64,000 nucleotides of DNA from Candidatus Nomurabacteria bacterium (GTDB lineage: Bacteria; Patescibacteriota; Saccharimonadia; Saccharimonadales; JAGQNJ01). Location of the stretch: positions 84,258-148,257 of the forward strand of contig CP060231.1 of assembly GCA_023898625.1 (NCBI GenBank). Direction: 5' to 3'. Of this stretch, positions 1 through 64,000 are shown piece by piece. The position numbers and the translations under genes are program-made. The notes below the pieces were generated by a model that was not told where the DNA came from, made no database searches, and saw only the letters and a list, made by a program, of their open reading frames with translations. How positions within the stretch are numbered: the stretch's first letter is position 1; each line of letters starts with the position of its first letter.

Positions 1-625
1 CTTTGTGCCAACTTGTTTGTTGGGGTGGCCACCAACCTAGGACATATGAATGGCTTGCATATACATTAGGCTCGTTGAGTGTAATGATTTGTCGAACATA
101 TGGTGAAAACTCAATAGCAATTCTGCTAACAAATTCTTCCCAATAAACTAGATTAGCTCTTTTTTCAAAACCGCCTTTTCCCGAGAACCAAACCGGCAAT
201 GTCCAATGCCATATATTTAACATTGGCTCAATACCAGACTTATTAAGGTCCTTGAGATAAGTCTTGTAATATTCTATAGCTTCACTATCCCACTCGCCTT
301 CTTTTGGCTGAATTCTAGACCATTCAATCCCAAAGCGATAAGAGTTAAGATTAAGCTCTTTGATTAACTTAAAATCTTCTTTAAACAGGCCAAAGTGATT
401 AACTCCCCTTCCTGAAATATAGTTATCTGGATTCTCAGCTTGTGATTTTATTTGTTCCCAATTTGGCAACCACCCTAAATTTTTATGAGCATCTTTGGCG
501 TGCTGTTTAGCAATCTGAAGCTCCCAAACAGACCACTGATTATGATTGCCACCCTCTACCTGATGACTCGCCGTACTTGCACCCCAAAGAAAATTCTTAG
601 GAAATCGTGATTTGTATTTATCCAT
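1..625 (-). CDS. Glycoside hydrolase family 1 beta-glucosidase, N-terminal ~208 aa (3' end runs off the left window edge)
   Basis: Not in the ORF track because it is open to the window edge. My reverse-strand translation from ATG (623-625) gives MDKYKSRFPKNFLWGASTASHQVEGGNHNQWS...ITLNEPNVYA. It carries the GH1 N-terminal signature (FxWGxAxAxxQxEG) and the (T)LNEP acid/base motif. Confidence 0.8.
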   Translation of the reverse strand, partial: MDKYKSRFPKNFLWGASTASHQVEGGNHNQWSVWELQIAKQHAKDAHKNLGWLPNWEQIKSQAENPDNYISGRGVNHFGLFKEDFKLIKELNLNSYRFGIEWSRIQPKEGEWDSEAIEYYKTYLKDLNKSGIEPMLNIWHWTLPVWFSGKGGFEKRANLVYWEEFVSRIAIEFSPYVRQIITLNEPNVYASHSYVLGWWPPQQTSWHK

Positions 626-668
626 CTCTTATACTTTAACGTAAGCCTTTAATAAAACCCAATTTAGG

Positions 669-1373
669 TTACTTTTTTGCCAACATAAATCGTGATTTGT
701 CGCTATTATTTAGGCGCTCAACACTGTATCGTAACATTGTTCTGGGCATTGAGCTTGCATAAGATTCAAGAAATTCAATCAGTGATCCCTCGTTCTTTTT
801 CCCGGCTTCCCTCAACATCCAGCCAACAGCTTTTTGGATCAAGTCTTCACTATCATGAAGTAAAATTTTGGAGATCTTAAAAGTATCGTCTAGTTGAAGT
901 TCTCTGATAAACCACCAGGTACTGACTATTGCAATGCGACGCTCCCACAGATTAGTTGAATTTGCTAAATCGTACAAAGGTTTTCGTGATTTATCAAACA
1001 AATACCTGCCTACTATGTCTCGACAACTAACATCAACCAAGTCCCAATTATTCACTCTGGCAGTTCGACGTAAGTACAGTTCATATATATCCTTTGCTTT
1101 ATCAACGTTAGCTCTCTTAATTTGTAATGTCAGAATAATCAGTGCAACTAAACGATGCTCATGAATCGGACTTTCTAGAAGATATTCAATTTCGCGAAGC
1201 GACAGATCAATAAACTGCTTAGCGACCTTGCGAGATTGTGGCACGCGCAAACCAATAAAAACGTCCCCTTCACCATATTGCCCCTCTCCTGTCTTGAAAA
1301 AACGTTGCAAAAACTCCGCATCACTTGGATTCTCGTACTTAGCAAGTTCATCTATCACATCTTGAGCCTTCAT
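669..1373 (-). CDS. DNA alkylation repair protein, AlkD-like HEAT-repeat family
   Basis: 234 aa. FLQRFFKTGEGQYGEGDVFIGLRVP, NNWDLVD and WERRIAIV motifs are typical of the DNA_alkylation (AlkD/AlkC-like) family. Confidence 0.75.
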   Translation of the reverse strand: MKAQDVIDELAKYENPSDAEFLQRFFKTGEGQYGEGDVFIGLRVPQSRKVAKQFIDLSLREIEYLLESPIHEHRLVALIILTLQIKRANVDKAKDIYELYLRRTARVNNWDLVDVSCRDIVGRYLFDKSRKPLYDLANSTNLWERRIAIVSTWWFIRELQLDDTFKISKILLHDSEDLIQKAVGWMLREAGKKNEGSLIEFLESYASSMPRTMLRYSVERLNNSDKSRFMLAKK

Positions 1374-1421
1374 AACACAATAATATCATCAAATCTAACT
1401 TAAAATTGTTATACTTATTAG

Positions 1422-2042
1422 GTGCGTGAGTTCGTTTATAAAAAGAAAGATCGCAAACTTCGTATCTTTAACGATTTTTTATCAATTATCGTTATTGCTC
1501 TTGGGATTTATTTAATAATTATGCCCTTGCTACCAGAGATGTCTTATTGGATAAAGTTAAAAACTGGAAAAATTTCTAATGAAATCGCCTATTCTGACAA
1601 CAATCAACCAGGCACCAAACCGATACCTCAAGATAATCGCCTCGTGATTCCACAGATGGGTCTTGATACATCAATCAACGAAGGTAAATATTCGGATACT
1701 CTAAAAAAAGGCGTCTGGCGACGACCTCAAACATCCACACCTGACAAAGGCGGAAACACGGTAATTGTCGGACACAGATTTACTTATAGTGATGGCCCTG
1801 CTATTTTCTACCACCTAGATAAGATAAAGGTTGGCGACCAGTTTGCTGTCTTTTGGCAAGGCAAGAAACATCTATACCAAGCTCAAGAGGTACGTGTTGT
1901 TGAACCACATCAAACAGAGATAGAACAGAACACCGATGAACCAACCTTAACGCTGTATACTTGCACACCGATGTGGACATCTAAGCAAAGGCTGGTTGTA
2001 ATCGCAAAGCCAGTCGAGGATAATCAAAGTAGTCATGAATGA
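1422..2042 (+). CDS. Sortase family transpeptidase with N-terminal membrane anchor
   Basis: 206 aa. N-terminal TM segment, catalytic His context VIVGHR, catalytic Cys motif TLYTCTP (TLxTC), and a downstream conserved Arg region (QRLVV). Confidence 0.8.
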   Translation: MREFVYKKKDRKLRIFNDFLSIIVIALGIYLIIMPLLPEMSYWIKLKTGKISNEIAYSDNNQPGTKPIPQDNRLVIPQMGLDTSINEGKYSDTLKKGVWRRPQTSTPDKGGNTVIVGHRFTYSDGPAIFYHLDKIKVGDQFAVFWQGKKHLYQAQEVRVVEPHQTEIEQNTDEPTLTLYTCTPMWTSKQRLVVIAKPVEDNQSSHE

Positions 2043-2145
2043 AAAACTTAGAACGGTTATACTATTTGCACTACTCGCCCTAGGCATTGGTGCACTCTGG
2101 TACGTTAGACACTCTGCCGATATTAATTTCACTAACTTATTTTAG
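2035..2145 (+). CDS. Possible 36-aa single-TM micro-protein overlapping the sortase stop codon
   Basis: My own translation gives MNEKLRTVILFALLALGIGALWYVRHSADINFTNLF*. The ATG overlaps the sortase stop (ATGAATGA). There is one hydrophobic helix. It is below the ORF-track size cutoff and has no homology support. Confidence 0.25.
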   Translation: MNEKLRTVILFALLALGIGALWYVRHSADINFTNLF

Positions 2146-2709
2146 TTTTTTTGAAGCTTTTGTTTTAGGACGATAATCGATGTGCTCGAGCTCTTTGCGT
2201 CTTTGATCAAGCCTTACTACATATTTCTCATACGGTTTAAGCAAGCTTGAATACTTCCAGTTTGGAGTCATTATGTGCTTCAGCCTACTTTTTGACTCCA
2301 GATATTCTGCCAAACAATAGAAGTCGCCATCGCCCGAAACTATAATGGCCTTTGCGTAATTTGGCATTTCCTTCATGGCATACAATACAAGCTCTGCATC
2401 GATATTCCCCTTAATCATGGGTTTGGCTTGCTTGTCATCAGAGCTAGCATTAGACTCAACAGTTGGTTTGAGCACTATCAAATACCCTGCTTCATGAAGC
2501 TGGTTATACATATCTTCGTTTTCCGAAACATATCCAATAAACATGTATGCCTTAGTAACGCCATACTTGTTTTCTAAAAATTGTCTGAATTTACGCCAGT
2601 CCATCTTCCACCCTGCTCTTTGAATGCCAAGATTGAGATTTTGGCTGTCAATAAAGGCATAGACATCTGTCTTTTTTTCTTGTTGTTTTGGTTTTCTTCT
2701 AAATCTCAT
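2137..2709 (-). CDS. NYN-domain (LabA-like) predicted ribonuclease
   Basis: 190 aa. YAFIDSQNLNLG near the N-terminus and IVSGDGDFYCLAEYL are typical NYN/LabA acidic motifs. Confidence 0.65.
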   Translation of the reverse strand: MRFRRKPKQQEKKTDVYAFIDSQNLNLGIQRAGWKMDWRKFRQFLENKYGVTKAYMFIGYVSENEDMYNQLHEAGYLIVLKPTVESNASSDDKQAKPMIKGNIDAELVLYAMKEMPNYAKAIIVSGDGDFYCLAEYLESKSRLKHIMTPNWKYSSLLKPYEKYVVRLDQRRKELEHIDYRPKTKASKKLK

Positions 2710-2758
2710 TTAAATATAGTATAACACCTTATTTTTGCGGCTTTTAGATGGGCAACGA

Positions 2759-3991
2759 CTATTTAGTAATACTAAGTGCCTCGATTAACACAACCAACGC
2801 TATCACTATTATAGAAATTATCAATATATTCATTGGTGTTAGTGATATAAATAACAGGCTTAACCCAGCTAAAATTGCCAGAATAATTTCAATAAATCTC
2901 TTACTAGAACCCATCCATAATGCAAACTTTGGCTTTTTATCGTGATATATTGCCTGCTGAATATCTCCATTTAGAGCGGTTGAAATACTAGTCCTGGTAC
3001 GAGTTGCAAGTTTACCCTTGCCTGTGAACCAAGCTACTCCAGAAACAAAGCTGAATACAAAAGCTAAAGCATAAGTTTGTTGTACTAACGATCTAAACAC
3101 GATATCCCATATTGCCATGACAGCTGACTGATAATTTGGGTCAGTGCCATTAACCAAAGCCGTCCGGGCAATTCTAAGAGCCAGTAGTGAGGCAACCATT
3201 AGAAGTGCGTACAAGATATCTACTCTTATGATAGTTTTGCGTTTATTTTTTGAAATTTGTATCGCCAAAATAGTCAATAACACAAACATAGCTATCGATA
3301 GCAGTCGTATCCACCACAGATTTACGACCAACCAATGAGCTTTAGGAAGATTTGGAGCTGAAATTAGCTGAATTGACCCGATCTTGTCAGGAAGGTTTAC
3401 GTTACCCAAAAAAGCTAGCTTACTGCCTTGCAAATTTTGAGTTATGCGATCAAATAAATCATTTACGTCAAAAGTTCCATCCCCTTGATAGTTTTTTACG
3501 AAATTCAGTAATCTTTGATGCGCTTGAGCATTAACGGTTTGCCAGGTATCCATAAACTTATCACTAGAGACAATTTTTTCTATTTGCTGATTAGTAAAAG
3601 ATTCGGCCTGTGAGGCAAAAGATGGTGCTAAAAATTGTGCTTTAGGTGGCAAGATATCTTGAGCAATCTTTTCCACATCAATATTATCAAAAATTGCAGA
3701 AGTAGCTTTATCGGCAATTGCAGTCTGTACGTCTTTATTTTGGATGATTGGCTGAGTGGCCTGAACATATCTGTTTGTATCTGTAAGTGTTCGACCTGTC
3801 CAAAATACTAAATTGCCAACCACTAACATCGCACCAGCTAATCCGATAGCCAGAACTATTCCTACTTTTTTGAATACTGATAATTTTTGATTTGTTGGAG
3901 ATGTCTGAACTTTGGCTAGACGTGCTTTTAGCTCTTTATTCTCCTTCTGGAGTTTTGTAATAGTTTGCGAATCTTGGGTACTAGATTTCAT
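2759..3991 (-). CDS. Hypothetical integral membrane protein
   Basis: 410 aa. N-terminal coiled-coil, a TM anchor, a ~170-aa extracytoplasmic region, then about 4-5 C-terminal TM helices. No recognisable catalytic motif. Confidence 0.5.
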   Translation of the reverse strand: MKSSTQDSQTITKLQKENKELKARLAKVQTSPTNQKLSVFKKVGIVLAIGLAGAMLVVGNLVFWTGRTLTDTNRYVQATQPIIQNKDVQTAIADKATSAIFDNIDVEKIAQDILPPKAQFLAPSFASQAESFTNQQIEKIVSSDKFMDTWQTVNAQAHQRLLNFVKNYQGDGTFDVNDLFDRITQNLQGSKLAFLGNVNLPDKIGSIQLISAPNLPKAHWLVVNLWWIRLLSIAMFVLLTILAIQISKNKRKTIIRVDILYALLMVASLLALRIARTALVNGTDPNYQSAVMAIWDIVFRSLVQQTYALAFVFSFVSGVAWFTGKGKLATRTRTSISTALNGDIQQAIYHDKKPKFALWMGSSKRFIEIILAILAGLSLLFISLTPMNILIISIIVIALVVLIEALSITK

Positions 3992-4057
3992 AATAACCTC
4001 GTATTAGGCAATATTATACACTCTTGTTGCTAAATTGTACAGTATAAAGTAATCCAG

Positions 4058-5110
4058 CTACTTGGCTAAGGCATCAGGAGGTAATGTTTTGAGTATTTCC
4101 TCGCCCTCTGGTGGTTTAAGAGGTTTTTTGCCCGTGATTTCGTATCTTTCATTAGTAACGGGTGATTCTACATAATCATCATTCAATAGATTTACGAACA
4201 CATTAAGATCCTTGCTGTCCATAATGATGATAGCGCCGGAATTGTCAACCATTAATGGCAAGTCAAGCTCTTCTGCTTGTTGCACTAACTTCTCTTGAGT
4301 TACTTTTGTTGGATCAAGTTTTTGAAGTTTATTCACTAAATTCTTCTTCCCTTTTACCATTTGCTCTATGGTCTGATCTGTGTCAATACTTAGCTTAAAA
4401 TGCTCAGCTATCAACTTCAGCTTTTGCTCTGCAATGGTGTATTTTTTTGCATCATACCCAAACAAGCTCGCCAACTTAGACTGATTGAATACATAGATAT
4501 CGCTCTCTAGAACTAATAATTGATTATCAGCAGGTATTCGTAAAGCTCCCTCGGCATCAAATGGCACAAATTTTCCTCCACGCAACATCCAACCAGCACT
4601 ACCTTTCATGATTTGTGACTGAGGTAAGGCTTTAATGATATAAAAAGGCGTTGGTAACTCCTTATGTGAGCACCTAGCCACTACACCCTTTACTCGCTTA
4701 AAGTCGTGCTCTTCCTCGACAAATGGTTCAATTTCATGTTCTTGGGTTTTTAACCAATTTAATACCATGTGAGCATTTTCGACTTTGTTTAGGCGAGTAC
4801 GTTGTAGGACATTTTTTTCTTCTTCTGCATCTTCAAAATTACGCACCACCAAGCCACTATCAGCGCCATCTAGTACAGCCTCTAATAAGTTGTCGATAAG
4901 TATGGCTTCTAGATTTCTGTGCAAAGACTTGCTAACCTGGGCACGGTAAACAACATAATTCTTACTGAAAAGAAAAAGTTCAATTGTCAGTTCTTCTTTT
5001 ATTTGAACCAAATTATTAGCCCAAGCAAAGACATCTGTTTCTTCACCACCAGCTTTTGTTTCTTTTTCTTTATTTGATTTCAGACTTTGTTGTGTGTCAG
5101 TATCTTCCAA
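4058..5110 (-). CDS. DUF4868 / KwaB-like protein (Kiwa anti-phage component family), tentative
   Basis: 350 aa. The central ...LLVLESDIYVFNQSKLASLFGY... and C-terminal ...VFVNLLNDDYVESPVTNERYE... resemble, from memory, the KwaB/DUF4868 blocks (DFYIKN..., ...LMSDDYLQSDLT..Y). No HMM was run. Confidence 0.4.
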   Translation of the reverse strand: MEDTDTQQSLKSNKEKETKAGGEETDVFAWANNLVQIKEELTIELFLFSKNYVVYRAQVSKSLHRNLEAILIDNLLEAVLDGADSGLVVRNFEDAEEEKNVLQRTRLNKVENAHMVLNWLKTQEHEIEPFVEEEHDFKRVKGVVARCSHKELPTPFYIIKALPQSQIMKGSAGWMLRGGKFVPFDAEGALRIPADNQLLVLESDIYVFNQSKLASLFGYDAKKYTIAEQKLKLIAEHFKLSIDTDQTIEQMVKGKKNLVNKLQKLDPTKVTQEKLVQQAEELDLPLMVDNSGAIIIMDSKDLNVFVNLLNDDYVESPVTNERYEITGKKPLKPPEGEEILKTLPPDALAK

Positions 5111-5196
5111 CTTGTTCTCCTATTTAGATATTAATTGCCTGGGTGATATTTTATCCTAACATTCAGAAAATTAATGCTGTATTTTTTGCGCAATAA

Positions 5197-5718
5197 CTAC
5201 AAAAACTCTGCAATTCTATCAAACAGTATCCCACAATCACCACTAGCAATTTCAAGCTGATTACCTGTGTTTTGTCGTAAAATCCTCTCTCCTCCCGCGA
5301 TTTGATCGAGCATGGTATCAGACTCTAATAAATCAATATCCATTGTTGGAGATGAAATTTTTGGACACGCCAAAATGCTGTGCCCAAATTCTACCAAATC
5401 ACCCTGCTCCTCTCTAAATACATAGCTATGATTCACCGAGGAATTCTCTGTTGTAGCATTGTGTGCTAGTTGCCTGTACTTTACTACCAAACTACTCCCC
5501 CACGATTGAGTTCTTATGATTCCATTTATACATAATGTAACCGGAGGCCATACTAAAAACTCAGTATCAATGTAAAGTTTCTCTGCACCAATATACAATG
5601 CATTTTGGTCGTTGGGCATCTGCTTTACGGTTGAATACTCAGAATAGCCAATCTCTACAAACGCTTCACGGAGAAGATTGTACTCTTCAATACTTGGTAA
5701 TTCTAAATCCGCTCTCAT
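5197..5718 (-). CDS. Hypothetical protein (third gene of the CYTH operon)
   Basis: 173 aa. Its ATG directly abuts the stop codon of the upstream CYTH gene (TAAATG). No recognisable motif. Confidence 0.5.
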   Translation of the reverse strand: MRADLELPSIEEYNLLREAFVEIGYSEYSTVKQMPNDQNALYIGAEKLYIDTEFLVWPPVTLCINGIIRTQSWGSSLVVKYRQLAHNATTENSSVNHSYVFREEQGDLVEFGHSILACPKISSPTMDIDLLESDTMLDQIAGGERILRQNTGNQLEIASGDCGILFDRIAEFL

Positions 5719-6333
5719 TTAATTATCTGATTCTCCGATAAGTTGCTTAGGTACTGGATCAGAAAACCGAACTTCTTTTAGATTCGTAATCTTAAAGTTT
5801 TTTTGTATATTGGGATACTGCTTTCTGTAAACCGGCATTATACCGCCAAACAATGCTTGTTCCCAATCAAAGCCTAATAATTTTGCCACTTTCTTAACAG
5901 CCAATTCGTCTGCTTCTATCTCGATTAATGGATTTAGCCAAGGCCATATATCCAAAACAACCTCTGCACCCTCGAGACTCCACGTTTCACGTTTTGACTC
6001 TTGATAAGATAGCACCTTCATCCCAAGTAATGTAAAAAGTTCGATGCCTTTATCGAAATTATCTATTTCTACTTCTATCTCCTGTACTGAGTGTAAATTT
6101 AGTGGTCTTGATTTATCTATGCTCTTTAAAGTAGCAGTGATCTTGTTTCCTTCGTCGCGTAATCTTAAAAATTTATGGTCTTTGTGCAATATCAAATCTG
6201 GTGTATCCATGATTACACGCCTCATTTCTCGCATTGGAAATATACAATCAGCACCAACTTCTTTTAGTAGTCGACGAGTTTGTGTTAATTGAATATCGAC
6301 GAACTTCACCTCAACTTCAGTTTGCATAGCCAA
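5719..6333 (-). CDS. CYTH-domain protein (triphosphate tunnel metalloenzyme / class IV adenylate cyclase-like)
   Basis: 204 aa. N-terminal EVEVKF matches the ExExK signature of CYTH (CyaB/ThTPase). Later acidic and basic beta-strand residues (RLRDEG, EIEVEI, IEIE) fit the tunnel fold. Confidence 0.7.
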   Translation of the reverse strand: MAMQTEVEVKFVDIQLTQTRRLLKEVGADCIFPMREMRRVIMDTPDLILHKDHKFLRLRDEGNKITATLKSIDKSRPLNLHSVQEIEVEIDNFDKGIELFTLLGMKVLSYQESKRETWSLEGAEVVLDIWPWLNPLIEIEADELAVKKVAKLLGFDWEQALFGGIMPVYRKQYPNIQKNFKITNLKEVRFSDPVPKQLIGESDN

Positions 6334-6775
6334 ACCCGACCTTTTCTATGGCAACAAGATTATCGACCAATGGTACTGCTACGTGTAGATACGTTTGTGA
6401 CAAACCATATTGCCCCTCAACATTATCGATGGTTTCAAAAACAATACTTGGCGATAATAGTGCGTGTTCTCCATACAACGAATCACCACTTTGCACTAAG
6501 TCAATACCACTATATACCCCATAAAATATATCTCCACTTTGTGCGTGAACGCCATCGGGCTCTCCAAAAGCATTACATCCAACATAATATGAAGGAATGA
6601 CTCTATATACCCACCAGCCAGATAGAATCCTGTGACTTTCTAACCTAAGAGGCTCCATAATATTAGATAGAAGATCTTTGTCAGCAAAAAACTCCTCTGG
6701 GACAGTCTCAAGTGTCGTGCTGACTGTTCCTGCCATCATTTCTAGTCCATCAATATCGACAAATTCTCGAGTCAT
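6317..6775 (-). CDS. Hypothetical protein (first gene of the CYTH operon)
   Basis: 152 aa. Its 3' end overlaps the CYTH gene start by 17 nt. No recognisable motif. Confidence 0.45.
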   Translation of the reverse strand: MTREFVDIDGLEMMAGTVSTTLETVPEEFFADKDLLSNIMEPLRLESHRILSGWWVYRVIPSYYVGCNAFGEPDGVHAQSGDIFYGVYSGIDLVQSGDSLYGEHALLSPSIVFETIDNVEGQYGLSQTYLHVAVPLVDNLVAIEKVGFGYAN

Positions 6776-6802
6776 TTTTTAACCCATTTACTTAAATAGA
6801 TT

Positions 6803-7930
6803 TTAACACAACTTTAGATCTACGCTATCAAACCTATGCATAGACCATAGATCATCAAATACACCAAATGCCAATGCGATAGTTTCAATATCTGCAGCCT
6901 TCAAGCTACCAGGCGCTTTATTCATACAACTCCGCGTAAATACGTTTGGATTTTTTATTAACGACATATCTCGTAGCACCGAAGGTGTTGCATCGGTCAT
7001 AAAATGTCGAGCCAAGCGAAATTGTGCTGAAATCTGCAAAATTCTATCTTGTTCTCTGTGTTGATCAAATTCTAGGATAGCTTCAGATAATGTTGGTTCA
7101 TGCTGAGATAGCTCTATCGCTTCCACGACTCTTTGCTCACGGTCGAAGCTTTCACTCTCAGTAACAGAATCATAATGTTGACGTGACAAATCCTGAAACT
7201 TTGATAACGACCCATAGTTTGAGTAAATAGCTTGTCGCGATGGGCCCAGGCCTGACGCTGATAGATTGTCAAGATTCCTTGCAGTAATCGTAGTGTTGGG
7301 GTTCTGTCGATAAAATGCTACAGACCAATCCATATAGTCATCATCTACCCACCCTCGACAACTAGGATAGCCGATAAGCTCATGAAATACTGCCAAACGA
7401 CCAAACCTACCCTTAACCTCATCAACTGTTGGAAAATCGCCGAGCTGTCTAATTTCACCCTTTCCGGCTGACTGTATATCAAAACGCGTAGGCCGGCCTC
7501 CAACAATCTGCGCAAGACGCTTGCCTGCCGTTACATAATCCGCCTTCATCCAATCCTGAAAACGAAATTTTGGCCTAAAGCCTAAGTGGGACTGAATTTT
7601 GGACAATGTCGTCCTGTCATAAATAGCCTTCTGGCTCGGCACCATTCCAAGCTTCGAGGCCCTATCTATACTAACGCGAAGCGGTGGCCTATCGACCGCA
7701 GGATCCAATGCTAAAACATCCACCAACGGACGGAATAACTCGGCAAACTCTCCGTCATTCATGCCGTCATATCGTACTTGTGCTCTACGATTATTCGTGA
7801 CAATCTCTACCGTCTCATCCAATATAACCCTGGCCAATGTTTGACGAGTTTCTTCACTAATCTCTGGGACATTCCCGGGCACTGCTTCAAAACCAGACAA
7901 TTCCTGGCGAACATCAAATACCTCTGACAT
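6803..7930 (-). CDS. Hypothetical protein with three HNH_repeat-like (homing-endonuclease-associated repeat) modules
   Basis: 375 aa. Three recurrent modules: GMVPSQKAIYDRTTLSKIQSHLGF; GGRPTRFDIQ...FPTVDEVKGRFGRLAVFHELIGY; GLGPSRQAIYSNYGSLSKFQDL. By eye it is more GC-rich than its neighbours. Confidence 0.4.
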   Translation of the reverse strand: MSEVFDVRQELSGFEAVPGNVPEISEETRQTLARVILDETVEIVTNNRRAQVRYDGMNDGEFAELFRPLVDVLALDPAVDRPPLRVSIDRASKLGMVPSQKAIYDRTTLSKIQSHLGFRPKFRFQDWMKADYVTAGKRLAQIVGGRPTRFDIQSAGKGEIRQLGDFPTVDEVKGRFGRLAVFHELIGYPSCRGWVDDDYMDWSVAFYRQNPNTTITARNLDNLSASGLGPSRQAIYSNYGSLSKFQDLSRQHYDSVTESESFDREQRVVEAIELSQHEPTLSEAILEFDQHREQDRILQISAQFRLARHFMTDATPSVLRDMSLIKNPNVFTRSCMNKAPGSLKAADIETIALAFGVFDDLWSMHRFDSVDLKLC

Positions 7931-7980
7931 AAACTATATTATACTATGTTTAGAAGCACTTTACGAACGGCTGTTTTTGA

Positions 7981-8634
7981 CTATTTTGTTGATAGCTTAT
8001 TGTAGCTTCGGCGAAGATCAGCATTTATCTTTTTATAATCGTTTTGCTCTACATAGTCCCAGGCCTGAACATATGGCTTGCCCCATGACTCCTCATGTTC
8101 TTTACAGTACTGTTTGTCGCGCTCTAGTCTTTTTGGCTCTTTTAGAATATCTAGATAAACCGCTTTCAAGCCAGCATGAACAGGAATATGAACCAAGGTA
8201 TTGAAGTCATGCTCTTTTCCAAACAGTCGCCTCCATTCGTCACCAAGCGTGGTTCCGTCACCCATCAGGTATTTGTTATTGGTCGTAAGTAATCTGTGTA
8301 GCAACTCATGAGTTAATGTGTCCACGAACTCATCCGGATCATGCTTGACGCCAATAACCAATGGGTCACTAAACGCCCCAAACCAAGGCGCAATATACAC
8401 ATCAATCAAGTTCTGATAAAATTCCAGATCATACAGATCGCACATACCTTTTATGACTCTGGCTTCATAATTTTCCCAAGATTTACGATAAGCTTTGACC
8501 ACTTTTTTCATGTGCTCATCGTCTGCAAGGACATCGCCTTCTTTTGCCCATAGCTCATGAAGATGCTGCGAGGCATTTTGGCGCAATAACCAAGCGTCTT
8601 TGATGCGGATTTTTGGATTATTATCTATACTCAT
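7981..8634 (-). CDS. Hypothetical protein with HExxH motif (putative zinc metallopeptidase-like)
   Basis: 217 aa. Single THELLHRL (HExxH) motif. Overlaps the upstream ORF by 4 nt (ATGA coupling). Confidence 0.4.
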   Translation of the reverse strand: MSIDNNPKIRIKDAWLLRQNASQHLHELWAKEGDVLADDEHMKKVVKAYRKSWENYEARVIKGMCDLYDLEFYQNLIDVYIAPWFGAFSDPLVIGVKHDPDEFVDTLTHELLHRLLTTNNKYLMGDGTTLGDEWRRLFGKEHDFNTLVHIPVHAGLKAVYLDILKEPKRLERDKQYCKEHEESWGKPYVQAWDYVEQNDYKKINADLRRSYNKLSTK

Positions 8635-9224
8635 ACTTCTTTTTCATCGGGCTTTGGAATTCCAAATCTCTGTCGCAAAACGGCTAATCTATCTTCAAAT
8701 GATTCTTCTAAACTAAAAAGACCATCCACTGATTGAAAATGCGCTTCCATAACTAAAATTTTAGCAACATCCTTCAGGCGTCCAGAGCGCAACGATTGAG
8801 CTTCTTGACGTACACTTTCGTGATCTTCATCATGCATTTGCTTACCCAATAATATTCCATTAGCCAACATCAAGCTTAGGACAGGGCGTTTCATAAATTC
8901 TTCGCTAATACGATAATTTATCTGGCGGGCCTGTTTAATATATAAGTTTGGCAATTCAACCAGATCATTAAGCACAACGCCACCCCATCTGGCTATGCGA
9001 AGTCCGTATTGCATAAAATCAGGTACGATCTCTTTTTGGACCACATCTGAATTAGCAAATTCCTTGAAGGCCAAAACACCTGCCAGGTGTTTACCAACAT
9101 GGGTCAAATTACTCTCTACTGATTTAGGGTTGGATCCTTCTGGATCACCTTCCCAGCCATCTTGGTCTACGTCATATACTCGTAGGCTATCGGCCATTCT
9201 GGTAAGAGCATCAACTTCTATCAC
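8631..9224 (-). CDS. Hypothetical all-alpha protein (weak MazG-like NTP-pyrophosphohydrolase resemblance)
   Basis: 197 aa. KEIVPDFMQYGLRIARWGGVVLNDL resembles the second ExxxD helix of all-alpha NTP-PPases, but the first EExxE motif is not evident. Confidence 0.3.
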   Translation of the reverse strand: MIEVDALTRMADSLRVYDVDQDGWEGDPEGSNPKSVESNLTHVGKHLAGVLAFKEFANSDVVQKEIVPDFMQYGLRIARWGGVVLNDLVELPNLYIKQARQINYRISEEFMKRPVLSLMLANGILLGKQMHDEDHESVRQEAQSLRSGRLKDVAKILVMEAHFQSVDGLFSLEESFEDRLAVLRQRFGIPKPDEKEV

Positions 9225-10630
9225 AGTTTAGTTCCTAATTCTATAATTTTAATTCGTTCTTGTTTAGTGGTGTCGCGGTCGCGGACAGTCACGGTGTCGT
9301 CCTCTAAGGTTTGGAAATCTATCACCACACAATACGGCGTGCCGATCTCGTCCTGGCGACGGTAACGCTTACCGATGTTGCCGTTATCGTCCCACATAAC
9401 ATTACCAAACTCGTTCTTTAGAGTTTTGTAAACTTCTTGAGCCTTTTGCACCAACTCTGGCTTGTTCTTGAGTAGTGGCGAAACCGCCACCTTCACTGGT
9501 GCGAGATGCGCAGGAAGCTTTAGGAATACACGCTTTTCACCACTTTGTTCATCCTCTGCATAAGCACTGACAAGCACGGCCATAAACGCTCGTTCTACGC
9601 CAAAAGATGGTTCAATCACATGTGGCACAAACGGCTCACCACCATCTTTTGGGCGATATATCATGTTCTTGCCAGACTCTCGCTGGACATTACCTAGGTC
9701 AAAGTCCGTCCGATACGCAAGCCCAAGCAACTCATCACGCCCATGAGGGTAATCAAATTCAAAGTCTATAGTACGTTTGCTGTAATGAGCCAAGTCATCT
9801 TCGGGTACTTCAAGTTCATACACACTATCGCTAGGGAGGCCAAGTACTTCCAAAAACGTGTGAATATCTTTAACCCACTGTTCAAATACTGATTGCCAGT
9901 TATCTGGATGAACGAAATACTCAATTTCCATCTGCTCGAACTCACGACTACGGAATACGAAATCTCGTGGACTAATTTCGTTACGAAATGCCTTACCCTG
10001 CTGTGCAATGCCGAATGGTAGATCTGGGCTGAAACTATCTACAATATTTTTGTAGTTCGTGAATATTCCTTGTGCGGTCTCTGGTCGCAGATAAACAAGT
10101 GAAGTATCATTATTCAACGAATAGGCAATGGTTTTACTTTCTTCATCTTGTACTGTACTCACAGAACCTGTGGTTGTATCTACATTAGATGTTATATGTA
10201 TACCTTGCTTTTTAATCGTTTCGTCAACAGGTCCTATGTGCGTCTTGAACATCATATTGAATTGACGTGCTGGACCGAACGGATTTTTGGTGCCGCAAGT
10301 TGGACACTTGCTGGTGTCAATCTTATCCTCGCGGAAACGACCATGGCAGTTACTACATTCCACCAACGGGTCAGTGAACGTGTCGACATGACCACTCGCC
10401 TTCCAGACCTTTTGATTCATGAGAATAGCTGCATCCACGCCATACATATCATCTCGCTCCTCGACGAACATCTTCCACCAAAGGTTCATGATTTTTCGTT
10501 TTAGTGATACACCAAGCGGACCGTAATCCCACGTGCCACTCAAACCACCGTAAACTTCGGAGCCCTGATAAATAAACCCACGCCTTTTACACAAGCTTAC
10601 AATATCATCCATCTTTACTTTATTGTTCAT
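9221..10630 (-). CDS. glyQS: Glycine--tRNA ligase (single-chain, class II)
   Basis: 469 aa. RRGFIYQGSEVYGGLSGTWDYGPLGV, class II motifs (FRNEISPR, GVERA) and a C-terminal anticodon-binding domain. Confidence 0.95.
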   Translation of the reverse strand: MNNKVKMDDIVSLCKRRGFIYQGSEVYGGLSGTWDYGPLGVSLKRKIMNLWWKMFVEERDDMYGVDAAILMNQKVWKASGHVDTFTDPLVECSNCHGRFREDKIDTSKCPTCGTKNPFGPARQFNMMFKTHIGPVDETIKKQGIHITSNVDTTTGSVSTVQDEESKTIAYSLNNDTSLVYLRPETAQGIFTNYKNIVDSFSPDLPFGIAQQGKAFRNEISPRDFVFRSREFEQMEIEYFVHPDNWQSVFEQWVKDIHTFLEVLGLPSDSVYELEVPEDDLAHYSKRTIDFEFDYPHGRDELLGLAYRTDFDLGNVQRESGKNMIYRPKDGGEPFVPHVIEPSFGVERAFMAVLVSAYAEDEQSGEKRVFLKLPAHLAPVKVAVSPLLKNKPELVQKAQEVYKTLKNEFGNVMWDDNGNIGKRYRRQDEIGTPYCVVIDFQTLEDDTVTVRDRDTTKQERIKIIELGTKL

Positions 10631-10664
10631 ATTGCCAATTATAACAGATTATATCGTTATAAGT

Positions 10665-11108
10665 TTACGATTTTGGTGGCCAAAAATTTGGGTCATCTTC
10701 TGGACCAATTGGTATTGACCGATTTGAGACACTTACTGAGTCTGGATAAATAATCTCCTGGTCATCTGGTACTCTATCATTAAAGTAGTTCTCTTCTGTC
10801 TCCGACTTTATGATATCTTTGACGATTAAAACCCCCGAGCCAACCAATAAAACAGCACCTAAGCCCATCACCGCAATGTTTAATATTTCTCCTTCTTTAT
10901 CAGAAGAATCTATGTTACTCTCCTTTTTCGCATAATATCCGGGACTCTCTAGTGGAGATTCATGAATATAAGTTTCGACTACCGTAGTAGTGGTATTGTC
11001 GTTAGATTGTTCTAGTTTCTCTGCGCCAACATCTTTATTAAAAATAAAAATTGGTGGGAGTGATATAGCCAATGCAATTCCTGCCTTTTTTGAAATTTTC
11101 ATCACCAT
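10665..11108 (-). CDS. Hypothetical secreted/membrane-anchored protein
   Basis: 147 aa. N-terminal signal-like segment and one internal TM (NIAVMGLGAVLLVGSGVLIV). Confidence 0.4.
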   Translation of the reverse strand: MVMKISKKAGIALAISLPPIFIFNKDVGAEKLEQSNDNTTTTVVETYIHESPLESPGYYAKKESNIDSSDKEGEILNIAVMGLGAVLLVGSGVLIVKDIIKSETEENYFNDRVPDDQEIIYPDSVSVSNRSIPIGPEDDPNFWPPKS

Positions 11109-11168
11109 ACAATAACATATTACTGTATAAATGTATAGAGCCTAGCGAGGAGTGTATCAAATTTAATC

Positions 11169-11855
11169 TTAGCTAGTTGTTTGCTTTATGCATCTTGATA
11201 GGATTTGCTGAATATCGTTCATAATATCTAAAACCCCAGAAACATGCTGTAATATTGTCGGATTTTGATCAATTAACATACGTAGAATCTTAATGTGGTT
11301 CTTATTAAACCTTCCGGTACTTGCGGTAACAAAAGCCATATTTTGATAGTCAAAGTCATACTGTTGACTTTCTTTAAGAGCAATATTATCGACGTCTGTC
11401 ACAACATTTGGATAGTGCCCTAAAACCTTTAATAGATTACCTAGAAACCAGCACCTAGTAATCTGGCTGTCTAGTTTTAGATTGTCTAAATATGACAGAG
11501 CATTAACCAAGAGATGATAATACTCAGTACCGCAACTATCTTCAGTTGTTTTATCTAATAAGCCCAGAACCTCATAACCAACAGAAGTACGAGAATAGTC
11601 TTGTATGATGTTACTAAAATGAGTTTGCAAACGAGTTGATGTTAGGGTTGATATTTCACCACTGCCTTGAATAAAGCTCAATGTACTAATACTAAATAAT
11701 TCGATTCCTCCCGCTAGTTTACTTTTTATTTTTCGTACGCCACGAGCCATTAAACTAACCTTTCCAAAATCCGGAGTAATAACTTTAATGATCCTATCCG
11801 CTTCACGGTAATTTATCCTACCAAGTACTACTCCGGTTGTGTTTATGTGTTTCAT
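11169..11855 (-). CDS. recO: DNA repair protein RecO
   Basis: 228 aa. N-terminal OB-fold signature TTGVVLGRINYREADRIIKVITPDFGKVSLMARGVRK. Confidence 0.85.
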   Translation of the reverse strand: MKHINTTGVVLGRINYREADRIIKVITPDFGKVSLMARGVRKIKSKLAGGIELFSISTLSFIQGSGEISTLTSTRLQTHFSNIIQDYSRTSVGYEVLGLLDKTTEDSCGTEYYHLLVNALSYLDNLKLDSQITRCWFLGNLLKVLGHYPNVVTDVDNIALKESQQYDFDYQNMAFVTASTGRFNKNHIKILRMLIDQNPTILQHVSGVLDIMNDIQQILSRCIKQTTS

Positions 11856-12247
11856 TGAGCAAGCGCTTCCTGAACCGCGAAAAGTATATCTTGGTGGGTT
11901 GCTTGAGATTTGTGTAAATACTTAACAAACTTAAGCTGTTTGTCGTTCAATAAGCTGGAGAAACTCACCTCTGGAACATATGTCAAAACAATAATAGGGA
12001 TTTCACTTAAATCTGGATATGAACGAATCTCATTTAGTAACTCAATACCATTATGTAAACGAAGTTGAATTTCAACAATTATTACATCTGGCTTTGTAGA
12101 GTCGATATCAATAATCGCGTCTTGTGCATTAGTCGAAGAACGTACGTAGTAGCCACTATCATTAAGTATCCTTCTGTATGTTTTGGCCAAAAGCTCATCC
12201 GGCTCAACAACCAACACATTAGTAATGCTAGGTTTTTTACTTAGCAT
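11852..12247 (-). CDS. Receiver-domain protein with Glu at the phospho-acceptor position (pseudo-receiver)
   Basis: 131 aa CheY-like fold. VLVVEPDE replaces the DD pocket, PDVIIVEIQL has E where the phospho-Asp is expected, and the conserved T (IIVLTY) and K (YLHKS) are retained. Confidence 0.65.
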   Translation of the reverse strand: MLSKKPSITNVLVVEPDELLAKTYRRILNDSGYYVRSSTNAQDAIIDIDSTKPDVIIVEIQLRLHNGIELLNEIRSYPDLSEIPIIVLTYVPEVSFSSLLNDKQLKFVKYLHKSQATHQDILFAVQEALAQ

Positions 12248-12960
12248 AATGAAAGTTGTTTGCTTGGCATAAGCATTGCCTTAACGCCCTTTAGTTTATT
12301 ATATCTGCTAGCAACTAATTTTGAATTCATATCACAAAATAGCTCATCGGCAATGATCAACCCACTATTACTACCGAACGAAAGCTCTGACAATGGTTGC
12401 CTTGCACGACCCTTTAACTGACGTAATCTACGCAAGCTACCGGATGATATGTTGCTATCGCTACTATACACACCAATCTCAACAGTATCTTTGTTGCTAG
12501 AATGCAAGTTAAACAACAGGGTATTTTTGTGTCTATTTGCTGGATCATAATCGTAAAGAAAACTATAAGCTAGGCTAGTTATTGCTAGCCCTAGAGCTTG
12601 ATGGTTCGCGATAATTTGTCCAACACTCTTCTGTAAGTTTAATAATATATCAAAATTGTGCAAACGCGCTAGCTTGCCAAGCTGTTGGCTAGATTCATAT
12701 AAAACTGCATGCGCTGAAACAGGCTCAATATTAAACTGTTGTTGATTGTGTTTTAGTTTGGTTGTCAAAATATATCCGTCAAGCAACTTTAGTGCTGCAT
12801 CGGCAATAGTACGCGCATTCGTTTGATTTTTTAAGTTTCCTTTGGACTCTTCTAGGCTCAGCTCGTTTAGAATTCTATAAAATGGCACCCTTAGATCCTC
12901 GGCAATATTATAAAAAACGTCAGTGTTATTTACTCCTATAACATCACCAAAAGACCTCAT
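12241..12960 (-). CDS. Degenerate histidine-kinase-like protein (H-box His replaced by Glu)
   Basis: 239 aa. IAEDLRVPFYRI aligns to the H-box SHELRTPLTSI with E at the His position. The C-terminal GSNSGLIIADELF resembles a decayed G2 box. No TM or sensor domain. Confidence 0.45.
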   Translation of the reverse strand: MRSFGDVIGVNNTDVFYNIAEDLRVPFYRILNELSLEESKGNLKNQTNARTIADAALKLLDGYILTTKLKHNQQQFNIEPVSAHAVLYESSQQLGKLARLHNFDILLNLQKSVGQIIANHQALGLAITSLAYSFLYDYDPANRHKNTLLFNLHSSNKDTVEIGVYSSDSNISSGSLRRLRQLKGRARQPLSELSFGSNSGLIIADELFCDMNSKLVASRYNKLKGVKAMLMPSKQLSLC

Positions 12961-13003
12961 TAGTATCTACCCCTTTACTATTTAAATAATAGCAGGAGTT
13001 TAC

Positions 13004-13681
13004 TTATGGGGTAAATGAAAAGTTTGGCAAAACGTTGTTATTAAAGTCGCCGTAGTATTGATCAGACTCGGTGAATAATTTAACTGTTTTATCTCTTAGT
13101 GGCATTAGAATAACAATTCCTTGTTGTTTGGGTGATATTTCTCCGTCAATCCTCATACCAACAACGCCTGGTATGTTGCGATTTGTATAAGAAGTTGATC
13201 GTGCTTTCCCAGATTTCACTTGTGCATCATAAGTCCGGGCCTCTTCAGAAAATTGTCTATCTACCACCTGCACTCTCAATGCATACGCAGAGCCACTCTG
13301 CAATCCTGGAACAGTTGTTGGATTAAAATACCCGTCGACAGGTGTACCACCCTTACCGCTATCCTCGACATAAGCACTCCACGTTTTGGGGTACTTAATA
13401 ATTACCCCACCGAACGAGTCTGGGCCCTGATATGTTTCAAGAGGTTGTTTCTCTTTTTCGGTAAATTCATTATCTTTTTGAGTGGCGGTTTCTTTTTTGG
13501 CAATCTCAACCTGTTTAGCCACAATACCGTCTGTATTGTTCTTATACTCTTGGCGACTTGAATAAGCCCAAATAGCAAATCCACTCACTGCAAGAAATAA
13601 AATTGTTACCAGAATCAGTGGTATCAACAAGGCATTTATCGATCCTTGATCGTTCTCAGTTATTCGACTATCCTTGTTCAT
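13004..13681 (-). CDS. Hypothetical membrane-anchored extracytoplasmic protein
   Basis: 225 aa. One N-terminal TM (LLIPLILVTILFLAVSGFAIWAY), then a soluble beta-rich domain. Confidence 0.45.
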   Translation of the reverse strand: MNKDSRITENDQGSINALLIPLILVTILFLAVSGFAIWAYSSRQEYKNNTDGIVAKQVEIAKKETATQKDNEFTEKEKQPLETYQGPDSFGGVIIKYPKTWSAYVEDSGKGGTPVDGYFNPTTVPGLQSGSAYALRVQVVDRQFSEEARTYDAQVKSGKARSTSYTNRNIPGVVGMRIDGEISPKQQGIVILMPLRDKTVKLFTESDQYYGDFNNNVLPNFSFTP

Positions 13682-13696
13682 ACCGTTAATGTTAAC

Positions 13697-14221
13697 CTAC
13701 CTATGATTTTTTTTCAATTGTTTATCATATTCATAAAGATACATACCATTAATTTGCCTTGTAGGTTTTCTGTCCGGAATAGTAAATGCAAAACTAACTA
13801 ATTTAACACCTTTGGGGTATTTTTGAATAATATGTTTGTCCAGTTTTTGCATGTATGGTTGTAATAAAAACACGAAAATTGCATCAGTTGGAGGCCATTG
13901 TTTTGTCCAGTAATTTCCCCAATGAATTTTTACTAACTTTCTGTACTTGAAAGTAATAATTTTTGAGTAAATAACAAGAAATGGATTTATCTCATACCCG
14001 ACAGATCTAATACCCTGCCTAGCAAATGACAATAAAATACGTCCGTCACCACTGCCCAATTCTAAGACGGATTGGCCCGGCTTCAGCCTACAGAGTTTTT
14101 GAATATCTGGTACTCTGTCTTTTAAGGTGGGCAAAAATGGCGCTCCAACAGCAATAACAAATGTGAATGCAACAAAAATGACAGCTAACGATACTAAAAT
14201 TATATTCCAAGCAAGTTCCAT
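13697..14221 (-). CDS. Class I SAM-dependent methyltransferase with N-terminal TM helix
   Basis: 174 aa. Motif I VLELGSGDGRILLSFARQG. Confidence 0.6.
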   Translation of the reverse strand: MELAWNIILVSLAVIFVAFTFVIAVGAPFLPTLKDRVPDIQKLCRLKPGQSVLELGSGDGRILLSFARQGIRSVGYEINPFLVIYSKIITFKYRKLVKIHWGNYWTKQWPPTDAIFVFLLQPYMQKLDKHIIQKYPKGVKLVSFAFTIPDRKPTRQINGMYLYEYDKQLKKNHR

Positions 14222-14229
14222 AGAATTTA

Positions 14230-14418
14230 CTATTCTATTTCAGCTTTAATCTTAGTTATTTTATTCTCTGCTTCCTCAAGATATTTCTTCATTTTGCTAA
14301 TTAATTTTTGAGCTTCTTGATACTTGCTTATTGCTTCATCGATATCCAAATCCCCACTCTTAAGCTCCATCATTAAGCTATCTAATTTATCAGACATTTG
14401 TTGGTAATTATTGCTCAT
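14230..14418 (-). CDS. xseB: Exodeoxyribonuclease VII small subunit
   Basis: 62 aa. LDIDEAISKYQEAQKLI helix-hairpin pattern. Lies immediately downstream of xseA. Confidence 0.8.
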   Translation of the reverse strand: MSNNYQQMSDKLDSLMMELKSGDLDIDEAISKYQEAQKLISKMKKYLEEAENKITKIKAEIE

Positions 14419-14432
14419 AGTTAAAGTATAAA

Positions 14433-15545
14433 CTACTCCTCTTTCGGTGCGAAATTAATGATACCATCACTAAACTGCAAACTTATAGGTAATCTTGTAG
14501 CTAGTTGCGAAGACTTACTTATTATCTTGCCATTTTGACGAACAATGACGAACCCTCTGTCTAGCGTTTGTATTGGATCAAGAATCTGAATAGTATTCAT
14601 TGCTGTATCAAGATAATCCTTCGATTTATAAATACGATTCGTTACGGCTTCTTGAATTACTAACTCTCTGTCAACTATATGTGTTTTGGATGACTCTAAC
14701 ATCCTTTGCAGATAATCTCGCAAGTATTCTTGTTGTGTTGTGATGTTTTGTAAAACATGTTTTTTATCCGGGACCAATACCTGCGCCGCATTGCTAGGCG
14801 TACTGGCACGTTTATCTGCTACTCTCTCAGCAAGAGAAATATCAACCTCATGACCAATTGCAACCAGTGTTGGTATACGACTCGCTATAATGGCTCGGAC
14901 CACTCCTTCATGGTTAAACGACTGTAGGTCATCGTTACTCCCTCCTCCTCTAGTAATTACTAGCACCTCAACATCCTGATAGTGTTGGTTTACGTAGTCA
15001 ATTGCTCTGATAATTTGACTTGGTGAGTTATCACCCTGAACCGAAACATCACAAAGAATGATATCAAGGCCTGACCATCGCTCATTTACGATCTTTGTGA
15101 AATCAGTAAATCCAGCTGATTCTGAGGAACTTATGATTGCAACCTTACTTGGCATTATGGGTAAATTTCTCTTACGAACTTCATCAAACAAACCTTCCTT
15201 GGCAAGCTTCTGCTCCAGTAAGCTCTTGGATTTTTGGATACTTCCCTCTCCGGAAAGTTTAATGTTATGAAAGTTAACGCTAAAACCAAATTTTGGATGC
15301 AATTGAGGTATCCCGCTCGCTACAACCATCATTCCATCATCTAATTCACCAGGTAAGTTAAATGCACTACCAAAAAATCGTAATGATGAGTACTGGTCCT
15401 TTAAATCAAAATATACCCACTTATTTCTACTGATCTTATAATTGGCTATTTCCCCGATAACTTGAATGAATCCAAATGAAGTATCTAGAACTTGGTTACA
15501 AATTGCCACAAAATCAGTCACCGAATAGACTAGTTGGTTATTCAT
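14433..15545 (-). CDS. xseA: Exodeoxyribonuclease VII large subunit
   Basis: 370 aa. N-terminal OB fold (VIGEIANYKISRNKWVYFDLKD) and catalytic region ITRGGGSNDDL...AIGHEVD. Confidence 0.9.
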   Translation of the reverse strand: MNNQLVYSVTDFVAICNQVLDTSFGFIQVIGEIANYKISRNKWVYFDLKDQYSSLRFFGSAFNLPGELDDGMMVVASGIPQLHPKFGFSVNFHNIKLSGEGSIQKSKSLLEQKLAKEGLFDEVRKRNLPIMPSKVAIISSSESAGFTDFTKIVNERWSGLDIILCDVSVQGDNSPSQIIRAIDYVNQHYQDVEVLVITRGGGSNDDLQSFNHEGVVRAIIASRIPTLVAIGHEVDISLAERVADKRASTPSNAAQVLVPDKKHVLQNITTQQEYLRDYLQRMLESSKTHIVDRELVIQEAVTNRIYKSKDYLDTAMNTIQILDPIQTLDRGFVIVRQNGKIISKSSQLATRLPISLQFSDGIINFAPKEE

Positions 15546-16582
15546 AACTTGATGTCGTTGTCTTGAACTGCTTTATGATAAAGAATGTACCCTGGAGGTA
15601 ATTGCATAGCCATAGTTGATACACGATACATTATTACAACCGGAAAACTAATTCCAGCTGGCACACCCGCAGAAGCTAGCACTGCCGTCATTAGGGCTTC
15701 ATAAATACCAACCCCTCCCGGGAGAATGGATACAAGACCCGCGAAGTTGGCAACAGCATAGGCTAAAATAACCGCTCCAGGATTAACCCAGAAACCAAAG
15801 GCTACGAACACCAAATACAACGTGACGATTTCTGTAATATTTGAAAACAATGCATGAAATAGGGGTTTCTTAAGAACGCTAAAATCTTTCTTTATAAGCA
15901 GATAGTTCTCATGAAGTTCGCCAAACGCTTTTTGAGCTCTATGTATATTAATGGTCTCGGGATTCTTTGGTCTAACAAAACTAACAACTTTATTAACTAA
16001 TTTTGTGATACCCGTAAAAAACATATTTATTCTTTGTTTGCTACCGATGATATATGCAAGAAGCATGGTTCCAGTAATTAACAACGTTGCAATTGACCCG
16101 GCAATTAACAATACGAAATTATTAACCGCCCCCGAGAACGCCAAAGCCAGAACCCCAATTGCCAAAACTACCTGAAACGATACAAAAACTAACACAAATC
16201 TCATTAGCTGTATTAGAGTTGACGTGCCTGTTCTCACCCCTAATGTTCGTAATCGTAAGCTAAAGTATGAAAACCCAGAAACACCACCACTTGGAAAGAC
16301 ATGATTAACAAAGTTTAGCTCAAGAGTTATTCGGTATAATTTGCTGATACTAATTTTATGCCCTAAAAATCGCAGTAAATCATCATACATCAGGGCGTAA
16401 GTCTGAAAGTTTAGTGCTTGAACTGGTATCATCAATAGTAATATCCACCAGCTAATATCATCAATTTTTGCAACTGTTTCGATAACATCTTTACGTACCA
16501 GATAAATTAATAACACTAGCGCCAAGAGCGTTATTGTATTGATAATTATCTTCCAACGTTGTTGCTTTTTTTCTTCTGACAT
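15542..16582 (-). CDS. UPF0104 / lysylphosphatidylglycerol-synthase-TM-region-like (flippase-like) membrane protein
   Basis: 346 aa with about 8 TM helices. The C-terminal PGGVGIYEA motif is typical of this family. Confidence 0.55.
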   Translation of the reverse strand: MSEEKKQQRWKIIINTITLLALVLLIYLVRKDVIETVAKIDDISWWILLLMIPVQALNFQTYALMYDDLLRFLGHKISISKLYRITLELNFVNHVFPSGGVSGFSYFSLRLRTLGVRTGTSTLIQLMRFVLVFVSFQVVLAIGVLALAFSGAVNNFVLLIAGSIATLLITGTMLLAYIIGSKQRINMFFTGITKLVNKVVSFVRPKNPETINIHRAQKAFGELHENYLLIKKDFSVLKKPLFHALFSNITEIVTLYLVFVAFGFWVNPGAVILAYAVANFAGLVSILPGGVGIYEALMTAVLASAGVPAGISFPVVIMYRVSTMAMQLPPGYILYHKAVQDNDIKL

Positions 16583-16619
16583 AGATATTCACATTATACC
16601 AGGTATACTAATAGCCAGT

Positions 16620-17795
16620 ATGTCGAGTAGTTTGTTAATCTTAGGCCGACAGCCGTCAATATCACTAGCCGAGTTAGAAAGCATCTATGGCTCAGAGAAT
16701 ATTTCTCCTCTTGGAGAATCCTCTGCCATAATCGACCTCCCCTACTCAAAAATAAAACTTGATAATCTGGGTGGATGCATCAAGCTTTGTGAAATACTAA
16801 CAACCATACCCAAAACAGATTGGAAAAATATCAGTCATCACCTGTCGATATTGCTACCAGATTTAATTAATAACTTACCAGAAGGCAAAATAAAACTAGG
16901 TATCAGCGTTTACGACCTGAACATCTCACCAAGAACAATAAGTTCAGAGGCACTCAAACTTAAAAAATTAATCCAAAATCTTAATAGGACAGTTAGAGTC
17001 ATTCCCAATAGTCAACCGGCACTCAATACCGCTCAAGTCATCTTTAATAAACTTACCGCGGAACCCGGCATAGAGCTAATTATTACAGGTGACGCAAACC
17101 AGGTAGTTATTGCCAAAACTAAGAATGTCCAGAATATAAACTCTTACGCATCTCGTGATCAAAAACGGCCGAAACGAGATGCTAGAGTGGGTATGCTACC
17201 ACCAAAACTTGCACAAACAATCATTAATCTTGCCTCGCAAGATTATTCACAAAGTATACTAGACCCGTTTTGTGGTACAGGCGTAATCCTTCAAGAAGCC
17301 TTGCTTATGGGTCACGATGTTTACGGAACTGATATTGAGGAAAGAATGGTTGAGTATTCCAAGATAAACCTAGATTGGCTTTATGAGCAAGCTTCTTACG
17401 ACCTTAGTCGGCAAACATATCTTTTAGAAGCTGGTGATGCCTGTAATCTTATCTGGCAAGATTTTGATTGCATTGCATCAGAAACCTATCTTGGGCGACC
17501 CTTCTCATCTGAACCCAACCCAGATCAGCTTAAAACAATTATTAATAGTGTTAACGTTATTCACAAAAAATTCCTGCAAAATGTAGCTAGACAAACAAAA
17601 CCGGGATTTAAGATGTGTATCGCGATTCCAGCCTGGTTTACAAAATATGGAATAAAACACTTACCTATGCTTGACCACTTAACAGATATGGGGTATACTC
17701 GAAAGAGTTTTGTTCACGCATTAGATAAAGATTTGATTTATCATCGCGATAATCAAATAGTAGGTCGTGAACTGGTAATACTAATAAGGAATTAA
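16620..17795 (+). CDS. Putative RNA methyltransferase (UPF0020/Trm11-RlmL-like SAM MTase)
   Basis: I chose the internal ATG at 16620 (MSSSLLILGRQP...) because the longer ORF start overlaps the divergent gene. SAM motif I is DPFCGTGVILQEALLMG. Motif IV appears degenerate (ETYLGRPF). Confidence 0.55.
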   Translation: MSSSLLILGRQPSISLAELESIYGSENISPLGESSAIIDLPYSKIKLDNLGGCIKLCEILTTIPKTDWKNISHHLSILLPDLINNLPEGKIKLGISVYDLNISPRTISSEALKLKKLIQNLNRTVRVIPNSQPALNTAQVIFNKLTAEPGIELIITGDANQVVIAKTKNVQNINSYASRDQKRPKRDARVGMLPPKLAQTIINLASQDYSQSILDPFCGTGVILQEALLMGHDVYGTDIEERMVEYSKINLDWLYEQASYDLSRQTYLLEAGDACNLIWQDFDCIASETYLGRPFSSEPNPDQLKTIINSVNVIHKKFLQNVARQTKPGFKMCIAIPAWFTKYGIKHLPMLDHLTDMGYTRKSFVHALDKDLIYHRDNQIVGRELVILIRN

Positions 17796-17796
17796 T

Positions 17797-18069
17797 ATGT
17801 CAAAAGTTAAAGCAGGTGGTAGCAGTAAAAACGTTCATGACAGTCCAGGACAAAGACTTGGTGTCAAGTTATTTGGTGGCCAAAAAGTTAAGAATGGTCA
17901 AGTTATTGTCCGTCAAGTAGGAGCCACAAAACGTGCTGGCGAAGGAACCTACATGAGCCGAAACTTCACAATTCATGCGTCAAAAGACGGTATCGTTACT
18001 TATACTACGCGTAAAGTAAGGCTCTTCACTGGTAAAACCGCTCGACGTACCGAAGTCTCAGTAAAATAG
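17797..18069 (+). CDS. rpmA: 50S ribosomal protein L27
   Basis: 90 aa. KAGGSSKNVHDSPGQRLGVKLFGGQ signature. Confidence 0.95.
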   Translation: MSKVKAGGSSKNVHDSPGQRLGVKLFGGQKVKNGQVIVRQVGATKRAGEGTYMSRNFTIHASKDGIVTYTTRKVRLFTGKTARRTEVSVK

Positions 18070-18085
18070 TAGTCCCTCACTTCTC

Positions 18086-18726
18086 TTAATCATGAAGTAA
18101 AGCCTGACCATATGGGCCAGTGTATAACTCATTGGTACTGTCAATGTATGTATTGATGGTGTCAGTTTGATTTAGGTTTTCACCCTTTGAATATGGGACA
18201 TAGCCATTTATCATAAATCCACCACTTTCCCGTATTCTATCGCGCGATTCTACTAGTTGATCAAAATCTTCTTGACCCTCATTATCAAATTCAGACCGAT
18301 ATAATAAACCAATAGCTCTAGCGGTTCTGCCATTACCATCACAAAATGGATGTAATATTACGGTTGCAAGCGCCAATGCATCACCAACCGTGCTGGATTA
18401 ATCCCCTGCTGTGAATTATGAATCTTTTCTATAACATTTGAAAAAATTTGATAACGATCTTCAGGATTAACTGTTTCTTTTTCGCCAATCTTCATAGTTT
18501 GATCATGTATCATTGTAGATTCAGTACCCGTCAACCCTCTATTTAAATCAGATATAAATAATGCTATGTTTTCTTTAGATGATGAACTCAATGCATTTAA
18601 CCGTACTTCTGGAGAGTCACCCGACAACTCATAATTATTCAGCATTTCTTGAAAATCGTTAAACGAAAGTGTTTTGCTCTTTTCTTCAGCTTCCTGATTT
18701 TGTGGAATTTGGTCTATTTCTGACAT
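18086..18726 (-). pseudogene. Fic/DOC-family protein gene split by a frameshift
   Basis: Two overlapping ORFs (18358-18726 and 18086-18376). The downstream one carries the Fic motif HPFCDGNGRTARA. Re-reading across about 18377-18397 with a 1-nt shift joins ...GINPARLV to GDALALATVILHPFCDGNGR. Confidence 0.7.
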
Positions 18727-18812
18727 CTTTATTTTGTTTTAGTACCAATACATTACTACAATACCAAATCTTTTGTCAATTAGAACAGGCTTTGTGCTAA
18801 TAGTTGCAAAAA

Positions 18813-19244
18813 TTAATCGTTTACACCAAGCTGGCTTTTAATTCTATCTACCACATCTGCAATGACTACTTGCGATTTAACGAGGTAATCATCTGCACCC
18901 AGCTGATTTGCCCTAGCTTTATCGTTATCTTGGCTCAAGGCAGTAAGCATTATTATCTTCAAGTTGGCGGTTTCGGGTGTATTTCTTAGTATATCTAGTA
19001 CATCAAATCCACTCACTTTTGGCATCATCACATCCAATAAAACTAAATCTGGCTTGAACTCAATAGCAGAAGCTAATGCATCTTCTCCATTTGGTACACG
19101 CCTTACTATAAAGCCCTCCACTTCTAGTCTCGCAAGGTATACATTCGCCAGATTATCGTCATCTTCTACTAATAATATTTTCTTTTGTTTATTGTTTGAT
19201 ATATCCATAATGCTTATGCTACTCCATTTACGTTTATATGACAA
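18813..19244 (-). CDS. Single-domain response regulator (CheY-like receiver)
   Basis: Canonical LLVEDDD, PDLVLLDVMMP (phospho-Asp), IIMLTA and DYLVKS motifs. The true start is probably the internal MDISNNKQKK (about 19208). Confidence 0.85.
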   Translation of the reverse strand: MSYKRKWSSISIMDISNNKQKKILLVEDDDNLANVYLARLEVEGFIVRRVPNGEDALASAIEFKPDLVLLDVMMPKVSGFDVLDILRNTPETANLKIIMLTALSQDNDKARANQLGADDYLVKSQVVIADVVDRIKSQLGVND

Positions 19245-19250
19245 TTATTC

Positions 19251-20879
19251 TCATTTTTTACAACTATTAATAAACCCCTCGAACAATGATTGTGGCCTGT
19301 TTGGTCTTGAGGTAAATTCCGGATGAAACTGGCTTGCTAAAAAGAATTTATGATTAATAGCTTCTATGACTTCAACTAAGTGATTATCGGGTGATGTTCC
19401 GACAGCGCGAATACCCCAAGATTCGTATTGATCTCTGTAATCATTGTTACATTCATAACGATGACGATGCCTCTCAATAATTTTACTTTTTTTATAGACT
19501 CGCTCCGCTTTGCTGCCCTTAACTAATACGCATGGATAATTACCGAGACGCATACTCCCACCTGTGCCTTCTTTTCCTTTCTGATCAATCATCGTATTAA
19601 TGACTGGGTGTTTTGTGTCTGGATCAATCTCTACCGAATTGGCATCATGCAAACCTGCATTTCGAGCCGAAGCAATCACACTAACCTGAAGACCTAGGCA
19701 AATACCCAAATACGGTAAGTTATGTTTCAAAGCCCACTGCGCAGCTTTTATCTTGCCTTCCACCCCTCTAGATCCAAAACCACCCGGAACCACTATTCCG
19801 TCTACTCGCTTAAATTTAACTGATAAGTTTGTTCCTTTTGTTTCAAGTTTTTCAGCATCTATCCATAAAATATCCAAATTGACTCCTTGCCACCATGATG
19901 CGGACTTTAAGGCCTCGAATACTGACATGTATGTGTCCTGATTATCCATGTATTTTGCAACTACACCAACTGTGACCTTGCTATCAAACTTTGTTTTTGC
20001 ACGATTAACGACTTGATTCCACGATGATAATTGAGGTTTCTTCGTCTTAAGACTCAGCTTACTCACAATATAGTTACCAATACCTTGCTCCTCTAGGGTT
20101 AGAGGAACTTCGTAGACAGTTTTTGCGTTTGGCAAAACTGCGATACCCTCTTCTGCAACACCACAAAAAGCGCTTAACTTACGCCTGACAGCACCATTTG
20201 CAAAATTCTCACAACGTGCTACCAGTAAATCTGGCATTATTCCAATACTTCGTAATTCTCTTGTAGCATTTTGTGCTGGCTTTGTTTTTATCTCTTTACT
20301 TGCTTCTAGGTACGGCAAATAAACTACCTGCACATACAAACAATTTTCTCGCCCAACTTTGCTTGCAAATTCCCTTATTGCTTCAAAAAAGGCAGGACTT
20401 TCGTAATCCCCAACCGTACCGCCAATTTCTACAATATGTACATCAACGTTTTTTCCAGCTTCATCAATATAATCCTGAATAGCGTTTGTTAAATGAGGTA
20501 CGACTTGAACTGTTTTACCAAGAAACTTGCCGGCCCGTTCATCCTCAATCAATTGTCGTAAAATACGACCACTCATTACTGAACTCTTTTGGGTTGTTTC
20601 AATATCTAAAAATCTCTCGTAATGACCAAGATCTAGGTCTGTTTCAGCACCATCAACTGTCACAAAACATTCACCATGCTCGGCAGGATTTAACGTGCCT
20701 GCATCGACATTTAAATAGGGATCTAATTTCTGAATATTAACTTTAAGATTACGAGATTTTAGAATATTACCGATAGATGCAGCAGTAATACCCTTGCCTA
20801 GTCCAGAAAGCACACCACCAGTTACAAAAATATACTTTGTTTGTCGCTTCCCTAAAGCCACAATCTTCCTCCCCTTCAA
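19251..20879 (-). CDS. pyrG: CTP synthase
   Basis: 542 aa. KYIFVTGGVLSGLGKGI, a GATase domain with GICLGLQ, and a HRHRYE region. Confidence 0.95.
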   Translation of the reverse strand: MKGRKIVALGKRQTKYIFVTGGVLSGLGKGITAASIGNILKSRNLKVNIQKLDPYLNVDAGTLNPAEHGECFVTVDGAETDLDLGHYERFLDIETTQKSSVMSGRILRQLIEDERAGKFLGKTVQVVPHLTNAIQDYIDEAGKNVDVHIVEIGGTVGDYESPAFFEAIREFASKVGRENCLYVQVVYLPYLEASKEIKTKPAQNATRELRSIGIMPDLLVARCENFANGAVRRKLSAFCGVAEEGIAVLPNAKTVYEVPLTLEEQGIGNYIVSKLSLKTKKPQLSSWNQVVNRAKTKFDSKVTVGVVAKYMDNQDTYMSVFEALKSASWWQGVNLDILWIDAEKLETKGTNLSVKFKRVDGIVVPGGFGSRGVEGKIKAAQWALKHNLPYLGICLGLQVSVIASARNAGLHDANSVEIDPDTKHPVINTMIDQKGKEGTGGSMRLGNYPCVLVKGSKAERVYKKSKIIERHRHRYECNNDYRDQYESWGIRAVGTSPDNHLVEVIEAINHKFFLASQFHPEFTSRPNRPQSLFEGFINSCKK

Positions 20880-20940
20880 GCTATTACTGCCTTTTTACTT
20901 CTATGATAGTATCACAGGCTCAAATGACCTGCAAATAACA

Positions 20941-22143
20941 TTATTGTTTAAGTTGCTCTTGGGCTTTTTGTAACTGTACATCTTCTTTAGTGTCTTTAGA
21001 GGCCTCGACTTTTACATCTGGTTCGAGACCTTGTTTATCTATACTCTGTCCACTAGGAGTAAACCAATGTGCAATAGTAACTTTCAATGAGGAGCCATCT
21101 GGTAAGTTCTCAACTGACTGGACACTTCCTTTTCCATAGCTCTTAACACCGACTAGTTTCGCCACCTTATTGTCTCTTAGTGCACCAGACACAATCTCAC
21201 TAGCGCTAGCACTTCCACCGTCAATTAAGACAACTGTTGGAACACCCTCGAGTATTGGACTACCCTCCGCGTCATAAGTTTTAATAACAGCACCGTCTCT
21301 TTTCTCCTGAAGGACTGTCTTGCCATCTGGCAACCAAATACTAGACACACCAACTGCTGCGTCTAACAATCCGCCAGGATTACCTCTAAGATCCAAAATA
21401 ATTCCTTTTGCTCCTTGTTGCTTTAATGACTGTGCAGATTCTTTGGCTAGCTGAACAGTATCCTCTGAGAATCGTGTAATCTTTATATATCCAATATTAT
21501 TTTCTAGCATTTTACTCTCAACACTAGGGATTGTAATGTTAGCCCGCTTGATAGTTAATGTAAGATCCTCCTGTTGATTGCGCACGATGCGTAGCTTAAC
21601 GTCAGTACCTTCTGGTCCACGAATCCTCTTAACTACCTCACTTAAGCTTTGGCCATATGTGCTTTGACCATCAACCTCAATAATGGCATCTTTTGCTTTT
21701 AGCCCTGCCTTTTCAGCAGGAAATCCTGCTATTGGCGAAACAACAATTACGGTGTCTTTATCTTTACCCAGTTCTGCACCTATGCCACTAAATGATCCAT
21801 TAAGGTCTTGATTAAATTCTTTGGTTTCTTCCGCAGTCATATATTCAGTATGTGGATCGCCAGTAGCGTTTACCATACCTTTTTTCATGCCGTCTGTTAA
21901 TTTTGTACTGTCTAGTTTTCCGTCAAAATTTTTTCTAAGTATGTCGTAGACCTTTTCTACGGATGCATAGCTTAGATTAGTTGAAAGTTGCCTATTTTGT
22001 GTTGATGGGCTTGATCCAAGCGTAATATTTCCAGCTCCGAGACCATAGCCAAAGCCAAAGATTACAAATATGGCAAGAAATATTAGACTAGCTTTCAGCC
22101 ATTTTTTATTCTTATGCACCTTTTCAATATTCTGATTCTGCAC
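20941..22143 (-). CDS. S41 family C-terminal processing peptidase with PDZ domain
   Basis: 400 aa. N-terminal TM, PDZ (AEKAGLKAKDAIIEVDG), and catalytic region ILDLRGNPGGLL...GGSASASE...KSYGKGS. Confidence 0.9.
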   Translation of the reverse strand: MQNQNIEKVHKNKKWLKASLIFLAIFVIFGFGYGLGAGNITLGSSPSTQNRQLSTNLSYASVEKVYDILRKNFDGKLDSTKLTDGMKKGMVNATGDPHTEYMTAEETKEFNQDLNGSFSGIGAELGKDKDTVIVVSPIAGFPAEKAGLKAKDAIIEVDGQSTYGQSLSEVVKRIRGPEGTDVKLRIVRNQQEDLTLTIKRANITIPSVESKMLENNIGYIKITRFSEDTVQLAKESAQSLKQQGAKGIILDLRGNPGGLLDAAVGVSSIWLPDGKTVLQEKRDGAVIKTYDAEGSPILEGVPTVVLIDGGSASASEIVSGALRDNKVAKLVGVKSYGKGSVQSVENLPDGSSLKVTIAHWFTPSGQSIDKQGLEPDVKVEASKDTKEDVQLQKAQEQLKQ

Positions 22144-22202
22144 GCATTTCTCCCTCTACAAGTTACCCATTAATTATATAGGATTATCCTTGGTTCTTCT
22201 AA

Positions 22203-23360
22203 CTAAAATGCTCGTGTTCTGTAATATAATCGGCCATCAAGATTTGTATTGTATTCTGAAGTATTAAATTGGTTTCCGTTAACACTTTCCACATACATTG
22301 CATGCCCCCAGTATCCGTTCGTACTAATAGCGACGTCTCCAGGTTGTGGAGTTCTAAAAACCGGTATCCCATTGGCGTAAGCAGCTGCTACCCACTTTTT
22401 GGCATCTCCCCAACCAATAGGCGCAGAGCGTCCAGAAGCCATCACTGCCCATGCTGCGTACGATACACATTGCCTAGTACAATACCCCCACTTGTCTGTT
22501 GAGTCCGCACTTATAGGCGGACCAGGACATGGAGCATCTGCCTGACTATGCCCATAATCACGATACGTATAGTCAGCAGGATTTATGGCTCTTATTTGCC
22601 CCGGAAACCGTATAAAATAATATCCACCATCCGTAAAATTCGCACTTCTTTGTGCTGCGATTAATTCTTGCAAGCGAGCAGAGTTGGCTTTAATTTTGTT
22701 ATTAAAATCAGATTGTTGATTTTGATTGTAAGATAACAATTTACTTTGCTCATTTTTGCTGATTGCTAATTTTTCACGTTGTGAATTTTGTTCTTTAACT
22801 AATTTATCAACGCTTTCTTTCTGGGCGTTTAGCTGATGTTTTAGATCATTAATTTTATTGACAGACTCTGATATCTTCGATTTAACTGAATCCCTATATT
22901 GTTGCTTATCAACAAATTCACTCAAGTTATTGCTAGACGCCAACATTTCAATGGTTGACATCTCACCTTCAACATACATTTCTCGTATGTTTTTTCCTAG
23001 TAAATCCCTTTGCTTAGCCAGCTCCTCTTGAACACGCTTAATTTCAGCACTTAATCGATTCTGTTCTGCTGTATTGATCTGCAATTTTGCCTCTAGATCA
23101 GCAATTTCGGCTTGCATTTTATTAATTGCATCCTGATAACTAGTTGCCTCAGCTTGCAATTGAGAGATAGCATTTTGATTATTGGTATTTTCTTGAATTA
23201 ATCTATTAATCTCCTCTTGTGCAGATTCTGCGCCAACATTCCTTACAGGGTATAAGCACCCACCGACCATCAAGACACTTAGTATTACGACCGAAACAAC
23301 CCTAAAACTATACCTTACTAATTTTTTATACGATGACCTTTTACTCTTCATCATTAACAT
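22203..23360 (-). CDS. PcsB-like peptidoglycan hydrolase: TM anchor + long coiled coil + C-terminal CHAP domain
   Basis: 385 aa. The coiled-coil region is paralogous to the upstream M23 gene. CHAP catalytic Cys context is TRQCVSYAAWAV and His context is GHAMYVESV. Confidence 0.8.
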   Translation of the reverse strand: MLMMKSKRSSYKKLVRYSFRVVSVVILSVLMVGGCLYPVRNVGAESAQEEINRLIQENTNNQNAISQLQAEATSYQDAINKMQAEIADLEAKLQINTAEQNRLSAEIKRVQEELAKQRDLLGKNIREMYVEGEMSTIEMLASSNNLSEFVDKQQYRDSVKSKISESVNKINDLKHQLNAQKESVDKLVKEQNSQREKLAISKNEQSKLLSYNQNQQSDFNNKIKANSARLQELIAAQRSANFTDGGYYFIRFPGQIRAINPADYTYRDYGHSQADAPCPGPPISADSTDKWGYCTRQCVSYAAWAVMASGRSAPIGWGDAKKWVAAAYANGIPVFRTPQPGDVAISTNGYWGHAMYVESVNGNQFNTSEYNTNLDGRLYYRTRAF

Positions 23361-23372
23361 AACCCTCTTTGA

Positions 23373-24560
23373 TTAATTCGGTACCATATGTGCATATAAA
23401 CTTATTATACCGTTACTGTGACGTATCATCACATAATATCCGTAGTTTATACTACAAGAGCCTTTACACCCACGCCATATTATTTCACCATCCGCCACTG
23501 CCCTTACTGGCCTACCCGATACACCTGCATAGTCGGTTCCTGTATGATACCCCTTATAGTATATTGAATCAGGGTTACCGTATGACTGCGAAACATAACC
23601 ACCCTCCACAGGTCGACTCCATTCATGTCCTACATAGTTATTCGGATTAAGGTCTACACCATCACTATTGCGTGCTTCAAAGTGTAGGTGTGGGCCGAAT
23701 GACAACCCCGTATTTCCGACAGTACCAATAATATCTCCCCTCTTAACGGGTCCTTGGCTCACTAAGTTCCCTGAAGCAATACTACGCTCCAAGGCCTTTT
23801 GAGCTTCTTGTAATTCTTTAATCTTTGCCTCATTAGCTTTAGTCTTATTATTAAAATCGACTTGCTCAGATTCGTTCATAGCCAATAATTTACTCTGCTC
23901 GTTACGGCTTTGAGCAAGTTGTGCTTTGCTATTTTTTTGTTCTTCAATTTCAACTTCTACTTGTTCTTTTTGGCCTTGTAATTGATGTTTTAAATCATTA
24001 ATCTTGATTACTGACTCACTGATTTTATCCTTTACTGAACTACGATACTGCTGTTTGTCAATGAATTCGCTCAGATTATTGCTAGATGCTAGCATTTCAA
24101 GAGTAGATACATCCCCCTCTAAATACATTGCCCGAATATTATCACCGAGCATCTTCTTTTGTTGAGTTAGTTGTTCCTCGGCCTGCTTTATCTGAGATTC
24201 TAGCTCTTGTTGCCTTTTTTGACTTGCATCAATCGAACGTTGCTTCTCAGCAATATCTTCCTGTAGTTGATCTATAGCATCTTGATAGCTAGTTGCGATA
24301 TCTTGCAACTTTTTAACATTGTCCTTGTTCTCAACATTCTGTTTTTTTAGTTCATCTATCTGATCTTGTAGTGATTGTGCGCGAACATACCTCACCCCAC
24401 CAACACTAGAACCTACGGTAATCATTACTACCACCATAATCAGAACAACTGGTCGCCAACCAGCAACAAGAATAGACAACGATTTGTTTAGTTTTGTTTT
24501 CATTTTGATTTTGGCTTTTATACCACCATAATAGTAACATAACCACGCAAGTGGCTTCAA
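23373..24560 (-). CDS. EnvC-like coiled-coil protein with a C-terminal M23 (LytM) metallopeptidase domain in permuted motif order
   Basis: 395 aa (likely start MKTKLNK at about 24503). The HxH block (GNTGLSFGPHLHFEAR) precedes the HxxxD block (YHTGTDYAG...YVMIRHSNGIISLYAHM), which sits at the extreme C-terminus. Confidence 0.8.
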   Translation of the reverse strand: MKPLAWLCYYYGGIKAKIKMKTKLNKSLSILVAGWRPVVLIMVVVMITVGSSVGGVRYVRAQSLQDQIDELKKQNVENKDNVKKLQDIATSYQDAIDQLQEDIAEKQRSIDASQKRQQELESQIKQAEEQLTQQKKMLGDNIRAMYLEGDVSTLEMLASSNNLSEFIDKQQYRSSVKDKISESVIKINDLKHQLQGQKEQVEVEIEEQKNSKAQLAQSRNEQSKLLAMNESEQVDFNNKTKANEAKIKELQEAQKALERSIASGNLVSQGPVKRGDIIGTVGNTGLSFGPHLHFEARNSDGVDLNPNNYVGHEWSRPVEGGYVSQSYGNPDSIYYKGYHTGTDYAGVSGRPVRAVADGEIIWRGCKGSCSINYGYYVMIRHSNGIISLYAHMVPN

Positions 24561-24619
24561 CTCATAGACACCCCCACTAGATAATTTAAACTTGGTTATA
24601 TACCTTAAGAAAATACTAC

Positions 24620-25564
24620 CTACTTACTAGATTTAAATTTTAGATATCGTCTGGTAGCAATCATTGATGATACGCCACCTATTAATATTCCTATACTCAA
24701 TTGCACCCCTAATATAGGCCAGAAGTGCTCCGCAAAATACTTAGATGCATACTCAATATCAAGTAATCCCAAACTATTAGCCCCGAAAGCAGACGTGGCT
24801 ATCTCAAGTGCTACCTTACATAGAAGCACAGACACAAGCGCAGCAATAATACCATAGATCACAGTCTCTACCACAAACGGACCCCTGATATACCATGTGC
24901 TTGCGCCTAGCAACCGCATAATATTTAGCTCTTCTCGCCTATTAAATATCGCCATCCTAATTGTATTGAATATTATTAGCATTGAGATCACAGCAAATAC
25001 TGCGACTCCCGCTAGTCCGGCTTTCTTAAAAAAAGTTGTAGCTTTCGCAATATTATCTATCGCAGTTTTTCTATCTTTTTGGTACGAAATCTTTAGAATA
25101 AATCTTTCCCAATCTTGCGAATTTATCTCTTTGCTAAGTTCCTCAAGCTTATTAATGTCTTTAGGTTTGATGCGAATTGTCGCCGGTATCGGGTTGCCAT
25201 CGGATTGGCCAATTGACAATCGTAGCTCTATATCTTCTTTATTCTTATCTATAAATTGATCTTTGGCTTCGTCTTTAGATAAATACGAAACACTCTCAAC
25301 ATTGCTCATACCCTTCAGCTTTTCAATAATTATATCCTTATCATTGTTGCTTGTCTCATCTTTAAGATATATTGATATATCTACCTTGTCGGTAATTTGC
25401 TTGATGGTATTAGAAAAAGTAGCATTTGCAATTACCGAAAACAATACTATTGTGAGTGTAATGACCATGACCGCAATTGCGGCAACCGCAAGCCATGCAT
25501 TGCGCACAAAATTCGTAAGACCATTTTTGAAAACTCTAGACAGGGTGATTAACTTACGCTTCAT
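24620..25564 (-). CDS. ftsX: Cell division ABC transporter permease FtsX
   Basis: 314 aa. 4-TM FtsX topology with a large first extracytoplasmic loop. Overlaps the ftsE stop. Confidence 0.9.
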   Translation of the reverse strand: MKRKLITLSRVFKNGLTNFVRNAWLAVAAIAVMVITLTIVLFSVIANATFSNTIKQITDKVDISIYLKDETSNNDKDIIIEKLKGMSNVESVSYLSKDEAKDQFIDKNKEDIELRLSIGQSDGNPIPATIRIKPKDINKLEELSKEINSQDWERFILKISYQKDRKTAIDNIAKATTFFKKAGLAGVAVFAVISMLIIFNTIRMAIFNRREELNIMRLLGASTWYIRGPFVVETVIYGIIAALVSVLLCKVALEIATSAFGANSLGLLDIEYASKYFAEHFWPILGVQLSIGILIGGVSSMIATRRYLKFKSSK

Positions 25565-26244
25565 TACAGTTTATAACCTCCCCCAATTTTGTCGCTCACA
25601 ATTTTACCATCAGAAATCGTCACAACGCGTCTTTTTAACTTATTAACAATTTCTTGGTTATGTGTCGTTAATAGTACTGTTGTGCCATACTTGTTTATCT
25701 TTTCTAAAACCTCTATAACATCCCAAGCGTGTTTAGGATCTAGATTGCCTGTTGGTTCGTCGGCAATAAGTATTTTTGGTTGCCGAGCTATGGCTCTTGC
25801 GATAGCGACACGTTGTCGTTCTCCACCAGATAATTCTTTAGGATAGTTTTTCTCCTTACCACTAAGGCCAACAATATTAAGCACCCTGGGTACAGTATAT
25901 TGAATTTCTTTATTACCCATACCAACAATCTCTAAAGCAAATGCTACGTTTTCAAAAACATTTTTATTCGGCAGTAGTTTAAAATCTTGAAATACAACAC
26001 CTATCTTGCGTCTTAGTAATGGTATTTTCTTGTCCTTAAGACGTTCGTAATCCACACCTCCAACAATAATTTTGCCACTTGTTGGGCGCTCTTCACGTGT
26101 TAGTAACTTTAAAAATGTCGACTTTCCTGCACCACTCTGGCCAACAATTACTACAAATTCCTTTGGTTCAACATGCAAGCTAACTCGATCTAGCGCAGTA
26201 TGCGACTTTCCGTAAACTTTAGTAACTCTATCCAATAAAATCAT
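25564..26244 (-). CDS. ftsE: Cell division ABC transporter ATP-binding protein FtsE
   Basis: 226 aa. Walker A GQSGAGKST, signature LSGGERQR, Walker B ILIADEPT. Confidence 0.95.
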   Translation of the reverse strand: MILLDRVTKVYGKSHTALDRVSLHVEPKEFVVIVGQSGAGKSTFLKLLTREERPTSGKIIVGGVDYERLKDKKIPLLRRKIGVVFQDFKLLPNKNVFENVAFALEIVGMGNKEIQYTVPRVLNIVGLSGKEKNYPKELSGGERQRVAIARAIARQPKILIADEPTGNLDPKHAWDVIEVLEKINKYGTTVLLTTHNQEIVNKLKRRVVTISDGKIVSDKIGGGYKL

Positions 26245-26267
26245 GTAGATTCATTATACCAAATTGA

Positions 26268-27365
26268 TTATGCTTGAGAAATCGAGTTTTGTTCTACTAA
26301 TGCGTCTATTAAGTCATCGAGGTTGCCATCTAGTACCTTATCGGGGTCACTTGATTCATAATGCGTCCTTAAATCTTTGACTTGTTTGTAAGGGTGTAGG
26401 ACGTAATTTCTTACCTGGTTTCCCCATTCAGCAGATTGATTTGGGCCCTTTAAGTCCTGTAACTTATCTTTGTGTTGATCCAATTGAAGTTTAGCGAGCT
26501 TTGAACGTAAAATGGTTAGCGCGGTTTCTTTATTTTGTAACTGTGAACGCTCGTTCTGAATACTGACAGTAATATTCGTTGGCAAATGAGTAACACGTAC
26601 TGCCGAATCGGTTGTATTAACTGATTGCCCCCCATGTCCTCCTGAACGATATACATCAATTTTTAGTTCATCGTGATTAATTTCAACCTCATCAGGTCTA
26701 TCTATTTTGGGCACTACATCTACCTTTGCAAAACTAGTTTGTCGTAAATTATCCGAATTGAATGGACTCAAACGTACAAGTCTATGTACGCCATGTTCTC
26801 CTTTTAATTTCCCATAAGTATAAGGTAGGCCTCCAATAGATAGTGTCGCACTTTTGATGCCTGCCTCTTCGCCAGAAGATTGATCGATCAGCTCGACTTT
26901 TGCTCCAGCAGACTCCGCCCAACGGGTATACATTCTGAGTAGCATTGAGGCCCAATCCTGCGCGTCAGTCCCTCCAGCCCCTGCGTAAATTGATAATATA
27001 GCGTCATGGTCATCAAAAGGATCGCGGAAGGCTAGTTGTTTTTTTAGTTTTTCATATTTTTTTGCTAATTTTGCAAATGATTCGTCTATCTCTGGTGTGA
27101 GCGTGTCATCACCCAGTGAATCTATGTCAACAAGTTCAATTAACGAGGCTTCTAATTTAACCCAAGAATCCGTCTTATTGTGCAAGCTTGCGATGCTCTT
27201 CATGGTCTCTTGTGCAACATTTTGATTGCTCCAAAAATCTGGTTGTTTGCTATCTTCTTCTAAATTCTTTAGTTGCTGTAACTGTTCTTCTATTTTTAAG
27301 ATCTTGATTGACTCTCTGACTTCTTTTTGTAATTGCGTAATCTGAGTCGATAATCCTGACATCAA
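26268..27365 (-). CDS. prfB: Peptide chain release factor 2 (single uninterrupted frame)
   Basis: 365 aa. SPF tripeptide (RLSPFNS) and GGQ motif ([16 protein letters not shown]). Confidence 0.95.
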   Translation of the reverse strand: MMSGLSTQITQLQKEVRESIKILKIEEQLQQLKNLEEDSKQPDFWSNQNVAQETMKSIASLHNKTDSWVKLEASLIELVDIDSLGDDTLTPEIDESFAKLAKKYEKLKKQLAFRDPFDDHDAILSIYAGAGGTDAQDWASMLLRMYTRWAESAGAKVELIDQSSGEEAGIKSATLSIGGLPYTYGKLKGEHGVHRLVRLSPFNSDNLRQTSFAKVDVVPKIDRPDEVEINHDELKIDVYRSGGHGGQSVNTTDSAVRVTHLPTNITVSIQNERSQLQNKETALTILRSKLAKLQLDQHKDKLQDLKGPNQSAEWGNQVRNYVLHPYKQVKDLRTHYESSDPDKVLDGNLDDLIDALVEQNSISQA

Positions 27366-28658
27366 CTACCCCCTTAACCAAAGACCGTCAAGTATTTTAC
27401 TTGAACTATCTACAAACTTCTCTCCACAGCTTCCTAACACTCCAAAACCTTTAATATTCTCCGAAAAAATCGTATTTATGACTGCTTCGAGTTGGTTTTT
27501 AGTAACAGCTTGGATCTTATCTGGAACTTCAAAATAGTCCTCAACCTCTTCTTCGTAAAAATACCTACTGCTATACAGATTGGCAGTGCTCGCAACAGTT
27601 TGTGCACCACGTTGAAAACGACCTAATGCAAACAATTTTGATGCCTTTAATTCATCTTCTGAAAATTTTCCTTGCTTTAGGTTATTTATTTCGGTCAAAA
27701 TTATCTTAAATAGTTCGCCTATATTACCTGGCATAACCTGGGCACCCAACCAAAAGTTTGACGAGCCAAGCAACCTTGCATAATTTGAGCTGACCCCATA
27801 GACTAGTCCTTTTTCTCTAGCTTGACCATAAATTCTAGAATGCAATGTTTCTGTTAGAATAACATTTGCTAGCATCATTGCATAACTTTCACTATCCGTA
27901 ATACGGCGACGTATAAAAGTGTCCAGATAAAAATACATGTTCTCGACAGATGAATTTTCTATATACAGTGGTTTAGGTAAACTGTTGGGGGTTTCGTCAG
28001 GTAATGGAGTGCGGTATCCTTCTGTAGATAGCTCAATATTGGAAAGTAACTTCTCAATTATTTCTTTCCTAGATTTAGTGATATTTCCGGCGATTACAAA
28101 ACGCATGTTTGGCGTTCTATGGGTTGCACTATAGTGTTCGCGGACATCCGAGACGTTAACATTCGACATTAACTGTAGTCGCTCTTGATCGGTTAAAGCC
28201 ACGAATCCATACTCTTTTCGAAGCGCAAGATTAAGATGCCTAAAGTGGTTATTTGATCTTGAAAATAATTCTTCGCGTACATTGCCAAATTCTGAATCAA
28301 ATTCTTCCTGCAAAAAAAGCGGCTTAGAAATAGCCGTTATCAGTAACCCTAATATTCTATCCCATTCGAAATCCGCACATTCCGCCTCATAAGTAATATC
28401 ATAACTTCCTGTGCTAGCATTGGCATACGCACCATTTTTCTCTAATTCTGCTTGAAAATCTCTTGATTTTGGATAAAGTTCGTTGGCGCCTAACAAAATA
28501 TGCTCCATTAAGTGTGGAGTTTCCCACTTTTGATGATCAACCAAGTAATCTCCTGCCCTAAAATTAATTTCGAAAGTCATTACAGTAGCGTCAGGTATAT
28601 GTATCAATAATCCTTTTGATCCATTTGAAAGATCAATTTTTGAAATCTTATGATTCAT
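27366..28658 (-). CDS. M16 family (pitrilysin/insulinase-like) zinc peptidase
   Basis: 430 aa. Inverted zinc motif HLMEH (HxxEH) near the N-terminus. Confidence 0.8.
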   Translation of the reverse strand: MNHKISKIDLSNGSKGLLIHIPDATVMTFEINFRAGDYLVDHQKWETPHLMEHILLGANELYPKSRDFQAELEKNGAYANASTGSYDITYEAECADFEWDRILGLLITAISKPLFLQEEFDSEFGNVREELFSRSNNHFRHLNLALRKEYGFVALTDQERLQLMSNVNVSDVREHYSATHRTPNMRFVIAGNITKSRKEIIEKLLSNIELSTEGYRTPLPDETPNSLPKPLYIENSSVENMYFYLDTFIRRRITDSESYAMMLANVILTETLHSRIYGQAREKGLVYGVSSNYARLLGSSNFWLGAQVMPGNIGELFKIILTEINNLKQGKFSEDELKASKLFALGRFQRGAQTVASTANLYSSRYFYEEEVEDYFEVPDKIQAVTKNQLEAVINTIFSENIKGFGVLGSCGEKFVDSSSKILDGLWLRG

Positions 28659-28667
28659 GACACGAAG

Positions 28668-31283
28668 CTATTTCTTGCGACCTTTAGCTTTACGTTTACG
28701 CTCCGCCTTACGTGCTTTCTTGCGATTTTTTGTGGTAACTTGTTTCTTTGTAGAACTTACGTCGGTAAACACAGGTGTATCACCAGAGGCAGATATAAAA
28801 TCTTCTTCGTGCATCTCTTCGGCTTGCAGGATTTTATCGGCATTATCTACTGAATTTTTTGCTGCGCGCGTTAGTTCTGTGTCTGTTGGATGGCTATGTT
28901 CTATTGGTTGTGCCGAGAATAACGCACGAACAATATCATGCCTCAGAGTCATCTGCATATCTTCAAACATCTGCTGTGATTGACGCCGATATTCAACTAA
29001 TGGATCCTTCTGGCCTACACTTATCCAGTTAATGCCTTCACGTAAGTGCGCCATACTTTCTAGGTGTTGCATCCATAAATTGTCTAAGATCTGCAGGTAA
29101 ATTTCTCGCTCAATTGTTCTCATTAACTCAGCTCCAAAGGAGGCTTCTCGTGCCTCGTATAACTCTAAGGATTTCTGCGTTAAAACTTTAGTGAACTTAT
29201 CGTGTTCAGTATCAAAAATGACATCTAGCGTTGGCTCATCAAACGGAAAAACTTCTGTCAATATGCTCTCAAACTCAGCCGTATGAGACTGGGGCGAACT
29301 CGCCATCAGTTTGGCTTCGTCTTGAATAAATATCTTTATTCTCTTGCTAATATCTCCGTCTTTTAAGATCTCTTTCCTGATTGTATACGTAGCTTTTCGA
29401 TGTCTATTCATTACGTCATCATACTGAACGACGTTCTTTCTTTGGTCAAAGTTAAACCCTTCTACCTTCTTTTGTGCAGCCTCTAAGCTTCGTGAAATTA
29501 TTCGATTCTCTATTGGCGTCTCGTCGTCAACCTTTAGTCTTTCCATCATGGTCTTGATACGATCACCACCAAAAACACGCATTAAGTCGTCCTCGCAACT
29601 TACAAAAAATTGAGTCATACCTGGGTCGCCTTGCCTTCCAGAGCGTCCACGCAACTGATTGTCTATACGGCGTGACTCATGTCGTTCAGAACCCAAAACA
29701 AACAATCCACCAAGCTTCTTTGTTTCTTCATCCAAGACAATATCCGTACCACGACCTGCGATGTTTGTTGCAAGAGTTACCGCTCCTCTTTGCCCAGCCT
29801 TAGCAACAATGGCTGCTTCCTTCTCGTTATTCTTAGCATTGAGAACTTGATGTGGAATATCTGCTTTTTTTAGCAGATTTCCGAGTAATTCGTTCTTCTC
29901 GATAGACGCAGTACCAATTAAAACAGGCTGTCCTTTAGTGTGTAGCATTTTAACTTCTTTGATTATTGCTTTGAATTTTCCTGCTTCTGTTTTGTATATA
30001 CGATCTCCGCGATCATCTCTGGCGATTGGTCTGTTAGGAGGTATCTGTATAACATCTAGCTCATAAATTTGATGGAATTCTTCGCTTTCAGTTTCGGCAG
30101 TACCCGTCATTCCGGATAGTTTTTCGTATAATCGGAAATAGTTTTGGAAGGAAATTGTTGCTAGAGTCATTGACTCTTCTTTTACTTCAACTCCTTCTTT
30201 TGCTTCAATTGCTTGGTGAAGACCTTCGTTATAACGACGTCCTTTTAGTAAACGCCCGGTAAACTCGTCCACGATAACAATCTCGCCATCTTTGGTCACA
30301 ACATAATCTTTGTCCCTTTTAAAGATTGCTTGAGCCTTAAGAGCCTGTTCAAGGTGATAGATTGTACGGATATTTTCAGTTGCGTATAGGTTATCGATGC
30401 CCAATTTTTTCTCAACTGTTTCAATGCCTTCATCTGTCAAAACAACTGCTCGGCGCTTTTCGTCAATTTCATAGTGCTTCTCATCTTGTAATACTCGAAC
30501 TACTTTTGAAAACTGTTCATATGCTGTCGCACTGGCGGCCGCAGGCGCAGAAATAATCAATGGAGTCCTGGCCTCATCAATCAAAATCGAGTCGACCTCA
30601 TCGACAATTGCAAAATGTAAATCACGTTGTCGTAATTGTGGCTCCTCGCGCACCATGTTATCTCTAAGATAATCAAATCCAAACTCATTATTTGTTCCGT
30701 AGGTAATATCTGCCGAATATGCTTCTTGCCTAGTACAAGGGCGCAGGTGCTTCATCCGCTCATCGTCATGTTCGTCATTTATGTAATCTCGATCAAACAA
30801 AAATGATGAGTCGGGAATAATTACACCAACCGACATACCCAAATAATCATAAACTTGTCCCATCCATCCAGCATCACGTTGCGCTAAATAATCATTGACT
30901 GTTACAACATGGACGCCTTTCTCGGTTAATGCATTTAAATATACTGGCAAAGTAGCCACCAAGGTTTTACCCTCACCAGTTTTCATTTCAGATACATTTC
31001 CTTCATGTAGTGCCATACCTCCAATGAGCTGGACATCGAAATGTCTTTGCTTTAATGTTCTAGATGCTGACTCACGAACCACTGCAAAAGCATCTGGTAA
31101 GATTTTATCCAACGATTCTTTTTTTAGCCTCTTCTTTAATTCACCTGTCTGTGCCTTCAATTTACTATCTGGCATCTTTTCGTATTTGTCAGCCAAGTCG
31201 TTAATTTCTTTAACACGTTTTTTAAGACGCTTAAGCGTCTTAATTTGTGGATCGCCTAGTATTCTTTTTAGTACTTTATTCAT
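28668..31283 (-). CDS. secA: Preprotein translocase ATPase SecA
   Basis: 871 aa. MKTGEGKTLVA Walker A, DEVDSILIDEARTPLIIS, TNIAGRGTDI. The Lys/Arg-rich C-terminal tail lacks the usual Cys/His zinc-binding end. Confidence 0.97.
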   Translation of the reverse strand: MNKVLKRILGDPQIKTLKRLKKRVKEINDLADKYEKMPDSKLKAQTGELKKRLKKESLDKILPDAFAVVRESASRTLKQRHFDVQLIGGMALHEGNVSEMKTGEGKTLVATLPVYLNALTEKGVHVVTVNDYLAQRDAGWMGQVYDYLGMSVGVIIPDSSFLFDRDYINDEHDDERMKHLRPCTRQEAYSADITYGTNNEFGFDYLRDNMVREEPQLRQRDLHFAIVDEVDSILIDEARTPLIISAPAAASATAYEQFSKVVRVLQDEKHYEIDEKRRAVVLTDEGIETVEKKLGIDNLYATENIRTIYHLEQALKAQAIFKRDKDYVVTKDGEIVIVDEFTGRLLKGRRYNEGLHQAIEAKEGVEVKEESMTLATISFQNYFRLYEKLSGMTGTAETESEEFHQIYELDVIQIPPNRPIARDDRGDRIYKTEAGKFKAIIKEVKMLHTKGQPVLIGTASIEKNELLGNLLKKADIPHQVLNAKNNEKEAAIVAKAGQRGAVTLATNIAGRGTDIVLDEETKKLGGLFVLGSERHESRRIDNQLRGRSGRQGDPGMTQFFVSCEDDLMRVFGGDRIKTMMERLKVDDETPIENRIISRSLEAAQKKVEGFNFDQRKNVVQYDDVMNRHRKATYTIRKEILKDGDISKRIKIFIQDEAKLMASSPQSHTAEFESILTEVFPFDEPTLDVIFDTEHDKFTKVLTQKSLELYEAREASFGAELMRTIEREIYLQILDNLWMQHLESMAHLREGINWISVGQKDPLVEYRRQSQQMFEDMQMTLRHDIVRALFSAQPIEHSHPTDTELTRAAKNSVDNADKILQAEEMHEEDFISASGDTPVFTDVSSTKKQVTTKNRKKARKAERKRKAKGRKK

Positions 31284-31348
31284 TCCGTAATTCTTATTCC
31301 CCTCACTTTAATAAAAGTCTGTTCCACCGAATTTATATTGTACAATAT

Positions 31349-31717
31349 TCAAGCCGTAGATTGCGAACGAAATTTTTCAATTAAGCGTCGTGTGTGTCCT
31401 CTTAAGATTGAGTGTTGCCCCTTGTAACGCTTAATTTGGTTTTTTAGCTTAGCTTCGACTATATCAACAGCCGCAAAAATATTTATTGTTGTTTCTTTAG
31501 CTGTTACATTACCTTTTGGTAACCTAATAGTAACCTCTGCTGTGCATTCTTTTTTCTGTTTTATCTTGCGTTCTTTTAGGAATACCTCTGCATGTGCGCT
31601 CTGTCGAGCTTTAGACGGCATGTATCTATCTAGATGACCAATTTTTTTAGTAACATAATCGTGTAGCTTTTTATCGACATCCATCTTAACGCCAGTTATT
31701 TCAATTTTACTAATCAT
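31349..31717 (-). CDS. hpf: Ribosome hibernation promoting factor / RaiA family (short form)
   Basis: 122 aa. The N-terminal pattern is ITGVKMDVDKKLHDYVTKKIGHLDRY. Confidence 0.8.
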   Translation of the reverse strand: MISKIEITGVKMDVDKKLHDYVTKKIGHLDRYMPSKARQSAHAEVFLKERKIKQKKECTAEVTIRLPKGNVTAKETTINIFAAVDIVEAKLKNQIKRYKGQHSILRGHTRRLIEKFRSQSTA

Positions 31718-31736
31718 AATATACCCCTTTCATTTA

Positions 31737-33032
31737 CTAAATTAGCTCACGCCCACCTAAATACTTAGTAAGCACTTTTGGTACTTTAACGTCACCATCT
31801 TTAGTTTGGAAATTCTCAATAATAGCAATTAATGGACGTTGAGAGAATGCAGTAGCATCATTTGTATGAACAAGCTCAACCGAGCCATCACTTTTACGCA
31901 CACGAGTCTTCATAGCACGAGCCTGATAGTCAGTAATGTAGTCGGCGGTGTGAGTTTCTCTATAGGCTTGTTGGCTAGGAAGCCAAGCTTCAATATCGAC
32001 ACCCTTAGCGTTAGGACGGCCAATGTCAGCAGTACACTTTTCTAGCGCGTGATATGGCAAATCAAGTTGTTGCATTAAATATTCTTGGATAGCCACCATA
32101 AATAGATGCTCATGTAATGAATCTTCTGCAGTTGTAAAACTTTCCATTTCTAGCTTATTAAATTGATGTAGGCGAAAAATCCCTTCGGTATCCTTGCCGT
32201 AAGTCCCAGCCTCTTTACGAAATGCCGTTGTATACCCAACGTACCTGATTGGTAGCTCGCCCTCTGTTAGAATCTCATTCATATACATTGGGGAAATAGT
32301 GTGTTCTGCGCTGGCATTAACCCATAGGTCTTCGTCTTCAAGTTTGTAAGTTTGCTCTTCACGATTCAGCCGACCTGTTGCCTCAAAGACGGTCTTTTTT
32401 GCTACTGCCGGAGGCAAAACTGGAACAAATGGCTTTGAGCTAACTCGTAAATCATTTTCTTTAATGATCTGCTTAAGAATGGTTTCATCGCTCAAAACTT
32501 CCATAGCATACTGCCACAAGGCAAATTCCAATCTTACAAGATCCCCCTTTGTGTAAACAAATCTAGCTCCAGCAATTTTTGTTGCTCGCTCCTTATCTAT
32601 CCAGCCTTTTGCTTCGGCAATCTGGGCATGGTTTTTTGGGGTAAAATCAAAGTTAGGCTTCTCTCCAACAGTTTTAATAACTTTATTTTGATTTTCAGAA
32701 TCACCTATTGGCACACTATCAAGGGGCATATTTGGAACTGTCTTAAGTAGCTCGCTGTATTCTTGATCAATTGCCGTAAATTTATGTTCTAAATCCGCTA
32801 GTTGCTCCTTTACTTGACGACCCTTTTCAATAATTTCGGTCGTTGGTTTTGCGCCCTTCATAGAGTCGGCTATTTTATTTCGCTCCTGACGCAAAATATC
32901 TATCTGGTTTTGTAACTCACGACGTTTTTTATCAAACCCAAGCAACTGTTCAATATCAATATCGTAGCCTTTTTGTCTTGACTTTTCTTTAACCAGTTGT
33001 GAATTATCCCTAATAAACTGAATATCTAACAT
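31737..33032 (-). CDS. serS: Serine--tRNA ligase
   Basis: 431 aa. N-terminal coiled-coil arm and class II motifs (FRKEAG..., TAFSQRPLIAIIEN). Confidence 0.95.
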   Translation of the reverse strand: MLDIQFIRDNSQLVKEKSRQKGYDIDIEQLLGFDKKRRELQNQIDILRQERNKIADSMKGAKPTTEIIEKGRQVKEQLADLEHKFTAIDQEYSELLKTVPNMPLDSVPIGDSENQNKVIKTVGEKPNFDFTPKNHAQIAEAKGWIDKERATKIAGARFVYTKGDLVRLEFALWQYAMEVLSDETILKQIIKENDLRVSSKPFVPVLPPAVAKKTVFEATGRLNREEQTYKLEDEDLWVNASAEHTISPMYMNEILTEGELPIRYVGYTTAFRKEAGTYGKDTEGIFRLHQFNKLEMESFTTAEDSLHEHLFMVAIQEYLMQQLDLPYHALEKCTADIGRPNAKGVDIEAWLPSQQAYRETHTADYITDYQARAMKTRVRKSDGSVELVHTNDATAFSQRPLIAIIENFQTKDGDVKVPKVLTKYLGGRELI

Positions 33033-33059
33033 ACCTTTATTATACCACTGTCGTACATC

Positions 33060-33848
33060 TTATTTATTTAAAAACTTCAATGTTAACTCTGTACGACTTC
33101 TGGAATATAGGCAGTGTTCACATTCTCCACCCATAGCAGATTGTCCAACAGGCGGCATACCATCATCTTCTAAAACACTTTTAACCTCTGGTATAAGTTT
33201 GTCTATCCAATCTGTGCCACCCTTATGAGGAAAAACAAAAGTCTCAAACTTTAGTTGATTGTCAAATTTATCTGCCAACGAATTAGTTGTTGCATAGACA
33301 AAATACCCTGTATCACTAACCTTAAAGCCATTTTTTTTAAATAACCACTGGTAAATCTCCATCTGCCTTCTATACATATCGTGCCACGACCCTTCTGGCC
33401 CCAAAGATGTAACTGGTTTATCTTTGGCAGTCGCCTTATAATCAACAACTATTAATTGATCCTTACTATCTACCCACACATCATCAACAGCCCCAAAAAT
33501 ATGTAGATTTGTGTCCGTATCTAGATAATCTATACCAGCATCATCGCCAAAGCTCTGGCGCCATTTATCTAACTGCTCATGAGCAAACGGAATAGCCATT
33601 ATTTTGGCTTGCTTCATTAGTGGATGAGGTTCTTTTTTGGCTCGATAGATATCAAACTCTTTCTTAAATAACCCATCAATAGCTTTGTTGATATTAAACG
33701 GTGGGCTACTGGGCCTGGAAATTTTTAATCTTGCATCCAACCAAAAACACCGTTTGCATTGCATAAATAACTCAAGCTTACTTCTGCTTAATCTATATGG
33801 CGTCTTTTGGCCTGGCTTATACGGCAATGAATACTTCCTGTAGCTCAT
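33060..33848 (-). CDS. PD-(D/E)XK nuclease family protein, Cas4/RecB-like with four Cys
   Basis: 262 aa. N-terminal CKRC, core IVVDYKA (D..D/ExK) and C-terminal CEHC, which together suggest a Cas4-like Fe-S cluster. No CRISPR context. Confidence 0.6.
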   Translation of the reverse strand: MSYRKYSLPYKPGQKTPYRLSRSKLELFMQCKRCFWLDARLKISRPSSPPFNINKAIDGLFKKEFDIYRAKKEPHPLMKQAKIMAIPFAHEQLDKWRQSFGDDAGIDYLDTDTNLHIFGAVDDVWVDSKDQLIVVDYKATAKDKPVTSLGPEGSWHDMYRRQMEIYQWLFKKNGFKVSDTGYFVYATTNSLADKFDNQLKFETFVFPHKGGTDWIDKLIPEVKSVLEDDGMPPVGQSAMGGECEHCLYSRSRTELTLKFLNK

Positions 33849-33871
33849 TATGTATTCATTATACTGAACAA

Positions 33872-35122
33872 TTAAATAGTTTTGCGTTGTAATATAGCCA
33901 GGGTTTCAATGTGTGGAGTTCGCGGGAAAAAGTTATAGCCTTCAAAAAAACTAATATCATATTTTTCTTTAAGTAATGTAATGTCTCTGGCTTGAGTAGA
34001 TGGGTTACAACTCAGATAAACGATTTGTTTTGGTGGGTTCTCGAGTATTCTTTTTACTATTAACCCATGCAAACCTGCTCTGGGTGGATCAACTATTAAT
34101 ATGGTTTTAGGTTCTATATATTCCAGTGCTTTTTCAGATGAAGTATTTATAACTCTAGCGTTCGTATTTTTAGTATTCAGTTTAGCCATTGAGGTGGCGG
34201 TTTCGTTAATCTCGATGATTGTTGGCGCATTGGCGACACTGATGCCAATACTTCCTACGCCCCCGTACATGTCTACAACTTGACCATCAATAATATACTC
34301 TTTAATAGTACTTAGAACTTCATTAAAAATAGGTAGGTTAACCTGGAAAAATGAATCACAATTGTATACAAAATCTTTACCTAATAGCGTGTCCGAAACC
34401 ATGTCATCACCCAGACTATATAATAATTTTGTCATGACAGATGCTGGGCTTTTTGGATTAGAATACCAGACATTCAATCCACCAATGCCATCAGGTAAAT
34501 TCAAAGTTGGAAAATCTTCTGTCTTTACAAACAAACTAGAGGCTACTTTACCCGATTGGCTAGCTCGTACAATTACCGTTTTCAAACTTCCAGCACGTAT
34601 ATCACAACCGTTAAGCTCACTTAGGATCGCCTTTGCGCCATTGTTCACAGCAGGAAGAGCTAATTTTGAACCATTCACAATTTCTTTGCCATGACTTCCG
34701 CGACGATGAAGTGCCAAGTGTAGCCCAGCGTCATCTCCCCAAAATGAAAACTCCATTTTATTTCTATATTCAAACATGTGTTCTTTAAATATAAATTTGA
34801 AGTCAGGTAAGTTAATATGTTCTCTACCAAAAATCTCACTAATTATTTCATTCTTGTGTTTATTTTCGGCGTCGTACTGCATTATTTGCCACGGAGAAGT
34901 TGACAAGTAATTTTCTTCACTTGGCAGAATACGTTCTGTGCTAGCTTCTACTATATTTTCTGCAACAGCTTCAACATAATCTTTCCTCTTTTTTATAATT
35001 CGTATATCTACTTGCTCTCCAGGAAGCACACCCCAAACAAAAGCCTTCTTGCCCGAGCTAAGCTCTGTAAGGCCTTGACCACCAAAGACTAGCTTCTGTA
35101 TTCTCACTCTTTCGCTATTCAT
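33872..35122 (-). CDS. RNA (uracil-5-)-methyltransferase, TrmA/RumA (RlmD-like) family
   Basis: 416 aa. N-terminal TRAM-like region, SAM motif VDMYGGVGSIG, DPPRAGL, and the catalytic region YLSCNPSTQARD. Confidence 0.85.
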   Translation of the reverse strand: MNSERVRIQKLVFGGQGLTELSSGKKAFVWGVLPGEQVDIRIIKKRKDYVEAVAENIVEASTERILPSEENYLSTSPWQIMQYDAENKHKNEIISEIFGREHINLPDFKFIFKEHMFEYRNKMEFSFWGDDAGLHLALHRRGSHGKEIVNGSKLALPAVNNGAKAILSELNGCDIRAGSLKTVIVRASQSGKVASSLFVKTEDFPTLNLPDGIGGLNVWYSNPKSPASVMTKLLYSLGDDMVSDTLLGKDFVYNCDSFFQVNLPIFNEVLSTIKEYIIDGQVVDMYGGVGSIGISVANAPTIIEINETATSMAKLNTKNTNARVINTSSEKALEYIEPKTILIVDPPRAGLHGLIVKRILENPPKQIVYLSCNPSTQARDITLLKEKYDISFFEGYNFFPRTPHIETLAILQRKTI

Positions 35123-35729
35123 TAATAAACTTGATTATATCTGTTACTTCTTCTGCAAAGTAATCAGGATTATAGCTAGACAATATTTGCTTGCCATTAT
35201 AACCCCAAGCAACACTAATTATGGGCATGTTTATTTTTCTTGCGGCCTCTATGTCTCGAACTTCATCGCCTATGTATATCGAGTCCTCTACTGCAAAACC
35301 TTCCCTTTTCATCACTTTTTTCAATGCTTGAGCTTTACTAAATAAACCAACATTTCCATATACACCACCAAAATATTGTTTTAGGTGGTAGTTAGTTAGA
35401 AATTTATTAATAATACCGACACTATTTGAGCTAACTACGTACATTTTATGTCCATTACTAGCCAATTCTTTTATAACATTTTCCAAGCCTGGAAATATCT
35501 TTACTTCATTCATCCGTTTTTGTAATAACGGCCTACCCTTAACCAAGATGCCTGGGACTTTATACAACGGAACCCCAATCTCTTTTAGAACCTGTTTTGC
35601 TGTCATATTCCGAAAACTTTCAATTTGGTTTTGGCTTGCCTCGTATTTCAATAAGTCACCAGCAATACTAACCACAACCGGCAAACTATTTGCTAGAGTA
35701 CCGTCAAAATCAAAAATTACTTTCTTCAT
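35115..35729 (-). CDS. HAD-superfamily hydrolase (phosphoglycolate phosphatase-like)
   Basis: 204 aa. Motif I FDFDGTL, motif II VVSSN, motif IV GDEVRD. Confidence 0.8.
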   Translation of the reverse strand: MKKVIFDFDGTLANSLPVVVSIAGDLLKYEASQNQIESFRNMTAKQVLKEIGVPLYKVPGILVKGRPLLQKRMNEVKIFPGLENVIKELASNGHKMYVVSSNSVGIINKFLTNYHLKQYFGGVYGNVGLFSKAQALKKVMKREGFAVEDSIYIGDEVRDIEAARKINMPIISVAWGYNGKQILSSYNPDYFAEEVTDIIKFINE

Positions 35730-35791
35730 ACTCCTATTGTACAGAGGTCACAGCAGAACGCCAATAAAATATACTACGATAAATTTTAAAG

Positions 35792-36601
35792 TTATCTTAT
35801 TCCAAAGAATGTAATCCAAACAACTGCCATTACTAGCACAATACTTAGCTTCTGGTTGATTTTCTCTATATAGCTATAATCTGCCCATTTTCCCTTACTG
35901 CTCATACAGTAAGTTCTTAGACTTAATTGTTGCATATATGTTAATAATAATGCTATCAGAGCGGTCAGATAGGCATACCATTCTAAACCACCGCCGCCGA
36001 TTACTGCTGAATTCCAAATATAGTATGCAAAAACCACCCAAACTACCGTCAAGGCCGAACTGCCTAAGATGAATGATAAACGACTCGATGATTGATCGGT
36101 GCTTTTCAACCGTTCTGCTAAATACCCAGTTACGGATAGCGTGCTTATTAGTGCCATTATCATCACTATACTGCCTAGGTCAAAAACCCCCAATAGCATA
36201 CACAGAATAATCATAACCAGGGTCGTACTAACTCCTATGTTAACCCACTTATATTTAGACAACTTACTTGTAATTGAGTTAAGATATTTTGCTTGTAGAA
36301 AATTACCGATCACCAAATAATAAACCGCCATAAATATAAGAAGCAAGGATAATATGTACAAGATATTTACATTAAAGACGGTACGCGTCGCAGATGTCAT
36401 CACCACCTTACCTGAGTTGCTGAGCAAAGGATCCTTAGTTAGAAAGCTTGCAGTTACTGGAAGATAATCAGATTTTCCAAAAAACAATAAGATACCGGTT
36501 TGTACAACAAAAAACAAACTCAATAGTAAATAGCCTTTTTGAGGTTTATCTTGCTTTGATGATGATTTTGGTCTGGATGTTTTTTTAAATTTACCTTTCA
36601 T
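35792..36601 (-). CDS. Heliorhodopsin-family-like 7-TM protein lacking the retinal Schiff-base lysine
   Basis: 269 aa with a basic N-terminus and 7 predicted TMs. It aligns by eye, without gaps in TM7, to heliorhodopsin 48C12 as I remember it. KYKWVNIGVSTT matches FRWVEYSLSSS; GKWADYSYIEKINQKLSIVLVMAVVWITFFG matches GKWSNYLRGERAYIVLSLVAKSALAWQIFSG. The Lys position is Val and the counterion Glu position is Asn. Confidence 0.5.
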   Translation of the reverse strand: MKGKFKKTSRPKSSSKQDKPQKGYLLLSLFFVVQTGILLFFGKSDYLPVTASFLTKDPLLSNSGKVVMTSATRTVFNVNILYILSLLLIFMAVYYLVIGNFLQAKYLNSITSKLSKYKWVNIGVSTTLVMIILCMLLGVFDLGSIVMIMALISTLSVTGYLAERLKSTDQSSSRLSFILGSSALTVVWVVFAYYIWNSAVIGGGGLEWYAYLTALIALLLTYMQQLSLRTYCMSSKGKWADYSYIEKINQKLSIVLVMAVVWITFFGIR

Positions 36602-36609
36602 ATTAACTC

Positions 36610-36864
36610 CTATTTATTTACTGACCCCAAATCTGACTGATGATCTGCAGATGAATGGTTTCCTGAAAAATCTTTTTTACTAAAGTAAAAAATATAAAAT
36701 AACGGTAAAATCCCGGCAGTATTCAACAACAAGAGCAAAACAAACCAAACTTTAGAATTCTTACGAGCAGCAATCCAAAGAGCAATTGCCTTTAAAACAT
36801 AGTCTGTCAAAACAATAATTAACAAAAGCCAAACGTTATCGTTGATAAACTGCTCGTTAAACAT
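36610..36864 (-). CDS. Small two-TM membrane protein
   Basis: 84 aa. Two hydrophobic helices (WLLLIIVLTDYVLKAIALWIAA; WFVLLLLLNTAGILPLFYIFYF). Confidence 0.45.
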   Translation of the reverse strand: MFNEQFINDNVWLLLIIVLTDYVLKAIALWIAARKNSKVWFVLLLLLNTAGILPLFYIFYFSKKDFSGNHSSADHQSDLGSVNK

Positions 36865-36907
36865 ATTATCTGTATTGTATCACGTAGGACATCTATTAGT
36901 TGCTTTT

Positions 36908-38434
36908 TTATGCCCCAAGATCAAGATCAGAGTAGATGCCAGCAGTAACCTCATCTACCTCACTACGAAGTTGAGGGAAAGGCACACCTTCACGTGCTGT
37001 CACACCCTCTAGTAGCCAAAATAGCCGTTCTGCATGACCATACCCACAGGCTGGAGGCATGCCATATTCTAGCATTTCAATAAAATCAATATCCATCATC
37101 ATAGCTTCACTGTCGCCAGCATCCCGCATCCTTTGCTGTTCGATAAATCTACTTAGCTGATCTACTGGGTCGTTCAGCTCGCTGTATGCCTTAGAAGCTT
37201 CTGTGCCACCGAGCAGTAAGTTAAACTGTTCTGTTAAACGTGGATCTTTTGATTGTAGTTTTGCTAACGGTTGCAAATAATCTGGCACATCAACCAAAAA
37301 AGCCGGCCCACTAATATTCACACGAATTTTCTTCCACAACTTATCAATAACCCTTGAACGATTATCAATTTTTTCAACCTCTCCACCAATCTTCTTTAGC
37401 TGCTCGACAGCCTGTTCAAGTGTACACTCAAATACATCCAATCCATAGTTGTCTTTGATCAGATCAACAAAACTTAGCCTTGGCCAATCTTCACCATCTT
37501 CACCCAAGTTAATCTCTTGACCATTTGCTAGCTTAAAGCTTCTTGTTCCCCATGTTTTGTCCGCAACATAGCGTACAAGTTGTTGAGTAAAGCTCATTCC
37601 ATCTTGCCAATCAGCGTATGCCCAATACCATTCCATTGCTACATGCTCTGGAAGGTGTTCGTCAGAATAGTTCTCATTCCTAAAGCGAGGACCAATATCA
37701 TATACTTTTTCAAAACCTGCACCCAGCAACCTCTTGAGTGGAAGTTCGTGACTTATCCTAAGATAAAAATCTTGATCTAGTGCATCCATATGGGTAACAA
37801 ACGGATTGGCGTCAGCCCCACCTGTTGTATGCTCAAGCACAGGAACATTTATTTCTATAAAGCCATTTTGGTTTAAGAAATCCCTGGTCGATTGCCAAAA
37901 CTTGCTCCGCCTAATAAAGCGCTCTTTTACATCTAGATTTACATTCATGTCAATGTAACGACGACGCAATCTCTCTTCCTTATTAGTAAAGCCATCTTGA
38001 GTGGTAGGCATCGGGCGTAGCGATTTCGTAAGCAGTCGTAATTCTTTGACCTCAACTGATATCTCACCAGTTTGGGTTTTTATAACCCGTCCAGATACTT
38101 CAATAAAGTCTCCAGGATCAAGCAAATTAATGTGTTCAAATCCAATGTTTTGATGCTCAACACTAAGCACTTCCATAACATCATGTTTTAAGAACAACTG
38201 TATTTGGGCAGTAGTATCGCGTAATACAAAAAAAGCTATTTTTCCAAATTTGCGAGTGCTGATTATCCGCCCACTAACTATTACATTCTTGCTTTCAAAT
38301 TCAGAAAATTTATCTATTATCTCTGATATGGTGTTTGTTCTGCCTGATTTTGCAGGATACGGTTGAAGATTTAATTTCTTTATATCAGATAGTTTACGTA
38401 GTCGTTCGTTCCGTAGTTCTTTTAGATTTGCCAT
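36908..38434 (-). CDS. lysS: Lysine--tRNA ligase (class II)
   Basis: 508 aa. OB anticodon-binding domain and class II motifs (RFRNE, GYGHAERL...). Confidence 0.95.
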   Translation of the reverse strand: MANLKELRNERLRKLSDIKKLNLQPYPAKSGRTNTISEIIDKFSEFESKNVIVSGRIISTRKFGKIAFFVLRDTTAQIQLFLKHDVMEVLSVEHQNIGFEHINLLDPGDFIEVSGRVIKTQTGEISVEVKELRLLTKSLRPMPTTQDGFTNKEERLRRRYIDMNVNLDVKERFIRRSKFWQSTRDFLNQNGFIEINVPVLEHTTGGADANPFVTHMDALDQDFYLRISHELPLKRLLGAGFEKVYDIGPRFRNENYSDEHLPEHVAMEWYWAYADWQDGMSFTQQLVRYVADKTWGTRSFKLANGQEINLGEDGEDWPRLSFVDLIKDNYGLDVFECTLEQAVEQLKKIGGEVEKIDNRSRVIDKLWKKIRVNISGPAFLVDVPDYLQPLAKLQSKDPRLTEQFNLLLGGTEASKAYSELNDPVDQLSRFIEQQRMRDAGDSEAMMMDIDFIEMLEYGMPPACGYGHAERLFWLLEGVTAREGVPFPQLRSEVDEVTAGIYSDLDLGA

Positions 38435-38446
38435 TTCTCTATTATA

Positions 38447-38716
38447 TCAACTTTCTTTAGTTTCACGCCAAACAGCAATTCCACGGACGCAAGTCTCTGT
38501 ATCACCAAGTATACGGGAGCCAATAATGTCACTATCCTCTAGTCTATGTATTGCTTCTCTCCAGAAGATGCTTGGCAAACCAGCAGTACGACCAACTATT
38601 GTAAGTACCGGATACCTACCTTGCTCGATTAATCTGTTATTTTCTGTGGTTGCGCCATCTATTGATAGCGACAATACTTCATCACATCTTTCAATAAATT
38701 GTGCTCTATCCATCAT
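38447..38716 (-). CDS. Hypothetical protein
   Basis: 89 aa ORF in the operon orientation. No recognisable motif. Confidence 0.35.
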   Translation of the reverse strand: MMDRAQFIERCDEVLSLSIDGATTENNRLIEQGRYPVLTIVGRTAGLPSIFWREAIHRLEDSDIIGSRILGDTETCVRGIAVWRETKES

Positions 38717-38900
38717 ATTTCCTTATTAGCAATCTCTGCGTCTTCATTCATTAATCGTAAGCATTAGGGAGATTTTAAAATAATACTTATAAGTCCTAAA
38801 CCCTTACAACCAAAGCTTAAACTTTTAATTACTGATTAATCGTATCTAAGATACATTTATCAGATATTTATTTTACAATAAATATTGTAGTTAGTCAAAG

Positions 38901-39362
38901 TTACTTTATGTCGGTTACTTTATAGGTTGTTATATCGTTTGGGGTTTGGATCTCTACCTCTTCTCCCACTTTTTTCCCAATCAAAGCTTTACCTATCGGA
39001 GACTCATCAGATATTTTGCCATTTAAGGGATCTGCCTCAACTGTACCAACTATCTGGAATTCTCTTTTTTTGCCATCTTCACTCTTAAGGGTGACGCTCG
39101 ATCCAAGCTGAACCTTACTGTCGCCTTTAGGCTTAGATATAATTTTTACATTTTGTAAAATATTCTCGAGTTCAGCAATGCGTCCTTCTGCCTGTTCTTG
39201 CTCCGATCTAGCTGATGCATATTCCGCATTTTCCGCCAAATCACCAAACTCTCTAGCAGTCTTAATACGCTCTGCCACTAGGCTACGTTCACTAATTAGC
39301 GTATCCAATTCTGCCTGTAATTCTGCAATACCTTCTTTGGTTAAATGAAACTGTTTTTTCAT
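38901..39362 (-). CDS. greA: Transcription elongation factor GreA
   Basis: 153 aa. Coiled-coil with the GDLAENAEYASAR acidic tip, plus a C-terminal FKBP-like domain. Confidence 0.93.
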   Translation of the reverse strand: MKKQFHLTKEGIAELQAELDTLISERSLVAERIKTAREFGDLAENAEYASARSEQEQAEGRIAELENILQNVKIISKPKGDSKVQLGSSVTLKSEDGKKREFQIVGTVEADPLNGKISDESPIGKALIGKKVGEEVEIQTPNDITTYKVTDIK

Positions 39363-39439
39363 AATATCCTCACTCTTCGTTTAATTATTAATAAGCTCTA
39401 GCCTGTTAGCTATTGGTGAGTCGCTGTATTATATCAACC

Positions 39440-40693
39440 TTATGCAATAGAATCTAGCACTTTGTTGATGTCTTTTTCTGAAATAATTTCTGCGTCTTCA
39501 CTTGTTCGCTGTTTGTACTCAATTACCTCATTAGCTAAAGTTTTTTCGCTAATAACAAATCTGTGTGGAACTCCTATCAAGTCTGCATCCGCGAACTTCT
39601 CTCCTGGGCGAATGTCTCGATCATCATATAGAACTTCAACTCCCATTTCTTGTAGTTGGCTATATAAACTATCTGCTCGCTTGACAACGTCAGGATGATT
39701 CCCAAGCCTACAAATTATCGCTCTGAATGGCGCAATATTATCCGGCCAAACTAATCCTCTGTCGTCAGACAATTTTTCAACTATCACACCCATAACCCTA
39801 GTGACGCCAATGCCATAGGATGCTAGATATAATGGCTTTTGATGACCGTCTTCATCCGTGAACATAACCTCCATTTGCTGTGATTTATCAACTCCAAAGT
39901 TAAAGATATTTCCAACTTCGGCACTTTTTGTTTTTTCTAACTCGCTTTTATCGATCCCTAGCTCTTTTACAGCATCATCAAGCACTTCCTCATTAACAGC
40001 AATATTCTTGGCACGATGGACATACAATACATCCTCGCCAGCGTCACATATTGTTTGAAATTCATGACTAAACTTCGTGAAAGCTCCTCCGCTTGCAAAA
40101 GTAACAAAGGTCGTATCACCAATACCTAGCCTACTAAAGATTCTCTCGTAAGCATCAGTAACTTTTTGGTAATATTTATCTAAATCGTCACCTGATGAAT
40201 GTACTGAGTACATATCCTTCATCAAAAACTCTCGCCCTCGCATTATTCCACTCTTTGCGCGAAGCTCATTGCGTAATTTAGTTTGGAATTGATAAACACT
40301 AACTGGCAAATCTTTATAGCTCTTAACATGTTGTTGCAACATCTTAAGAATTGGCTCTTCGTGCGACCAAGCAAGCCCAACCTCAGTCTGATCCTTAAGC
40401 TCTGTCTTAAACCAAACATCCACAACTTCATCATCCCATCGAGTAGTTGCTTCCCAAGTATCCTGGGGTTGAAGATTGGTCATTATTAACTCTTGTCCAT
40501 CAATCTTGTCCATCTCTTCACGAATTATTTGCTTGATATTTTCAAGAACTCTCAGGCCAAGTGGTAAATAAGCATACACTCCAGCCATTTCTTTGTGTAC
40601 ATAGCCCGCTCGTATTAATAGTTGGGCATTCTTTGCAGTTTCATCAGCTGGAGCGTTTTTTCGAGTCTTGGTAAATAGTTGGGAATATTTCAT
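39440..40693 (-). CDS. proS: Proline--tRNA ligase (short form without INS editing domain)
   Basis: 417 aa. The N-terminus reads MKYSQLFTKTRKNAPADETAKNAQLLIRAGYV, followed by class II motifs and a C-terminal anticodon-binding domain. Confidence 0.93.
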   Translation of the reverse strand: MKYSQLFTKTRKNAPADETAKNAQLLIRAGYVHKEMAGVYAYLPLGLRVLENIKQIIREEMDKIDGQELIMTNLQPQDTWEATTRWDDEVVDVWFKTELKDQTEVGLAWSHEEPILKMLQQHVKSYKDLPVSVYQFQTKLRNELRAKSGIMRGREFLMKDMYSVHSSGDDLDKYYQKVTDAYERIFSRLGIGDTTFVTFASGGAFTKFSHEFQTICDAGEDVLYVHRAKNIAVNEEVLDDAVKELGIDKSELEKTKSAEVGNIFNFGVDKSQQMEVMFTDEDGHQKPLYLASYGIGVTRVMGVIVEKLSDDRGLVWPDNIAPFRAIICRLGNHPDVVKRADSLYSQLQEMGVEVLYDDRDIRPGEKFADADLIGVPHRFVISEKTLANEVIEYKQRTSEDAEIISEKDINKVLDSIA

Positions 40694-40715
40694 TAATGTT
40701 GTCCGTTCTTTAATG

Positions 40716-41078
40716 TCACATTGATTGTACTATTTTAGATTGACTTGTTCCAGTTTGATAACGATTATCGTACATTATCCTTGAAACTGCTTGTCTACAT
40801 AAACGGATTTTCATACCGATAATTGCTCGTTCTTGAGCATTGCTATATAAATTAGCCAGCAAGTGATCATCGGCCTCAACAATAGCAAACGCAATCTCTT
40901 TTCGTAGCCCAGGCCTCTTATTGGTAGTCAAATCATTTATCATTTCATCAAATTCATGTTGATCTGAAATATCATCAATTAGCTCTTTTACTTTGATTTC
41001 TTCATAGACATCAAGTTCAAAATATTTGTCGATTTGTGTCCTAAGTATCTCTTCTGGATTTTCTGGCAATAGTTCCAT
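40716..41078 (-). CDS. Hypothetical protein
   Basis: 120 aa acidic helical ORF. No recognisable motif. Confidence 0.35.
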   Translation of the reverse strand: MELLPENPEEILRTQIDKYFELDVYEEIKVKELIDDISDQHEFDEMINDLTTNKRPGLRKEIAFAIVEADDHLLANLYSNAQERAIIGMKIRLCRQAVSRIMYDNRYQTGTSQSKIVQSM

Positions 41079-41153
41079 TTGTCACCTATCTTCCTTGGTT
41101 AGGTATTAGTAATTTACTTTAATTAATGATCTGTTTTCTATAAATCCGGCTCT

Positions 41154-41912
41154 CTACTTCATAAATATAAACAATAATGAAAAGGCAATCATATTTTTTA
41201 TGCCATGCAGTATCATTGAGGCTGCCAGTCTACCGGTCTTTTCGCGGAGATATACCAGAACTAACGACAACACAAAGGTGTCAATTGCCGCAATCCAGAG
41301 TAGTGGCGCATTACTCCCAAACTGAAGGTGTGCCGAAGCGAATACAATACTAGTAATTATTGCTGACGGAATAATTTTATATCGTGATCTAAGACCTGTA
41401 TATAAGTAGCCACGACACAAAGTTTCTTCAACTATAGGAGGGAGAATAACCAAGCTAATCCCTGCCAATACAAGATTTACCAAACCTTTGTTGGCCTCAA
41501 ATCCAAGTTGTTGTTGTTGATCAACATTTAGTGATGGAGAAATTTTTTTGGCAATTATTGTAGTCAGCATAAAAATTACCAGATAGCCAGCATACGCCAA
41601 TAATGCTTTGCCGACATCACTCATCTGTGGTTTGGACATGCCCACCGATTTAAGTGTCTGTCCTTTTTTGCGCAGGAACATACGAACCCCAAAAAGTATT
41701 AATAAATCAGCAGTAACGACATAAATAAATTGTAGTGACGTGTTAAGTGACTGGCTAGTTTCACCACCACTGAATTTTTGCACAAATATGACCACAAAAC
41801 TAGCAACAAATTGCGAAACAAAGAACAATGCTATCGTGTTAAAAATCAGTAAGATTGGATTATTTAATAGTTTGTATTGGTGAAGTTTGGCGTCATTGTT
41901 CGTTGCTTGCAT
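41154..41912 (-). CDS. CPBP family intramembrane glutamic endopeptidase (CAAX protease/Abi-like)
   Basis: 252 aa. EETLCRGYLY (EExxxR) and FASAHL motifs, multi-TM. Confidence 0.8.
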   Translation of the reverse strand: MQATNNDAKLHQYKLLNNPILLIFNTIALFFVSQFVASFVVIFVQKFSGGETSQSLNTSLQFIYVVTADLLILFGVRMFLRKKGQTLKSVGMSKPQMSDVGKALLAYAGYLVIFMLTTIIAKKISPSLNVDQQQQLGFEANKGLVNLVLAGISLVILPPIVEETLCRGYLYTGLRSRYKIIPSAIITSIVFASAHLQFGSNAPLLWIAAIDTFVLSLVLVYLREKTGRLAASMILHGIKNMIAFSLLFIFMK

Positions 41913-41914
41913 GA

Positions 41915-43039
41915 CTAAAAGAATCTTTTTACATCAACAACTGTTATCAGTACAAACAATAACATTAATACCGCAAACCCTATACCATGAATCATGTCTT
42001 CTGTTTTTGCGGTTAGTGGTTTACGCATTATCCTAAAGAGATATGTAACAAACAGCCGACCGCCATCTAGTGCAGGAATCGGCAAAACATTCATTATTGC
42101 AAGGGTCAATGATATCACAGCAATTATCATCAGAATAAACTGCAATCCTAACTTACTGCCCTCTTTGATTAAGACAAATACTCCTACCGGCCCAGATACC
42201 TGACTACTTGCCTTTTCGGTATCACCATGAAACAAACCAACTATAACAGAACCCAATCCTTTTAATGTAAGCTCCGTAAATTGCTTTGTTATGCCCACAC
42301 CTACTATTGGTGCCGACCAAGTAGATCTTTGCATAGTAAATTCTGTTGGTACAACACCTAAATATCCCTTTGGATTATCTGAGTTCTTGCTTGATTCAAC
42401 TTCCTCTGTAGTTCGTAATGTTGCCTTAGTTGTTTTTAATTCACCGTCTCGAACATAGGTAATCTCAACTGTTTTGCCTGAAAATTCATTTGTTATTTCT
42501 GGCAACGATTTCGCGTCAGGAATATCCCTTGATTCTTGCTCTTTAGTTATACCCAATAATTGATCCCTCTGTTGCAAGCCTGCTTTTGAAGCTGGAGAAT
42601 CTTCTTCAACGGCACCAACCAATACCTTATTACTAATAACATTCGTATCGTTTGCAACAGTAAATTGATTATCTACTAATTTTGGCATACCGATGATGGC
42701 GAGTAACGTAAACATAAGAATTGCAACTAGCAAATTCATTACTACACCTGCTCCGATTATCTTTGTCTTTGCCCAAAGACTTGCCGCTCCATAACTTCCT
42801 TTAGCTTTGTCTTCGTCGTGCTCACCCTTAAGCTTAACAAACCCCCCCAAAGGCAACCAGTTTATAGTAAATAGCATGCCGCTCTTCAGTTTCTTGCCCC
42901 ATGCTTGTGGAGGAAAGCCAATACCAAACTCCTCAACATCTACGCCGTTTCTTCGTGCCATAATAAAGTGTCCAAACTCGTGAACGACCACCAACATTAC
43001 AAATAAAACCAAACCCAATATTAATAGAAATACCGACAT
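41915..43039 (-). CDS. rseP: RIP metalloprotease RseP (M50 site-2 protease) with PDZ domain
   Basis: 374 aa. HEFGHF zinc motif in TM1, PDZ (SPASKAGLQQRDQLL), and a C-terminal NVLPIPALDGG region. Confidence 0.92.
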   Translation of the reverse strand: MSVFLLILGLVLFVMLVVVHEFGHFIMARRNGVDVEEFGIGFPPQAWGKKLKSGMLFTINWLPLGGFVKLKGEHDEDKAKGSYGAASLWAKTKIIGAGVVMNLLVAILMFTLLAIIGMPKLVDNQFTVANDTNVISNKVLVGAVEEDSPASKAGLQQRDQLLGITKEQESRDIPDAKSLPEITNEFSGKTVEITYVRDGELKTTKATLRTTEEVESSKNSDNPKGYLGVVPTEFTMQRSTWSAPIVGVGITKQFTELTLKGLGSVIVGLFHGDTEKASSQVSGPVGVFVLIKEGSKLGLQFILMIIAVISLTLAIMNVLPIPALDGGRLFVTYLFRIMRKPLTAKTEDMIHGIGFAVLMLLFVLITVVDVKRFF

Positions 43040-43738
43040 TTAACCCCCGAACCTCCTTTGTCTCATATTATATTGTTGCAATGCATCTTGAAAGTCATGA
43101 ACAGTATAGTCTGGCCAAAGCTTGTCTGAAAAAACCAGCTCCGCATAAGCAGATCGCCACAACATATACCCACTAAGCCTCTTTTCGCCAGAAGTGCGAA
43201 TTAATAGGTCTATATCAGGAATATCAGAAGCATACAAATTTTGTTCAAAAATTGACGTGTCTAGATCTTGGGCTTTTATGCCTTTATTAATGATGCTTTT
43301 GGTTGCGTCGATTATTTCTTGTTGACCACTGTAATCAAGGCAGATTATTAAGGTTCCTTTATCATTGTTCTTGGTTACTGATTCAGCTTTTTCAATAGCC
43401 TTTAAAACTTTTTTATTTAAACGATCTTTTCGACCAATTATTCTTATATTTATGCCGTATTTGTGAAAATCCTTTAAGTATTTTTCAACTGCTTTAATTA
43501 TTAACTGCATGAGATACGACACCTCTTCTTTGGTTCTAGCCCAATTTTCAGCAGAAAAAACGTATGCGCTTAAATATTGAACGCCGTTATCGAATGCGTA
43601 CAAGGCTACCTCTCTAAAGACTTCTGAACCCTGTCGGTGACCTTCTAGGGTAGGAATTCCTCTATTTTTCGCCCAACGGCGATTACCATCCAAAATCATG
43701 CCAACATGACTTGGTATTGATGACTTTTCCTCAACCAT
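43040..43738 (-). CDS. uppS: Undecaprenyl (isoprenyl) diphosphate synthase
   Basis: 232 aa. ILDGNRRWA, FSAENW, IRTSGEKRLSGYMLWRSAYAEL. Confidence 0.95.
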   Translation of the reverse strand: MVEEKSSIPSHVGMILDGNRRWAKNRGIPTLEGHRQGSEVFREVALYAFDNGVQYLSAYVFSAENWARTKEEVSYLMQLIIKAVEKYLKDFHKYGINIRIIGRKDRLNKKVLKAIEKAESVTKNNDKGTLIICLDYSGQQEIIDATKSIINKGIKAQDLDTSIFEQNLYASDIPDIDLLIRTSGEKRLSGYMLWRSAYAELVFSDKLWPDYTVHDFQDALQQYNMRQRRFGG

Positions 43739-43777
43739 TAACAGTTATTATACTTATAAAATACATCCGATGATAGT

Positions 43778-44341
43778 CTAGACAGTCATTATTTCTTGAA
43801 TTTTATTTTTCTCAATAACTTCTGCGTCTGTTTTTGCTTGAGCCATGGCCTCCTCTATCTTGGCAATTAAACGCTTCGCTTCATCTTCACCGATTGCTTT
43901 ATCCTTTTTTGCCTGATCAATAGCATCTATAGCTTCGTGCCTTATGCCACGGGTCACAATCAAGGCCTCTTCCAGTTTAGCGCTAACCTGTTTAGTTATC
44001 TCCCTACGTCGCTCTTCGGTTAATGGTGGGATAGGCACCCTAACGACTCGGCCGTCATCGCTCGGATTAAACCCTAGTGATTGATTTTCGCGAATGGCAT
44101 TACTGATAGCTTGAAGATTATTTGGGTCAAATGGAGTAATCTGCAACAATTGCGCCTCAGGAGCAGTTATATTTGCGACCTGGTTTAGTGGCATCGCTGT
44201 ACCGTAAGCATCTACCATAACTCCATCGAGCATAGCTGAATTCGCTCGACCGGTACGCACTTTTGAAAGTTCATCCTTGAACCTATCAACTGTCGCCGAA
44301 AGCTTTGTCTGAGTTTGTTTAACTATTTGCTGAACTTCCAT
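43778..44341 (-). CDS. frr: Ribosome recycling factor
   Basis: 187 aa. FKDELSKVRTGRANSAMLD, PPLTEERRREI. Confidence 0.95.
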   Translation of the reverse strand: MEVQQIVKQTQTKLSATVDRFKDELSKVRTGRANSAMLDGVMVDAYGTAMPLNQVANITAPEAQLLQITPFDPNNLQAISNAIRENQSLGFNPSDDGRVVRVPIPPLTEERRREITKQVSAKLEEALIVTRGIRHEAIDAIDQAKKDKAIGEDEAKRLIAKIEEAMAQAKTDAEVIEKNKIQEIMTV

Positions 44342-44413
44342 ATAATGCTCCTGTTATTTCATCTGTATTTTAGCAGATATCCAAAAAATTGTAATCTGTA
44401 CTAATGACCATTA

Positions 44414-45013
44414 TTACTCAACTTCGCCCAACTGAAAACGACTCATTCGCCTAACAACAATATTTTCTCCCAATTTAGCAATATGCTCTTTAACTAGCTG
44501 ACCGACTGTTTGATCAGGGTTCTTGATAAATGGCTGATCTAATAAGCACCTTTCAGCAAAATGCTTCTTCATCATTCCTTCCACAATTTTATCTAGCATT
44601 TCAGCCGGCTTGCCTTCTGACTTTGCTTTTTCGCTCAATTCAGCTTTAACCTTGTCCCGTTCTTGCACAGGAATATCATCTTCACTAATGTACTGAGGAG
44701 CACTAGCAGCTACATGCATACTAAGATCTTTAACTAGCTCTGTAAAAATTTCGTTTCTAGCCACAAAATCTGTCTCGCAGTTAACTTCAACTAAAACACC
44801 AATACGACTATCGTGGTTATATGTTCCGATCACCCCTGCGCGAGCTTCACGCTCTCCACGCTTTTCTGCTTTTGTTAACCCCTTTTTGCGCATCGCTTCA
44901 AGTGCCTTATCGAAATCTCCATCAGTTTCGACCAAAGCTTTCTTGGCATCAGTAATTCCAACGCCTGTAAGTTCACGTAATCGTTTAATATCGTCTATAG
45001 AAATATTCGCCAT
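44414..45013 (-). CDS. tsf: Translation elongation factor Ts (short form)
   Basis: The start is set at MANISIDDIKRLRELTGVGITDAKKAL (UBA-like N-terminus). The longer ORF start would overlap rpsB. Confidence 0.9.
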   Translation of the reverse strand: MANISIDDIKRLRELTGVGITDAKKALVETDGDFDKALEAMRKKGLTKAEKRGEREARAGVIGTYNHDSRIGVLVEVNCETDFVARNEIFTELVKDLSMHVAASAPQYISEDDIPVQERDKVKAELSEKAKSEGKPAEMLDKIVEGMMKKHFAERCLLDQPFIKNPDQTVGQLVKEHIAKLGENIVVRRMSRFQLGEVE

Positions 45014-45023
45014 TTTCTTCCCC

Positions 45024-45737
45024 CTATTTATCTTCATTTTGTTTAGTTGATGCCTTGCCAGATTCGATAGCTATCTTAAGATAATCCGCAACTAATTGAA
45101 GCGTTTTGATAGCATCATCGTTAGCCGGAATTGGATATGTTATATCTGTTGGATCAGCATTAGTGTCTGTGATCCCGACGATTGGAATACCTAGTTTATT
45201 AGCCTCTTTAACGGCATTGTGATCGGTCAATACATCGAATACAAAAACGACACCTGGTCTAATAGACATATTTTTTATTCCACCATAAAGATGATTCATG
45301 CCATCAATCTCTTCTTGGAATCTTTGTAGCTCCAACTTATTGTACTTAGAAGCTAGCTGGCCAGATTCCATTTTTTGTTCGAGATCCTTCAGATGCTTAA
45401 CCCGTCCACCAATAGTATTCTGATTTGTAAGCATGCCCCCTAGCCAACGCTCAGTTACGTAAGGCATTTTAGTTTCCTCTGCTAGATTCTTGGCTATATC
45501 ACGCGCTTGTCTCTTGGTGCCCACTATTAATACTTGCTTTCCTGAAGCTACGGTTTTCTCAACATACTTTAATGCATCTTCTAGCATTGTGACGGTTTTA
45601 GTTAAGTCAACAATGTATACTCCATCACGTTTTGAATGAATATATGGAGCCATCTTAGGATGCCATCGACTTGTCTTATGCCCAAAATGAGCACCGGCTT
45701 CTAATAATTTTTTAATGTCAACTTCTACGGTTGCCAT
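45024..45737 (-). CDS. rpsB: 30S ribosomal protein S2
   Basis: 237 aa. AGAHFGHKTSRWHPKM, TERWLGGMLTN. Confidence 0.96.
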   Translation of the reverse strand: MATVEVDIKKLLEAGAHFGHKTSRWHPKMAPYIHSKRDGVYIVDLTKTVTMLEDALKYVEKTVASGKQVLIVGTKRQARDIAKNLAEETKMPYVTERWLGGMLTNQNTIGGRVKHLKDLEQKMESGQLASKYNKLELQRFQEEIDGMNHLYGGIKNMSIRPGVVFVFDVLTDHNAVKEANKLGIPIVGITDTNADPTDITYPIPANDDAIKTLQLVADYLKIAIESGKASTKQNEDK

Positions 45738-45878
45738 GATTAATAAATCCTTTCTACTTCGGTAGAATCACGACCTATGTCACTCCTGCAAAGATATGAC
45801 CAGGAAGGATTATTGATTCTCCTGCTTACTTGATTGTAGGTTCATTATATCAACTATCGACATTTTTTCAATAGATAG

Positions 45879-45907
45879 TTGACCAATTTACCCTGTTAGG
45901 CTATACT
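45879..45907 (+). promoter_or_regulatory. Sigma-70-type promoter candidate for rpmE2 (TTGACC-17 nt-TATACT)
   Basis: TTGACC at 45879-45884, a 17-nt spacer, and TATACT at 45902-45907. The ATG lies at 45920, which implies a very short (about 5-7 nt) leader. Confidence 0.4.
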
Positions 45908-45919
45908 AACAATCTGATT

Positions 45920-46261
45920 ATGAAGAAAGACTTACATCCAAAGAATTATCGACCTGTTGTATTTCAAGATCTAAACGACAATACGACCTACTTAACTCGT
46001 TCTACAGTAGACGCCGAAGATACTATCAAAATTGACGGCAAAGAATACCCACTCGTAAAAGTACATATCTCAAGCTCTTCTCACCCGTTCTACACTGGAC
46101 AAGAAAAACTACTTGATATTGAGGGACGCGTTGATAAGTTTGAAGCACGGCGTAAAGCAGCCAAGAAAGCTCAAGAAGCTCGCAGTAAGGCTATAAGCAA
46201 GCAAATAGCGAAAAAACAGGCAAAAGAAGAAAAAGCCAAAGAGTCTTCGTCAACAAAGTAG
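45920..46261 (+). CDS. rpmE2: 50S ribosomal protein L31, type B (no zinc-binding Cys), with Lys/Ala-rich C-terminal extension
   Basis: 113 aa. [17 protein letters not shown]...[10 protein letters not shown] signature and absence of the CxxC pair. Confidence 0.9.
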
Positions 46262-46329
46262 CCACAAAAGCTTTAGTGTGATCTATTTTTGAATCATCAC
46301 AATAGTTTAGTTATACTAAATCGTGTCAT

Positions 46330-47382
46330 ATGAACAATAAAGAACAATCCTTACGCGACGAACTTGCAGGCCTAAATGAACAGCTTAAAGATCCTGGCAT
46401 TTTTTCTGACTCAAAATACCCCAAAATTGCACGCAGGCAAAGCGAACTAGAATCAATTATCAACCTCTTCGATGAACGAAATCGCCTAGCAAACATCAAA
46501 CGTGACGCTCAAGAAATAATCGATGCAGGTGGCGAGCTTGCCGAACTAGCCAAAGAAGAGCTCCAAGAAACAGAATCGCAAATCATGGCCAACCAAGCAA
46601 AACTCACCGACGCCCTTTTGCCAAAAGACCCTAATAATGATCGTGATGCAATTTTAGAAATTCGTTCAGCGGCGGGTGGCGATGAGGCATCGCTTTTTAC
46701 GGGCGACCTATATAGGATGTATACCCGCTGGGCCGAAAATCATGGCTATAAGTTAGAGCTTATCAACGAAAGTCCTAGTGAAGCTGGAGGATTTAAAGAA
46801 ATCACTGTTGCCATTCGTGGGCAAAATGCTTACAAAAACTTTAAGTTTGAAGCGGGAGTACATCGAGTGCAAAGAATTCCAGTTACTGAAAGTCAAGGTC
46901 GCGTTCATACTTCAACGGCTACCGTTGCTGTTCTACCAGAAGCTGAAGAGAGTGATGTAGAAATTAAGCCCTCCGATCTTAGAATTGATGTTTATCGGTC
47001 AAGTGGGCATGGTGGTCAATCAGTCAATACCACCGATTCTGCGGTCAGAATCACTCACCTACCAACAGGACTAGTTGTAACTTGTCAGGACGAAAAATCA
47101 CAAATCAAAAATAAAGATAAGGCTTTAGGAGTCTTGCGTTCGCGACTACTCCAGCAAAAAATAGAAGACGAACAAAAACAGCTATCTGATGCTCGCAGAA
47201 AACTTATTGGTTCTGGTGATCGCAGTGAAAAAATTCGTACCTATAACTTTCCACAAGATAGGATAACCGACCACCGTATTGGTTACTCTCGTAGTAATCT
47301 ACCCAGTGCGCTTGATGGCAATATCGATGATATATTTGAGCAACTCCAAAAAGCTGAACACGAACTTTTACAAAAAGAGTAA
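46330..47382 (+). CDS. prfA: Peptide chain release factor 1
   Basis: 350 aa. PxT tripeptide (IPVTES), GGQ motif ([15 protein letters not shown]). Confidence 0.95.
47305..47370 (+). repeat. Left copy of a perfect 66-bp direct repeat (last 22 sense codons region of prfA)
   Basis: agtgcgcttgatggcaatatcgatgatatatttgagcaactccaaaaagctgaacacgaactttta is identical to 49098-49163 by manual comparison. Confidence 0.9.
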
Positions 47383-47883
47383 CTATATAACATTTTTGAT
47401 TGTTTTCGGACTGACAAAATACTTCTGCTAACGTACTCTTATTGCATAGATACAAAGTTGGTAATTTAAGCCCCTGTACCCCACTACAGTAGCTTAAATA
47501 TGGATTAACAAAATTAATACTAACTACATATCCCTCGTTTACTTTTCAACATCGATAAAATTCTGAATCATTATCGAGTGTTTAATTGTGGGCCATAATG
47601 CATTGTTAGTAACATATCTGATGATTGACAGATTGATTGATATTGTTTGCCTATTTCGCCAGAAAAACACGGTCACATAGCCTCGCTATATACTACTCAT
47701 TCTGCATGATGGCTATGCCACCTCACCAATCTCAAGTACACAATAGCTCACTCGATGTACTTAACAAGAACACTTTCGATATCTGGAAGATCCATTATCC
47801 CGCCTTCTACCTCACCATATATCACTATTGTTCGATATTAAATATATCCGAATCACAAAATGCAAAAGTATTCTACTCACAAG

Positions 47884-48606
47884 CTACATTATTATTCTAT
47901 TGTTGTTCTCTGGTTTGGGCTGAGCACCAGCAACACGCTTACCAATCGCTTCGGCAGTTTTTATTGCAGCTCTAGAACGTTGTTCTGCTAGAGGATGAGA
48001 ACTACCACTATATTCGAGGTTTCTTTCACGAATAACCTCACCTTCAGGACTAGTTGTTTTAAGATGTGTCCTAATAATTGGCTCACCATTTTTATCTGTG
48101 CCTAACTCTGTCTGTCGTGAAATAATATTGCCACTACTACCAGTTTTTGTCTCAGTAAACGTTGTGCGGTCAACGCCTGACTCAATTCTTGATGTACGCT
48201 GGTGCTGGCTATTGCTTATATCTGGGCGTTGTCCTAGAAACCCCTCTGATGGCGCAGAAGTTTGCACTGTTTCGGACGTCCTGGGACCGTCCGGAGAACC
48301 ACCATCTAGTAAAGAAGTCAAATCACCATTTTGCACATCTACAGCTGTTAAGGATTCTTTAACGGTAAAAGTACCGTCATCGTTTCTCTCCGAGGTTTCA
48401 GTGGCGCCATACTCCCTATTGCCAATTTGCGTAATTTCACCTCTCTCGGCTACAGCGTTAGTTGCATCAAACGTTGCCATCAAGGCGATATCTTCGAGTT
48501 GCTCTTTTGTATCCCTAGCAGTTTGGCTAAGATCTTGCTGTTGACCATTTTCTACATCAAAAGCTTCTTCTGCTTGATCTTGAGAAGGCATTGTTTCTAA
48601 ACTCAT
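47884..48606 (-). CDS. Hypothetical acidic, Ser/Thr/Gly/Glu-rich (likely disordered) protein inside the repeat-flanked insertion
   Basis: 240 aa. No TM, no recognisable domain. It is the only substantial ORF between the 66-bp repeats. Confidence 0.4.
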   Translation of the reverse strand: MSLETMPSQDQAEEAFDVENGQQQDLSQTARDTKEQLEDIALMATFDATNAVAERGEITQIGNREYGATETSERNDDGTFTVKESLTAVDVQNGDLTSLLDGGSPDGPRTSETVQTSAPSEGFLGQRPDISNSQHQRTSRIESGVDRTTFTETKTGSSGNIISRQTELGTDKNGEPIIRTHLKTTSPEGEVIRERNLEYSGSSHPLAEQRSRAAIKTAEAIGKRVAGAQPKPENNNRIIM

Positions 48607-49097
48607 TTAATTCTCCTTTTTAGATTTTTGTTTTTATTTACTTATTTTTAATACTACTTTTTGAGTGTAGCACACTCCGACCAAAAAATCAACACAATGT
48701 GGAGGTGGGTTCACTAAACTAAAGCGGAACAAGATGTTAAAGTAAGTAATGTCAACAAGCTTACAAAAGGAGGTCTTGTTCTGATGAACAGAATAGCGAG
48801 TTTGCCACGCAAGCGACAGTGTCAACTTCCCCAAATAACGAACTGGTTGCGTGATATTAAAAGGTTTTGAGTCAATCCCTACAGCTCTTGGTAACGCGGA
48901 TCCAATAAAAAAACAGCAACCGCCAACACAGAGCCTATCCTTCCAAGTGAGCCGACATATGTAAACTTACCCAAAAATGAGCTGAACAACATAATAACAC
49001 TAGAATTAAACAACAAGCCAAGACGCAGACCGAACTGGCGTACCCCACATGAAACCTGTGACCATCTTATAGCCACCCCAGTCAAACCGCTAGACTT

Positions 49098-49163
49098 AGT
49101 GCGCTTGATGGCAATATCGATGATATATTTGAGCAACTCCAAAAAGCTGAACACGAACTTTTA
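49098..49163 (+). repeat. Right copy of the perfect 66-bp direct repeat (orphan prfA 3' end, followed by alternative tail ...LLSEE*)
   Basis: Identical to 47305-47370. In the prfA-equivalent frame it reads [25 protein letters not shown], and that frame is closed by a TGA at 49059-49061 upstream. Confidence 0.9.
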
Positions 49164-49194
49164 AGCGAAGAATAAGCTAAGGCTACCCCAAACC

Positions 49195-50649
49195 TCAACT
49201 CAATCTTTCTGTGTATTGCTGGTGATGACTATTTGTCGGGTCGAACTTGCCCAAGAATAATCTATCCCACAGTTCAGTCCTATCAGGTTCGGGTAACGAA
49301 GCAATTTTATTCAATAATGGTATCACCTTTATTTTGCCAGAGGCATAGGCCAAATCCTTGGCATAATGCAAAGTTACTCCTTTTGAAGTTTTAAAATGCT
49401 TGTCGGTAGGAGTACCCCTAAAAACACGCACCACACCAGTCGCAGTTGTTCGTTTTGATCTATTTATTGGGTCATCATTCGGACCATCCTCTTTTGATGA
49501 ACCCAATACAAGCCTAACCTTAGTCATAACCTCCTGAACTTGCCTAGGAGTCCAACCCATATGAGCAAACGCAATGTTTAAATATAATGCCATACTTGCT
49601 ATTCCCCACTCTTCTTCGCTACCTTGCATTATTTTTTGTAACGTACCGGCCAAGCCCTCTTCGAAGGTTAAATAATCTGGCACCTCATCGTCATTTGCTT
49701 CTGTAAATAAACCATTAGTAAGTGAATCATCGCCTAATTTTTTTCCACTTGCGTATCTTCTTCCGTGTACTCCAACTTCGTGGACAAAAACTCCCAATAC
49801 TTCATCAACACTAGATAAGTTTTTGCGTTTCATGCCAACTACCACAACACCATCAGTAGATGACCAACTTAACGCGGTAGTATTCTGATCTTCAACAACA
49901 TCAATTTCATGTAAATGCATGGCTTGTATTCCACTTCTAAACATAGCCACAACATCTGCTGGGGTAATAGATTTATCATCTCTTGCCTCAATTTCTGCTT
50001 GATAATATTTCTCAAAGACCTCTTTTACCGAGGCATATTCTTTGGATAGTTCGCCGTAAATCCATTCTTTCGCCTCCTGCGAGAGTGTTGGTAGTGGCTC
50101 TTGGATCGTATCTGTTGGGTTTGGCAATGCCGGGATATTAATCACCTCTCCGCTAGATGACGTAAATACCCAACCCTCCTTGAGGTCGTTTATCAAACCA
50201 TCAGAGGCCCCTCCATGTTTCGACTCAATTTGACCCCACAGCCTTGATAACATCTGATCAACAACTGCCTTGTCAGGTTTACCATAAATTGATTCATTAA
50301 TCTCTTGGAAATGATCAACTATCTGTTGAGACGGGTAGTCCAAGGTGTTGATTTGTTGGCTTGCCTTTAAAAAGTACGCTTCTGCAAGTCTAAATTCAAC
50401 AGATGCGGATCCGGTATGGCCCTCAGGAACTAAACTTGTTAAGTTAGAAATGTGATCATCGATTTCTGGCAACAATAACTTGGGATAATCCAGACGTAGT
50501 TCTGTAGATTCGCCATCTATGAATCTTTCGATTATCTCTGGTCGTTCTTTTCCGCCAGCAAAGTACTCATATGTTTGAAGACCCATCGAGATTTCTGGGC
50601 TTCTGATAAACTCTGGGTTTGAGGCATCATCAATTGGTTTATCAAGCAT
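49195..50649 (-). CDS. DUF1704 / QEGLA-motif family protein (MATCAP-like putative metallo-carboxypeptidase)
   Basis: 484 aa. HEVGVH (HExxH) followed by a FEEGLA (QEGLA-type) motif. Confidence 0.6.
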   Translation of the reverse strand: MLDKPIDDASNPEFIRSPEISMGLQTYEYFAGGKERPEIIERFIDGESTELRLDYPKLLLPEIDDHISNLTSLVPEGHTGSASVEFRLAEAYFLKASQQINTLDYPSQQIVDHFQEINESIYGKPDKAVVDQMLSRLWGQIESKHGGASDGLINDLKEGWVFTSSSGEVINIPALPNPTDTIQEPLPTLSQEAKEWIYGELSKEYASVKEVFEKYYQAEIEARDDKSITPADVVAMFRSGIQAMHLHEIDVVEDQNTTALSWSSTDGVVVVGMKRKNLSSVDEVLGVFVHEVGVHGRRYASGKKLGDDSLTNGLFTEANDDEVPDYLTFEEGLAGTLQKIMQGSEEEWGIASMALYLNIAFAHMGWTPRQVQEVMTKVRLVLGSSKEDGPNDDPINRSKRTTATGVVRVFRGTPTDKHFKTSKGVTLHYAKDLAYASGKIKVIPLLNKIASLPEPDRTELWDRLFLGKFDPTNSHHQQYTERLS

Positions 50650-50722
50650 ACTTAAAAATTATTATACAATATGCTCTCCGTTTTGTCATGATGACTAGCC
50701 AACCTGTATACTATTACCCACT

Positions 50723-51526
50723 ATGCAAATATTTCAATGGCTAGATAATGCCCGGAAAAAAATGAATAGCACAGGTATAACATCATCTGAACTTGACAGT
50801 CTTCTTTTACTCGAATATGTATTGTCAATTAATAGAGCATCTATCCTGGCTCACCCCGAAATAACTCTCACGCAAACTCAAATAACAAAACTCGCTAAAC
50901 TTCTAAAATGTCGTTTAGCTCGTGAACCATTAGCATATATTCTCGGTCACAAAGAATTTTTTGGTAGAGATTTTATCGTTAATCCTGACGCACTAATACC
51001 AAGGCCAGAATCTGAAAGTTTTATAGAAATACTTAAAAAACAAGATTTCGAGGAACAGACCATTATTGATATTGGATGTGGTTCTGGGGTCTTAGGTATA
51101 ACCACCAAACTAGAACTTCCCTCGAACACAGTTATATTATCGGATGTTAGCGATAAAGCCTTGAGCGTAGCTAAGCAAAATATACAAAAACACTCTGTTG
51201 ATTGTAGAACTATAAAAGCAAATCTACTGCCTGCAAGCATAGATGCAAACATAATAGTAGCTAATTTGCCATATGTCCCAATAAATTTAAAGGTTCAGCC
51301 AGAGCTAAATTTTGAGCCAGCAATTGCTTTGTATGCAAAGGATGGTGGTATGGAATTATATCAAAAGCTCTGGAGTCAAATATCTACAAAACCCTCAATC
51401 CACTTTGTATTAACTGAAAGTCTAGTATTTCAACACAATGATATGGCAGTGATTGCTAAAAGCGCTGGGTTCCTACCGGACAGCTCTGAAGGACTAGTCC
51501 AATTATTCAAACGCAAATCTAGTTAG
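50723..51526 (+). CDS. prmC: Release factor glutamine N5-methyltransferase PrmC/HemK
   Basis: 267 aa. SAM motif IDIGCGSGVLG and the NPPY-type motif as NLPYVP. Confidence 0.88.
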   Translation: MQIFQWLDNARKKMNSTGITSSELDSLLLLEYVLSINRASILAHPEITLTQTQITKLAKLLKCRLAREPLAYILGHKEFFGRDFIVNPDALIPRPESESFIEILKKQDFEEQTIIDIGCGSGVLGITTKLELPSNTVILSDVSDKALSVAKQNIQKHSVDCRTIKANLLPASIDANIIVANLPYVPINLKVQPELNFEPAIALYAKDGGMELYQKLWSQISTKPSIHFVLTESLVFQHNDMAVIAKSAGFLPDSSEGLVQLFKRKSS

Positions 51527-52751
51527 GTAATTCACCAAGCTTGACTTTTGTGGTTTGTTGTTTGCCATTGCGAACAAAAGTTACGGTCACTTCTTCGCCA
51601 ACAGTAAATCTGCCGATAACAGATGACAAAGTATTATTCTCGTCAACTGATTGATCATTAATTTTAACTATCACATCTTTGTCTTGTAGGCCACCATTGT
51701 CAGCTGGTCCACCAGCCACAACACCAGATGAACCATTTGAGCCATTAATGTAGGCACCTTGTTCATTCTGGATTTTCAACTGAGAGGCCACAGAAGGATT
51801 AAGTTGCACATATCGAACTCCTAGATATGGCCTTTCTAACTTACCCGTCTTCAGCATGCCATTAATTAGTCCTTTGGCATCATTTATTGGTATCGCAAAG
51901 CCAATATTTTGTGCACCATCGCCTGCAACTGCGGTATTTATACCAATCACCTCTCCATTGGCATTCACTAATGGCCCTCCTGAGTTACCCTGGTTGATTG
52001 CAGCATCTGTTTGGAACATATTTTGTAAACTCTCGGCATTTGTACCCTGACCATCGGAAGCCTGCACACTTCTTCCATACCCTGACAATATTCCAGATGT
52101 TACTGTATTCTGGAATTGCCCCAAGGCGTTCCCAATAGCAATAACAGTATCACCAACCTGGGCTTTACTAGAATCGCCCAATTTTGCCACAACTAGTTTC
52201 TTTCCTTTAGTATTATTGATCTTTAAGAATCCGATATCTAAAGAGTCTGATTCAGATGTAGTCCCAACTACACTAACATCATCAAGAACGGTACCATCAG
52301 ACATAGTTACACTAACCTTGGAAGCACCTTCCGGCACAACATGGCGATTAGTCAACACATAACCACTATCACTAATAATAAAACCTGTCCCTGCGCTCTG
52401 TTGCTCAACAGATCTCTGCCCAAAAAAGCCATCTTGAACACCTTGACTAGTGACATTAATTGAAACAACACTTGGGCCTACGGCTTTTGCTAAACTACTT
52501 ATCAAATTACTCTGTTCTTCAACTGCTTGTCTACCCTGCTCAACGCTAGCATTTTGAGAAGTATTGGATTGTTGTTTACTATTTGCCCCAATAAAACCAC
52601 CTGCAAAACCAGCACTCAAACTTATAAAAATAATCGCCAACATCCCTAACGCTCCACCCTTTTGTGACGAAGAAGGTTTTGGCCTTGTTAGATTTATTCG
52701 TTTTTTTGGTTTTATTACTTCTGGTTTTGCAATCGGTTGCTGATTATCCAT
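51519..52751 (-). CDS. HtrA/DegP-family serine protease with C-terminal PDZ domain
   Basis: 410 aa. TM anchor, catalytic triad contexts TNRHVV, D..(L)KI, GNSGGPLVN, and a PDZ domain. Confidence 0.92.
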   Translation of the reverse strand: MDNQQPIAKPEVIKPKKRINLTRPKPSSSQKGGALGMLAIIFISLSAGFAGGFIGANSKQQSNTSQNASVEQGRQAVEEQSNLISSLAKAVGPSVVSINVTSQGVQDGFFGQRSVEQQSAGTGFIISDSGYVLTNRHVVPEGASKVSVTMSDGTVLDDVSVVGTTSESDSLDIGFLKINNTKGKKLVVAKLGDSSKAQVGDTVIAIGNALGQFQNTVTSGILSGYGRSVQASDGQGTNAESLQNMFQTDAAINQGNSGGPLVNANGEVIGINTAVAGDGAQNIGFAIPINDAKGLINGMLKTGKLERPYLGVRYVQLNPSVASQLKIQNEQGAYINGSNGSSGVVAGGPADNGGLQDKDVIVKINDQSVDENNTLSSVIGRFTVGEEVTVTFVRNGKQQTTKVKLGELPN

Positions 52752-52770
52752 GTATCCTCCGAGGTGATGG

Positions 52771-53520
52771 TTATATTATTTTATTACCCCAATCCGAAAA
52801 AATAAGAGTTATGACAATAACGGCTATCATCATAAATATTACTTGTCTTCTGATTAAAGTTGTCAATCGATCGGTCTGGTCCAGATAGTATAATGAAGCC
52901 AGTCCAAATCCTAGTACTATTAATATCAACGCAACCTGAGAAAAAGCTTGATAGTATATTAACCAGAAAGAAAGTATCCACGAAAGTGATGCGCCAAACA
53001 ATCCCCAAGCATTAGAAAGAAATGAAGCATGTTTTTCTTCAAACCCAGAGAAAAAATGCCTTGCAACAGAATAACAGACTATCCAAGTCATAAACATAAT
53101 AACTAACGCTGTTGACCCACCCCACTCCAGATATACAGCTACTAGTCCATACAAAAATGCCAGAAATGCCTGCAACGAAATCCCAAATATACTTGAACTA
53201 GGCTTAACTAACACTAGCCACAATGCATATGCTACTGCCCAAATCAGCTGAATTAATGCGCTGGATGTGTTGACCATGAAAATAATTGTCGAGATTCCAA
53301 TTATTAAGTCAACTGCGTTTGCCCGTATTAATGGAAGCCAATATCGTGGTCTAACCGAAAAGATGCGCCACTTACTAAGTATTACTATAGCGATTGCTAA
53401 TTGAACAAGGTTCAACCGAATTAATACATACACTAGTAATGGCATTATCACAGTCAAAAATAAATGAAAGACATGTGAAAAACCACTAATCGGTTTTATT
53501 TTATCGGTTACTCGTTTCAT
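52771..53520 (-). CDS. Hypothetical polytopic membrane protein
   Basis: 249 aa, about 7-8 TM helices, no recognisable motif. Confidence 0.45.
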   Translation of the reverse strand: MKRVTDKIKPISGFSHVFHLFLTVIMPLLVYVLIRLNLVQLAIAIVILSKWRIFSVRPRYWLPLIRANAVDLIIGISTIIFMVNTSSALIQLIWAVAYALWLVLVKPSSSIFGISLQAFLAFLYGLVAVYLEWGGSTALVIMFMTWIVCYSVARHFFSGFEEKHASFLSNAWGLFGASLSWILSFWLIYYQAFSQVALILIVLGFGLASLYYLDQTDRLTTLIRRQVIFMMIAVIVITLIFSDWGNKII

Positions 53521-55147
53521 CTTGCCCTAATATTATAACAAAGTCTGCATTTTCTGGGGGAGTAATACCTTCTGGCAAGTTTGTTGTCGCTGTTGTCTTG
53601 TATCGAAGCTCTAGGTAGCGCTTAGTATATTTCGTGTCTTTCTTTTTTAGGTCAACGATTATTGTATTCTGGTAATCTTTGCTTGGCGCATCATCAACAT
53701 TAATAACATTATATCCGTAGCCTTTTAGAATATCCGCCTTACTAGTAGCCAACCCGCTCCTTGTTGTACCGTTTAGTACTTGTATACCAGCATTTTCTTT
53801 CTTAAGAAAACCATCGATAAACGTTGTGCGAATAAAATTTTGAATATCATTATACCTATATATACCTTCTTTTGGAACCTGGATTGAGCCAAGACCCAAA
53901 CTTGAGCTTCCGCTACCTATCAAAACATTTGGTTCATCCACCAAACTGACCGACTTGATATTTGATTCATTGATTTCTTGGCCGAGAGCATACAGTTTCA
54001 GTGCCTCGTCAGGTATTGACAGATTTGTTGAAATTCTCGAACCAAAACTATCAATCAATTGCGACATCTTTACTGGATTACTAAACGTTCCCAGACTAAC
54101 CACTTTGTTTTTCAGAGCTATAATAACCTCTCTTTGCCGTTCAGACCGCCCAAAATCATTCTTATTATCACAGTGTCGACATCTTGAATAAGCTAATGCT
54201 TTTAATCCATCAAAATGCTGATTACCTGTCTGGACATTCAGATTATACACCTTACCTTTTAGTGACATTCGCTCACTAACAGAGTCTTTAACGTTAATAT
54301 CAACTCCACCAACAGCATTGATGGCCTTTTCAAATGCCTCAAAATCGATCATCGCATAATAGTTCATCTTCAAGCCAGAAACATTCTCGACAACATCTTC
54401 GATTGCTTTTATACCTGTTTTTTCTGCCTCTTCATCAGATTTCCCCTCACTCTGAGCAGACATTTTAGTTAATGCATACACCGCGTTGATCTTTTGAGTT
54501 CCACCGTCTTCCATCTTAACCGCCAGATCTCTCGGTATACTTAGTAAGCCTGCTTCCTTATTACAAGGGTCGACGCTAGCAATGATTATTGTGTCAGTTA
54601 GATCTGGCCCGTCTGGTTGCTCAGGACCACCTTTTCCCATCAGCAAGAAATTTACACGACCATCCCCCTCCTGCTGAAGAGTGGTAGGATCCGGCTCGCA
54701 CTTCCAGGCTATTGAATCACCACCACCTTTAAATATCTCTCTGGCACGTAGATATCCTCGTATGCCAAGGTAACTTCCCGTTAAAAATATAACCAGAAAT
54801 ATCACCAAACTGCTACGCAAGATAATCTTTCGTAAATTTCTTGGTTTCTTATTTGATCGTCGTTTTTTTGATGACTCATCGATACTCATGTCAATAGGCT
54901 TTATGGTTCTTGCTGGTTTTCTTCCAAGCGAACGACCATCAGGCGTAATTGTCTTAACATTACGAGTAATAAATCCTTCTTTCTTTGCAAAATTACCAAT
55001 ACGTGATTCTGATGATTTATTCTGAAAATTAACTGAAGAAGTCGCTTGGGATTTAGGTTTCATGTTTATTGAAGGACGCCTTCGCCCTCCGATCAACCCA
55101 TCAATATTACCAGAATTTACACGTTTAGATCTTCTAAAATTATCCAT
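53501..55147 (-). CDS. LytR-CpsA-Psr (LCP) family cell-envelope phosphotransferase with C-terminal LytR_C-like domain
   Basis: 548 aa. A basic disordered N-terminus, a TM, and an LCP core (NFLLMGKGG...DTIIIASVD...SIPRDL...INAVYA...RHCDN..DFGRSERQRE). Confidence 0.85.
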   Translation of the reverse strand: MDNFRRSKRVNSGNIDGLIGGRRRPSINMKPKSQATSSVNFQNKSSESRIGNFAKKEGFITRNVKTITPDGRSLGRKPARTIKPIDMSIDESSKKRRSNKKPRNLRKIILRSSLVIFLVIFLTGSYLGIRGYLRAREIFKGGGDSIAWKCEPDPTTLQQEGDGRVNFLLMGKGGPEQPDGPDLTDTIIIASVDPCNKEAGLLSIPRDLAVKMEDGGTQKINAVYALTKMSAQSEGKSDEEAEKTGIKAIEDVVENVSGLKMNYYAMIDFEAFEKAINAVGGVDINVKDSVSERMSLKGKVYNLNVQTGNQHFDGLKALAYSRCRHCDNKNDFGRSERQREVIIALKNKVVSLGTFSNPVKMSQLIDSFGSRISTNLSIPDEALKLYALGQEINESNIKSVSLVDEPNVLIGSGSSSLGLGSIQVPKEGIYRYNDIQNFIRTTFIDGFLKKENAGIQVLNGTTRSGLATSKADILKGYGYNVINVDDAPSKDYQNTIIVDLKKKDTKYTKRYLELRYKTTATTNLPEGITPPENADFVIILGQDETSNR

Positions 55148-55250
55148 AGCACGTGTGTTTTAGTATAGCCGTTATGGTAGTCATATCAAAATTAAATTCC
55201 AAAACAATTATGGCAATTTTACCGACATTAACGTATAGTTATAGACTGAT

Positions 55251-55976
55251 ATGTCAGAAATCAAATCATCATCGCCTGTTGACTACTCAAATTCCCCTCC
55301 AGCAAATAACCCACAACCCGAACAAGTCTCACCACTTTCTCCTCAAGACCCACAAGAAGAACAAGACCCTAGTCAAGAGGAATCATCAGCTGAGTCAAAA
55401 TCGAACACCATAAAAAGTATCATCTCGACCGTCATTCTATTCTTGGCAGCACCATTATTGGCACTTTTTTTGATTGTCTTTGTTATTCAGTCATACGAAG
55501 TAGACGGACCAAGCATGCAACAAACCCTACATAATAAAGACCTTCTGATTGTTAGCAAGATCGATCGCACACTTGCCAGAATCACTAGAAGTGACTATAT
55601 TCCCCCACGATATCAAATAATTATATTCACTCTCGATGAATCGGGTGGAGTCAGCGGTGGAGAATCTAGACAATTGGTCAAGCGCGTTATTGGTTTGCCT
55701 GGTGAGAGAGTAGTTGTAAAAGACGGTACCGTAACTGTGTTCAACAAAGAACATCCAGATGGATTCAATCCCGATAAAGACAAAGAATACAGCAAGTCAT
55801 TTAGCACTACAAATGGAAATGTAGATGTTACTGTTCAGCCAGGTCAAGTATTCGTTATGGGCGACAACCGTGGAAACTCACTTGACTCTCGATATTTTGG
55901 ACCTATTGATGATAGTACAATAGTTGGTAAGCTTGGGATGCGTATATTCCCACTCAATAAAGCTCGTACTTTTTAA
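55251..55976 (+). CDS. lepB: Signal peptidase I
   Basis: 241 aa. Catalytic Ser box VDGPSMQQTL, Lys box VKRVIGLPGE, GDNRGNSLDSR. Confidence 0.92.
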   Translation: MSEIKSSSPVDYSNSPPANNPQPEQVSPLSPQDPQEEQDPSQEESSAESKSNTIKSIISTVILFLAAPLLALFLIVFVIQSYEVDGPSMQQTLHNKDLLIVSKIDRTLARITRSDYIPPRYQIIIFTLDESGGVSGGESRQLVKRVIGLPGERVVVKDGTVTVFNKEHPDGFNPDKDKEYSKSFSTTNGNVDVTVQPGQVFVMGDNRGNSLDSRYFGPIDDSTIVGKLGMRIFPLNKARTF

Positions 55977-56842
55977 CCAATTAACTCTGTGGTTATTCGC
56001 TTCAAGTCATCGTCATCTTTAAAATAAACTTCAAGTTTTCCACCCTTGGCTGTTCGTCTAATATTAATAGACGTGTTGAGCCTTTTTGCTAAAGCTTCTG
56101 TTTGAGTGTTAGTAGTTGCCATATGTTCTTTAACTTTTTTGGTTGATTTCTTTTCTTCCTGACGACTAGCCGTAACGAATTGTTCGGCCTGGCGAACCGA
56201 CCAACCAAATTTTAAAACCGACTCTAATAAGTCTGCTTGCTTTTGTGAGTCTTCCTTCAATGCCAGGATGGCTCGTGCATGACCTTCAGAAATCTGTCCA
56301 TTTTTTAACGCCTGCATAGCTGATTTTGGCAACTGCAAAAGTCTGACTGTGTTGTGGATAGTCGGAACTGCCTTGCCAAGTTTTTTCGCAATTTCTGCAT
56401 AGCTGAGATTGAATTGATCATGTAGTCTCTCTATCGACTGTGCCTGTTCAAGTGGTGAGAGGTCGACTCTTTGAACATTTTCAATTATTGCCACTTCTAG
56501 CTCTTCGATTAGTTTTAAGGATCTGACGACTGCAGGCACTTCTTTTAGTCCAGCAATCTTAGCAGAACGCCAACGTCTTTCGCCGGCAATAATACGATAA
56601 TCATCGTTATATTTCGTTACAATTAACGGTTGCACGATTCCATGATTCTTAATCGATTTTGCTAGCTCATTAAGGGCTTCTTCTTCGAAATGCTTCCTGG
56701 GTTGTTCAGGATTTGGTATTACTTTATTAATCGGCAAATTTTGTACACGTTCGTTATTCTCTAAAATTGAAGAGTCGAACTCTTCTGGAATCAATGCGTC
56801 GAGCCCTCTGCCAAGCCCAGTTTTACCTGACATTTTGATCAA
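55973..56842 (-). CDS. parB: Chromosome partitioning protein ParB/Spo0J
   Basis: 289 aa. IIAGERRWRSA ParB box and an HTH region. Confidence 0.93.
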   Translation of the reverse strand: MIKMSGKTGLGRGLDALIPEEFDSSILENNERVQNLPINKVIPNPEQPRKHFEEEALNELAKSIKNHGIVQPLIVTKYNDDYRIIAGERRWRSAKIAGLKEVPAVVRSLKLIEELEVAIIENVQRVDLSPLEQAQSIERLHDQFNLSYAEIAKKLGKAVPTIHNTVRLLQLPKSAMQALKNGQISEGHARAILALKEDSQKQADLLESVLKFGWSVRQAEQFVTASRQEEKKSTKKVKEHMATTNTQTEALAKRLNTSINIRRTAKGGKLEVYFKDDDDLKRITTELIG

Positions 56843-57620
56843 TCTCCTTTGCTAATGCTTTATATGCCCTTGCCCCCCTGGACCACTTATCGTGAGCCAG
56901 TATTGTCTTTCCATGACTTGGAGCTTCAGCTAATCTAACATTTCTAGGAACAACGGTTTTGAATAGTTTTTGTTTGAAATGTTTTTGAAGCTCTTTGTAA
57001 ACACTTTCTGATAAAGAGGTTCGACTATCATACATCGTAACTACTACACCCAACAAATTTAAGTCTGGATTAAGCCCTTTGCGCACTCTTTGAATTGTCC
57101 CTAATAACTGGGTCAAACCCTCTAGGGCATAATACTCAGCTTGTACTGGAATAATTACATAATCTGAGGCTGTTAACGCATTGATGCTCAATAAACCTAG
57201 CGAAGGTGGACAGTCAATTAAAACATAATCGTGAGACGCATGTGCCAGGCTTTGACGTAAACGACTTTCTCTATCTGGTTGAGAAACTAACTCAACCTCG
57301 GATGCAGCCAGGTTCGCATTTGCTGGCACTAAAGAAATATTTGATTCGTCTAAATCTATTATCACCTCGCTCAAGTTTGCCCGCCCTAATAATACATCGT
57401 AAGTTGTTGAATCAAAATTTCCTTGCTGACCAAGCCCACTGGTTGCATTACCTTGAGGATCTAGGTCAACCACCAAAACCGAGCGACCCATTTTGGCTAA
57501 ATATGCACCAATATTTATAGTGCTAGTCGTTTTGCCAACACCCCCTTTTTGGTTCAAAATTGCAATTATATGTCTCATACCCTCATGCTTTTCACTCTTT
57601 AGAGTACCATTTTCACGCAA
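56823..57620 (-). CDS. parA: Chromosome partitioning ATPase ParA/Soj
   Basis: Deviant Walker A NQKGGVGKTT. The likely true start is MRHIIAILNQ at about 57578. Confidence 0.93.
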   Translation of the reverse strand: MRENGTLKSEKHEGMRHIIAILNQKGGVGKTTSTINIGAYLAKMGRSVLVVDLDPQGNATSGLGQQGNFDSTTYDVLLGRANLSEVIIDLDESNISLVPANANLAASEVELVSQPDRESRLRQSLAHASHDYVLIDCPPSLGLLSINALTASDYVIIPVQAEYYALEGLTQLLGTIQRVRKGLNPDLNLLGVVVTMYDSRTSLSESVYKELQKHFKQKLFKTVVPRNVRLAEAPSHGKTILAHDKWSRGARAYKALAKEIDQNVR

Positions 57621-57664
57621 TTATCTCAATATAGAAATTAAAATATACGGTTCTTAATACCGTT

Positions 57665-57840
57665 AAGAGTCAGCGAACCCCAATACCGTTAGCCCGATTG
57701 TCGTTGTTGCCAGGATTAACGTTGTCAGAATTGAAGTTCGCGTTGAAAGCGTTATCCGCAGTATCCGGGAAAGCCGAACTTGACCACAGGTTGCCGTTGT
57801 CGCCCTGGTCGTCGAAGCCCTCATTCCAGTTGCCAGCAAA
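57665..57840 (-). repeat. DGR template repeat (TR), non-coding, Asn-codon (AAC)-rich
   Basis: A 176-bp ungapped match to 59301-59476. All 28 mismatches are at plus-strand T in this copy (A on the minus/coding strand), and 14 other such positions are unchanged. It contains an in-frame TGA where the VR has TGT. Confidence 0.92.
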
Positions 57841-57880
57841 CAGCAACCAGCCACTGCGCACTAGCAATACTACTCGTTAC

Positions 57881-57906
57881 CCTATACTCAGCATACTGAG
57901 TATAGG
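57881..57906 (-). other. Perfect 11-bp-stem/4-nt-loop hairpin between the RT stop and TR (candidate DGR RNA structural element)
   Basis: cctatactcag-cata-ctgagtatagg, read directly. It lies about 40 nt 5' of TR in transcript orientation. Confidence 0.5.
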
Positions 57907-58041
57907 CGGACCTTGGCGGCACCATCCGTAAAGAACTAGCCTCAACAAATTAAGACCAGTGAGCATTGTCTCTTACTTATGCTTATATATCTGACTGTTA
58001 ATCGGACAACGAGATATAATTACCACCAAGCACCGCCCGCC

Positions 58042-59175
58042 TTAAGCCAGCCCAAGCATACTTTTATTGTACCCCCCCCCCCGAAGTTTCATACCACTGA
58101 GAAGTCTTTTGTATTTATAATGCTTGACTAGCCCTCGATACGAAGCCTCTGTTTCTTTTGAACAATCAGGGTTTGAGAGGGCCAAGAGCAGGTTACGTTT
58201 TAAGCGTTTGCCCGGATGCAATCGAAATGGGTAGATGGCTGCACCGAGAAAGGCCACGCCACGATTGTGTTCCTGCAAATGCCGTTTATGTGGATGCAGT
58301 AGCAAGTCTAAATGCTGGCTCACATAGTTTTCTATTGTCTTGGTAACTTTAACTAACTCGTTTTTATTACTAGAGACAATATAAAAATCATCAACGTAGC
58401 GCCCATAATGCTTAAAGCCTAGATCAAATGTCACAAATCTATCTAATTGATCCAGATAGATATTACTAAGTAGCTGAGAAGTCAGATTACCAATAGCAAT
58501 CCCTCGCCCTTTGGGCTGATGAAACAGGCTTTTGCTGGGTGGTAAACCACGCCAAGCACTTCGAGGGCAATTAAATATTGCATTTTTTATTGGATCATTA
58601 AAAATAATCACCTTCCATAGATATTTACAAACTTGGTAGGCGTGTCCTTGGTTTGGGTATTGCCTGTCTAGCCCCCACATCGCCCGTGTATAGAGTTTTT
58701 TACGGTCTAAGCTCATAAAATATCCTAGTAAATCTAGCTTAAGTACATAGGCAGGGCGAGTATAATTTAGGCTAACAGAACGAATATGATGGTCAAGCCG
58801 ACGAATACCATAAAGTGTGCCCTTGCCTACTCGGCAACTATAATTATCTTCAATAAATCTTGCATCCCACCAACTATTTACTTGGTTGAACAAAAAGTGA
58901 TGAACAACTCTATCACGGAAGTTAGCTGCAAAAATCTCTCGTTTGACAGGCTTGTTTACAATAAAGGCTGTTGATGGGCGTGGGGCGTAACTACGTGTGT
59001 CAATTTCATGGGCAAGTGCCGATATTTCAGCTTTGGCGATTTTTGTAAAAGCAATTACTTCGGCTTTATTAGATTTGCCAATCTTAGCACGCTGATAGGC
59101 TTTATTGAGCTCTTTTACTAGCCATTCTTTGCGAATATCTGAAGCCTTAGTGGTTGCTGGAGTATCTTTAGCCAT
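58042..59175 (-). CDS. Diversity-generating retroelement reverse transcriptase
   Basis: 377 aa. RT motifs include YVDDF (motif 5). The DGR-diagnostic motif-4 sequence is IGNLTSQLLSNIYLDQLD ([I/L]GxxxSQ). TR and VR flank the gene. Confidence 0.92.
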   Translation of the reverse strand: MAKDTPATTKASDIRKEWLVKELNKAYQRAKIGKSNKAEVIAFTKIAKAEISALAHEIDTRSYAPRPSTAFIVNKPVKREIFAANFRDRVVHHFLFNQVNSWWDARFIEDNYSCRVGKGTLYGIRRLDHHIRSVSLNYTRPAYVLKLDLLGYFMSLDRKKLYTRAMWGLDRQYPNQGHAYQVCKYLWKVIIFNDPIKNAIFNCPRSAWRGLPPSKSLFHQPKGRGIAIGNLTSQLLSNIYLDQLDRFVTFDLGFKHYGRYVDDFYIVSSNKNELVKVTKTIENYVSQHLDLLLHPHKRHLQEHNRGVAFLGAAIYPFRLHPGKRLKRNLLLALSNPDCSKETEASYRGLVKHYKYKRLLSGMKLRGGGYNKSMLGLA

Positions 59176-59234
59176 GCTGTATTTCTATTGTCTGATGGGG
59201 GATAATTCTAGTGTAAAATATGGCCAGTCGACTC

Positions 59235-59266
59235 GGCGGGGTTAGGGGTGGTCACCCCTAACCGCC
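59235..59266 (-). other. GC-rich hairpin/cruciform just downstream of VR (candidate DGR target-recognition element)
   Basis: ggc-(gg bulge)-ggttaggggt-ggtc-acccctaacc-gcc, a 13-bp stem with a 4-nt loop, 31-62 nt past the target stop codon. It is nested in a second inverted repeat: aaatatggcca (59217-59227) / tggccatattt (59280-59290). Confidence 0.55.
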
Positions 59267-59296
59267 ATGCCTCGCTTTGTGGCCATATTTAATTTT

Positions 59297-61015
59297 TTAC
59301 AAGAGACAGCGAACCCCAATACCGAAAGCCCGATCGACGACGTGGCCAGGAAGAACGAAGCCAGAAAAGAAGACCGCGAGGAAAGCGTTATCCGCAGTAT
59401 CCGGGAAAGCCGAACTTGACCACAGGCCGCCGCCGCCGCCCTGGTCGCCGAAGCCCCCATTCCAGAGGCCAGCAAATTGTCCTTTAAATGGGCCGTTAGG
59501 TTGCCAGTTTTGGTAATGTTCCCCGTAATTGCTTAAGTAGGTGGGGTCTTGGCCATTTGGGAAACCTGCCATTTTAGCGCTTAGTTCGTTGAATTCGTTG
59601 GTTGAGAGGGGTATGCCTGTGTTAGTATCTATTCCACCGATTGGTAGTCTCCAGTTTTTAGGGCAGATGGAGTGTGGGGCATTGCCGGCATTCTCATCGT
59701 GGGAGGTCCTGGATTCTCCTGCGGTTACAGCTGGCCAATTGTAGAGGTTGCCGTAGTCATCTGAGTTAGTTACTTCGGCGGTAGAAATACCGGGTCCATC
59801 GTTTTGGACTAAGTTAGATGTGTCTATAGTGATGTTCCAGCTGTTATCTAGGGTTGACCAGGTAAATGCAGTGGTACCGTTGCCATCAAGTTGGCTAGAA
59901 CGGCTGGTGGTTACGGTTTGGCCTACGGCTGTAGTTAGGGCTGTAGCTACTGTATCGCCGTCAACATCATACGGAAATGGGCCAACGGTGGTAGAGATTG
60001 GAGTGGATATATTTAGGCTCCAGGTGCCACTGGTTGAATGTTCCCAGCCACTTGTGACTCTGAGTGCGGTTGGTATGTTGTAGGCTTCTGGGGTGTCGAA
60101 GCTAGCGTGTGATGAGTCAGAGCCAGAGTAGAGTTGTGGCAGGGTGAAGTTACTAGTTATGTCTGTGTCTTGGGGTGTAAGTAGAGTTGTACCTGAATTT
60201 GAACCTAGTTTTAGGTTGTTGAGCATCCAACAGTTGTTGTCGGCTAGTTTGGCTACTTGGTAGGTTTGGTTGTCTCCCCTAGCGTCTGTTAGGGTTAGGA
60301 TAGCTTCGTTGTTAGAGCCATCATAGATTGTCATGTTATCTTGGCAATAGGATGATGTTAGCTCTTGCATGGTGGTTGGAGCTGGTGGAATTATTGATGG
60401 GTTGTCGGTAGCATTATAGGTTAGTTGTAATTGTTTGGTGCCAGCTGTTACTGTGTCGTCTATGGTGAAGTATAGGGTGGCTTCTGTTGTGTCATTACTG
60501 GTTGCTGAACTGGTGGTTTTTAGAGTTAGCGGAGTGGCGTTTGGAACTAGGGTGGTATTGGTGGCTATTTCTCCGCCTTTTATGCCAATAGCTATGCCTG
60601 GTTCAGTTGATTGGAGTTGGGCGGTTAGGGTGTACCCACTTGAGTTGACTGTGCCGGTGGTTAGGTTTGTGGTGGAGTTTACCGATCCGCCACCATTAGG
60701 GATAGTTACATTAATGTTGTTTTGGCCGGTGCCAAGAGTTAGGGTTGGGGTGGCTTGGGCAAAGTGAGAGTTAATAGTTAGGCCAACTACGGCTAATGAA
60801 AGAGCCAAGAAAACACCTAAACTACGAGTTTTTAGTTTATAACGAGAGCCTAAACGGCGAGAAGTTAAGTACCAAGTAAGTAAGCTTAGGGTAATTAAAA
60901 TAATGGCAATGATTGGTAGTAGTTTGATTTGCGAGCCAGTATTAGCTAAGTTTCCGTTAGCTGGGGTATTGCCTACTACTATATTAAGAGTTTGAGTTAT
61001 GGTTTGATTTTGCAT
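59297..61015 (-). CDS. DGR target protein: secreted Thr/Asn-rich beta-rich region + C-terminal FISUMP-like (Fibrobacter succinogenes major paralogous domain) C-type-lectin-fold domain carrying the VR
   Basis: 572 aa. Internal Sec signal-like segment KLKTRSLGVFLALSLAVVGLTINSHFAQA. FISUMP-like landmarks are CWMLNNLKLGS, LYNWPAV, CPKNWRLP, GLWSSSA and GIGVRC. The last ~58 codons are the VR. Confidence 0.85.
   Translation of the reverse strand: MQNQTITQTLNIVVGNTPANGNLANTGSQIKLLPIIAIILITLSLLTWYLTSRRLGSRYKLKTRSLGVFLALSLAVVGLTINSHFAQATPTLTLGTGQNNINVTIPNGGGSVNSTTNLTTGTVNSSGYTLTAQLQSTEPGIAIGIKGGEIATNTTLVPNATPLTLKTTSSATSNDTTEATLYFTIDDTVTAGTKQLQLTYNATDNPSIIPPAPTTMQELTSSYCQDNMTIYDGSNNEAILTLTDARGDNQTYQVAKLADNNCWMLNNLKLGSNSGTTLLTPQDTDITSNFTLPQLYSGSDSSHASFDTPEAYNIPTALRVTSGWEHSTSGTWSLNISTPISTTVGPFPYDVDGDTVATALTTAVGQTVTTSRSSQLDGNGTTAFTWSTLDNSWNITIDTSNLVQNDGPGISTAEVTNSDDYGNLYNWPAVTAGESRTSHDENAGNAPHSICPKNWRLPIGGIDTNTGIPLSTNEFNELSAKMAGFPNGQDPTYLSNYGEHYQNWQPNGPFKGQFAGLWNGGFGDQGGGGGLWSSSAFPDTADNAFLAVFFSGFVLPGHVVDRAFGIGVRCLL
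59301..59476 (-). repeat. DGR variable repeat (VR) at the 3' end of the target gene
   Basis: The counterpart of TR. 18 codons differ, mostly TR Asn/Asp/Glu codons changed to L, V, F, G, H or D. Confidence 0.92.
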
Positions 61016-61105
61016 GGATTAATTCTAGCTCCTACAATATTAGTTAGATTATTAATGTTACCTTGTAGGGCTTTTTATAGTTATAACCTTTTTGGCACCT
61101 ACCAA

Positions 61106-61234
61106 ACAGCTATTACAGCTATTACAGCTATTACAGCTATTACAGCTATTACAGCTATTACAGCTATTACAGCTATTACAGCTATTACAGCTATTACAGC
61201 TATTACAGCTATTACAGCTATTACAGCTATTACA
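61106..61234. repeat. Perfect 9-bp tandem repeat (acagctatt) x 14.3 in the region upstream of the DGR target gene
   Basis: Counted manually: units start at 61106 + 9k for k = 0..13, then a partial aca. The array ends about 90 bp upstream of the target ATG (61015). Confidence 0.95.
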
Positions 61235-61288
61235 ATAAGCTTATGGCAATAGTAGTAGCCTGTCAAGAGTAATGCACTTGCTCACCAC

Positions 61289-61313
61289 TTTATAGAGGAC
61301 AGTCCTCTATAAA
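61289..61313. promoter_or_regulatory. 25-bp perfect palindrome (operator-like site or U-tract-less terminator downstream of rplU)
   Basis: tttatagaggac-a-gtcctctataaa, read directly. It lies 130 nt downstream of the rplU stop and upstream of the 9-bp repeat array. Confidence 0.35.
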
Positions 61314-61443
61314 ATAATTTTTCCTGGAACTCATCAGATGCCATTCTTTCATGGACAGTTTCATGCTCAGGTCTTTTATTCATATAGTTATCATTATACC
61401 ATATTCTAGACTTGTTTACAATAGACTATTAAATACAGTTTTT

Positions 61444-61755
61444 TTATTTGGCTGTTATTTTGTCAATTAAAAGTTTAGTCAAGATTTGGCGATGACCACG
61501 AACTTTCTTGACCCGTTTTTTAGCTTTATAGCGGATTGAGGTTACTTTATCGGCTTTAGTTTCTTCAACGATTTTTGCAGTAACTTTTGCACCATCAACT
61601 TCTGGTTGACCAATAATTGTCTTGTCTCCGTCTATAATTAATAGTGGTGTAAAGCTTATATTTGCCTTTTCATTTTTAATACGCTCTACTTCTAGAGTTT
61701 CGCCTTCAGTTACGATATATTGTTTGCCGCCGGTGGCGATTACTGCTTTTTTCAT
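61444..61755 (-). CDS. rplU: 50S ribosomal protein L21
   Basis: 103 aa. AVIATGGKQYIVTEGETLEVE signature. Confidence 0.95.
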   Translation of the reverse strand: MKKAVIATGGKQYIVTEGETLEVERIKNEKANISFTPLLIIDGDKTIIGQPEVDGAKVTAKIVEETKADKVTSIRYKAKKRVKKVRGHRQILTKLLIDKITAK

Positions 61756-61847
61756 TAATTTACTTCTACCTTTTTTATAATTTACTAAACAAGTTTAACA
61801 GATATGTTGTAACCTGTAAACCCCTTAAAGTTTTTGATAGTTATTTA

Positions 61848-64000
61848 TTAATTTATTTCAATTATCAGTTTGTACTGTTCAATCTTAACCGGTAACAAGC
61901 TTTTATTTGTTGGGTCTTTTATTGTTAATTTATTTGCTAGAGTTTCTTCAGAAATTTGCTGTTTGTAGCTTTTGATTGCACTGATGAGATCATCGTCTTC
62001 TGTTGAAAGCAGTAGATTTATCTTTGCATCAACTTTTAAGTCTTTTACCTTGCGGGCGTTTTGAACTTGCCTTATGACTTCTCTGGCTAAGCCCTCGCTT
62101 TTTAGCTCAGTTGTTATTTCTAGGTCTAAATTAAATTCACCTTTTTTTACTTCTTTAACATTCAATTCTTCTTTTAAAATTTCATTAAAATCAAACACTT
62201 TGCCGTTTTCAGGTATTGTGACTGTTTGCAGTGGTTGCCTCACTTTTATTTGATTTTTAGCCCGCAAGCTTAAGCCCTCGTTCACATATGTTCGTAAATT
62301 ATGCATATCGTCCACCACTTGTTCATTTATTTGCCCAACCTTTGGCCAGTCAAGTAAATGTACAGATTCACCGCCTGTTAATTTTTGATACAGTTCCTCT
62401 GCTAAAAACGGTGTAAACGGAGCTAAAATCATACTTAACTGCACTAATACATAGTGTAATGTGCGATAAGCGTCGTTCTTATCCTCATCATCACCACTTT
62501 TCCAAAACCGGCGTCGGCTCCGGCGGACATACCAATTAGATGCATCATCAATAAACGGCAAAATTAGTCTTGTTGCATCGGCTAACTGATACTTACTCAT
62601 ATTTTGACCAACTTCTTTAATAAGCTGATGTACCCGGCTTATAATCCATATATCCAAAGGATTATTAAGTTTTTTAATGTCTACTTCAACCGGAAACAAC
62701 TTCTCAGTTCCGATATGAAACGAGAAGTCAGGAGTACCGGATTGAGCGGTATTTGACATACCGTGAAAGAGGAACGCATCTGACGACGAAGCATCATACG
62801 GAAATGTGAAGTTGTCTACCTCGGCATACATTGTGAAAAAGTCGTACATATTCCAAACCATACCAAGTTTACGCGCAACATCATTTAGGTCTTTATCTTG
62901 AAGCACAAAGTTGTCTCCACTGGTTAATGGACTTGTCATCAATGTAAAACGATAAGCGTCTGCTGAAACTTTATCCATAAGCTCAACTGGATCAGTATAG
63001 TTTTTATGTTTTTTACTCAACTTCCTACCATCCGACGCCATTACAAAACCGGTACAAATTAAGTTTTTATATGGCGACTTGCCAAACAAAGCTACATTTA
63101 CAGCTGTTAGGCTATAAAACCAGCCTCTAGTTTGATCAATCGCTTCGGTGATAAAATCAGCCGGAAAACCGTCTTCAAACTGCTGCTTATTTTCAAACGG
63201 ATAATGAAACTGTGCAAATGGCATAGATCCACTCTCAAACCAACAATCTAGCACTTTCCCAATATGACGCATCTGCACACCATCGCACTCAAAAGTTACG
63301 TCCATAACCATTGGCAAGTGGTAATCGTTCAGTTTTTTACCGGTTTCTTTTGCAAACTCCTCATAACTACCAAAAACTCGTACTACCTCCGTTCCATCAG
63401 TGCGTACACCCTTCCAAACCGGAATTGGCGTTGCCCAATAACGATCACGGCTAAGGTTCCAATCTGGTGCAGATTCTATGATGTTATGGAACCTACCTTC
63501 TTGCAGCACTTTTGGCACCCATCTTGTTTTATCGGTTGCACTTAACATTTCATGCTTTTGAGCTTGAATATCCATAAACCAGCTGGGGTGGGCACGGTAC
63601 ATCAGCTTTGTGCCACACCTATGGCAGTGCGGGTAGTCGTGCTGGATATACTCTACTTTGAGGGCTTTCTCCTCTGCTACCAGTGTTTTTGCTATCTCTT
63701 TATTTACTTCCCATATATTTTTGCCAAGCCAACGCCCTTCGGTGTAATGACCGTTTTCGTCAACAATAGACACAATCGGAATACCAGCTTTTTTGCAAAG
63801 CTCGTAGTCTTCCTCGCCATAAGCTGGTGCTTCATGAACAATTCCCGTGCCGTCTTCGGCTGTAACAAAATCGGCTTCTAAAACAATATGGGCCTCTGGG
63901 CCGCGGTTTTCAAACAGCGGACTGTATTTTAGACCAATTAACTCTTTGCCCAACACTGTTTTTAATACTTTAAAATCTAGTAGTTGATGCTTTTTATCTG
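61848..64000 (-). CDS. ileS: Isoleucine--tRNA ligase, C-terminal ~717 aa (5' end beyond the right window edge)
   Basis: The reading frame stays open to position 64000 upstream of the track's GTG. It has CP1/editing and catalytic regions, a KMSKS-type loop (KLSKKHKNY), DWNLSRDRYWATPIPVW, and an anticodon-binding domain. Confidence 0.93.
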   Translation of the reverse strand, partial: DKKHQLLDFKVLKTVLGKELIGLKYSPLFENRGPEAHIVLEADFVTAEDGTGIVHEAPAYGEEDYELCKKAGIPIVSIVDENGHYTEGRWLGKNIWEVNKEIAKTLVAEEKALKVEYIQHDYPHCHRCGTKLMYRAHPSWFMDIQAQKHEMLSATDKTRWVPKVLQEGRFHNIIESAPDWNLSRDRYWATPIPVWKGVRTDGTEVVRVFGSYEEFAKETGKKLNDYHLPMVMDVTFECDGVQMRHIGKVLDCWFESGSMPFAQFHYPFENKQQFEDGFPADFITEAIDQTRGWFYSLTAVNVALFGKSPYKNLICTGFVMASDGRKLSKKHKNYTDPVELMDKVSADAYRFTLMTSPLTSGDNFVLQDKDLNDVARKLGMVWNMYDFFTMYAEVDNFTFPYDASSSDAFLFHGMSNTAQSGTPDFSFHIGTEKLFPVEVDIKKLNNPLDIWIISRVHQLIKEVGQNMSKYQLADATRLILPFIDDASNWYVRRSRRRFWKSGDDEDKNDAYRTLHYVLVQLSMILAPFTPFLAEELYQKLTGGESVHLLDWPKVGQINEQVVDDMHNLRTYVNEGLSLRAKNQIKVRQPLQTVTIPENGKVFDFNEILKEELNVKEVKKGEFNLDLEITTELKSEGLAREVIRQVQNARKVKDLKVDAKINLLLSTEDDDLISAIKSYKQQISEETLANKLTIKDPTNKSLLPVKIEQYKLIIEIN

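Follow-up and report, generated by a model that had tools for sequence, protein, structure and literature searches.

The gene studied here, found in a 64-kb stretch of DNA from a member of Candidatus Saccharibacteria (the whole stretch that was analysed, referred to below as the window), encodes a heliorhodopsin-family protein which carries valine in place of the Schiff-base lysine and asparagine in place of the counterion. Most probably, and we would put it at roughly 70%, it is a "blind" heliorhodopsin ortholog, free of any chromophore, whose role in the membrane does not depend on light. With such residues at the two sites a protonated retinal Schiff base is not to be expected, and neither is a photoreceptor role, while the purifying selection maintained after the loss points to a function independent of light. 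The 269-aa ORF reported earlier from the letters of the DNA alone (the sequence-only reading) is indeed present; its strand, previously unstated, is the minus one. Coordinates of the gene, of its key codons and of the adjacent features are collected in Table 1.

Table 1. Positions of the heliorhodopsin-family gene, its diagnostic codons and its immediate neighbours in the window.
Feature	Position	Strand	Basis or remark
CDS of heliorhodopsin-family protein, 269 aa, no Schiff-base lysine	35792..36601	minus	ATG start; ORF and translation
RBS GGAG	36607..36610	minus	5 nt upstream of ATG; sequence read
Val257 codon GTA	35831..35833	minus	column of Lys241 (48C12) / Lys238 (TaHeR), the retinal Schiff-base lysine; gap-free TM7 alignments
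Asn121 codon AAC	36239..36241	minus	column of counterion Glu107 (48C12)
Lys118 codon AAG	36248..36250	minus	column of Arg104 (48C12), cytoplasmic polar cluster
DUF5652 small membrane protein, 84 aa, directly upstream	36610..36864	minus	Pfam PF18893, E=2.5e-20
HAD-family phosphatase, phosphoglycolate-phosphatase-like, directly downstream	35115..35729	minus	Pfam HAD_2, E=2.7e-31

Assignment of the window protein to the heliorhodopsin family as a seven-helix membrane protein was confirmed by profile, by sequence and by predicted fold. The search with the Heliorhodopsin model of Pfam (PF18761), which the sequence-only reading had named as a check, gave 96.5 bits (E=2e-27), where the gathering score is 26.7, with residues 26-267 of 269 matched to profile positions 7-240 of 242. 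In the PDB phmmer retrieved heliorhodopsins with E-values from 1.4e-16 to 6e-12 (TaHeR 6is6, E=1.9e-16; 48C12 6su3, E=6e-12). The AlphaFold (AF2) model, obtained with pLDDT 92.9 and pTM 0.87, contains the seven helices anticipated earlier and, in addition, a beta-hairpin between TM1 and TM2 (the AB hairpin, strands 46-56 and 68-79). Superposed on crystal structures of TaHeR and 48C12, it reached TM-scores of 0.80-0.89 (for TaHeR 6is6 Foldseek gave 0.83/0.89 with rmsd 1.9 A), and its best matches among type-1 rhodopsins had TMq of 0.5-0.6 and E of about 2e-3. The strongly basic N-terminus also bears inspection: 8 K/R fall in the first 19 residues, and 13 K+R lie in predicted cytoplasmic segments versus 5 outside. 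This charge count alone is consistent with a cytoplasmic N-terminus, as had been proposed. With TaHeR (6is6/7u55) and 48C12 (6su3/6su4/6uh3) the protein shares the PF18761 profile, the predicted 7-TM fold with its long extracellular AB hairpin and the N-in distribution of charges, but it is only about 19-20% identical to them.

The blocks of similarity to 48C12 listed in the sequence-only reading were all recovered by computed alignment (YLPVTASFL/ALPMTGTYL, KWVNIGVSTT/RWVEYSLSSS, LLGVFDLGSIV/ICGIADIVALL and the gap-free block in TM7). Both substitutions read from them held in three independent alignments, one made by phmmer and two by MAFFT with 157 sequences: Lys241 of 48C12 corresponds to Val257, the SxxxK motif position reading SIVLV, and Glu107 corresponds to Asn121. 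The two lysines near the beginning of TM7, numbered earlier as K244 and K248, are actually K247 and K251. Neither of them falls into the Schiff-base column, and no lysine is found within 4 residues on either side of it. K247 aligns with a conserved boundary residue, Arg231 of 48C12, while K251 is replaced by Arg in the ortholog with 83% identity and by Leu or Val in relatives with the Asp/Lys pair. A misalignment or a shifted lysine, considered as the source of the apparent loss, was rejected on this evidence. Further differences from 48C12 seen in the MAFFT alignment are H23F, H80Y, Y108I, F206T and lysine for Arg104, so that both cavity histidines are gone. Much else is retained. In 48C12 numbering this applies to W105, Y92, E149, W173, Y226, E230, S237, S111, Q26, P40, W246 and the dimer contact D127/Y179 (Asp141/Tyr194 in the window protein); in the protein's own numbering W119 and W188 are still there, as are the hairpin and the Tyr/Glu/Lys centre of the cytoplasmic polar cluster (Y106, K118, E163, Y242, E246).

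The same Asn/Val pair recurs in orthologs that are 83% and 93% identical, as well as in 12 other members of the cluster; the valine is encoded by GTG in ortholog L001 and by GTA in L002. Among the close variants seen, which number more than 14 sequences, the loss of lysine and counterion has no exception. Since it is fixed and accompanied by purifying selection, the earlier description of a lysine-less offshoot of the heliorhodopsin fold was right, the family and fold being matched and both residues being absent.

The genome collection was scanned with a 4-sequence alignment, the 43-sequence alignment A1 being too diverse. At the locus genes follow in the order LysRS-…-HeR-HAD-U5 methyltransferase-PD(D/E)XK-SerRS-RaiA-SecA, and in full this order is common to the window and loci L001, L002, L009, L010 and L013, while its HeR-HAD-(U5MT)-PDDEXK-SerRS part is found also in loci L003-L008 with canonical Glu/Lys heliorhodopsins. 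Canonical heliorhodopsins are reported to be common in Saccharimonadia (Chiriac et al. 2022, PMC9166423), and because the window gene occupies the chromosomal slot of the canonical ones, it is their positional ortholog, neither a side branch nor a stray paralog. No second rhodopsin gene was found within the 64-kb window. The canonical proteins from L003-L008 belong to the same phylum and are likewise followed by the HAD phosphatase, PD-(D/E)XK nuclease, SerRS and RaiA, but their SxxxK motif and Glu counterion are intact, and their identity to the window protein amounts to 24-31%, compared with 42-76% for neighbouring genes. The nearest lysine-containing relatives, P0008 (44% identity, locus L010) and P0009 (34%, locus L009), both have the Asp/Lys pair. 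They share with the window the full synteny, including the DUF5652 gene, and the motifs KDPLLS, IWNSAVIGG and GKW.DY, and differ from it by preserved TM7 lysine, Asp counterion and His80. The DUF5652 gene adjoins heliorhodopsin only in this divergent clade (L001, L002, L009, L010, L013) and is lacking from the other loci. Its TAG stop codon overlaps the GGAG ribosome-binding site of the heliorhodopsin gene, as is usual for genes whose translation is coupled. On the other side the HAD phosphatase, whose NCBIfam matches fall below cut-off, is the most constant neighbour of canonical and lysine-less Saccharibacteria heliorhodopsin genes. The conserved neighbours belong to a long string of housekeeping genes, however, and this adjacency may therefore be plain synteny. 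Scanning the window for Rfam families and tRNA genes gave no matches, and no terminator-like sites were found in the region 35000-39500.

Loss of the lysine turned out to be widespread outside of the closest variants as well. All close variants share it, but it is not specific to the clade. Among 152 related cluster representatives 91 (60%) have no TM7 lysine, a share biased by the lysine-less query itself and by clustering at 50%, which over-counts fast-evolving lineages. In 93 lysine-less relatives column entropy rose most at K241 (+3.41), E107 (+1.36) and S237 (+1.24), followed by S76 (+0.86), S111 (+0.76) and H80 (+0.68), and the four residues stabilising the Schiff base according to Kovalev et al. 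2020 (PMC7049168) are among these columns; the mean entropy over 233 columns was 2.19 against 2.32. W105, R104, Y92, E149, E230, D127 and W246 remained conserved at 83-100% within the lysine-less set. Judged by these columns, conservation in lysine-less relatives is relaxed mainly at Schiff-base residues. The clade of the window protein went further: at 11 positions of the cytoplasmic cluster it matches the family consensus exactly in 45% of cases versus 75-80% in other lysine-less forms, and at pocket positions in just 20%. By this measure it is more divergent than typical lysine-less forms, and its cytoplasmic face may therefore not act as in 48C12. As to the number of events, Fitch parsimony on a neighbour-joining tree gave 42 changes of the lysine, a value inflated by tree error, and 3 of 25 mutual-nearest-neighbour pairs were mixed, one of them with 94% bootstrap. 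Because of this inflation and the small number of mixed pairs, the claim is limited to at least about four independent losses, probably with many more, the exact count being uncertain.

A gene that has lost its chromophore site might be just a decaying, functionless remnant. Among the genes of the locus it is the fastest-evolving one: in the clade of the window its divergence exceeds that of neighbours 1.9-3.1 times, compared with a ratio of 0.6-1.2 among canonical pairs, whose rate about equals that of the surrounding genes. Together with the low match to consensus at functional positions this favours decay, and the high rate, already present in the relatives P0008 and P0009 that keep Asp and Lys, could be a sign of partly relaxed constraint instead of a conserved role. 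Yet the dN/dS ratios among close orthologs are 0.098, 0.169 and 0.088 at dS up to 0.96, so that the lysine-less gene is held under purifying selection. More than 14 variants, drawn from many samples, carry the 269-codon ORF intact and free of indels, and an identical sequence is present on 31 contigs. On dN/dS and intact alleles a pseudogene was rejected. The good ribosome-binding site, apparently coupled to the upstream gene, the confidently predicted fold and the small size of these genomes (~0.9 Mb), where dead genes are seldom kept, also make a functionless remnant hardly credible.

Only slightly more probable, and still very improbable, is a photoreceptor that holds retinal non-covalently or by means of a relocated lysine, for which K118 (TM3) and K251 (start of TM7), the sole two lysines just within helix ends, may be considered. 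All three close orthologs have K118, which is one helical turn away from position 121, and in animal rhodopsin the active-site lysine has been moved by engineering. However, K118 stands in the column of Arg104, itself conserved and part of the cytoplasmic polar cluster close to Glu149; in the relatives with Asp/Lys this residue is Tyr or His, and K251 is variable, as described above. Furthermore, there is no carboxylate at position 121, both histidines of the cavity are absent, and Saccharibacteria have no retinal synthesis. More probable, though in our estimate still unlikely, is that the retained 7-TM cavity binds or passes some other hydrophobic molecule without a Schiff base, such as host-derived retinoids, carotenoids, lipids or quinones, the protein serving for ligand binding, uptake or as a scramblase. 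It would be useful to an episymbiont scavenging membrane components. The 21 positions lining the pocket have not become bulkier: with F206T and Y108I and with both W119 and W188 kept, their summed side-chain volume differs from that of 48C12 by a net -33 A3, although such a sum is a crude proxy for a cavity. A carotenoid-binding site with a fenestration is predicted in 91.3% of heliorhodopsins (2025 preprint, 10.1101/2025.11.27.691015), TaHeR rapidly takes up external retinal through an opening (10.1101/2022.02.13.480300), and one proteorhodopsin is reported to act as a scramblase independently of retinal (PMC10730872). The scramblase variant is weakened by two heliorhodopsins being negative in vitro, as PMC10730872 states with reference to its ref. 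45, and the poor consensus match of the pocket fits drift equally well.

One can assume that the blind ortholog arose from a canonical Glu/Lys heliorhodopsin, which would have occupied the same chromosomal slot as in other Saccharibacteria, through an Asp/Lys stage that may still be visible in the two nearest relatives. The window protein would then form no pigment and so would be independent of retinal, judging from the residues at the two sites. Since the Trp residues, polar cluster, dimer contact and hairpin are retained, the light-independent half of the reported heliorhodopsin action is the most likely one to be preserved. In titles of papers cited in PMC10308929 heliorhodopsins appear as regulators of partners, namely glutamine synthetase and photolyase. 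The blind ortholog would most likely act as a membrane scaffold or regulator, probably a dimeric one in view of the retained contact, and may bind its partner via the cytoplasmic face constitutively, without a light switch. For this partner-regulation step we see somewhat less than even chances.

Opsins devoid of a functional retinal site have been noticed before. Microbial rhodopsin homologues without the retinal-binding lysine are named Rh-noK (Yamauchi et al. 2019, as referred to in PMC10730872, PMC10308929 and 10.1101/2025.04.29.651185), and PMC10730872 mentions heliorhodopsins as included in this class. With them the window protein has in common a natural opsin fold, an intact full-length chain and a residue other than lysine at the Schiff-base site. 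The characterised example, as it is presented in these sources, is in contrast a type-1 protein related to xanthorhodopsin; its gene forms a tandem with that of a functional proteorhodopsin, and both pigment and pumping return once lysine is restored. The window protein is a heliorhodopsin-family ortholog rather than an extra paralog, has no second rhodopsin within the 64 kb and, besides the lysine, has lost its counterion and a large part of the pocket. Flotillin-associated rhodopsins (FArhodopsins) and haloarchaeal opsins without a retinal site (Becker et al. 2016) resemble it in being retinal-free and conserved with the fold kept, but they are type-1 proteins, and marine FARs keep the lysine, have a pocket blocked by bulky residues and are proton-pump paralogs linked to a flotillin gene. 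Large surveys define heliorhodopsins by the TM7 lysine and discard the rest (PMC9601134, PMC13295031, PMC9166423), which is why lysine-less relatives are almost unstudied. Given this filter and only one passing mention (PMC10730872), the window protein adds to a kind that has scarcely been described.

Ever since heliorhodopsins were discovered in 2018 their physiological role has been unsettled, with sensing, enzyme regulation, support of DNA repair and carotenoid antennae among the proposals. The present case indicates that a lysine-less protein can be a direct ortholog of a canonical heliorhodopsin and be kept by selection in a genome of ~0.9 Mb, as one of many such cases in Saccharibacteria. 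Such cases argue for a light-independent function of the heliorhodopsin fold, and comparison of blind and sighted orthologs is a natural experiment pointing to the parts which carry the core function. A broader proposal, tentative and on balance rather doubtful, is that heliorhodopsin at this one conserved slot of Saccharibacteria lost its lysine many times independently, each time remaining intact and selected with relaxation of just the Schiff-base apparatus. If so, its primary job in minimal genomes would be light-independent, with light as a dispensable modulator, and comparisons with blind orthologs would offer a direct route to the core function and the partner of the whole family.

The window protein is identical in sequence to NCBI entry USN95657.1, which bears the name "hypothetical protein" because its score with the heliorhodopsin equivalog model NF038020 of NCBIfam (93.9 bits) is below the cut-off of 100. 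This label exposes a gap in annotation.

The seven-helix heliorhodopsin-like protein suspected in the sequence-only reading proved to be a member of this family both by profile and by predicted structure. Pfam Heliorhodopsin (PF18761) matches it over nearly its full length (E = 2e-27; 96.5 bits with a gathering score of 26.7), and so do by sequence all solved heliorhodopsins (E = 1.9e-16 for TaHeR and 6e-12 for 48C12). The AlphaFold2 model, for which 43 sequences were aligned (pLDDT 92.9, pTM 0.87), has seven helices and the long TM1-TM2 beta-hairpin typical of heliorhodopsins. It superposes on TaHeR with a TM-score of 0.83/0.89 (rmsd 1.9 Å) and on 48C12 with a TM-score of 0.80, while type-1 rhodopsins reach a TMq of just 0.5–0.6. 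Lysines and arginines number 13 in predicted cytoplasmic segments versus 5 outside, in agreement with the inverted topology (N-terminus inside) assumed earlier. NCBI USN95657.1 has exactly the same sequence, which occurs on 31 contigs of up to 876 kb; this record is annotated as "hypothetical protein" because its score with the NCBIfam heliorhodopsin equivalog model (93.9 bits) falls below the cut-off of 100. The gene belongs to a long co-directional run of housekeeping genes with no terminator-like site within 35000–39500, and its GGAG ribosome-binding site, 5 nt upstream of ATG, overlaps the TAG stop of the preceding gene.

Coding regions of the window considered in this analysis (HeR, heliorhodopsin)
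Feature	Coordinates	Strand	Basis or match
HeR-family ORF, 269 codons	35792-36601	minus	ORF call and translation
HAD hydrolase, phosphoglycolate-phosphatase-like	35115-35729	minus	
DUF5652 protein, 84 aa, two-helix membrane protein; stop overlaps HeR ribosome-binding site	36610-36864	minus	PF18893, E = 2.5e-20
Reverse transcriptase, 377 aa	58042-59175	minus	Pfam RVT_1; PADLOC generic RT 1e-29, DRT-type matches weaker
572-aa ORF adjoining reverse transcriptase	59297-61015	minus	no Pfam or PADLOC match
KwaB-like protein	4058-5110	minus	Pfam PF16162 1.9e-10; PADLOC KwaB 5e-15
410-aa ORF adjoining KwaB-like gene	2759-3991	minus	no family match

TM7 aligns to 48C12 and TaHeR without gaps, placing Val257 at the position of the Schiff-base lysine, and Asn121 occupies that of the counterion glutamate. 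Both replacements, noticed before by eye, were reproduced in two MAFFT alignments (~157 family members). For numbering, residues 18–251 of 48C12 were rebuilt from the alignment, and 39 out of 39 residue numbers given by Kovalev et al. 2020 (PMC7049168) matched. On this scale W105, Y92, E149, W173, Y226, E230, S237, S111, Q26, P40, W246 and the dimer contact D127/Y179 are kept, and the changes are K241V, E107N, H23F, H80Y, Y108I, F206T, S76M, N101S, R104K, Q213L and Q216C. Since lysine and counterion are both gone, a protonated retinal Schiff base, judging from the sequence, cannot arise in this protein.

When each GTDB species was scanned through a single genome, relatives turned up at eight loci, all in Candidatus Saccharibacteria MAGs. 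The order ProRS-GreA-x-LysRS-DUF5652-HeR-HAD-U5 methyltransferase-PD(D/E)XK-SerRS-RaiA is the same in the window and in five of the compared loci (L001, L002, L013, L010 and L009), with SecA following RaiA in L010 as well as in the window. Downstream of canonical Glu/Lys heliorhodopsins (L003–L008) the same HAD (except in L004 and L006), PD-(D/E)XK, SerRS and RaiA genes are found; thus, the window gene is a positional ortholog of the canonical Saccharibacteria heliorhodopsin. No second rhodopsin is encoded within the 64-kb window. L010 and L009 carry the proteins P0008 and P0009 (44% and 34% identical to that of the window), which keep the lysine and have Asp as counterion, and we infer a path of change from Glu/Lys through Asp/Lys to Asn/Val. 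These two Asp/Lys relatives evolve ~2.5 times faster than their neighbours despite keeping the lysine and are also devoid of Arg104 (replaced by Tyr or His), His23 and Phe206; canonical features apparently started to decay while the lysine was still present. The source MAG of USN95657.1 is labelled Candidatus Nomurabacteria, while the eight GTDB loci and close cluster members are Candidatus Saccharibacteria/Saccharimonadales; the NCBI label is probably a taxonomic misassignment.

In the closest locus, L002, neighbouring genes are 94–99% identical to those of the window. Asn121 and Val257 are kept without indels in the heliorhodopsins of L002 (93% identity) and L001 (P0002, 83%) and in 12 further cluster members. 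With pairwise dN/dS values of 0.098, 0.169 and 0.088 (dS reaching 0.96), the gene is under clear purifying selection and is no pseudogene. It is, at the same time, the fastest-evolving gene of the locus: divergence is 1.9–3.1 times the neighbour median in the window clade and 0.6–1.2 times for canonical pairs, and the acceleration is already seen between P0008 and P0009.

An exhaustive HMMER search over 1.84 billion cluster representatives gave 572 relatives. Lysine is missing in 91 of 152 full-length top matches, a share biased by the Lys-less query and by clustering, and is replaced by V, Q, T, A, L, I, S, N, M, Y or H. The alignment included 93 Lys-less sequences (91 representatives, the query and its two orthologs), 92 of which have no shifted lysine nearby. 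All five Lys-less proteins with enough flanking DNA (P0010, P0011, P0013, P0017 and P0021) occupy the Saccharibacteria-type slot. In the distance-based neighbour-joining tree, sequences with and without the lysine intermingle, and Fitch parsimony requires a minimum of 42 changes. Errors in the tree inflate this number; among 25 mutual-nearest pairs, only 3 combine the two types. We claim at least ~4 independent losses of lysine, and probably there were many more. Some relatives keep Lys with a non-carboxylate at the counterion position (P0038, T/K; P0076, L/K; P0022, G/K; P0134, A/K; P0146, G/K) and others keep Glu having lost Lys (E/Q, E/I, E/S, E/T and so on), so the two residues were lost in either order.

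Per-position entropies of the Lys-less and Lys-containing sets differ most at K241 (+3.41 bits in the Lys-less set), E107 (+1.36), S237 (+1.24), S76 (+0.86), S111 (+0.76) and H80 (+0.68), and Y226 (+1.03) with a few TM5 and loop positions (~+1.0) also gain entropy. E107, S237, S76 and S111 are the four Schiff-base-stabilising residues according to Kovalev et al. 2020 (PMC7049168). Elsewhere in the protein, the two sets show similar conservation (mean entropy 2.19 vs 2.32), and W105, R104, Y92, E149, E230, D127 and W246 are 83–100% conserved in the Lys-less one. The window clade has diverged further than Lys-less forms do on average: family consensus is found at 20% of its pocket positions (Lys-less mean 37%, Lys-containing 47%) and at 45% of its cytoplasmic-cluster positions (75% and 80%, respectively).

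Selection, together with the retained fold, hairpin, dimer contact and Tyr/Glu/Lys core of the cytoplasmic cluster, leads us to read the window protein as a chromophore-free heliorhodopsin, which would carry out that part of the family's role for which light is not needed, most plausibly by binding or regulating a partner at the membrane. Judging from titles in the reference list of PMC10308929, partner regulation has been reported for heliorhodopsins with glutamine synthetase and photolyase. Decay of the gene, a rival reading, is contradicted by the dN/dS values. It is also unlikely that retinal is held non-covalently or via a relocated lysine, such as one at the start of TM7: retinal synthesis is missing in Saccharibacteria, no lysine lies within 4 residues of the Schiff-base column, and only two are found just inside helix ends, namely K251, which is replaced by Arg in the 83%-identical ortholog, and K118, which takes the Arg104 position in the cytoplasmic cluster. 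The cavity may instead bind or transport a hydrophobic ligand, as the pocket is not filled in (net side-chain volume −33 Å3 relative to 48C12, by a crude sum) and a carotenoid site is predicted in most heliorhodopsins (10.1101/2025.11.27.691015), but scramblase activity, according to a statement in PMC10730872 citing other work, is missing in two heliorhodopsins.

No partner was found; the HAD phosphatase encoded next to most of these genes and DUF5652, a membrane protein particular to this clade, are no more than candidates. The HAD gene lies directly 3′ of the heliorhodopsin gene in most examined Saccharibacteria loci, canonical and Lys-less alike (L003, L005, L007–L010, L014–L016 and L019), and is absent there from L004, L006 and L020. 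The DUF5652 gene is a companion of heliorhodopsin in the divergent clade alone (window, L001, L002, L009, L010 and L013), being absent at loci with canonical or other Lys-less forms, and its product is a possible clade-specific partner.

By descent the window protein belongs to heliorhodopsins, yet the two features that define a retinal photoreceptor are both missing from it. Retinal-free proteins are already known in type-1 families, namely Rh-noK (homologues without the retinal-binding lysine), FArhodopsins and haloarchaeal opsin-like proteins. As a rule these are paralogs of a functional pump. Rh-noKs are stated in PMC10730872, with reference to Yamauchi et al. 2019, to exceed 10% of microbial rhodopsins "including" heliorhodopsins. 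The main heliorhodopsin surveys explicitly drop sequences without TM7 lysine (PMC9601134, PMC13295031, PMC9166423), and full-text literature searching found no paper describing or analysing lysine-less heliorhodopsins, which are thus known but essentially uncharacterised. New here are the orthology of such a protein to canonical heliorhodopsins, purifying selection acting on it, recurrent loss of lysine at a single Saccharibacteria locus and relaxation concentrated on Schiff-base residues.

Elsewhere in the window, homology of the KwaB-like gene suggests a Kiwa-type defence function. The 56–60 kb stretch with the reverse transcriptase gene, where GC content is 0.435 versus ~0.39 and the otherwise constant negative GC skew is lost, may be an acquired defence island.

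Follow-up and report, generated by a model that had tools for sequence, protein, structure and literature searches.

We identified a DGR cassette that combines ongoing diversification of its target gene, the absence of an accessory gene and a conserved structured RNA directly 5' of its template copy, TR. Taken as a whole, the element is best explained as an active, accessory-less Saccharibacteria DGR in which the 5' RNA element probably serves as the priming platform. The sole mechanistic and structural model of a DGR, that of Bordetella, requires both the accessory protein Avd and a spacer RNA located 3' of TR. The clade described here offers a clean natural comparison to that model, being active and compact and having close relatives that still carry an MSL-Avd fusion (MSL, MutS-like).

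Cassette layout and the accessory gene

The cassette lies on a Saccharibacteria (TM7) chromosome, within the 64-kb window (the whole 64,000-nucleotide stretch analysed). It spans about 3.4 kb and is read throughout on the minus strand, in the order target gene with VR, RT, structured RNA element and TR. The target ORF (59297..61015, minus, 572 aa in the ORF list) carries VR (59301..59476, minus) at its C-terminus, with the end of VR 2 nt short of the stop codon. From the target stop to the start of the RT gene (58042..59175, minus, 377 aa in the ORF list) there are 121 nt, and from the RT stop to TR (57665..57840, minus) there are 201 nt. The parA gene (56823-57620, minus, ORF list) follows 44 nt beyond the end of TR if it begins at its TTG, or 86 nt beyond it at the likelier ATG at 57578, while rplU (61444-61755) forms the other bound of our ORF survey around the cassette. 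These positions confirm the one-strand VR-RT-TR order given in the preliminary description. It also suggested that related genomes be surveyed for the same synteny; the full layout is found in 14 loci (12 distinct), with 89-177 nt between VR and RT and 172-238 nt between RT and TR. It is kept across a monophyletic Saccharibacteria clade with two exceptions, a VR-RT gap of 777 nt that holds a toxin-antitoxin insertion (L004) and a truncated RT ORF (L092).

Upstream of the target gene, the promoter-like site that scores highest in a consensus scan lies at 61393..61421 (minus; TTGTAA-17-TATAAT with TG, 10 of 12 matches), and this site is a possible candidate for the operon promoter. The same kind of scan, as sole evidence, marks a weak terminator-like hairpin with a T-rich tail directly after TR (57647..57663, minus), which shows no conservation among relatives.

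Reverse transcriptases of the DGR clade are characterized by the motifs [LIV]GxxxSQ and YxDD. The RT ORF of the window is intact, matches Pfam RVT_1 (6e-10) and contains IAIGNLTSQ and YVDD in its translation, while the NCBIfam retron and DRT profiles match it far below their cut-offs. It has more than 6000 homologues, and those that are named belong to Saccharibacteria. The closest relative with a solved structure is Bordetella bRT (8ub7, E 6.3e-28); the alignment begins at bRT residue 17, so that the window RT retains the N-terminal extension through which bRT contacts Avd.

The cassette contains no Avd, MSL or other accessory ORF in the ORF list. Between rplU and parA, all other ORFs of at least 40 aa are antisense or alternative-frame readings of TR, VR, RT, the target gene or a 9-bp tandem repeat. 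HMMs for the MSL-Avd fusion, canonical Avd and the MSL domain, run against the six-frame translation of the window and 21 clade loci, gave nothing below E ~0.75, and the same models recovered an out-of-clade positive control (L093). No Avd-like Pfam match occurs in 20 window ORFs of 90-234 aa, and across 13 relatives no conserved ORF is found outside the cassette within ~5-6 kb on either side of RT. The preliminary description's statement that no Avd-like ORF lies between rplU and parA is thus upheld by the ORF list, the HMMs and Pfam. Single-sequence hhalign of 21 window ORFs against Avd and accessory profiles was negative throughout, a result of low weight since its positive control failed too. 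Avd is poorly conserved, and single-sequence profile comparison is insensitive.

Other Saccharibacteria loci present a different picture, with 57 full-length accessory ORFs (265-380 aa) directly upstream of RT. The C-terminal halves of the sister accessory ORFs match Avd (hhalign probability 93.5%, E 2e-7), and NCBIfam Avd matches them as well. A neighbour-joining (NJ) tree, rooted at the midpoint and without support values, groups the 20 accessory-less tips in one monophyletic clade whose sister is the fusion-bearing clade, with Avd-bearing Bacteroidetes outside. Because the sister clades have the MSL-Avd fusion directly upstream of RT, the accessory gene was most likely lost in the clade of the window.

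The element could still depend on an accessory protein, Avd-like or of another kind, that acts in trans from a gene at another genomic site; we regard this as unlikely though far from negligible. In its favour, bRT shows no in vitro activity when Avd is left out (Handa et al., bioRxiv 10.1101/2023.10.23.563531), the window RT keeps the Avd-contacting extension, and sister clades with equivalent upstream RNA pairing retain the MSL-Avd fusion; moreover, our search covered 64 kb of the genome and ~5-6 kb around the loci of relatives. The three accessory HMMs and the lack of a conserved neighbouring ORF argue against it, as does the placement of the gene inside the cassette in 68 of 68 accessory-bearing related loci (58 directly upstream of RT, 10 between VR and RT). 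In addition, a profile search of avd-less genomes reported by Wu et al. 2018 (Nucleic Acids Res 46:11; PMC5758913) gave no unlinked avd.

The preliminary description had also presented the element as a test case for Avd-independent homing. What stands of this is the absence of an accessory gene in or beside the cassette; independence itself is an interpretation, and one already proposed by Wu et al. (PMC5758913).

The structured RNA element 5' of TR

Between RT and TR lies a conserved structured non-coding RNA element of ~245 nt (57841..58086, minus) that shares ~45 nt with the end of the RT ORF. Including its pairing to the TR 3' end, it comprises 8 helices and 56 pairs, 30 of them with compensatory changes. 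The model contains a 9-bp pseudoknot between 58022-58030 and 57912-57920. In this structure 95.6% of cells are paired, compared to 31-47% when the partners are slid, and 0 of 500 shuffles equalled it. Rfam contains no known RNA family matching the window. Our covariance model of the element, R1, recovers it immediately 5' of TR both in the window and in 20 related loci.

The long-range helix H0 joins the element to the end of TR. Its 5' strand, AGTAAGAG (57970..57977, minus), is a candidate primer-like strand and is followed by the unpaired A57969 and then by helix H4; its 3' strand, CTCTTAAC (57662..57669, minus), spans the end of the TR/VR homology. Of the 8 pairs in H0, 5 are invariant and 2 are compensatory (U-A/C-G; C-G/G-C/U-A), the covarying positions being one just past the TR/VR homology and the other two nt past it. 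At one flanking position of H0, 5 of 16 sequences are unpaired. On the far side of TR, no sequence 3' of GACTCTTA and the TR end is conserved among 12 distinct clade loci. The expectation of the preliminary description that the RNA geometry would differ from the Bordetella prototype therefore holds, since the covarying element that pairs with the TR 3' end is located 5' of TR and nothing is conserved 3' of it.

Matches to R1 are confined to the window and the 20 clade loci, with no homologue in the sister clades, and an all-against-all blastn of the sister-clade upstream regions gave four pairs only; a cross-clade alignment of the RNA is therefore impossible. Counting the longest perfect complement to the TR 3' end, we found stretches of 9-12 nt upstream in 8 of the 22 sister loci and downstream in 1 of 22. 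Scoring the TR 3' end against its flanks by RNAduplex energy gave a noisy signal that missed H0 in the window clade. We also considered that RNA permutation had caused the loss of Avd and rejected this: because related clades bearing MSL-Avd pair the TR 3' end upstream too, the RNA geometry is not tied to Avd loss.

Based on this model, a transcript containing the RT 3' end, the element and TR, predicted to run on the minus strand from about 58090 to about 57645, would fold with TR looped out. H0 would hold the TR 3' end beside the structured element, with H4 one nucleotide away. RT would bind the element and begin making cDNA at A57670, the adenine that immediately precedes the H0 duplex. Priming would occur in cis, probably from A57969 or G57970. 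The adenine-mutagenised cDNA would then replace VR, guided by the G/C-rich end of the repeat and the hairpin after VR. Contacts of the RNA with itself and with RT may do the positioning that Avd performs in Bordetella; alternatively, a host factor encoded at an unlinked site may do so.

A more specific proposal is that the lineage carries a circularly permuted, retron-like RNA and that, in the clade of the window, after a recent and clean loss of MSL-Avd, this RNA together with RT is sufficient for mutagenic retrohoming, which would make this a natural minimal two-component DGR. We put this forward tentatively, and lean somewhat against it. The covariation-supported model gives specific predictions that can be addressed by mutation, at H0, H4 and A57969. 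Should RT and RNA alone prove sufficient, targeted-mutagenesis tools would gain a smaller chassis, and DGR priming would be tied to an RNA topology of the retron kind; should they fall short, this clade would be a promising one in which to look for a trans factor.

The RNA between RT and TR might instead be an RT 3' UTR, a regulatory element or a processing signal whose complementarity to the TR end is incidental. The invariance of 5 of the 8 H0 pairs, which makes them uninformative, and the coding constraint that also acts on CTCTT in VR are compatible with such a role. We nevertheless consider it improbable: the element always lies directly 5' of TR in the window and the 20 related loci, two H0 positions outside the TR/VR homology covary, and in unrelated sister-clade sequences the stretches of 9-12 nt perfectly complementary to the TR 3' end of the same locus lie upstream and not downstream. 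Furthermore, the succession of primer strand, short gap and second helix mirrors the Bordetella ribonucleoprotein.

The same region bears on whether a small or unconventional accessory ORF is hidden in the cassette, in an overlapping frame, behind a non-standard start or as a spacer peptide. Several alternative-frame ORFs of 45-110 aa are indeed conserved across loci, but every candidate overlaps TR, VR, RT or the target gene, where nucleotide conservation explains them. Five of these alternative or antisense ORFs were compared with Pfam and gave no significant family, the sole match being Lcl_C (E 0.038) for a TR-derived ORF. The spacers of 121 and 201 nt are too short, and the covariation in the RT-TR spacer is RNA-type and not codon-type. 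Close to the 3' end of RT, where the conserved RNA region starts, the sequence shows a G11 homopolymer (58072..58082, minus). Its length ranges from 4 to 11 among relatives and alters the RT C-terminal tail and stop position, so that the frame changes freely. A hidden ORF is, on these grounds, very improbable.

The TR/VR pair and ongoing diversification

TR and VR match over 176 nt without gaps at 84% identity. They differ at 28 of the 176 positions, and all 28 differences fall on adenines of the copy at 57665-57840, which identifies that invariant, adenine-bearing copy as TR. Of its 42 adenines, the 28 that are altered in VR have become T in 13 cases, G in 11 and C in 4. This adenine-restricted pattern cannot be explained by chance, and it is also present in 13 related loci. 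Within the 64-kb window TR has no second VR partner.

Both repeats share the G/C-rich, invariant, IMH-like end GGTATTGGGGTTCGCTG. Just 3' of VR there is a strong hairpin (59216..59290, minus) with the core GGCGGTTAGGGGTG-ACCA-CCCCTAACCCCGCC at 59235-59266; its DNA fold reaches -23 kcal/mol with a z-score of -6.09, and equal stability was seen in 0 of 200 shuffles. The hairpin occupies the place of the known DGR target-recognition hairpin, and would have that role by analogy with the Bordetella system. In DGRs the VR typically falls within a variable domain of C-type-lectin-like or Ig-like fold; here, domain matches of the target protein are weak (FISUMP/Fib_succ_major, and Lcl_C for the TR-derived frame), and homologues of the target gene lie upstream of RT in relatives.

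Comparison of close relatives shows that VR is still changing in nature. Two loci with identical TR and 0 flank mismatches (L006 and L084) differ at 22 VR positions, 21 of them TR-A sites, and a second pair with identical TR and nearly identical flanks (L087 and L089) has 17 VR differences, 16 at TR-A sites. The VR of the window and that of a near-identical relative (L008) differ at 26 sites, of which 24 are TR-A sites. The confinement of nearly all VR differences to TR-A sites, in relatives whose TR and flanks are the same, shows the element to be active within the clade. That the cassette is an inactive remnant left after Avd loss, a decayed state that the preliminary description had allowed for, has nothing more in its favour than the missing accessory gene and is scarcely credible given an intact RT ORF with its catalytic motifs, 42 preserved TR adenines, VR variation at TR-A sites between otherwise identical relatives, and purifying selection on layout and RNA across the clade.

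Comparison with known systems

The element belongs to the DGR class by its RT clade, the adenine pattern of TR and VR, the IMH-like end with its hairpin, and ongoing diversification. The layout, called non-canonical in the preliminary description, is a recognised one. Wu et al. (PMC5758913) list accessory-less DGRs (29%) and class them as Architecture A (75 of 372), with a core of RT and TR catalogued as subtype A2. The window cassette, without avd, HRDC, MSL or CH1 and with TR downstream of RT on one strand, has a gene layout no different from the A2 described there; it is a member of this catalogued accessory-less RT-TR type, and its layout has been described before. For accessory-less DGRs the main text of the study contains no RNA model. 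Our literature search found no description of a 5'-located, retron-like DGR RNA geometry, and full-text searches combining DGR and Avd with Saccharibacteria or Patescibacteria returned nothing.

The sister Saccharibacteria DGRs with an MSL-Avd fusion are related to Architecture D of Wu et al., and Msl and Avd also occur in Bacteroides DGRs (bioRxiv 10.1101/2024.11.15.621889). They share with the window an RT lineage (~50% identity), similar target proteins and an upstream complement to the TR 3' end. They differ in that the sister TR is usually on the strand opposite RT, and in that their upstream RNA has no detectable sequence homology to that of the window clade.

Retron ncRNAs consist of msr and msd parts with a1/a2 inverted repeats and are primed from the 2'-OH of a branching nucleotide. 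The window RNA has the same order of parts, namely a 5' duplex strand, an unpaired nucleotide, stem-loops (RT-recognised in retrons), a template and a 3' complementary strand. In contrast to retrons, its RT belongs to the DGR clade and its template, a repeat that codes for protein, yields cDNA that replaces VR. The pairing behind this retron-like topology is supported, and 2'-OH priming may apply by analogy.

In the BPP-1 DGR the gene order is mtd-avd-TR-Sp-brt, the bRT-Avd-RNA complex is available as PDB 8ub7, and priming starts, as it does in retrons, from a 2'-OH (Handa et al., bioRxiv 10.1101/2023.10.23.563531). The window element differs from BPP-1 in its gene order and lack of avd, and its cis-acting RNA lies 5' of TR instead of 3' (Sp); after TR, where BPP-1 has an Avd-binding stem-loop (Sp 3-33), the window clade has no conserved stem-loop. 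Neither hallmark of the prototype (Architecture B), an avd gene in the cassette and a conserved spacer RNA 3' of TR, is present. On the other hand, the two systems share a homologous RT, adenine-specific information flow from TR to VR and a hairpin after VR. They also share a strand that pairs with the TR 3' end and, 1-2 nt later, a second helix that has its partner just 5' of TR, with TR looped out. Compared with the BPP-1 RNA, that of the window seems circularly permuted.

Cassette organization in the window and its relatives

All parts of the cassette lie on the minus strand. The target gene, a 572-aa ORF (59297–61015), stops 121 nt before the start of a 377-aa ORF (58042–59175), and 201 nt separate the stop of the latter from the template repeat (TR, 57665–57840). 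The TR is followed by parA (56823–57620 from a TTG start) after 44 nt, or after 86 nt if the likelier ATG start is used. The TR and the variable repeat (VR, 59301–59476, at the 3' end of the target ORF) form a 176-nt ungapped direct repeat, 84% identical, in which 28/28 differences fall on adenines of the 57665–57840 copy, identifying this copy as the TR and the other as the VR. The VR, the only partner of the TR within the 64-kb window, shows 28 of the 42 TR adenines changed (13 to T, 11 to G and 4 to C), and is followed by a strong hairpin (z −6.09). The 377-aa ORF encodes a reverse transcriptase (RT; Pfam RVT_1) with the motifs IAIGNLTSQ and YVDD; among solved structures, the Bordetella DGR RT (8ub7, E 6.3e-28) is the closest to it, and its named homologues come from Saccharibacteria/Patescibacteria. 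The setting is chromosomal, with ribosomal proteins, parAB and IleRS. The ORF list and the repeat thus bear out the VR-RT-TR order of the preliminary description.

Scans of genomes and metagenomes yielded 22 loci in the RT clade of the window (68–98% identity). The layout is kept in all 14 loci (12 distinct) with a complete set of parts, with 89–177 nt between VR and RT and 172–238 nt between RT and TR on a single strand. There are two exceptions, one with an insertion between VR and RT (L004) and one with a truncated RT ORF (L092). Genes flanking the cassette vary from locus to locus, and within about 5–6 kb any given non-cassette ORF is common to at most 5 of 13 loci. The insertion in L004 (5343–5911) is a RelB-like antitoxin and YafQ/ParE-like toxin pair; the DGR is otherwise intact, adenines accounting for 27/32 TR/VR differences.

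Several further features were observed. Target proteins of the clade start with NLA[ND]TG, followed by a hydrophobic segment and by basic residues (window 60850–61015), resembling a sortase sorting signal but placed near the N-terminus; the window holds a sortase gene at 1422–2042. Between rplU and the target gene, the 9-bp unit ACAGCTATT is repeated perfectly in tandem 14 times (61106–61231); this array probably belongs to the 5' leader of the DGR operon, because it sits downstream of the best promoter-like site (61393–61421, minus strand); the repeat is not present in the relatives checked. Two adjoining minus-strand ORFs at 18086–18726 resemble a Fic/Doc gene broken by a split or frameshift: one (96 aa) contains part of a Fic motif, and the other (122 aa) matches no family.

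Absence of an accessory gene from the cassette

The claim that no ORF for the helper protein Avd lies between rplU and parA also holds: the remaining ORFs of at least 40 aa are all alternative-frame or antisense readings of cassette parts (TR, VR, RT and target gene) or of the 9-bp repeat, and Pfam gave no significant match for the five of them submitted. Among 20 window ORFs of 90–234 aa, Pfam detected no Avd-like family.

Other Saccharibacteria loci carry 57 full-length ORFs of 265–380 aa directly upstream of the RT. Their C-terminal 100 residues, taken as a profile, match a canonical Avd alignment (hhalign 93.5%, E 2e-7) made of proteins from Bacteroidetes loci and confirmed by NCBIfam DivGenRetAVD (1e-12 to 1e-17). 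The N-terminal part resembles, by motif only, a ~170–215-aa protein that precedes Avd in Bacteroidetes and is fused to it in L041 and L080; this protein looks like the MutS-like accessory domain (MSL) of Wu et al. and Macadangdang et al., although profile comparison gave no confirmation. Accessory proteins of 230–380 aa (L013 5135–5950, L021 5154–5963, L041 1564–2340, L080 4523–5218) look like fusions of an MSL-type N-domain and a C-terminal Avd domain; these parts are separate neighbouring genes in several Bacteroidetes loci. Most sister Saccharibacteria DGRs (among L009–L076; e.g. L013 4812–7408) have the TR on the strand opposite to the RT, converging on its stop codon, and in some others inverted TR and VR come after the RT; whichever the arrangement, the accessory gene is directly upstream of the RT.

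Six-frame translations of the 64-kb window and 21 clade loci gave no hit below E about 0.75 to HMMs built on the fusion, on Avd, which is poorly conserved, and on the MSL domain; the same HMMs did recover the out-of-clade positive control L093. In a neighbour-joining tree of 92 RTs, built without support values, the 20 accessory-less tips form a monophyletic clade whose sister is the fusion-bearing clade of 59 tips, so that loss of the accessory gene in the window's clade is the parsimonious reading; Avd-bearing Bacteroidetes RTs fall outside both.

The accessory-less layout had been presented as unusual; it was correctly described, but its type is already catalogued. Wu et al. 2018 (PMC5758913) found avd in 74% of DGRs and assigned 75/372 to Architecture A, without accessory gene and with TR-RT (A1) or RT-TR (A2) cores; their profile searches for unlinked avd gave nothing, and Avd-independent homing was thus deemed likely.

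A structured RNA 5' of the TR

The RT-TR interval is conserved across 16 distinct loci, from the G-tract/GTACAATAA (~58086) to the TR start, and comparative analysis indicates that it is a structured RNA, not a spacer. Counting the base pairs made with the TR 3' end, the model of this 5' element comprises 8 helices and 56 pairs, with 95.6% of cells paired against 31–47% when partners are slid, and compensatory changes at 30 pairs; 0/500 shuffles attain the observed values. It includes a 9-bp pseudoknot-type helix (58022–58030 with 57912–57920; 6 covarying pairs) and H4, which closes a three-way junction (57961–57968 with 57865–57873). One nucleotide 5' of H4 lies AGTAAGAG (57970–57977), which is complementary to CTCTTAAC (57662–57669), straddling the end of TR/VR homology; together they make up the predicted long-range helix H0. 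Support for H0 consists of sister-clade duplexes and two covarying pairs (U-A to C-G in L007; C-G/G-C/U-A just past the homology), beside five invariant pairs. Among clade loci there is no conservation 3' of the TR past GACTCTTA. As the preliminary description had proposed, the RNA geometry is unlike the Bordetella prototype.

A covariance model places the element 5' of the TR in 20 clade loci as well as the window, with no other match in the 0.9 Mb searched, and no Rfam family matches it. Handa et al. (bioRxiv 10.1101/2023.10.23.563531) surveyed only elements downstream of the TR, in Avd-bearing DGRs only. No earlier description of a covarying element 5' of the TR that pairs with the TR end was found in the literature searched.

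The G-tract, close to the 3' end of the RT gene on the minus strand, is a G11 homopolymer (58072–58082) whose length varies from 4 to 11 among relatives. It is G10 versus G11 between L006 and L084, despite identical 5' RNA element, TR and VR flanks. Its length changes move the RT C-terminal tail and stop by tens of nucleotides, and conservation around the tract is that of RNA, not of protein.

A decayed, inactive remnant is ruled out by adenine-directed VR differences between close relatives. L006 and L084 share an identical TR and match with 0 mismatches over the 300 nt before and the 400 nt after the VR, while 22 VR sites differ, 21 at TR adenines. Of the VR sites that differ, 16/17 are TR adenines between L087 and L089, and 24/26 between the window and L008 (flanks 95.5–97% identical).

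Proposed priming geometry and comparison with known systems

The upstream geometry is not specific to Avd loss, since 8 of 22 fusion-bearing sister loci hold a perfect 9–12-nt complement to their own TR 3' end 90–210 nt upstream of the TR, and only 1/22 holds one downstream. Such complements straddle the TR/VR homology end in L016, L013, L021 and L064; L013, L016 and L021 share with the window an adenine immediately 5' of the paired template strand.

The Bordetella RNA runs from an upstream strand through the TR and its 3' end (template strand) to an Avd-binding stem-loop, a primer strand ending at A56, 2 nt, a second-helix strand and RT-binding stem-loops (Handa et al., bioRxiv 10.1101/2023.10.23.563531). 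The window-clade RNA runs from a primer-like strand through 1 nt, an H4 strand, stem-loops, the H4 partner, a linker and the TR to the template strand. The two would share one set of contacts but be opened at different points of the chain. This order suggests cis-priming from A57969/G57970, in which the first templated base would be the TR adenine adjoining H0, an adenine that is changed in the VR. The parts of a retron msr-msd RNA come in the order proposed here for the window-clade RNA.
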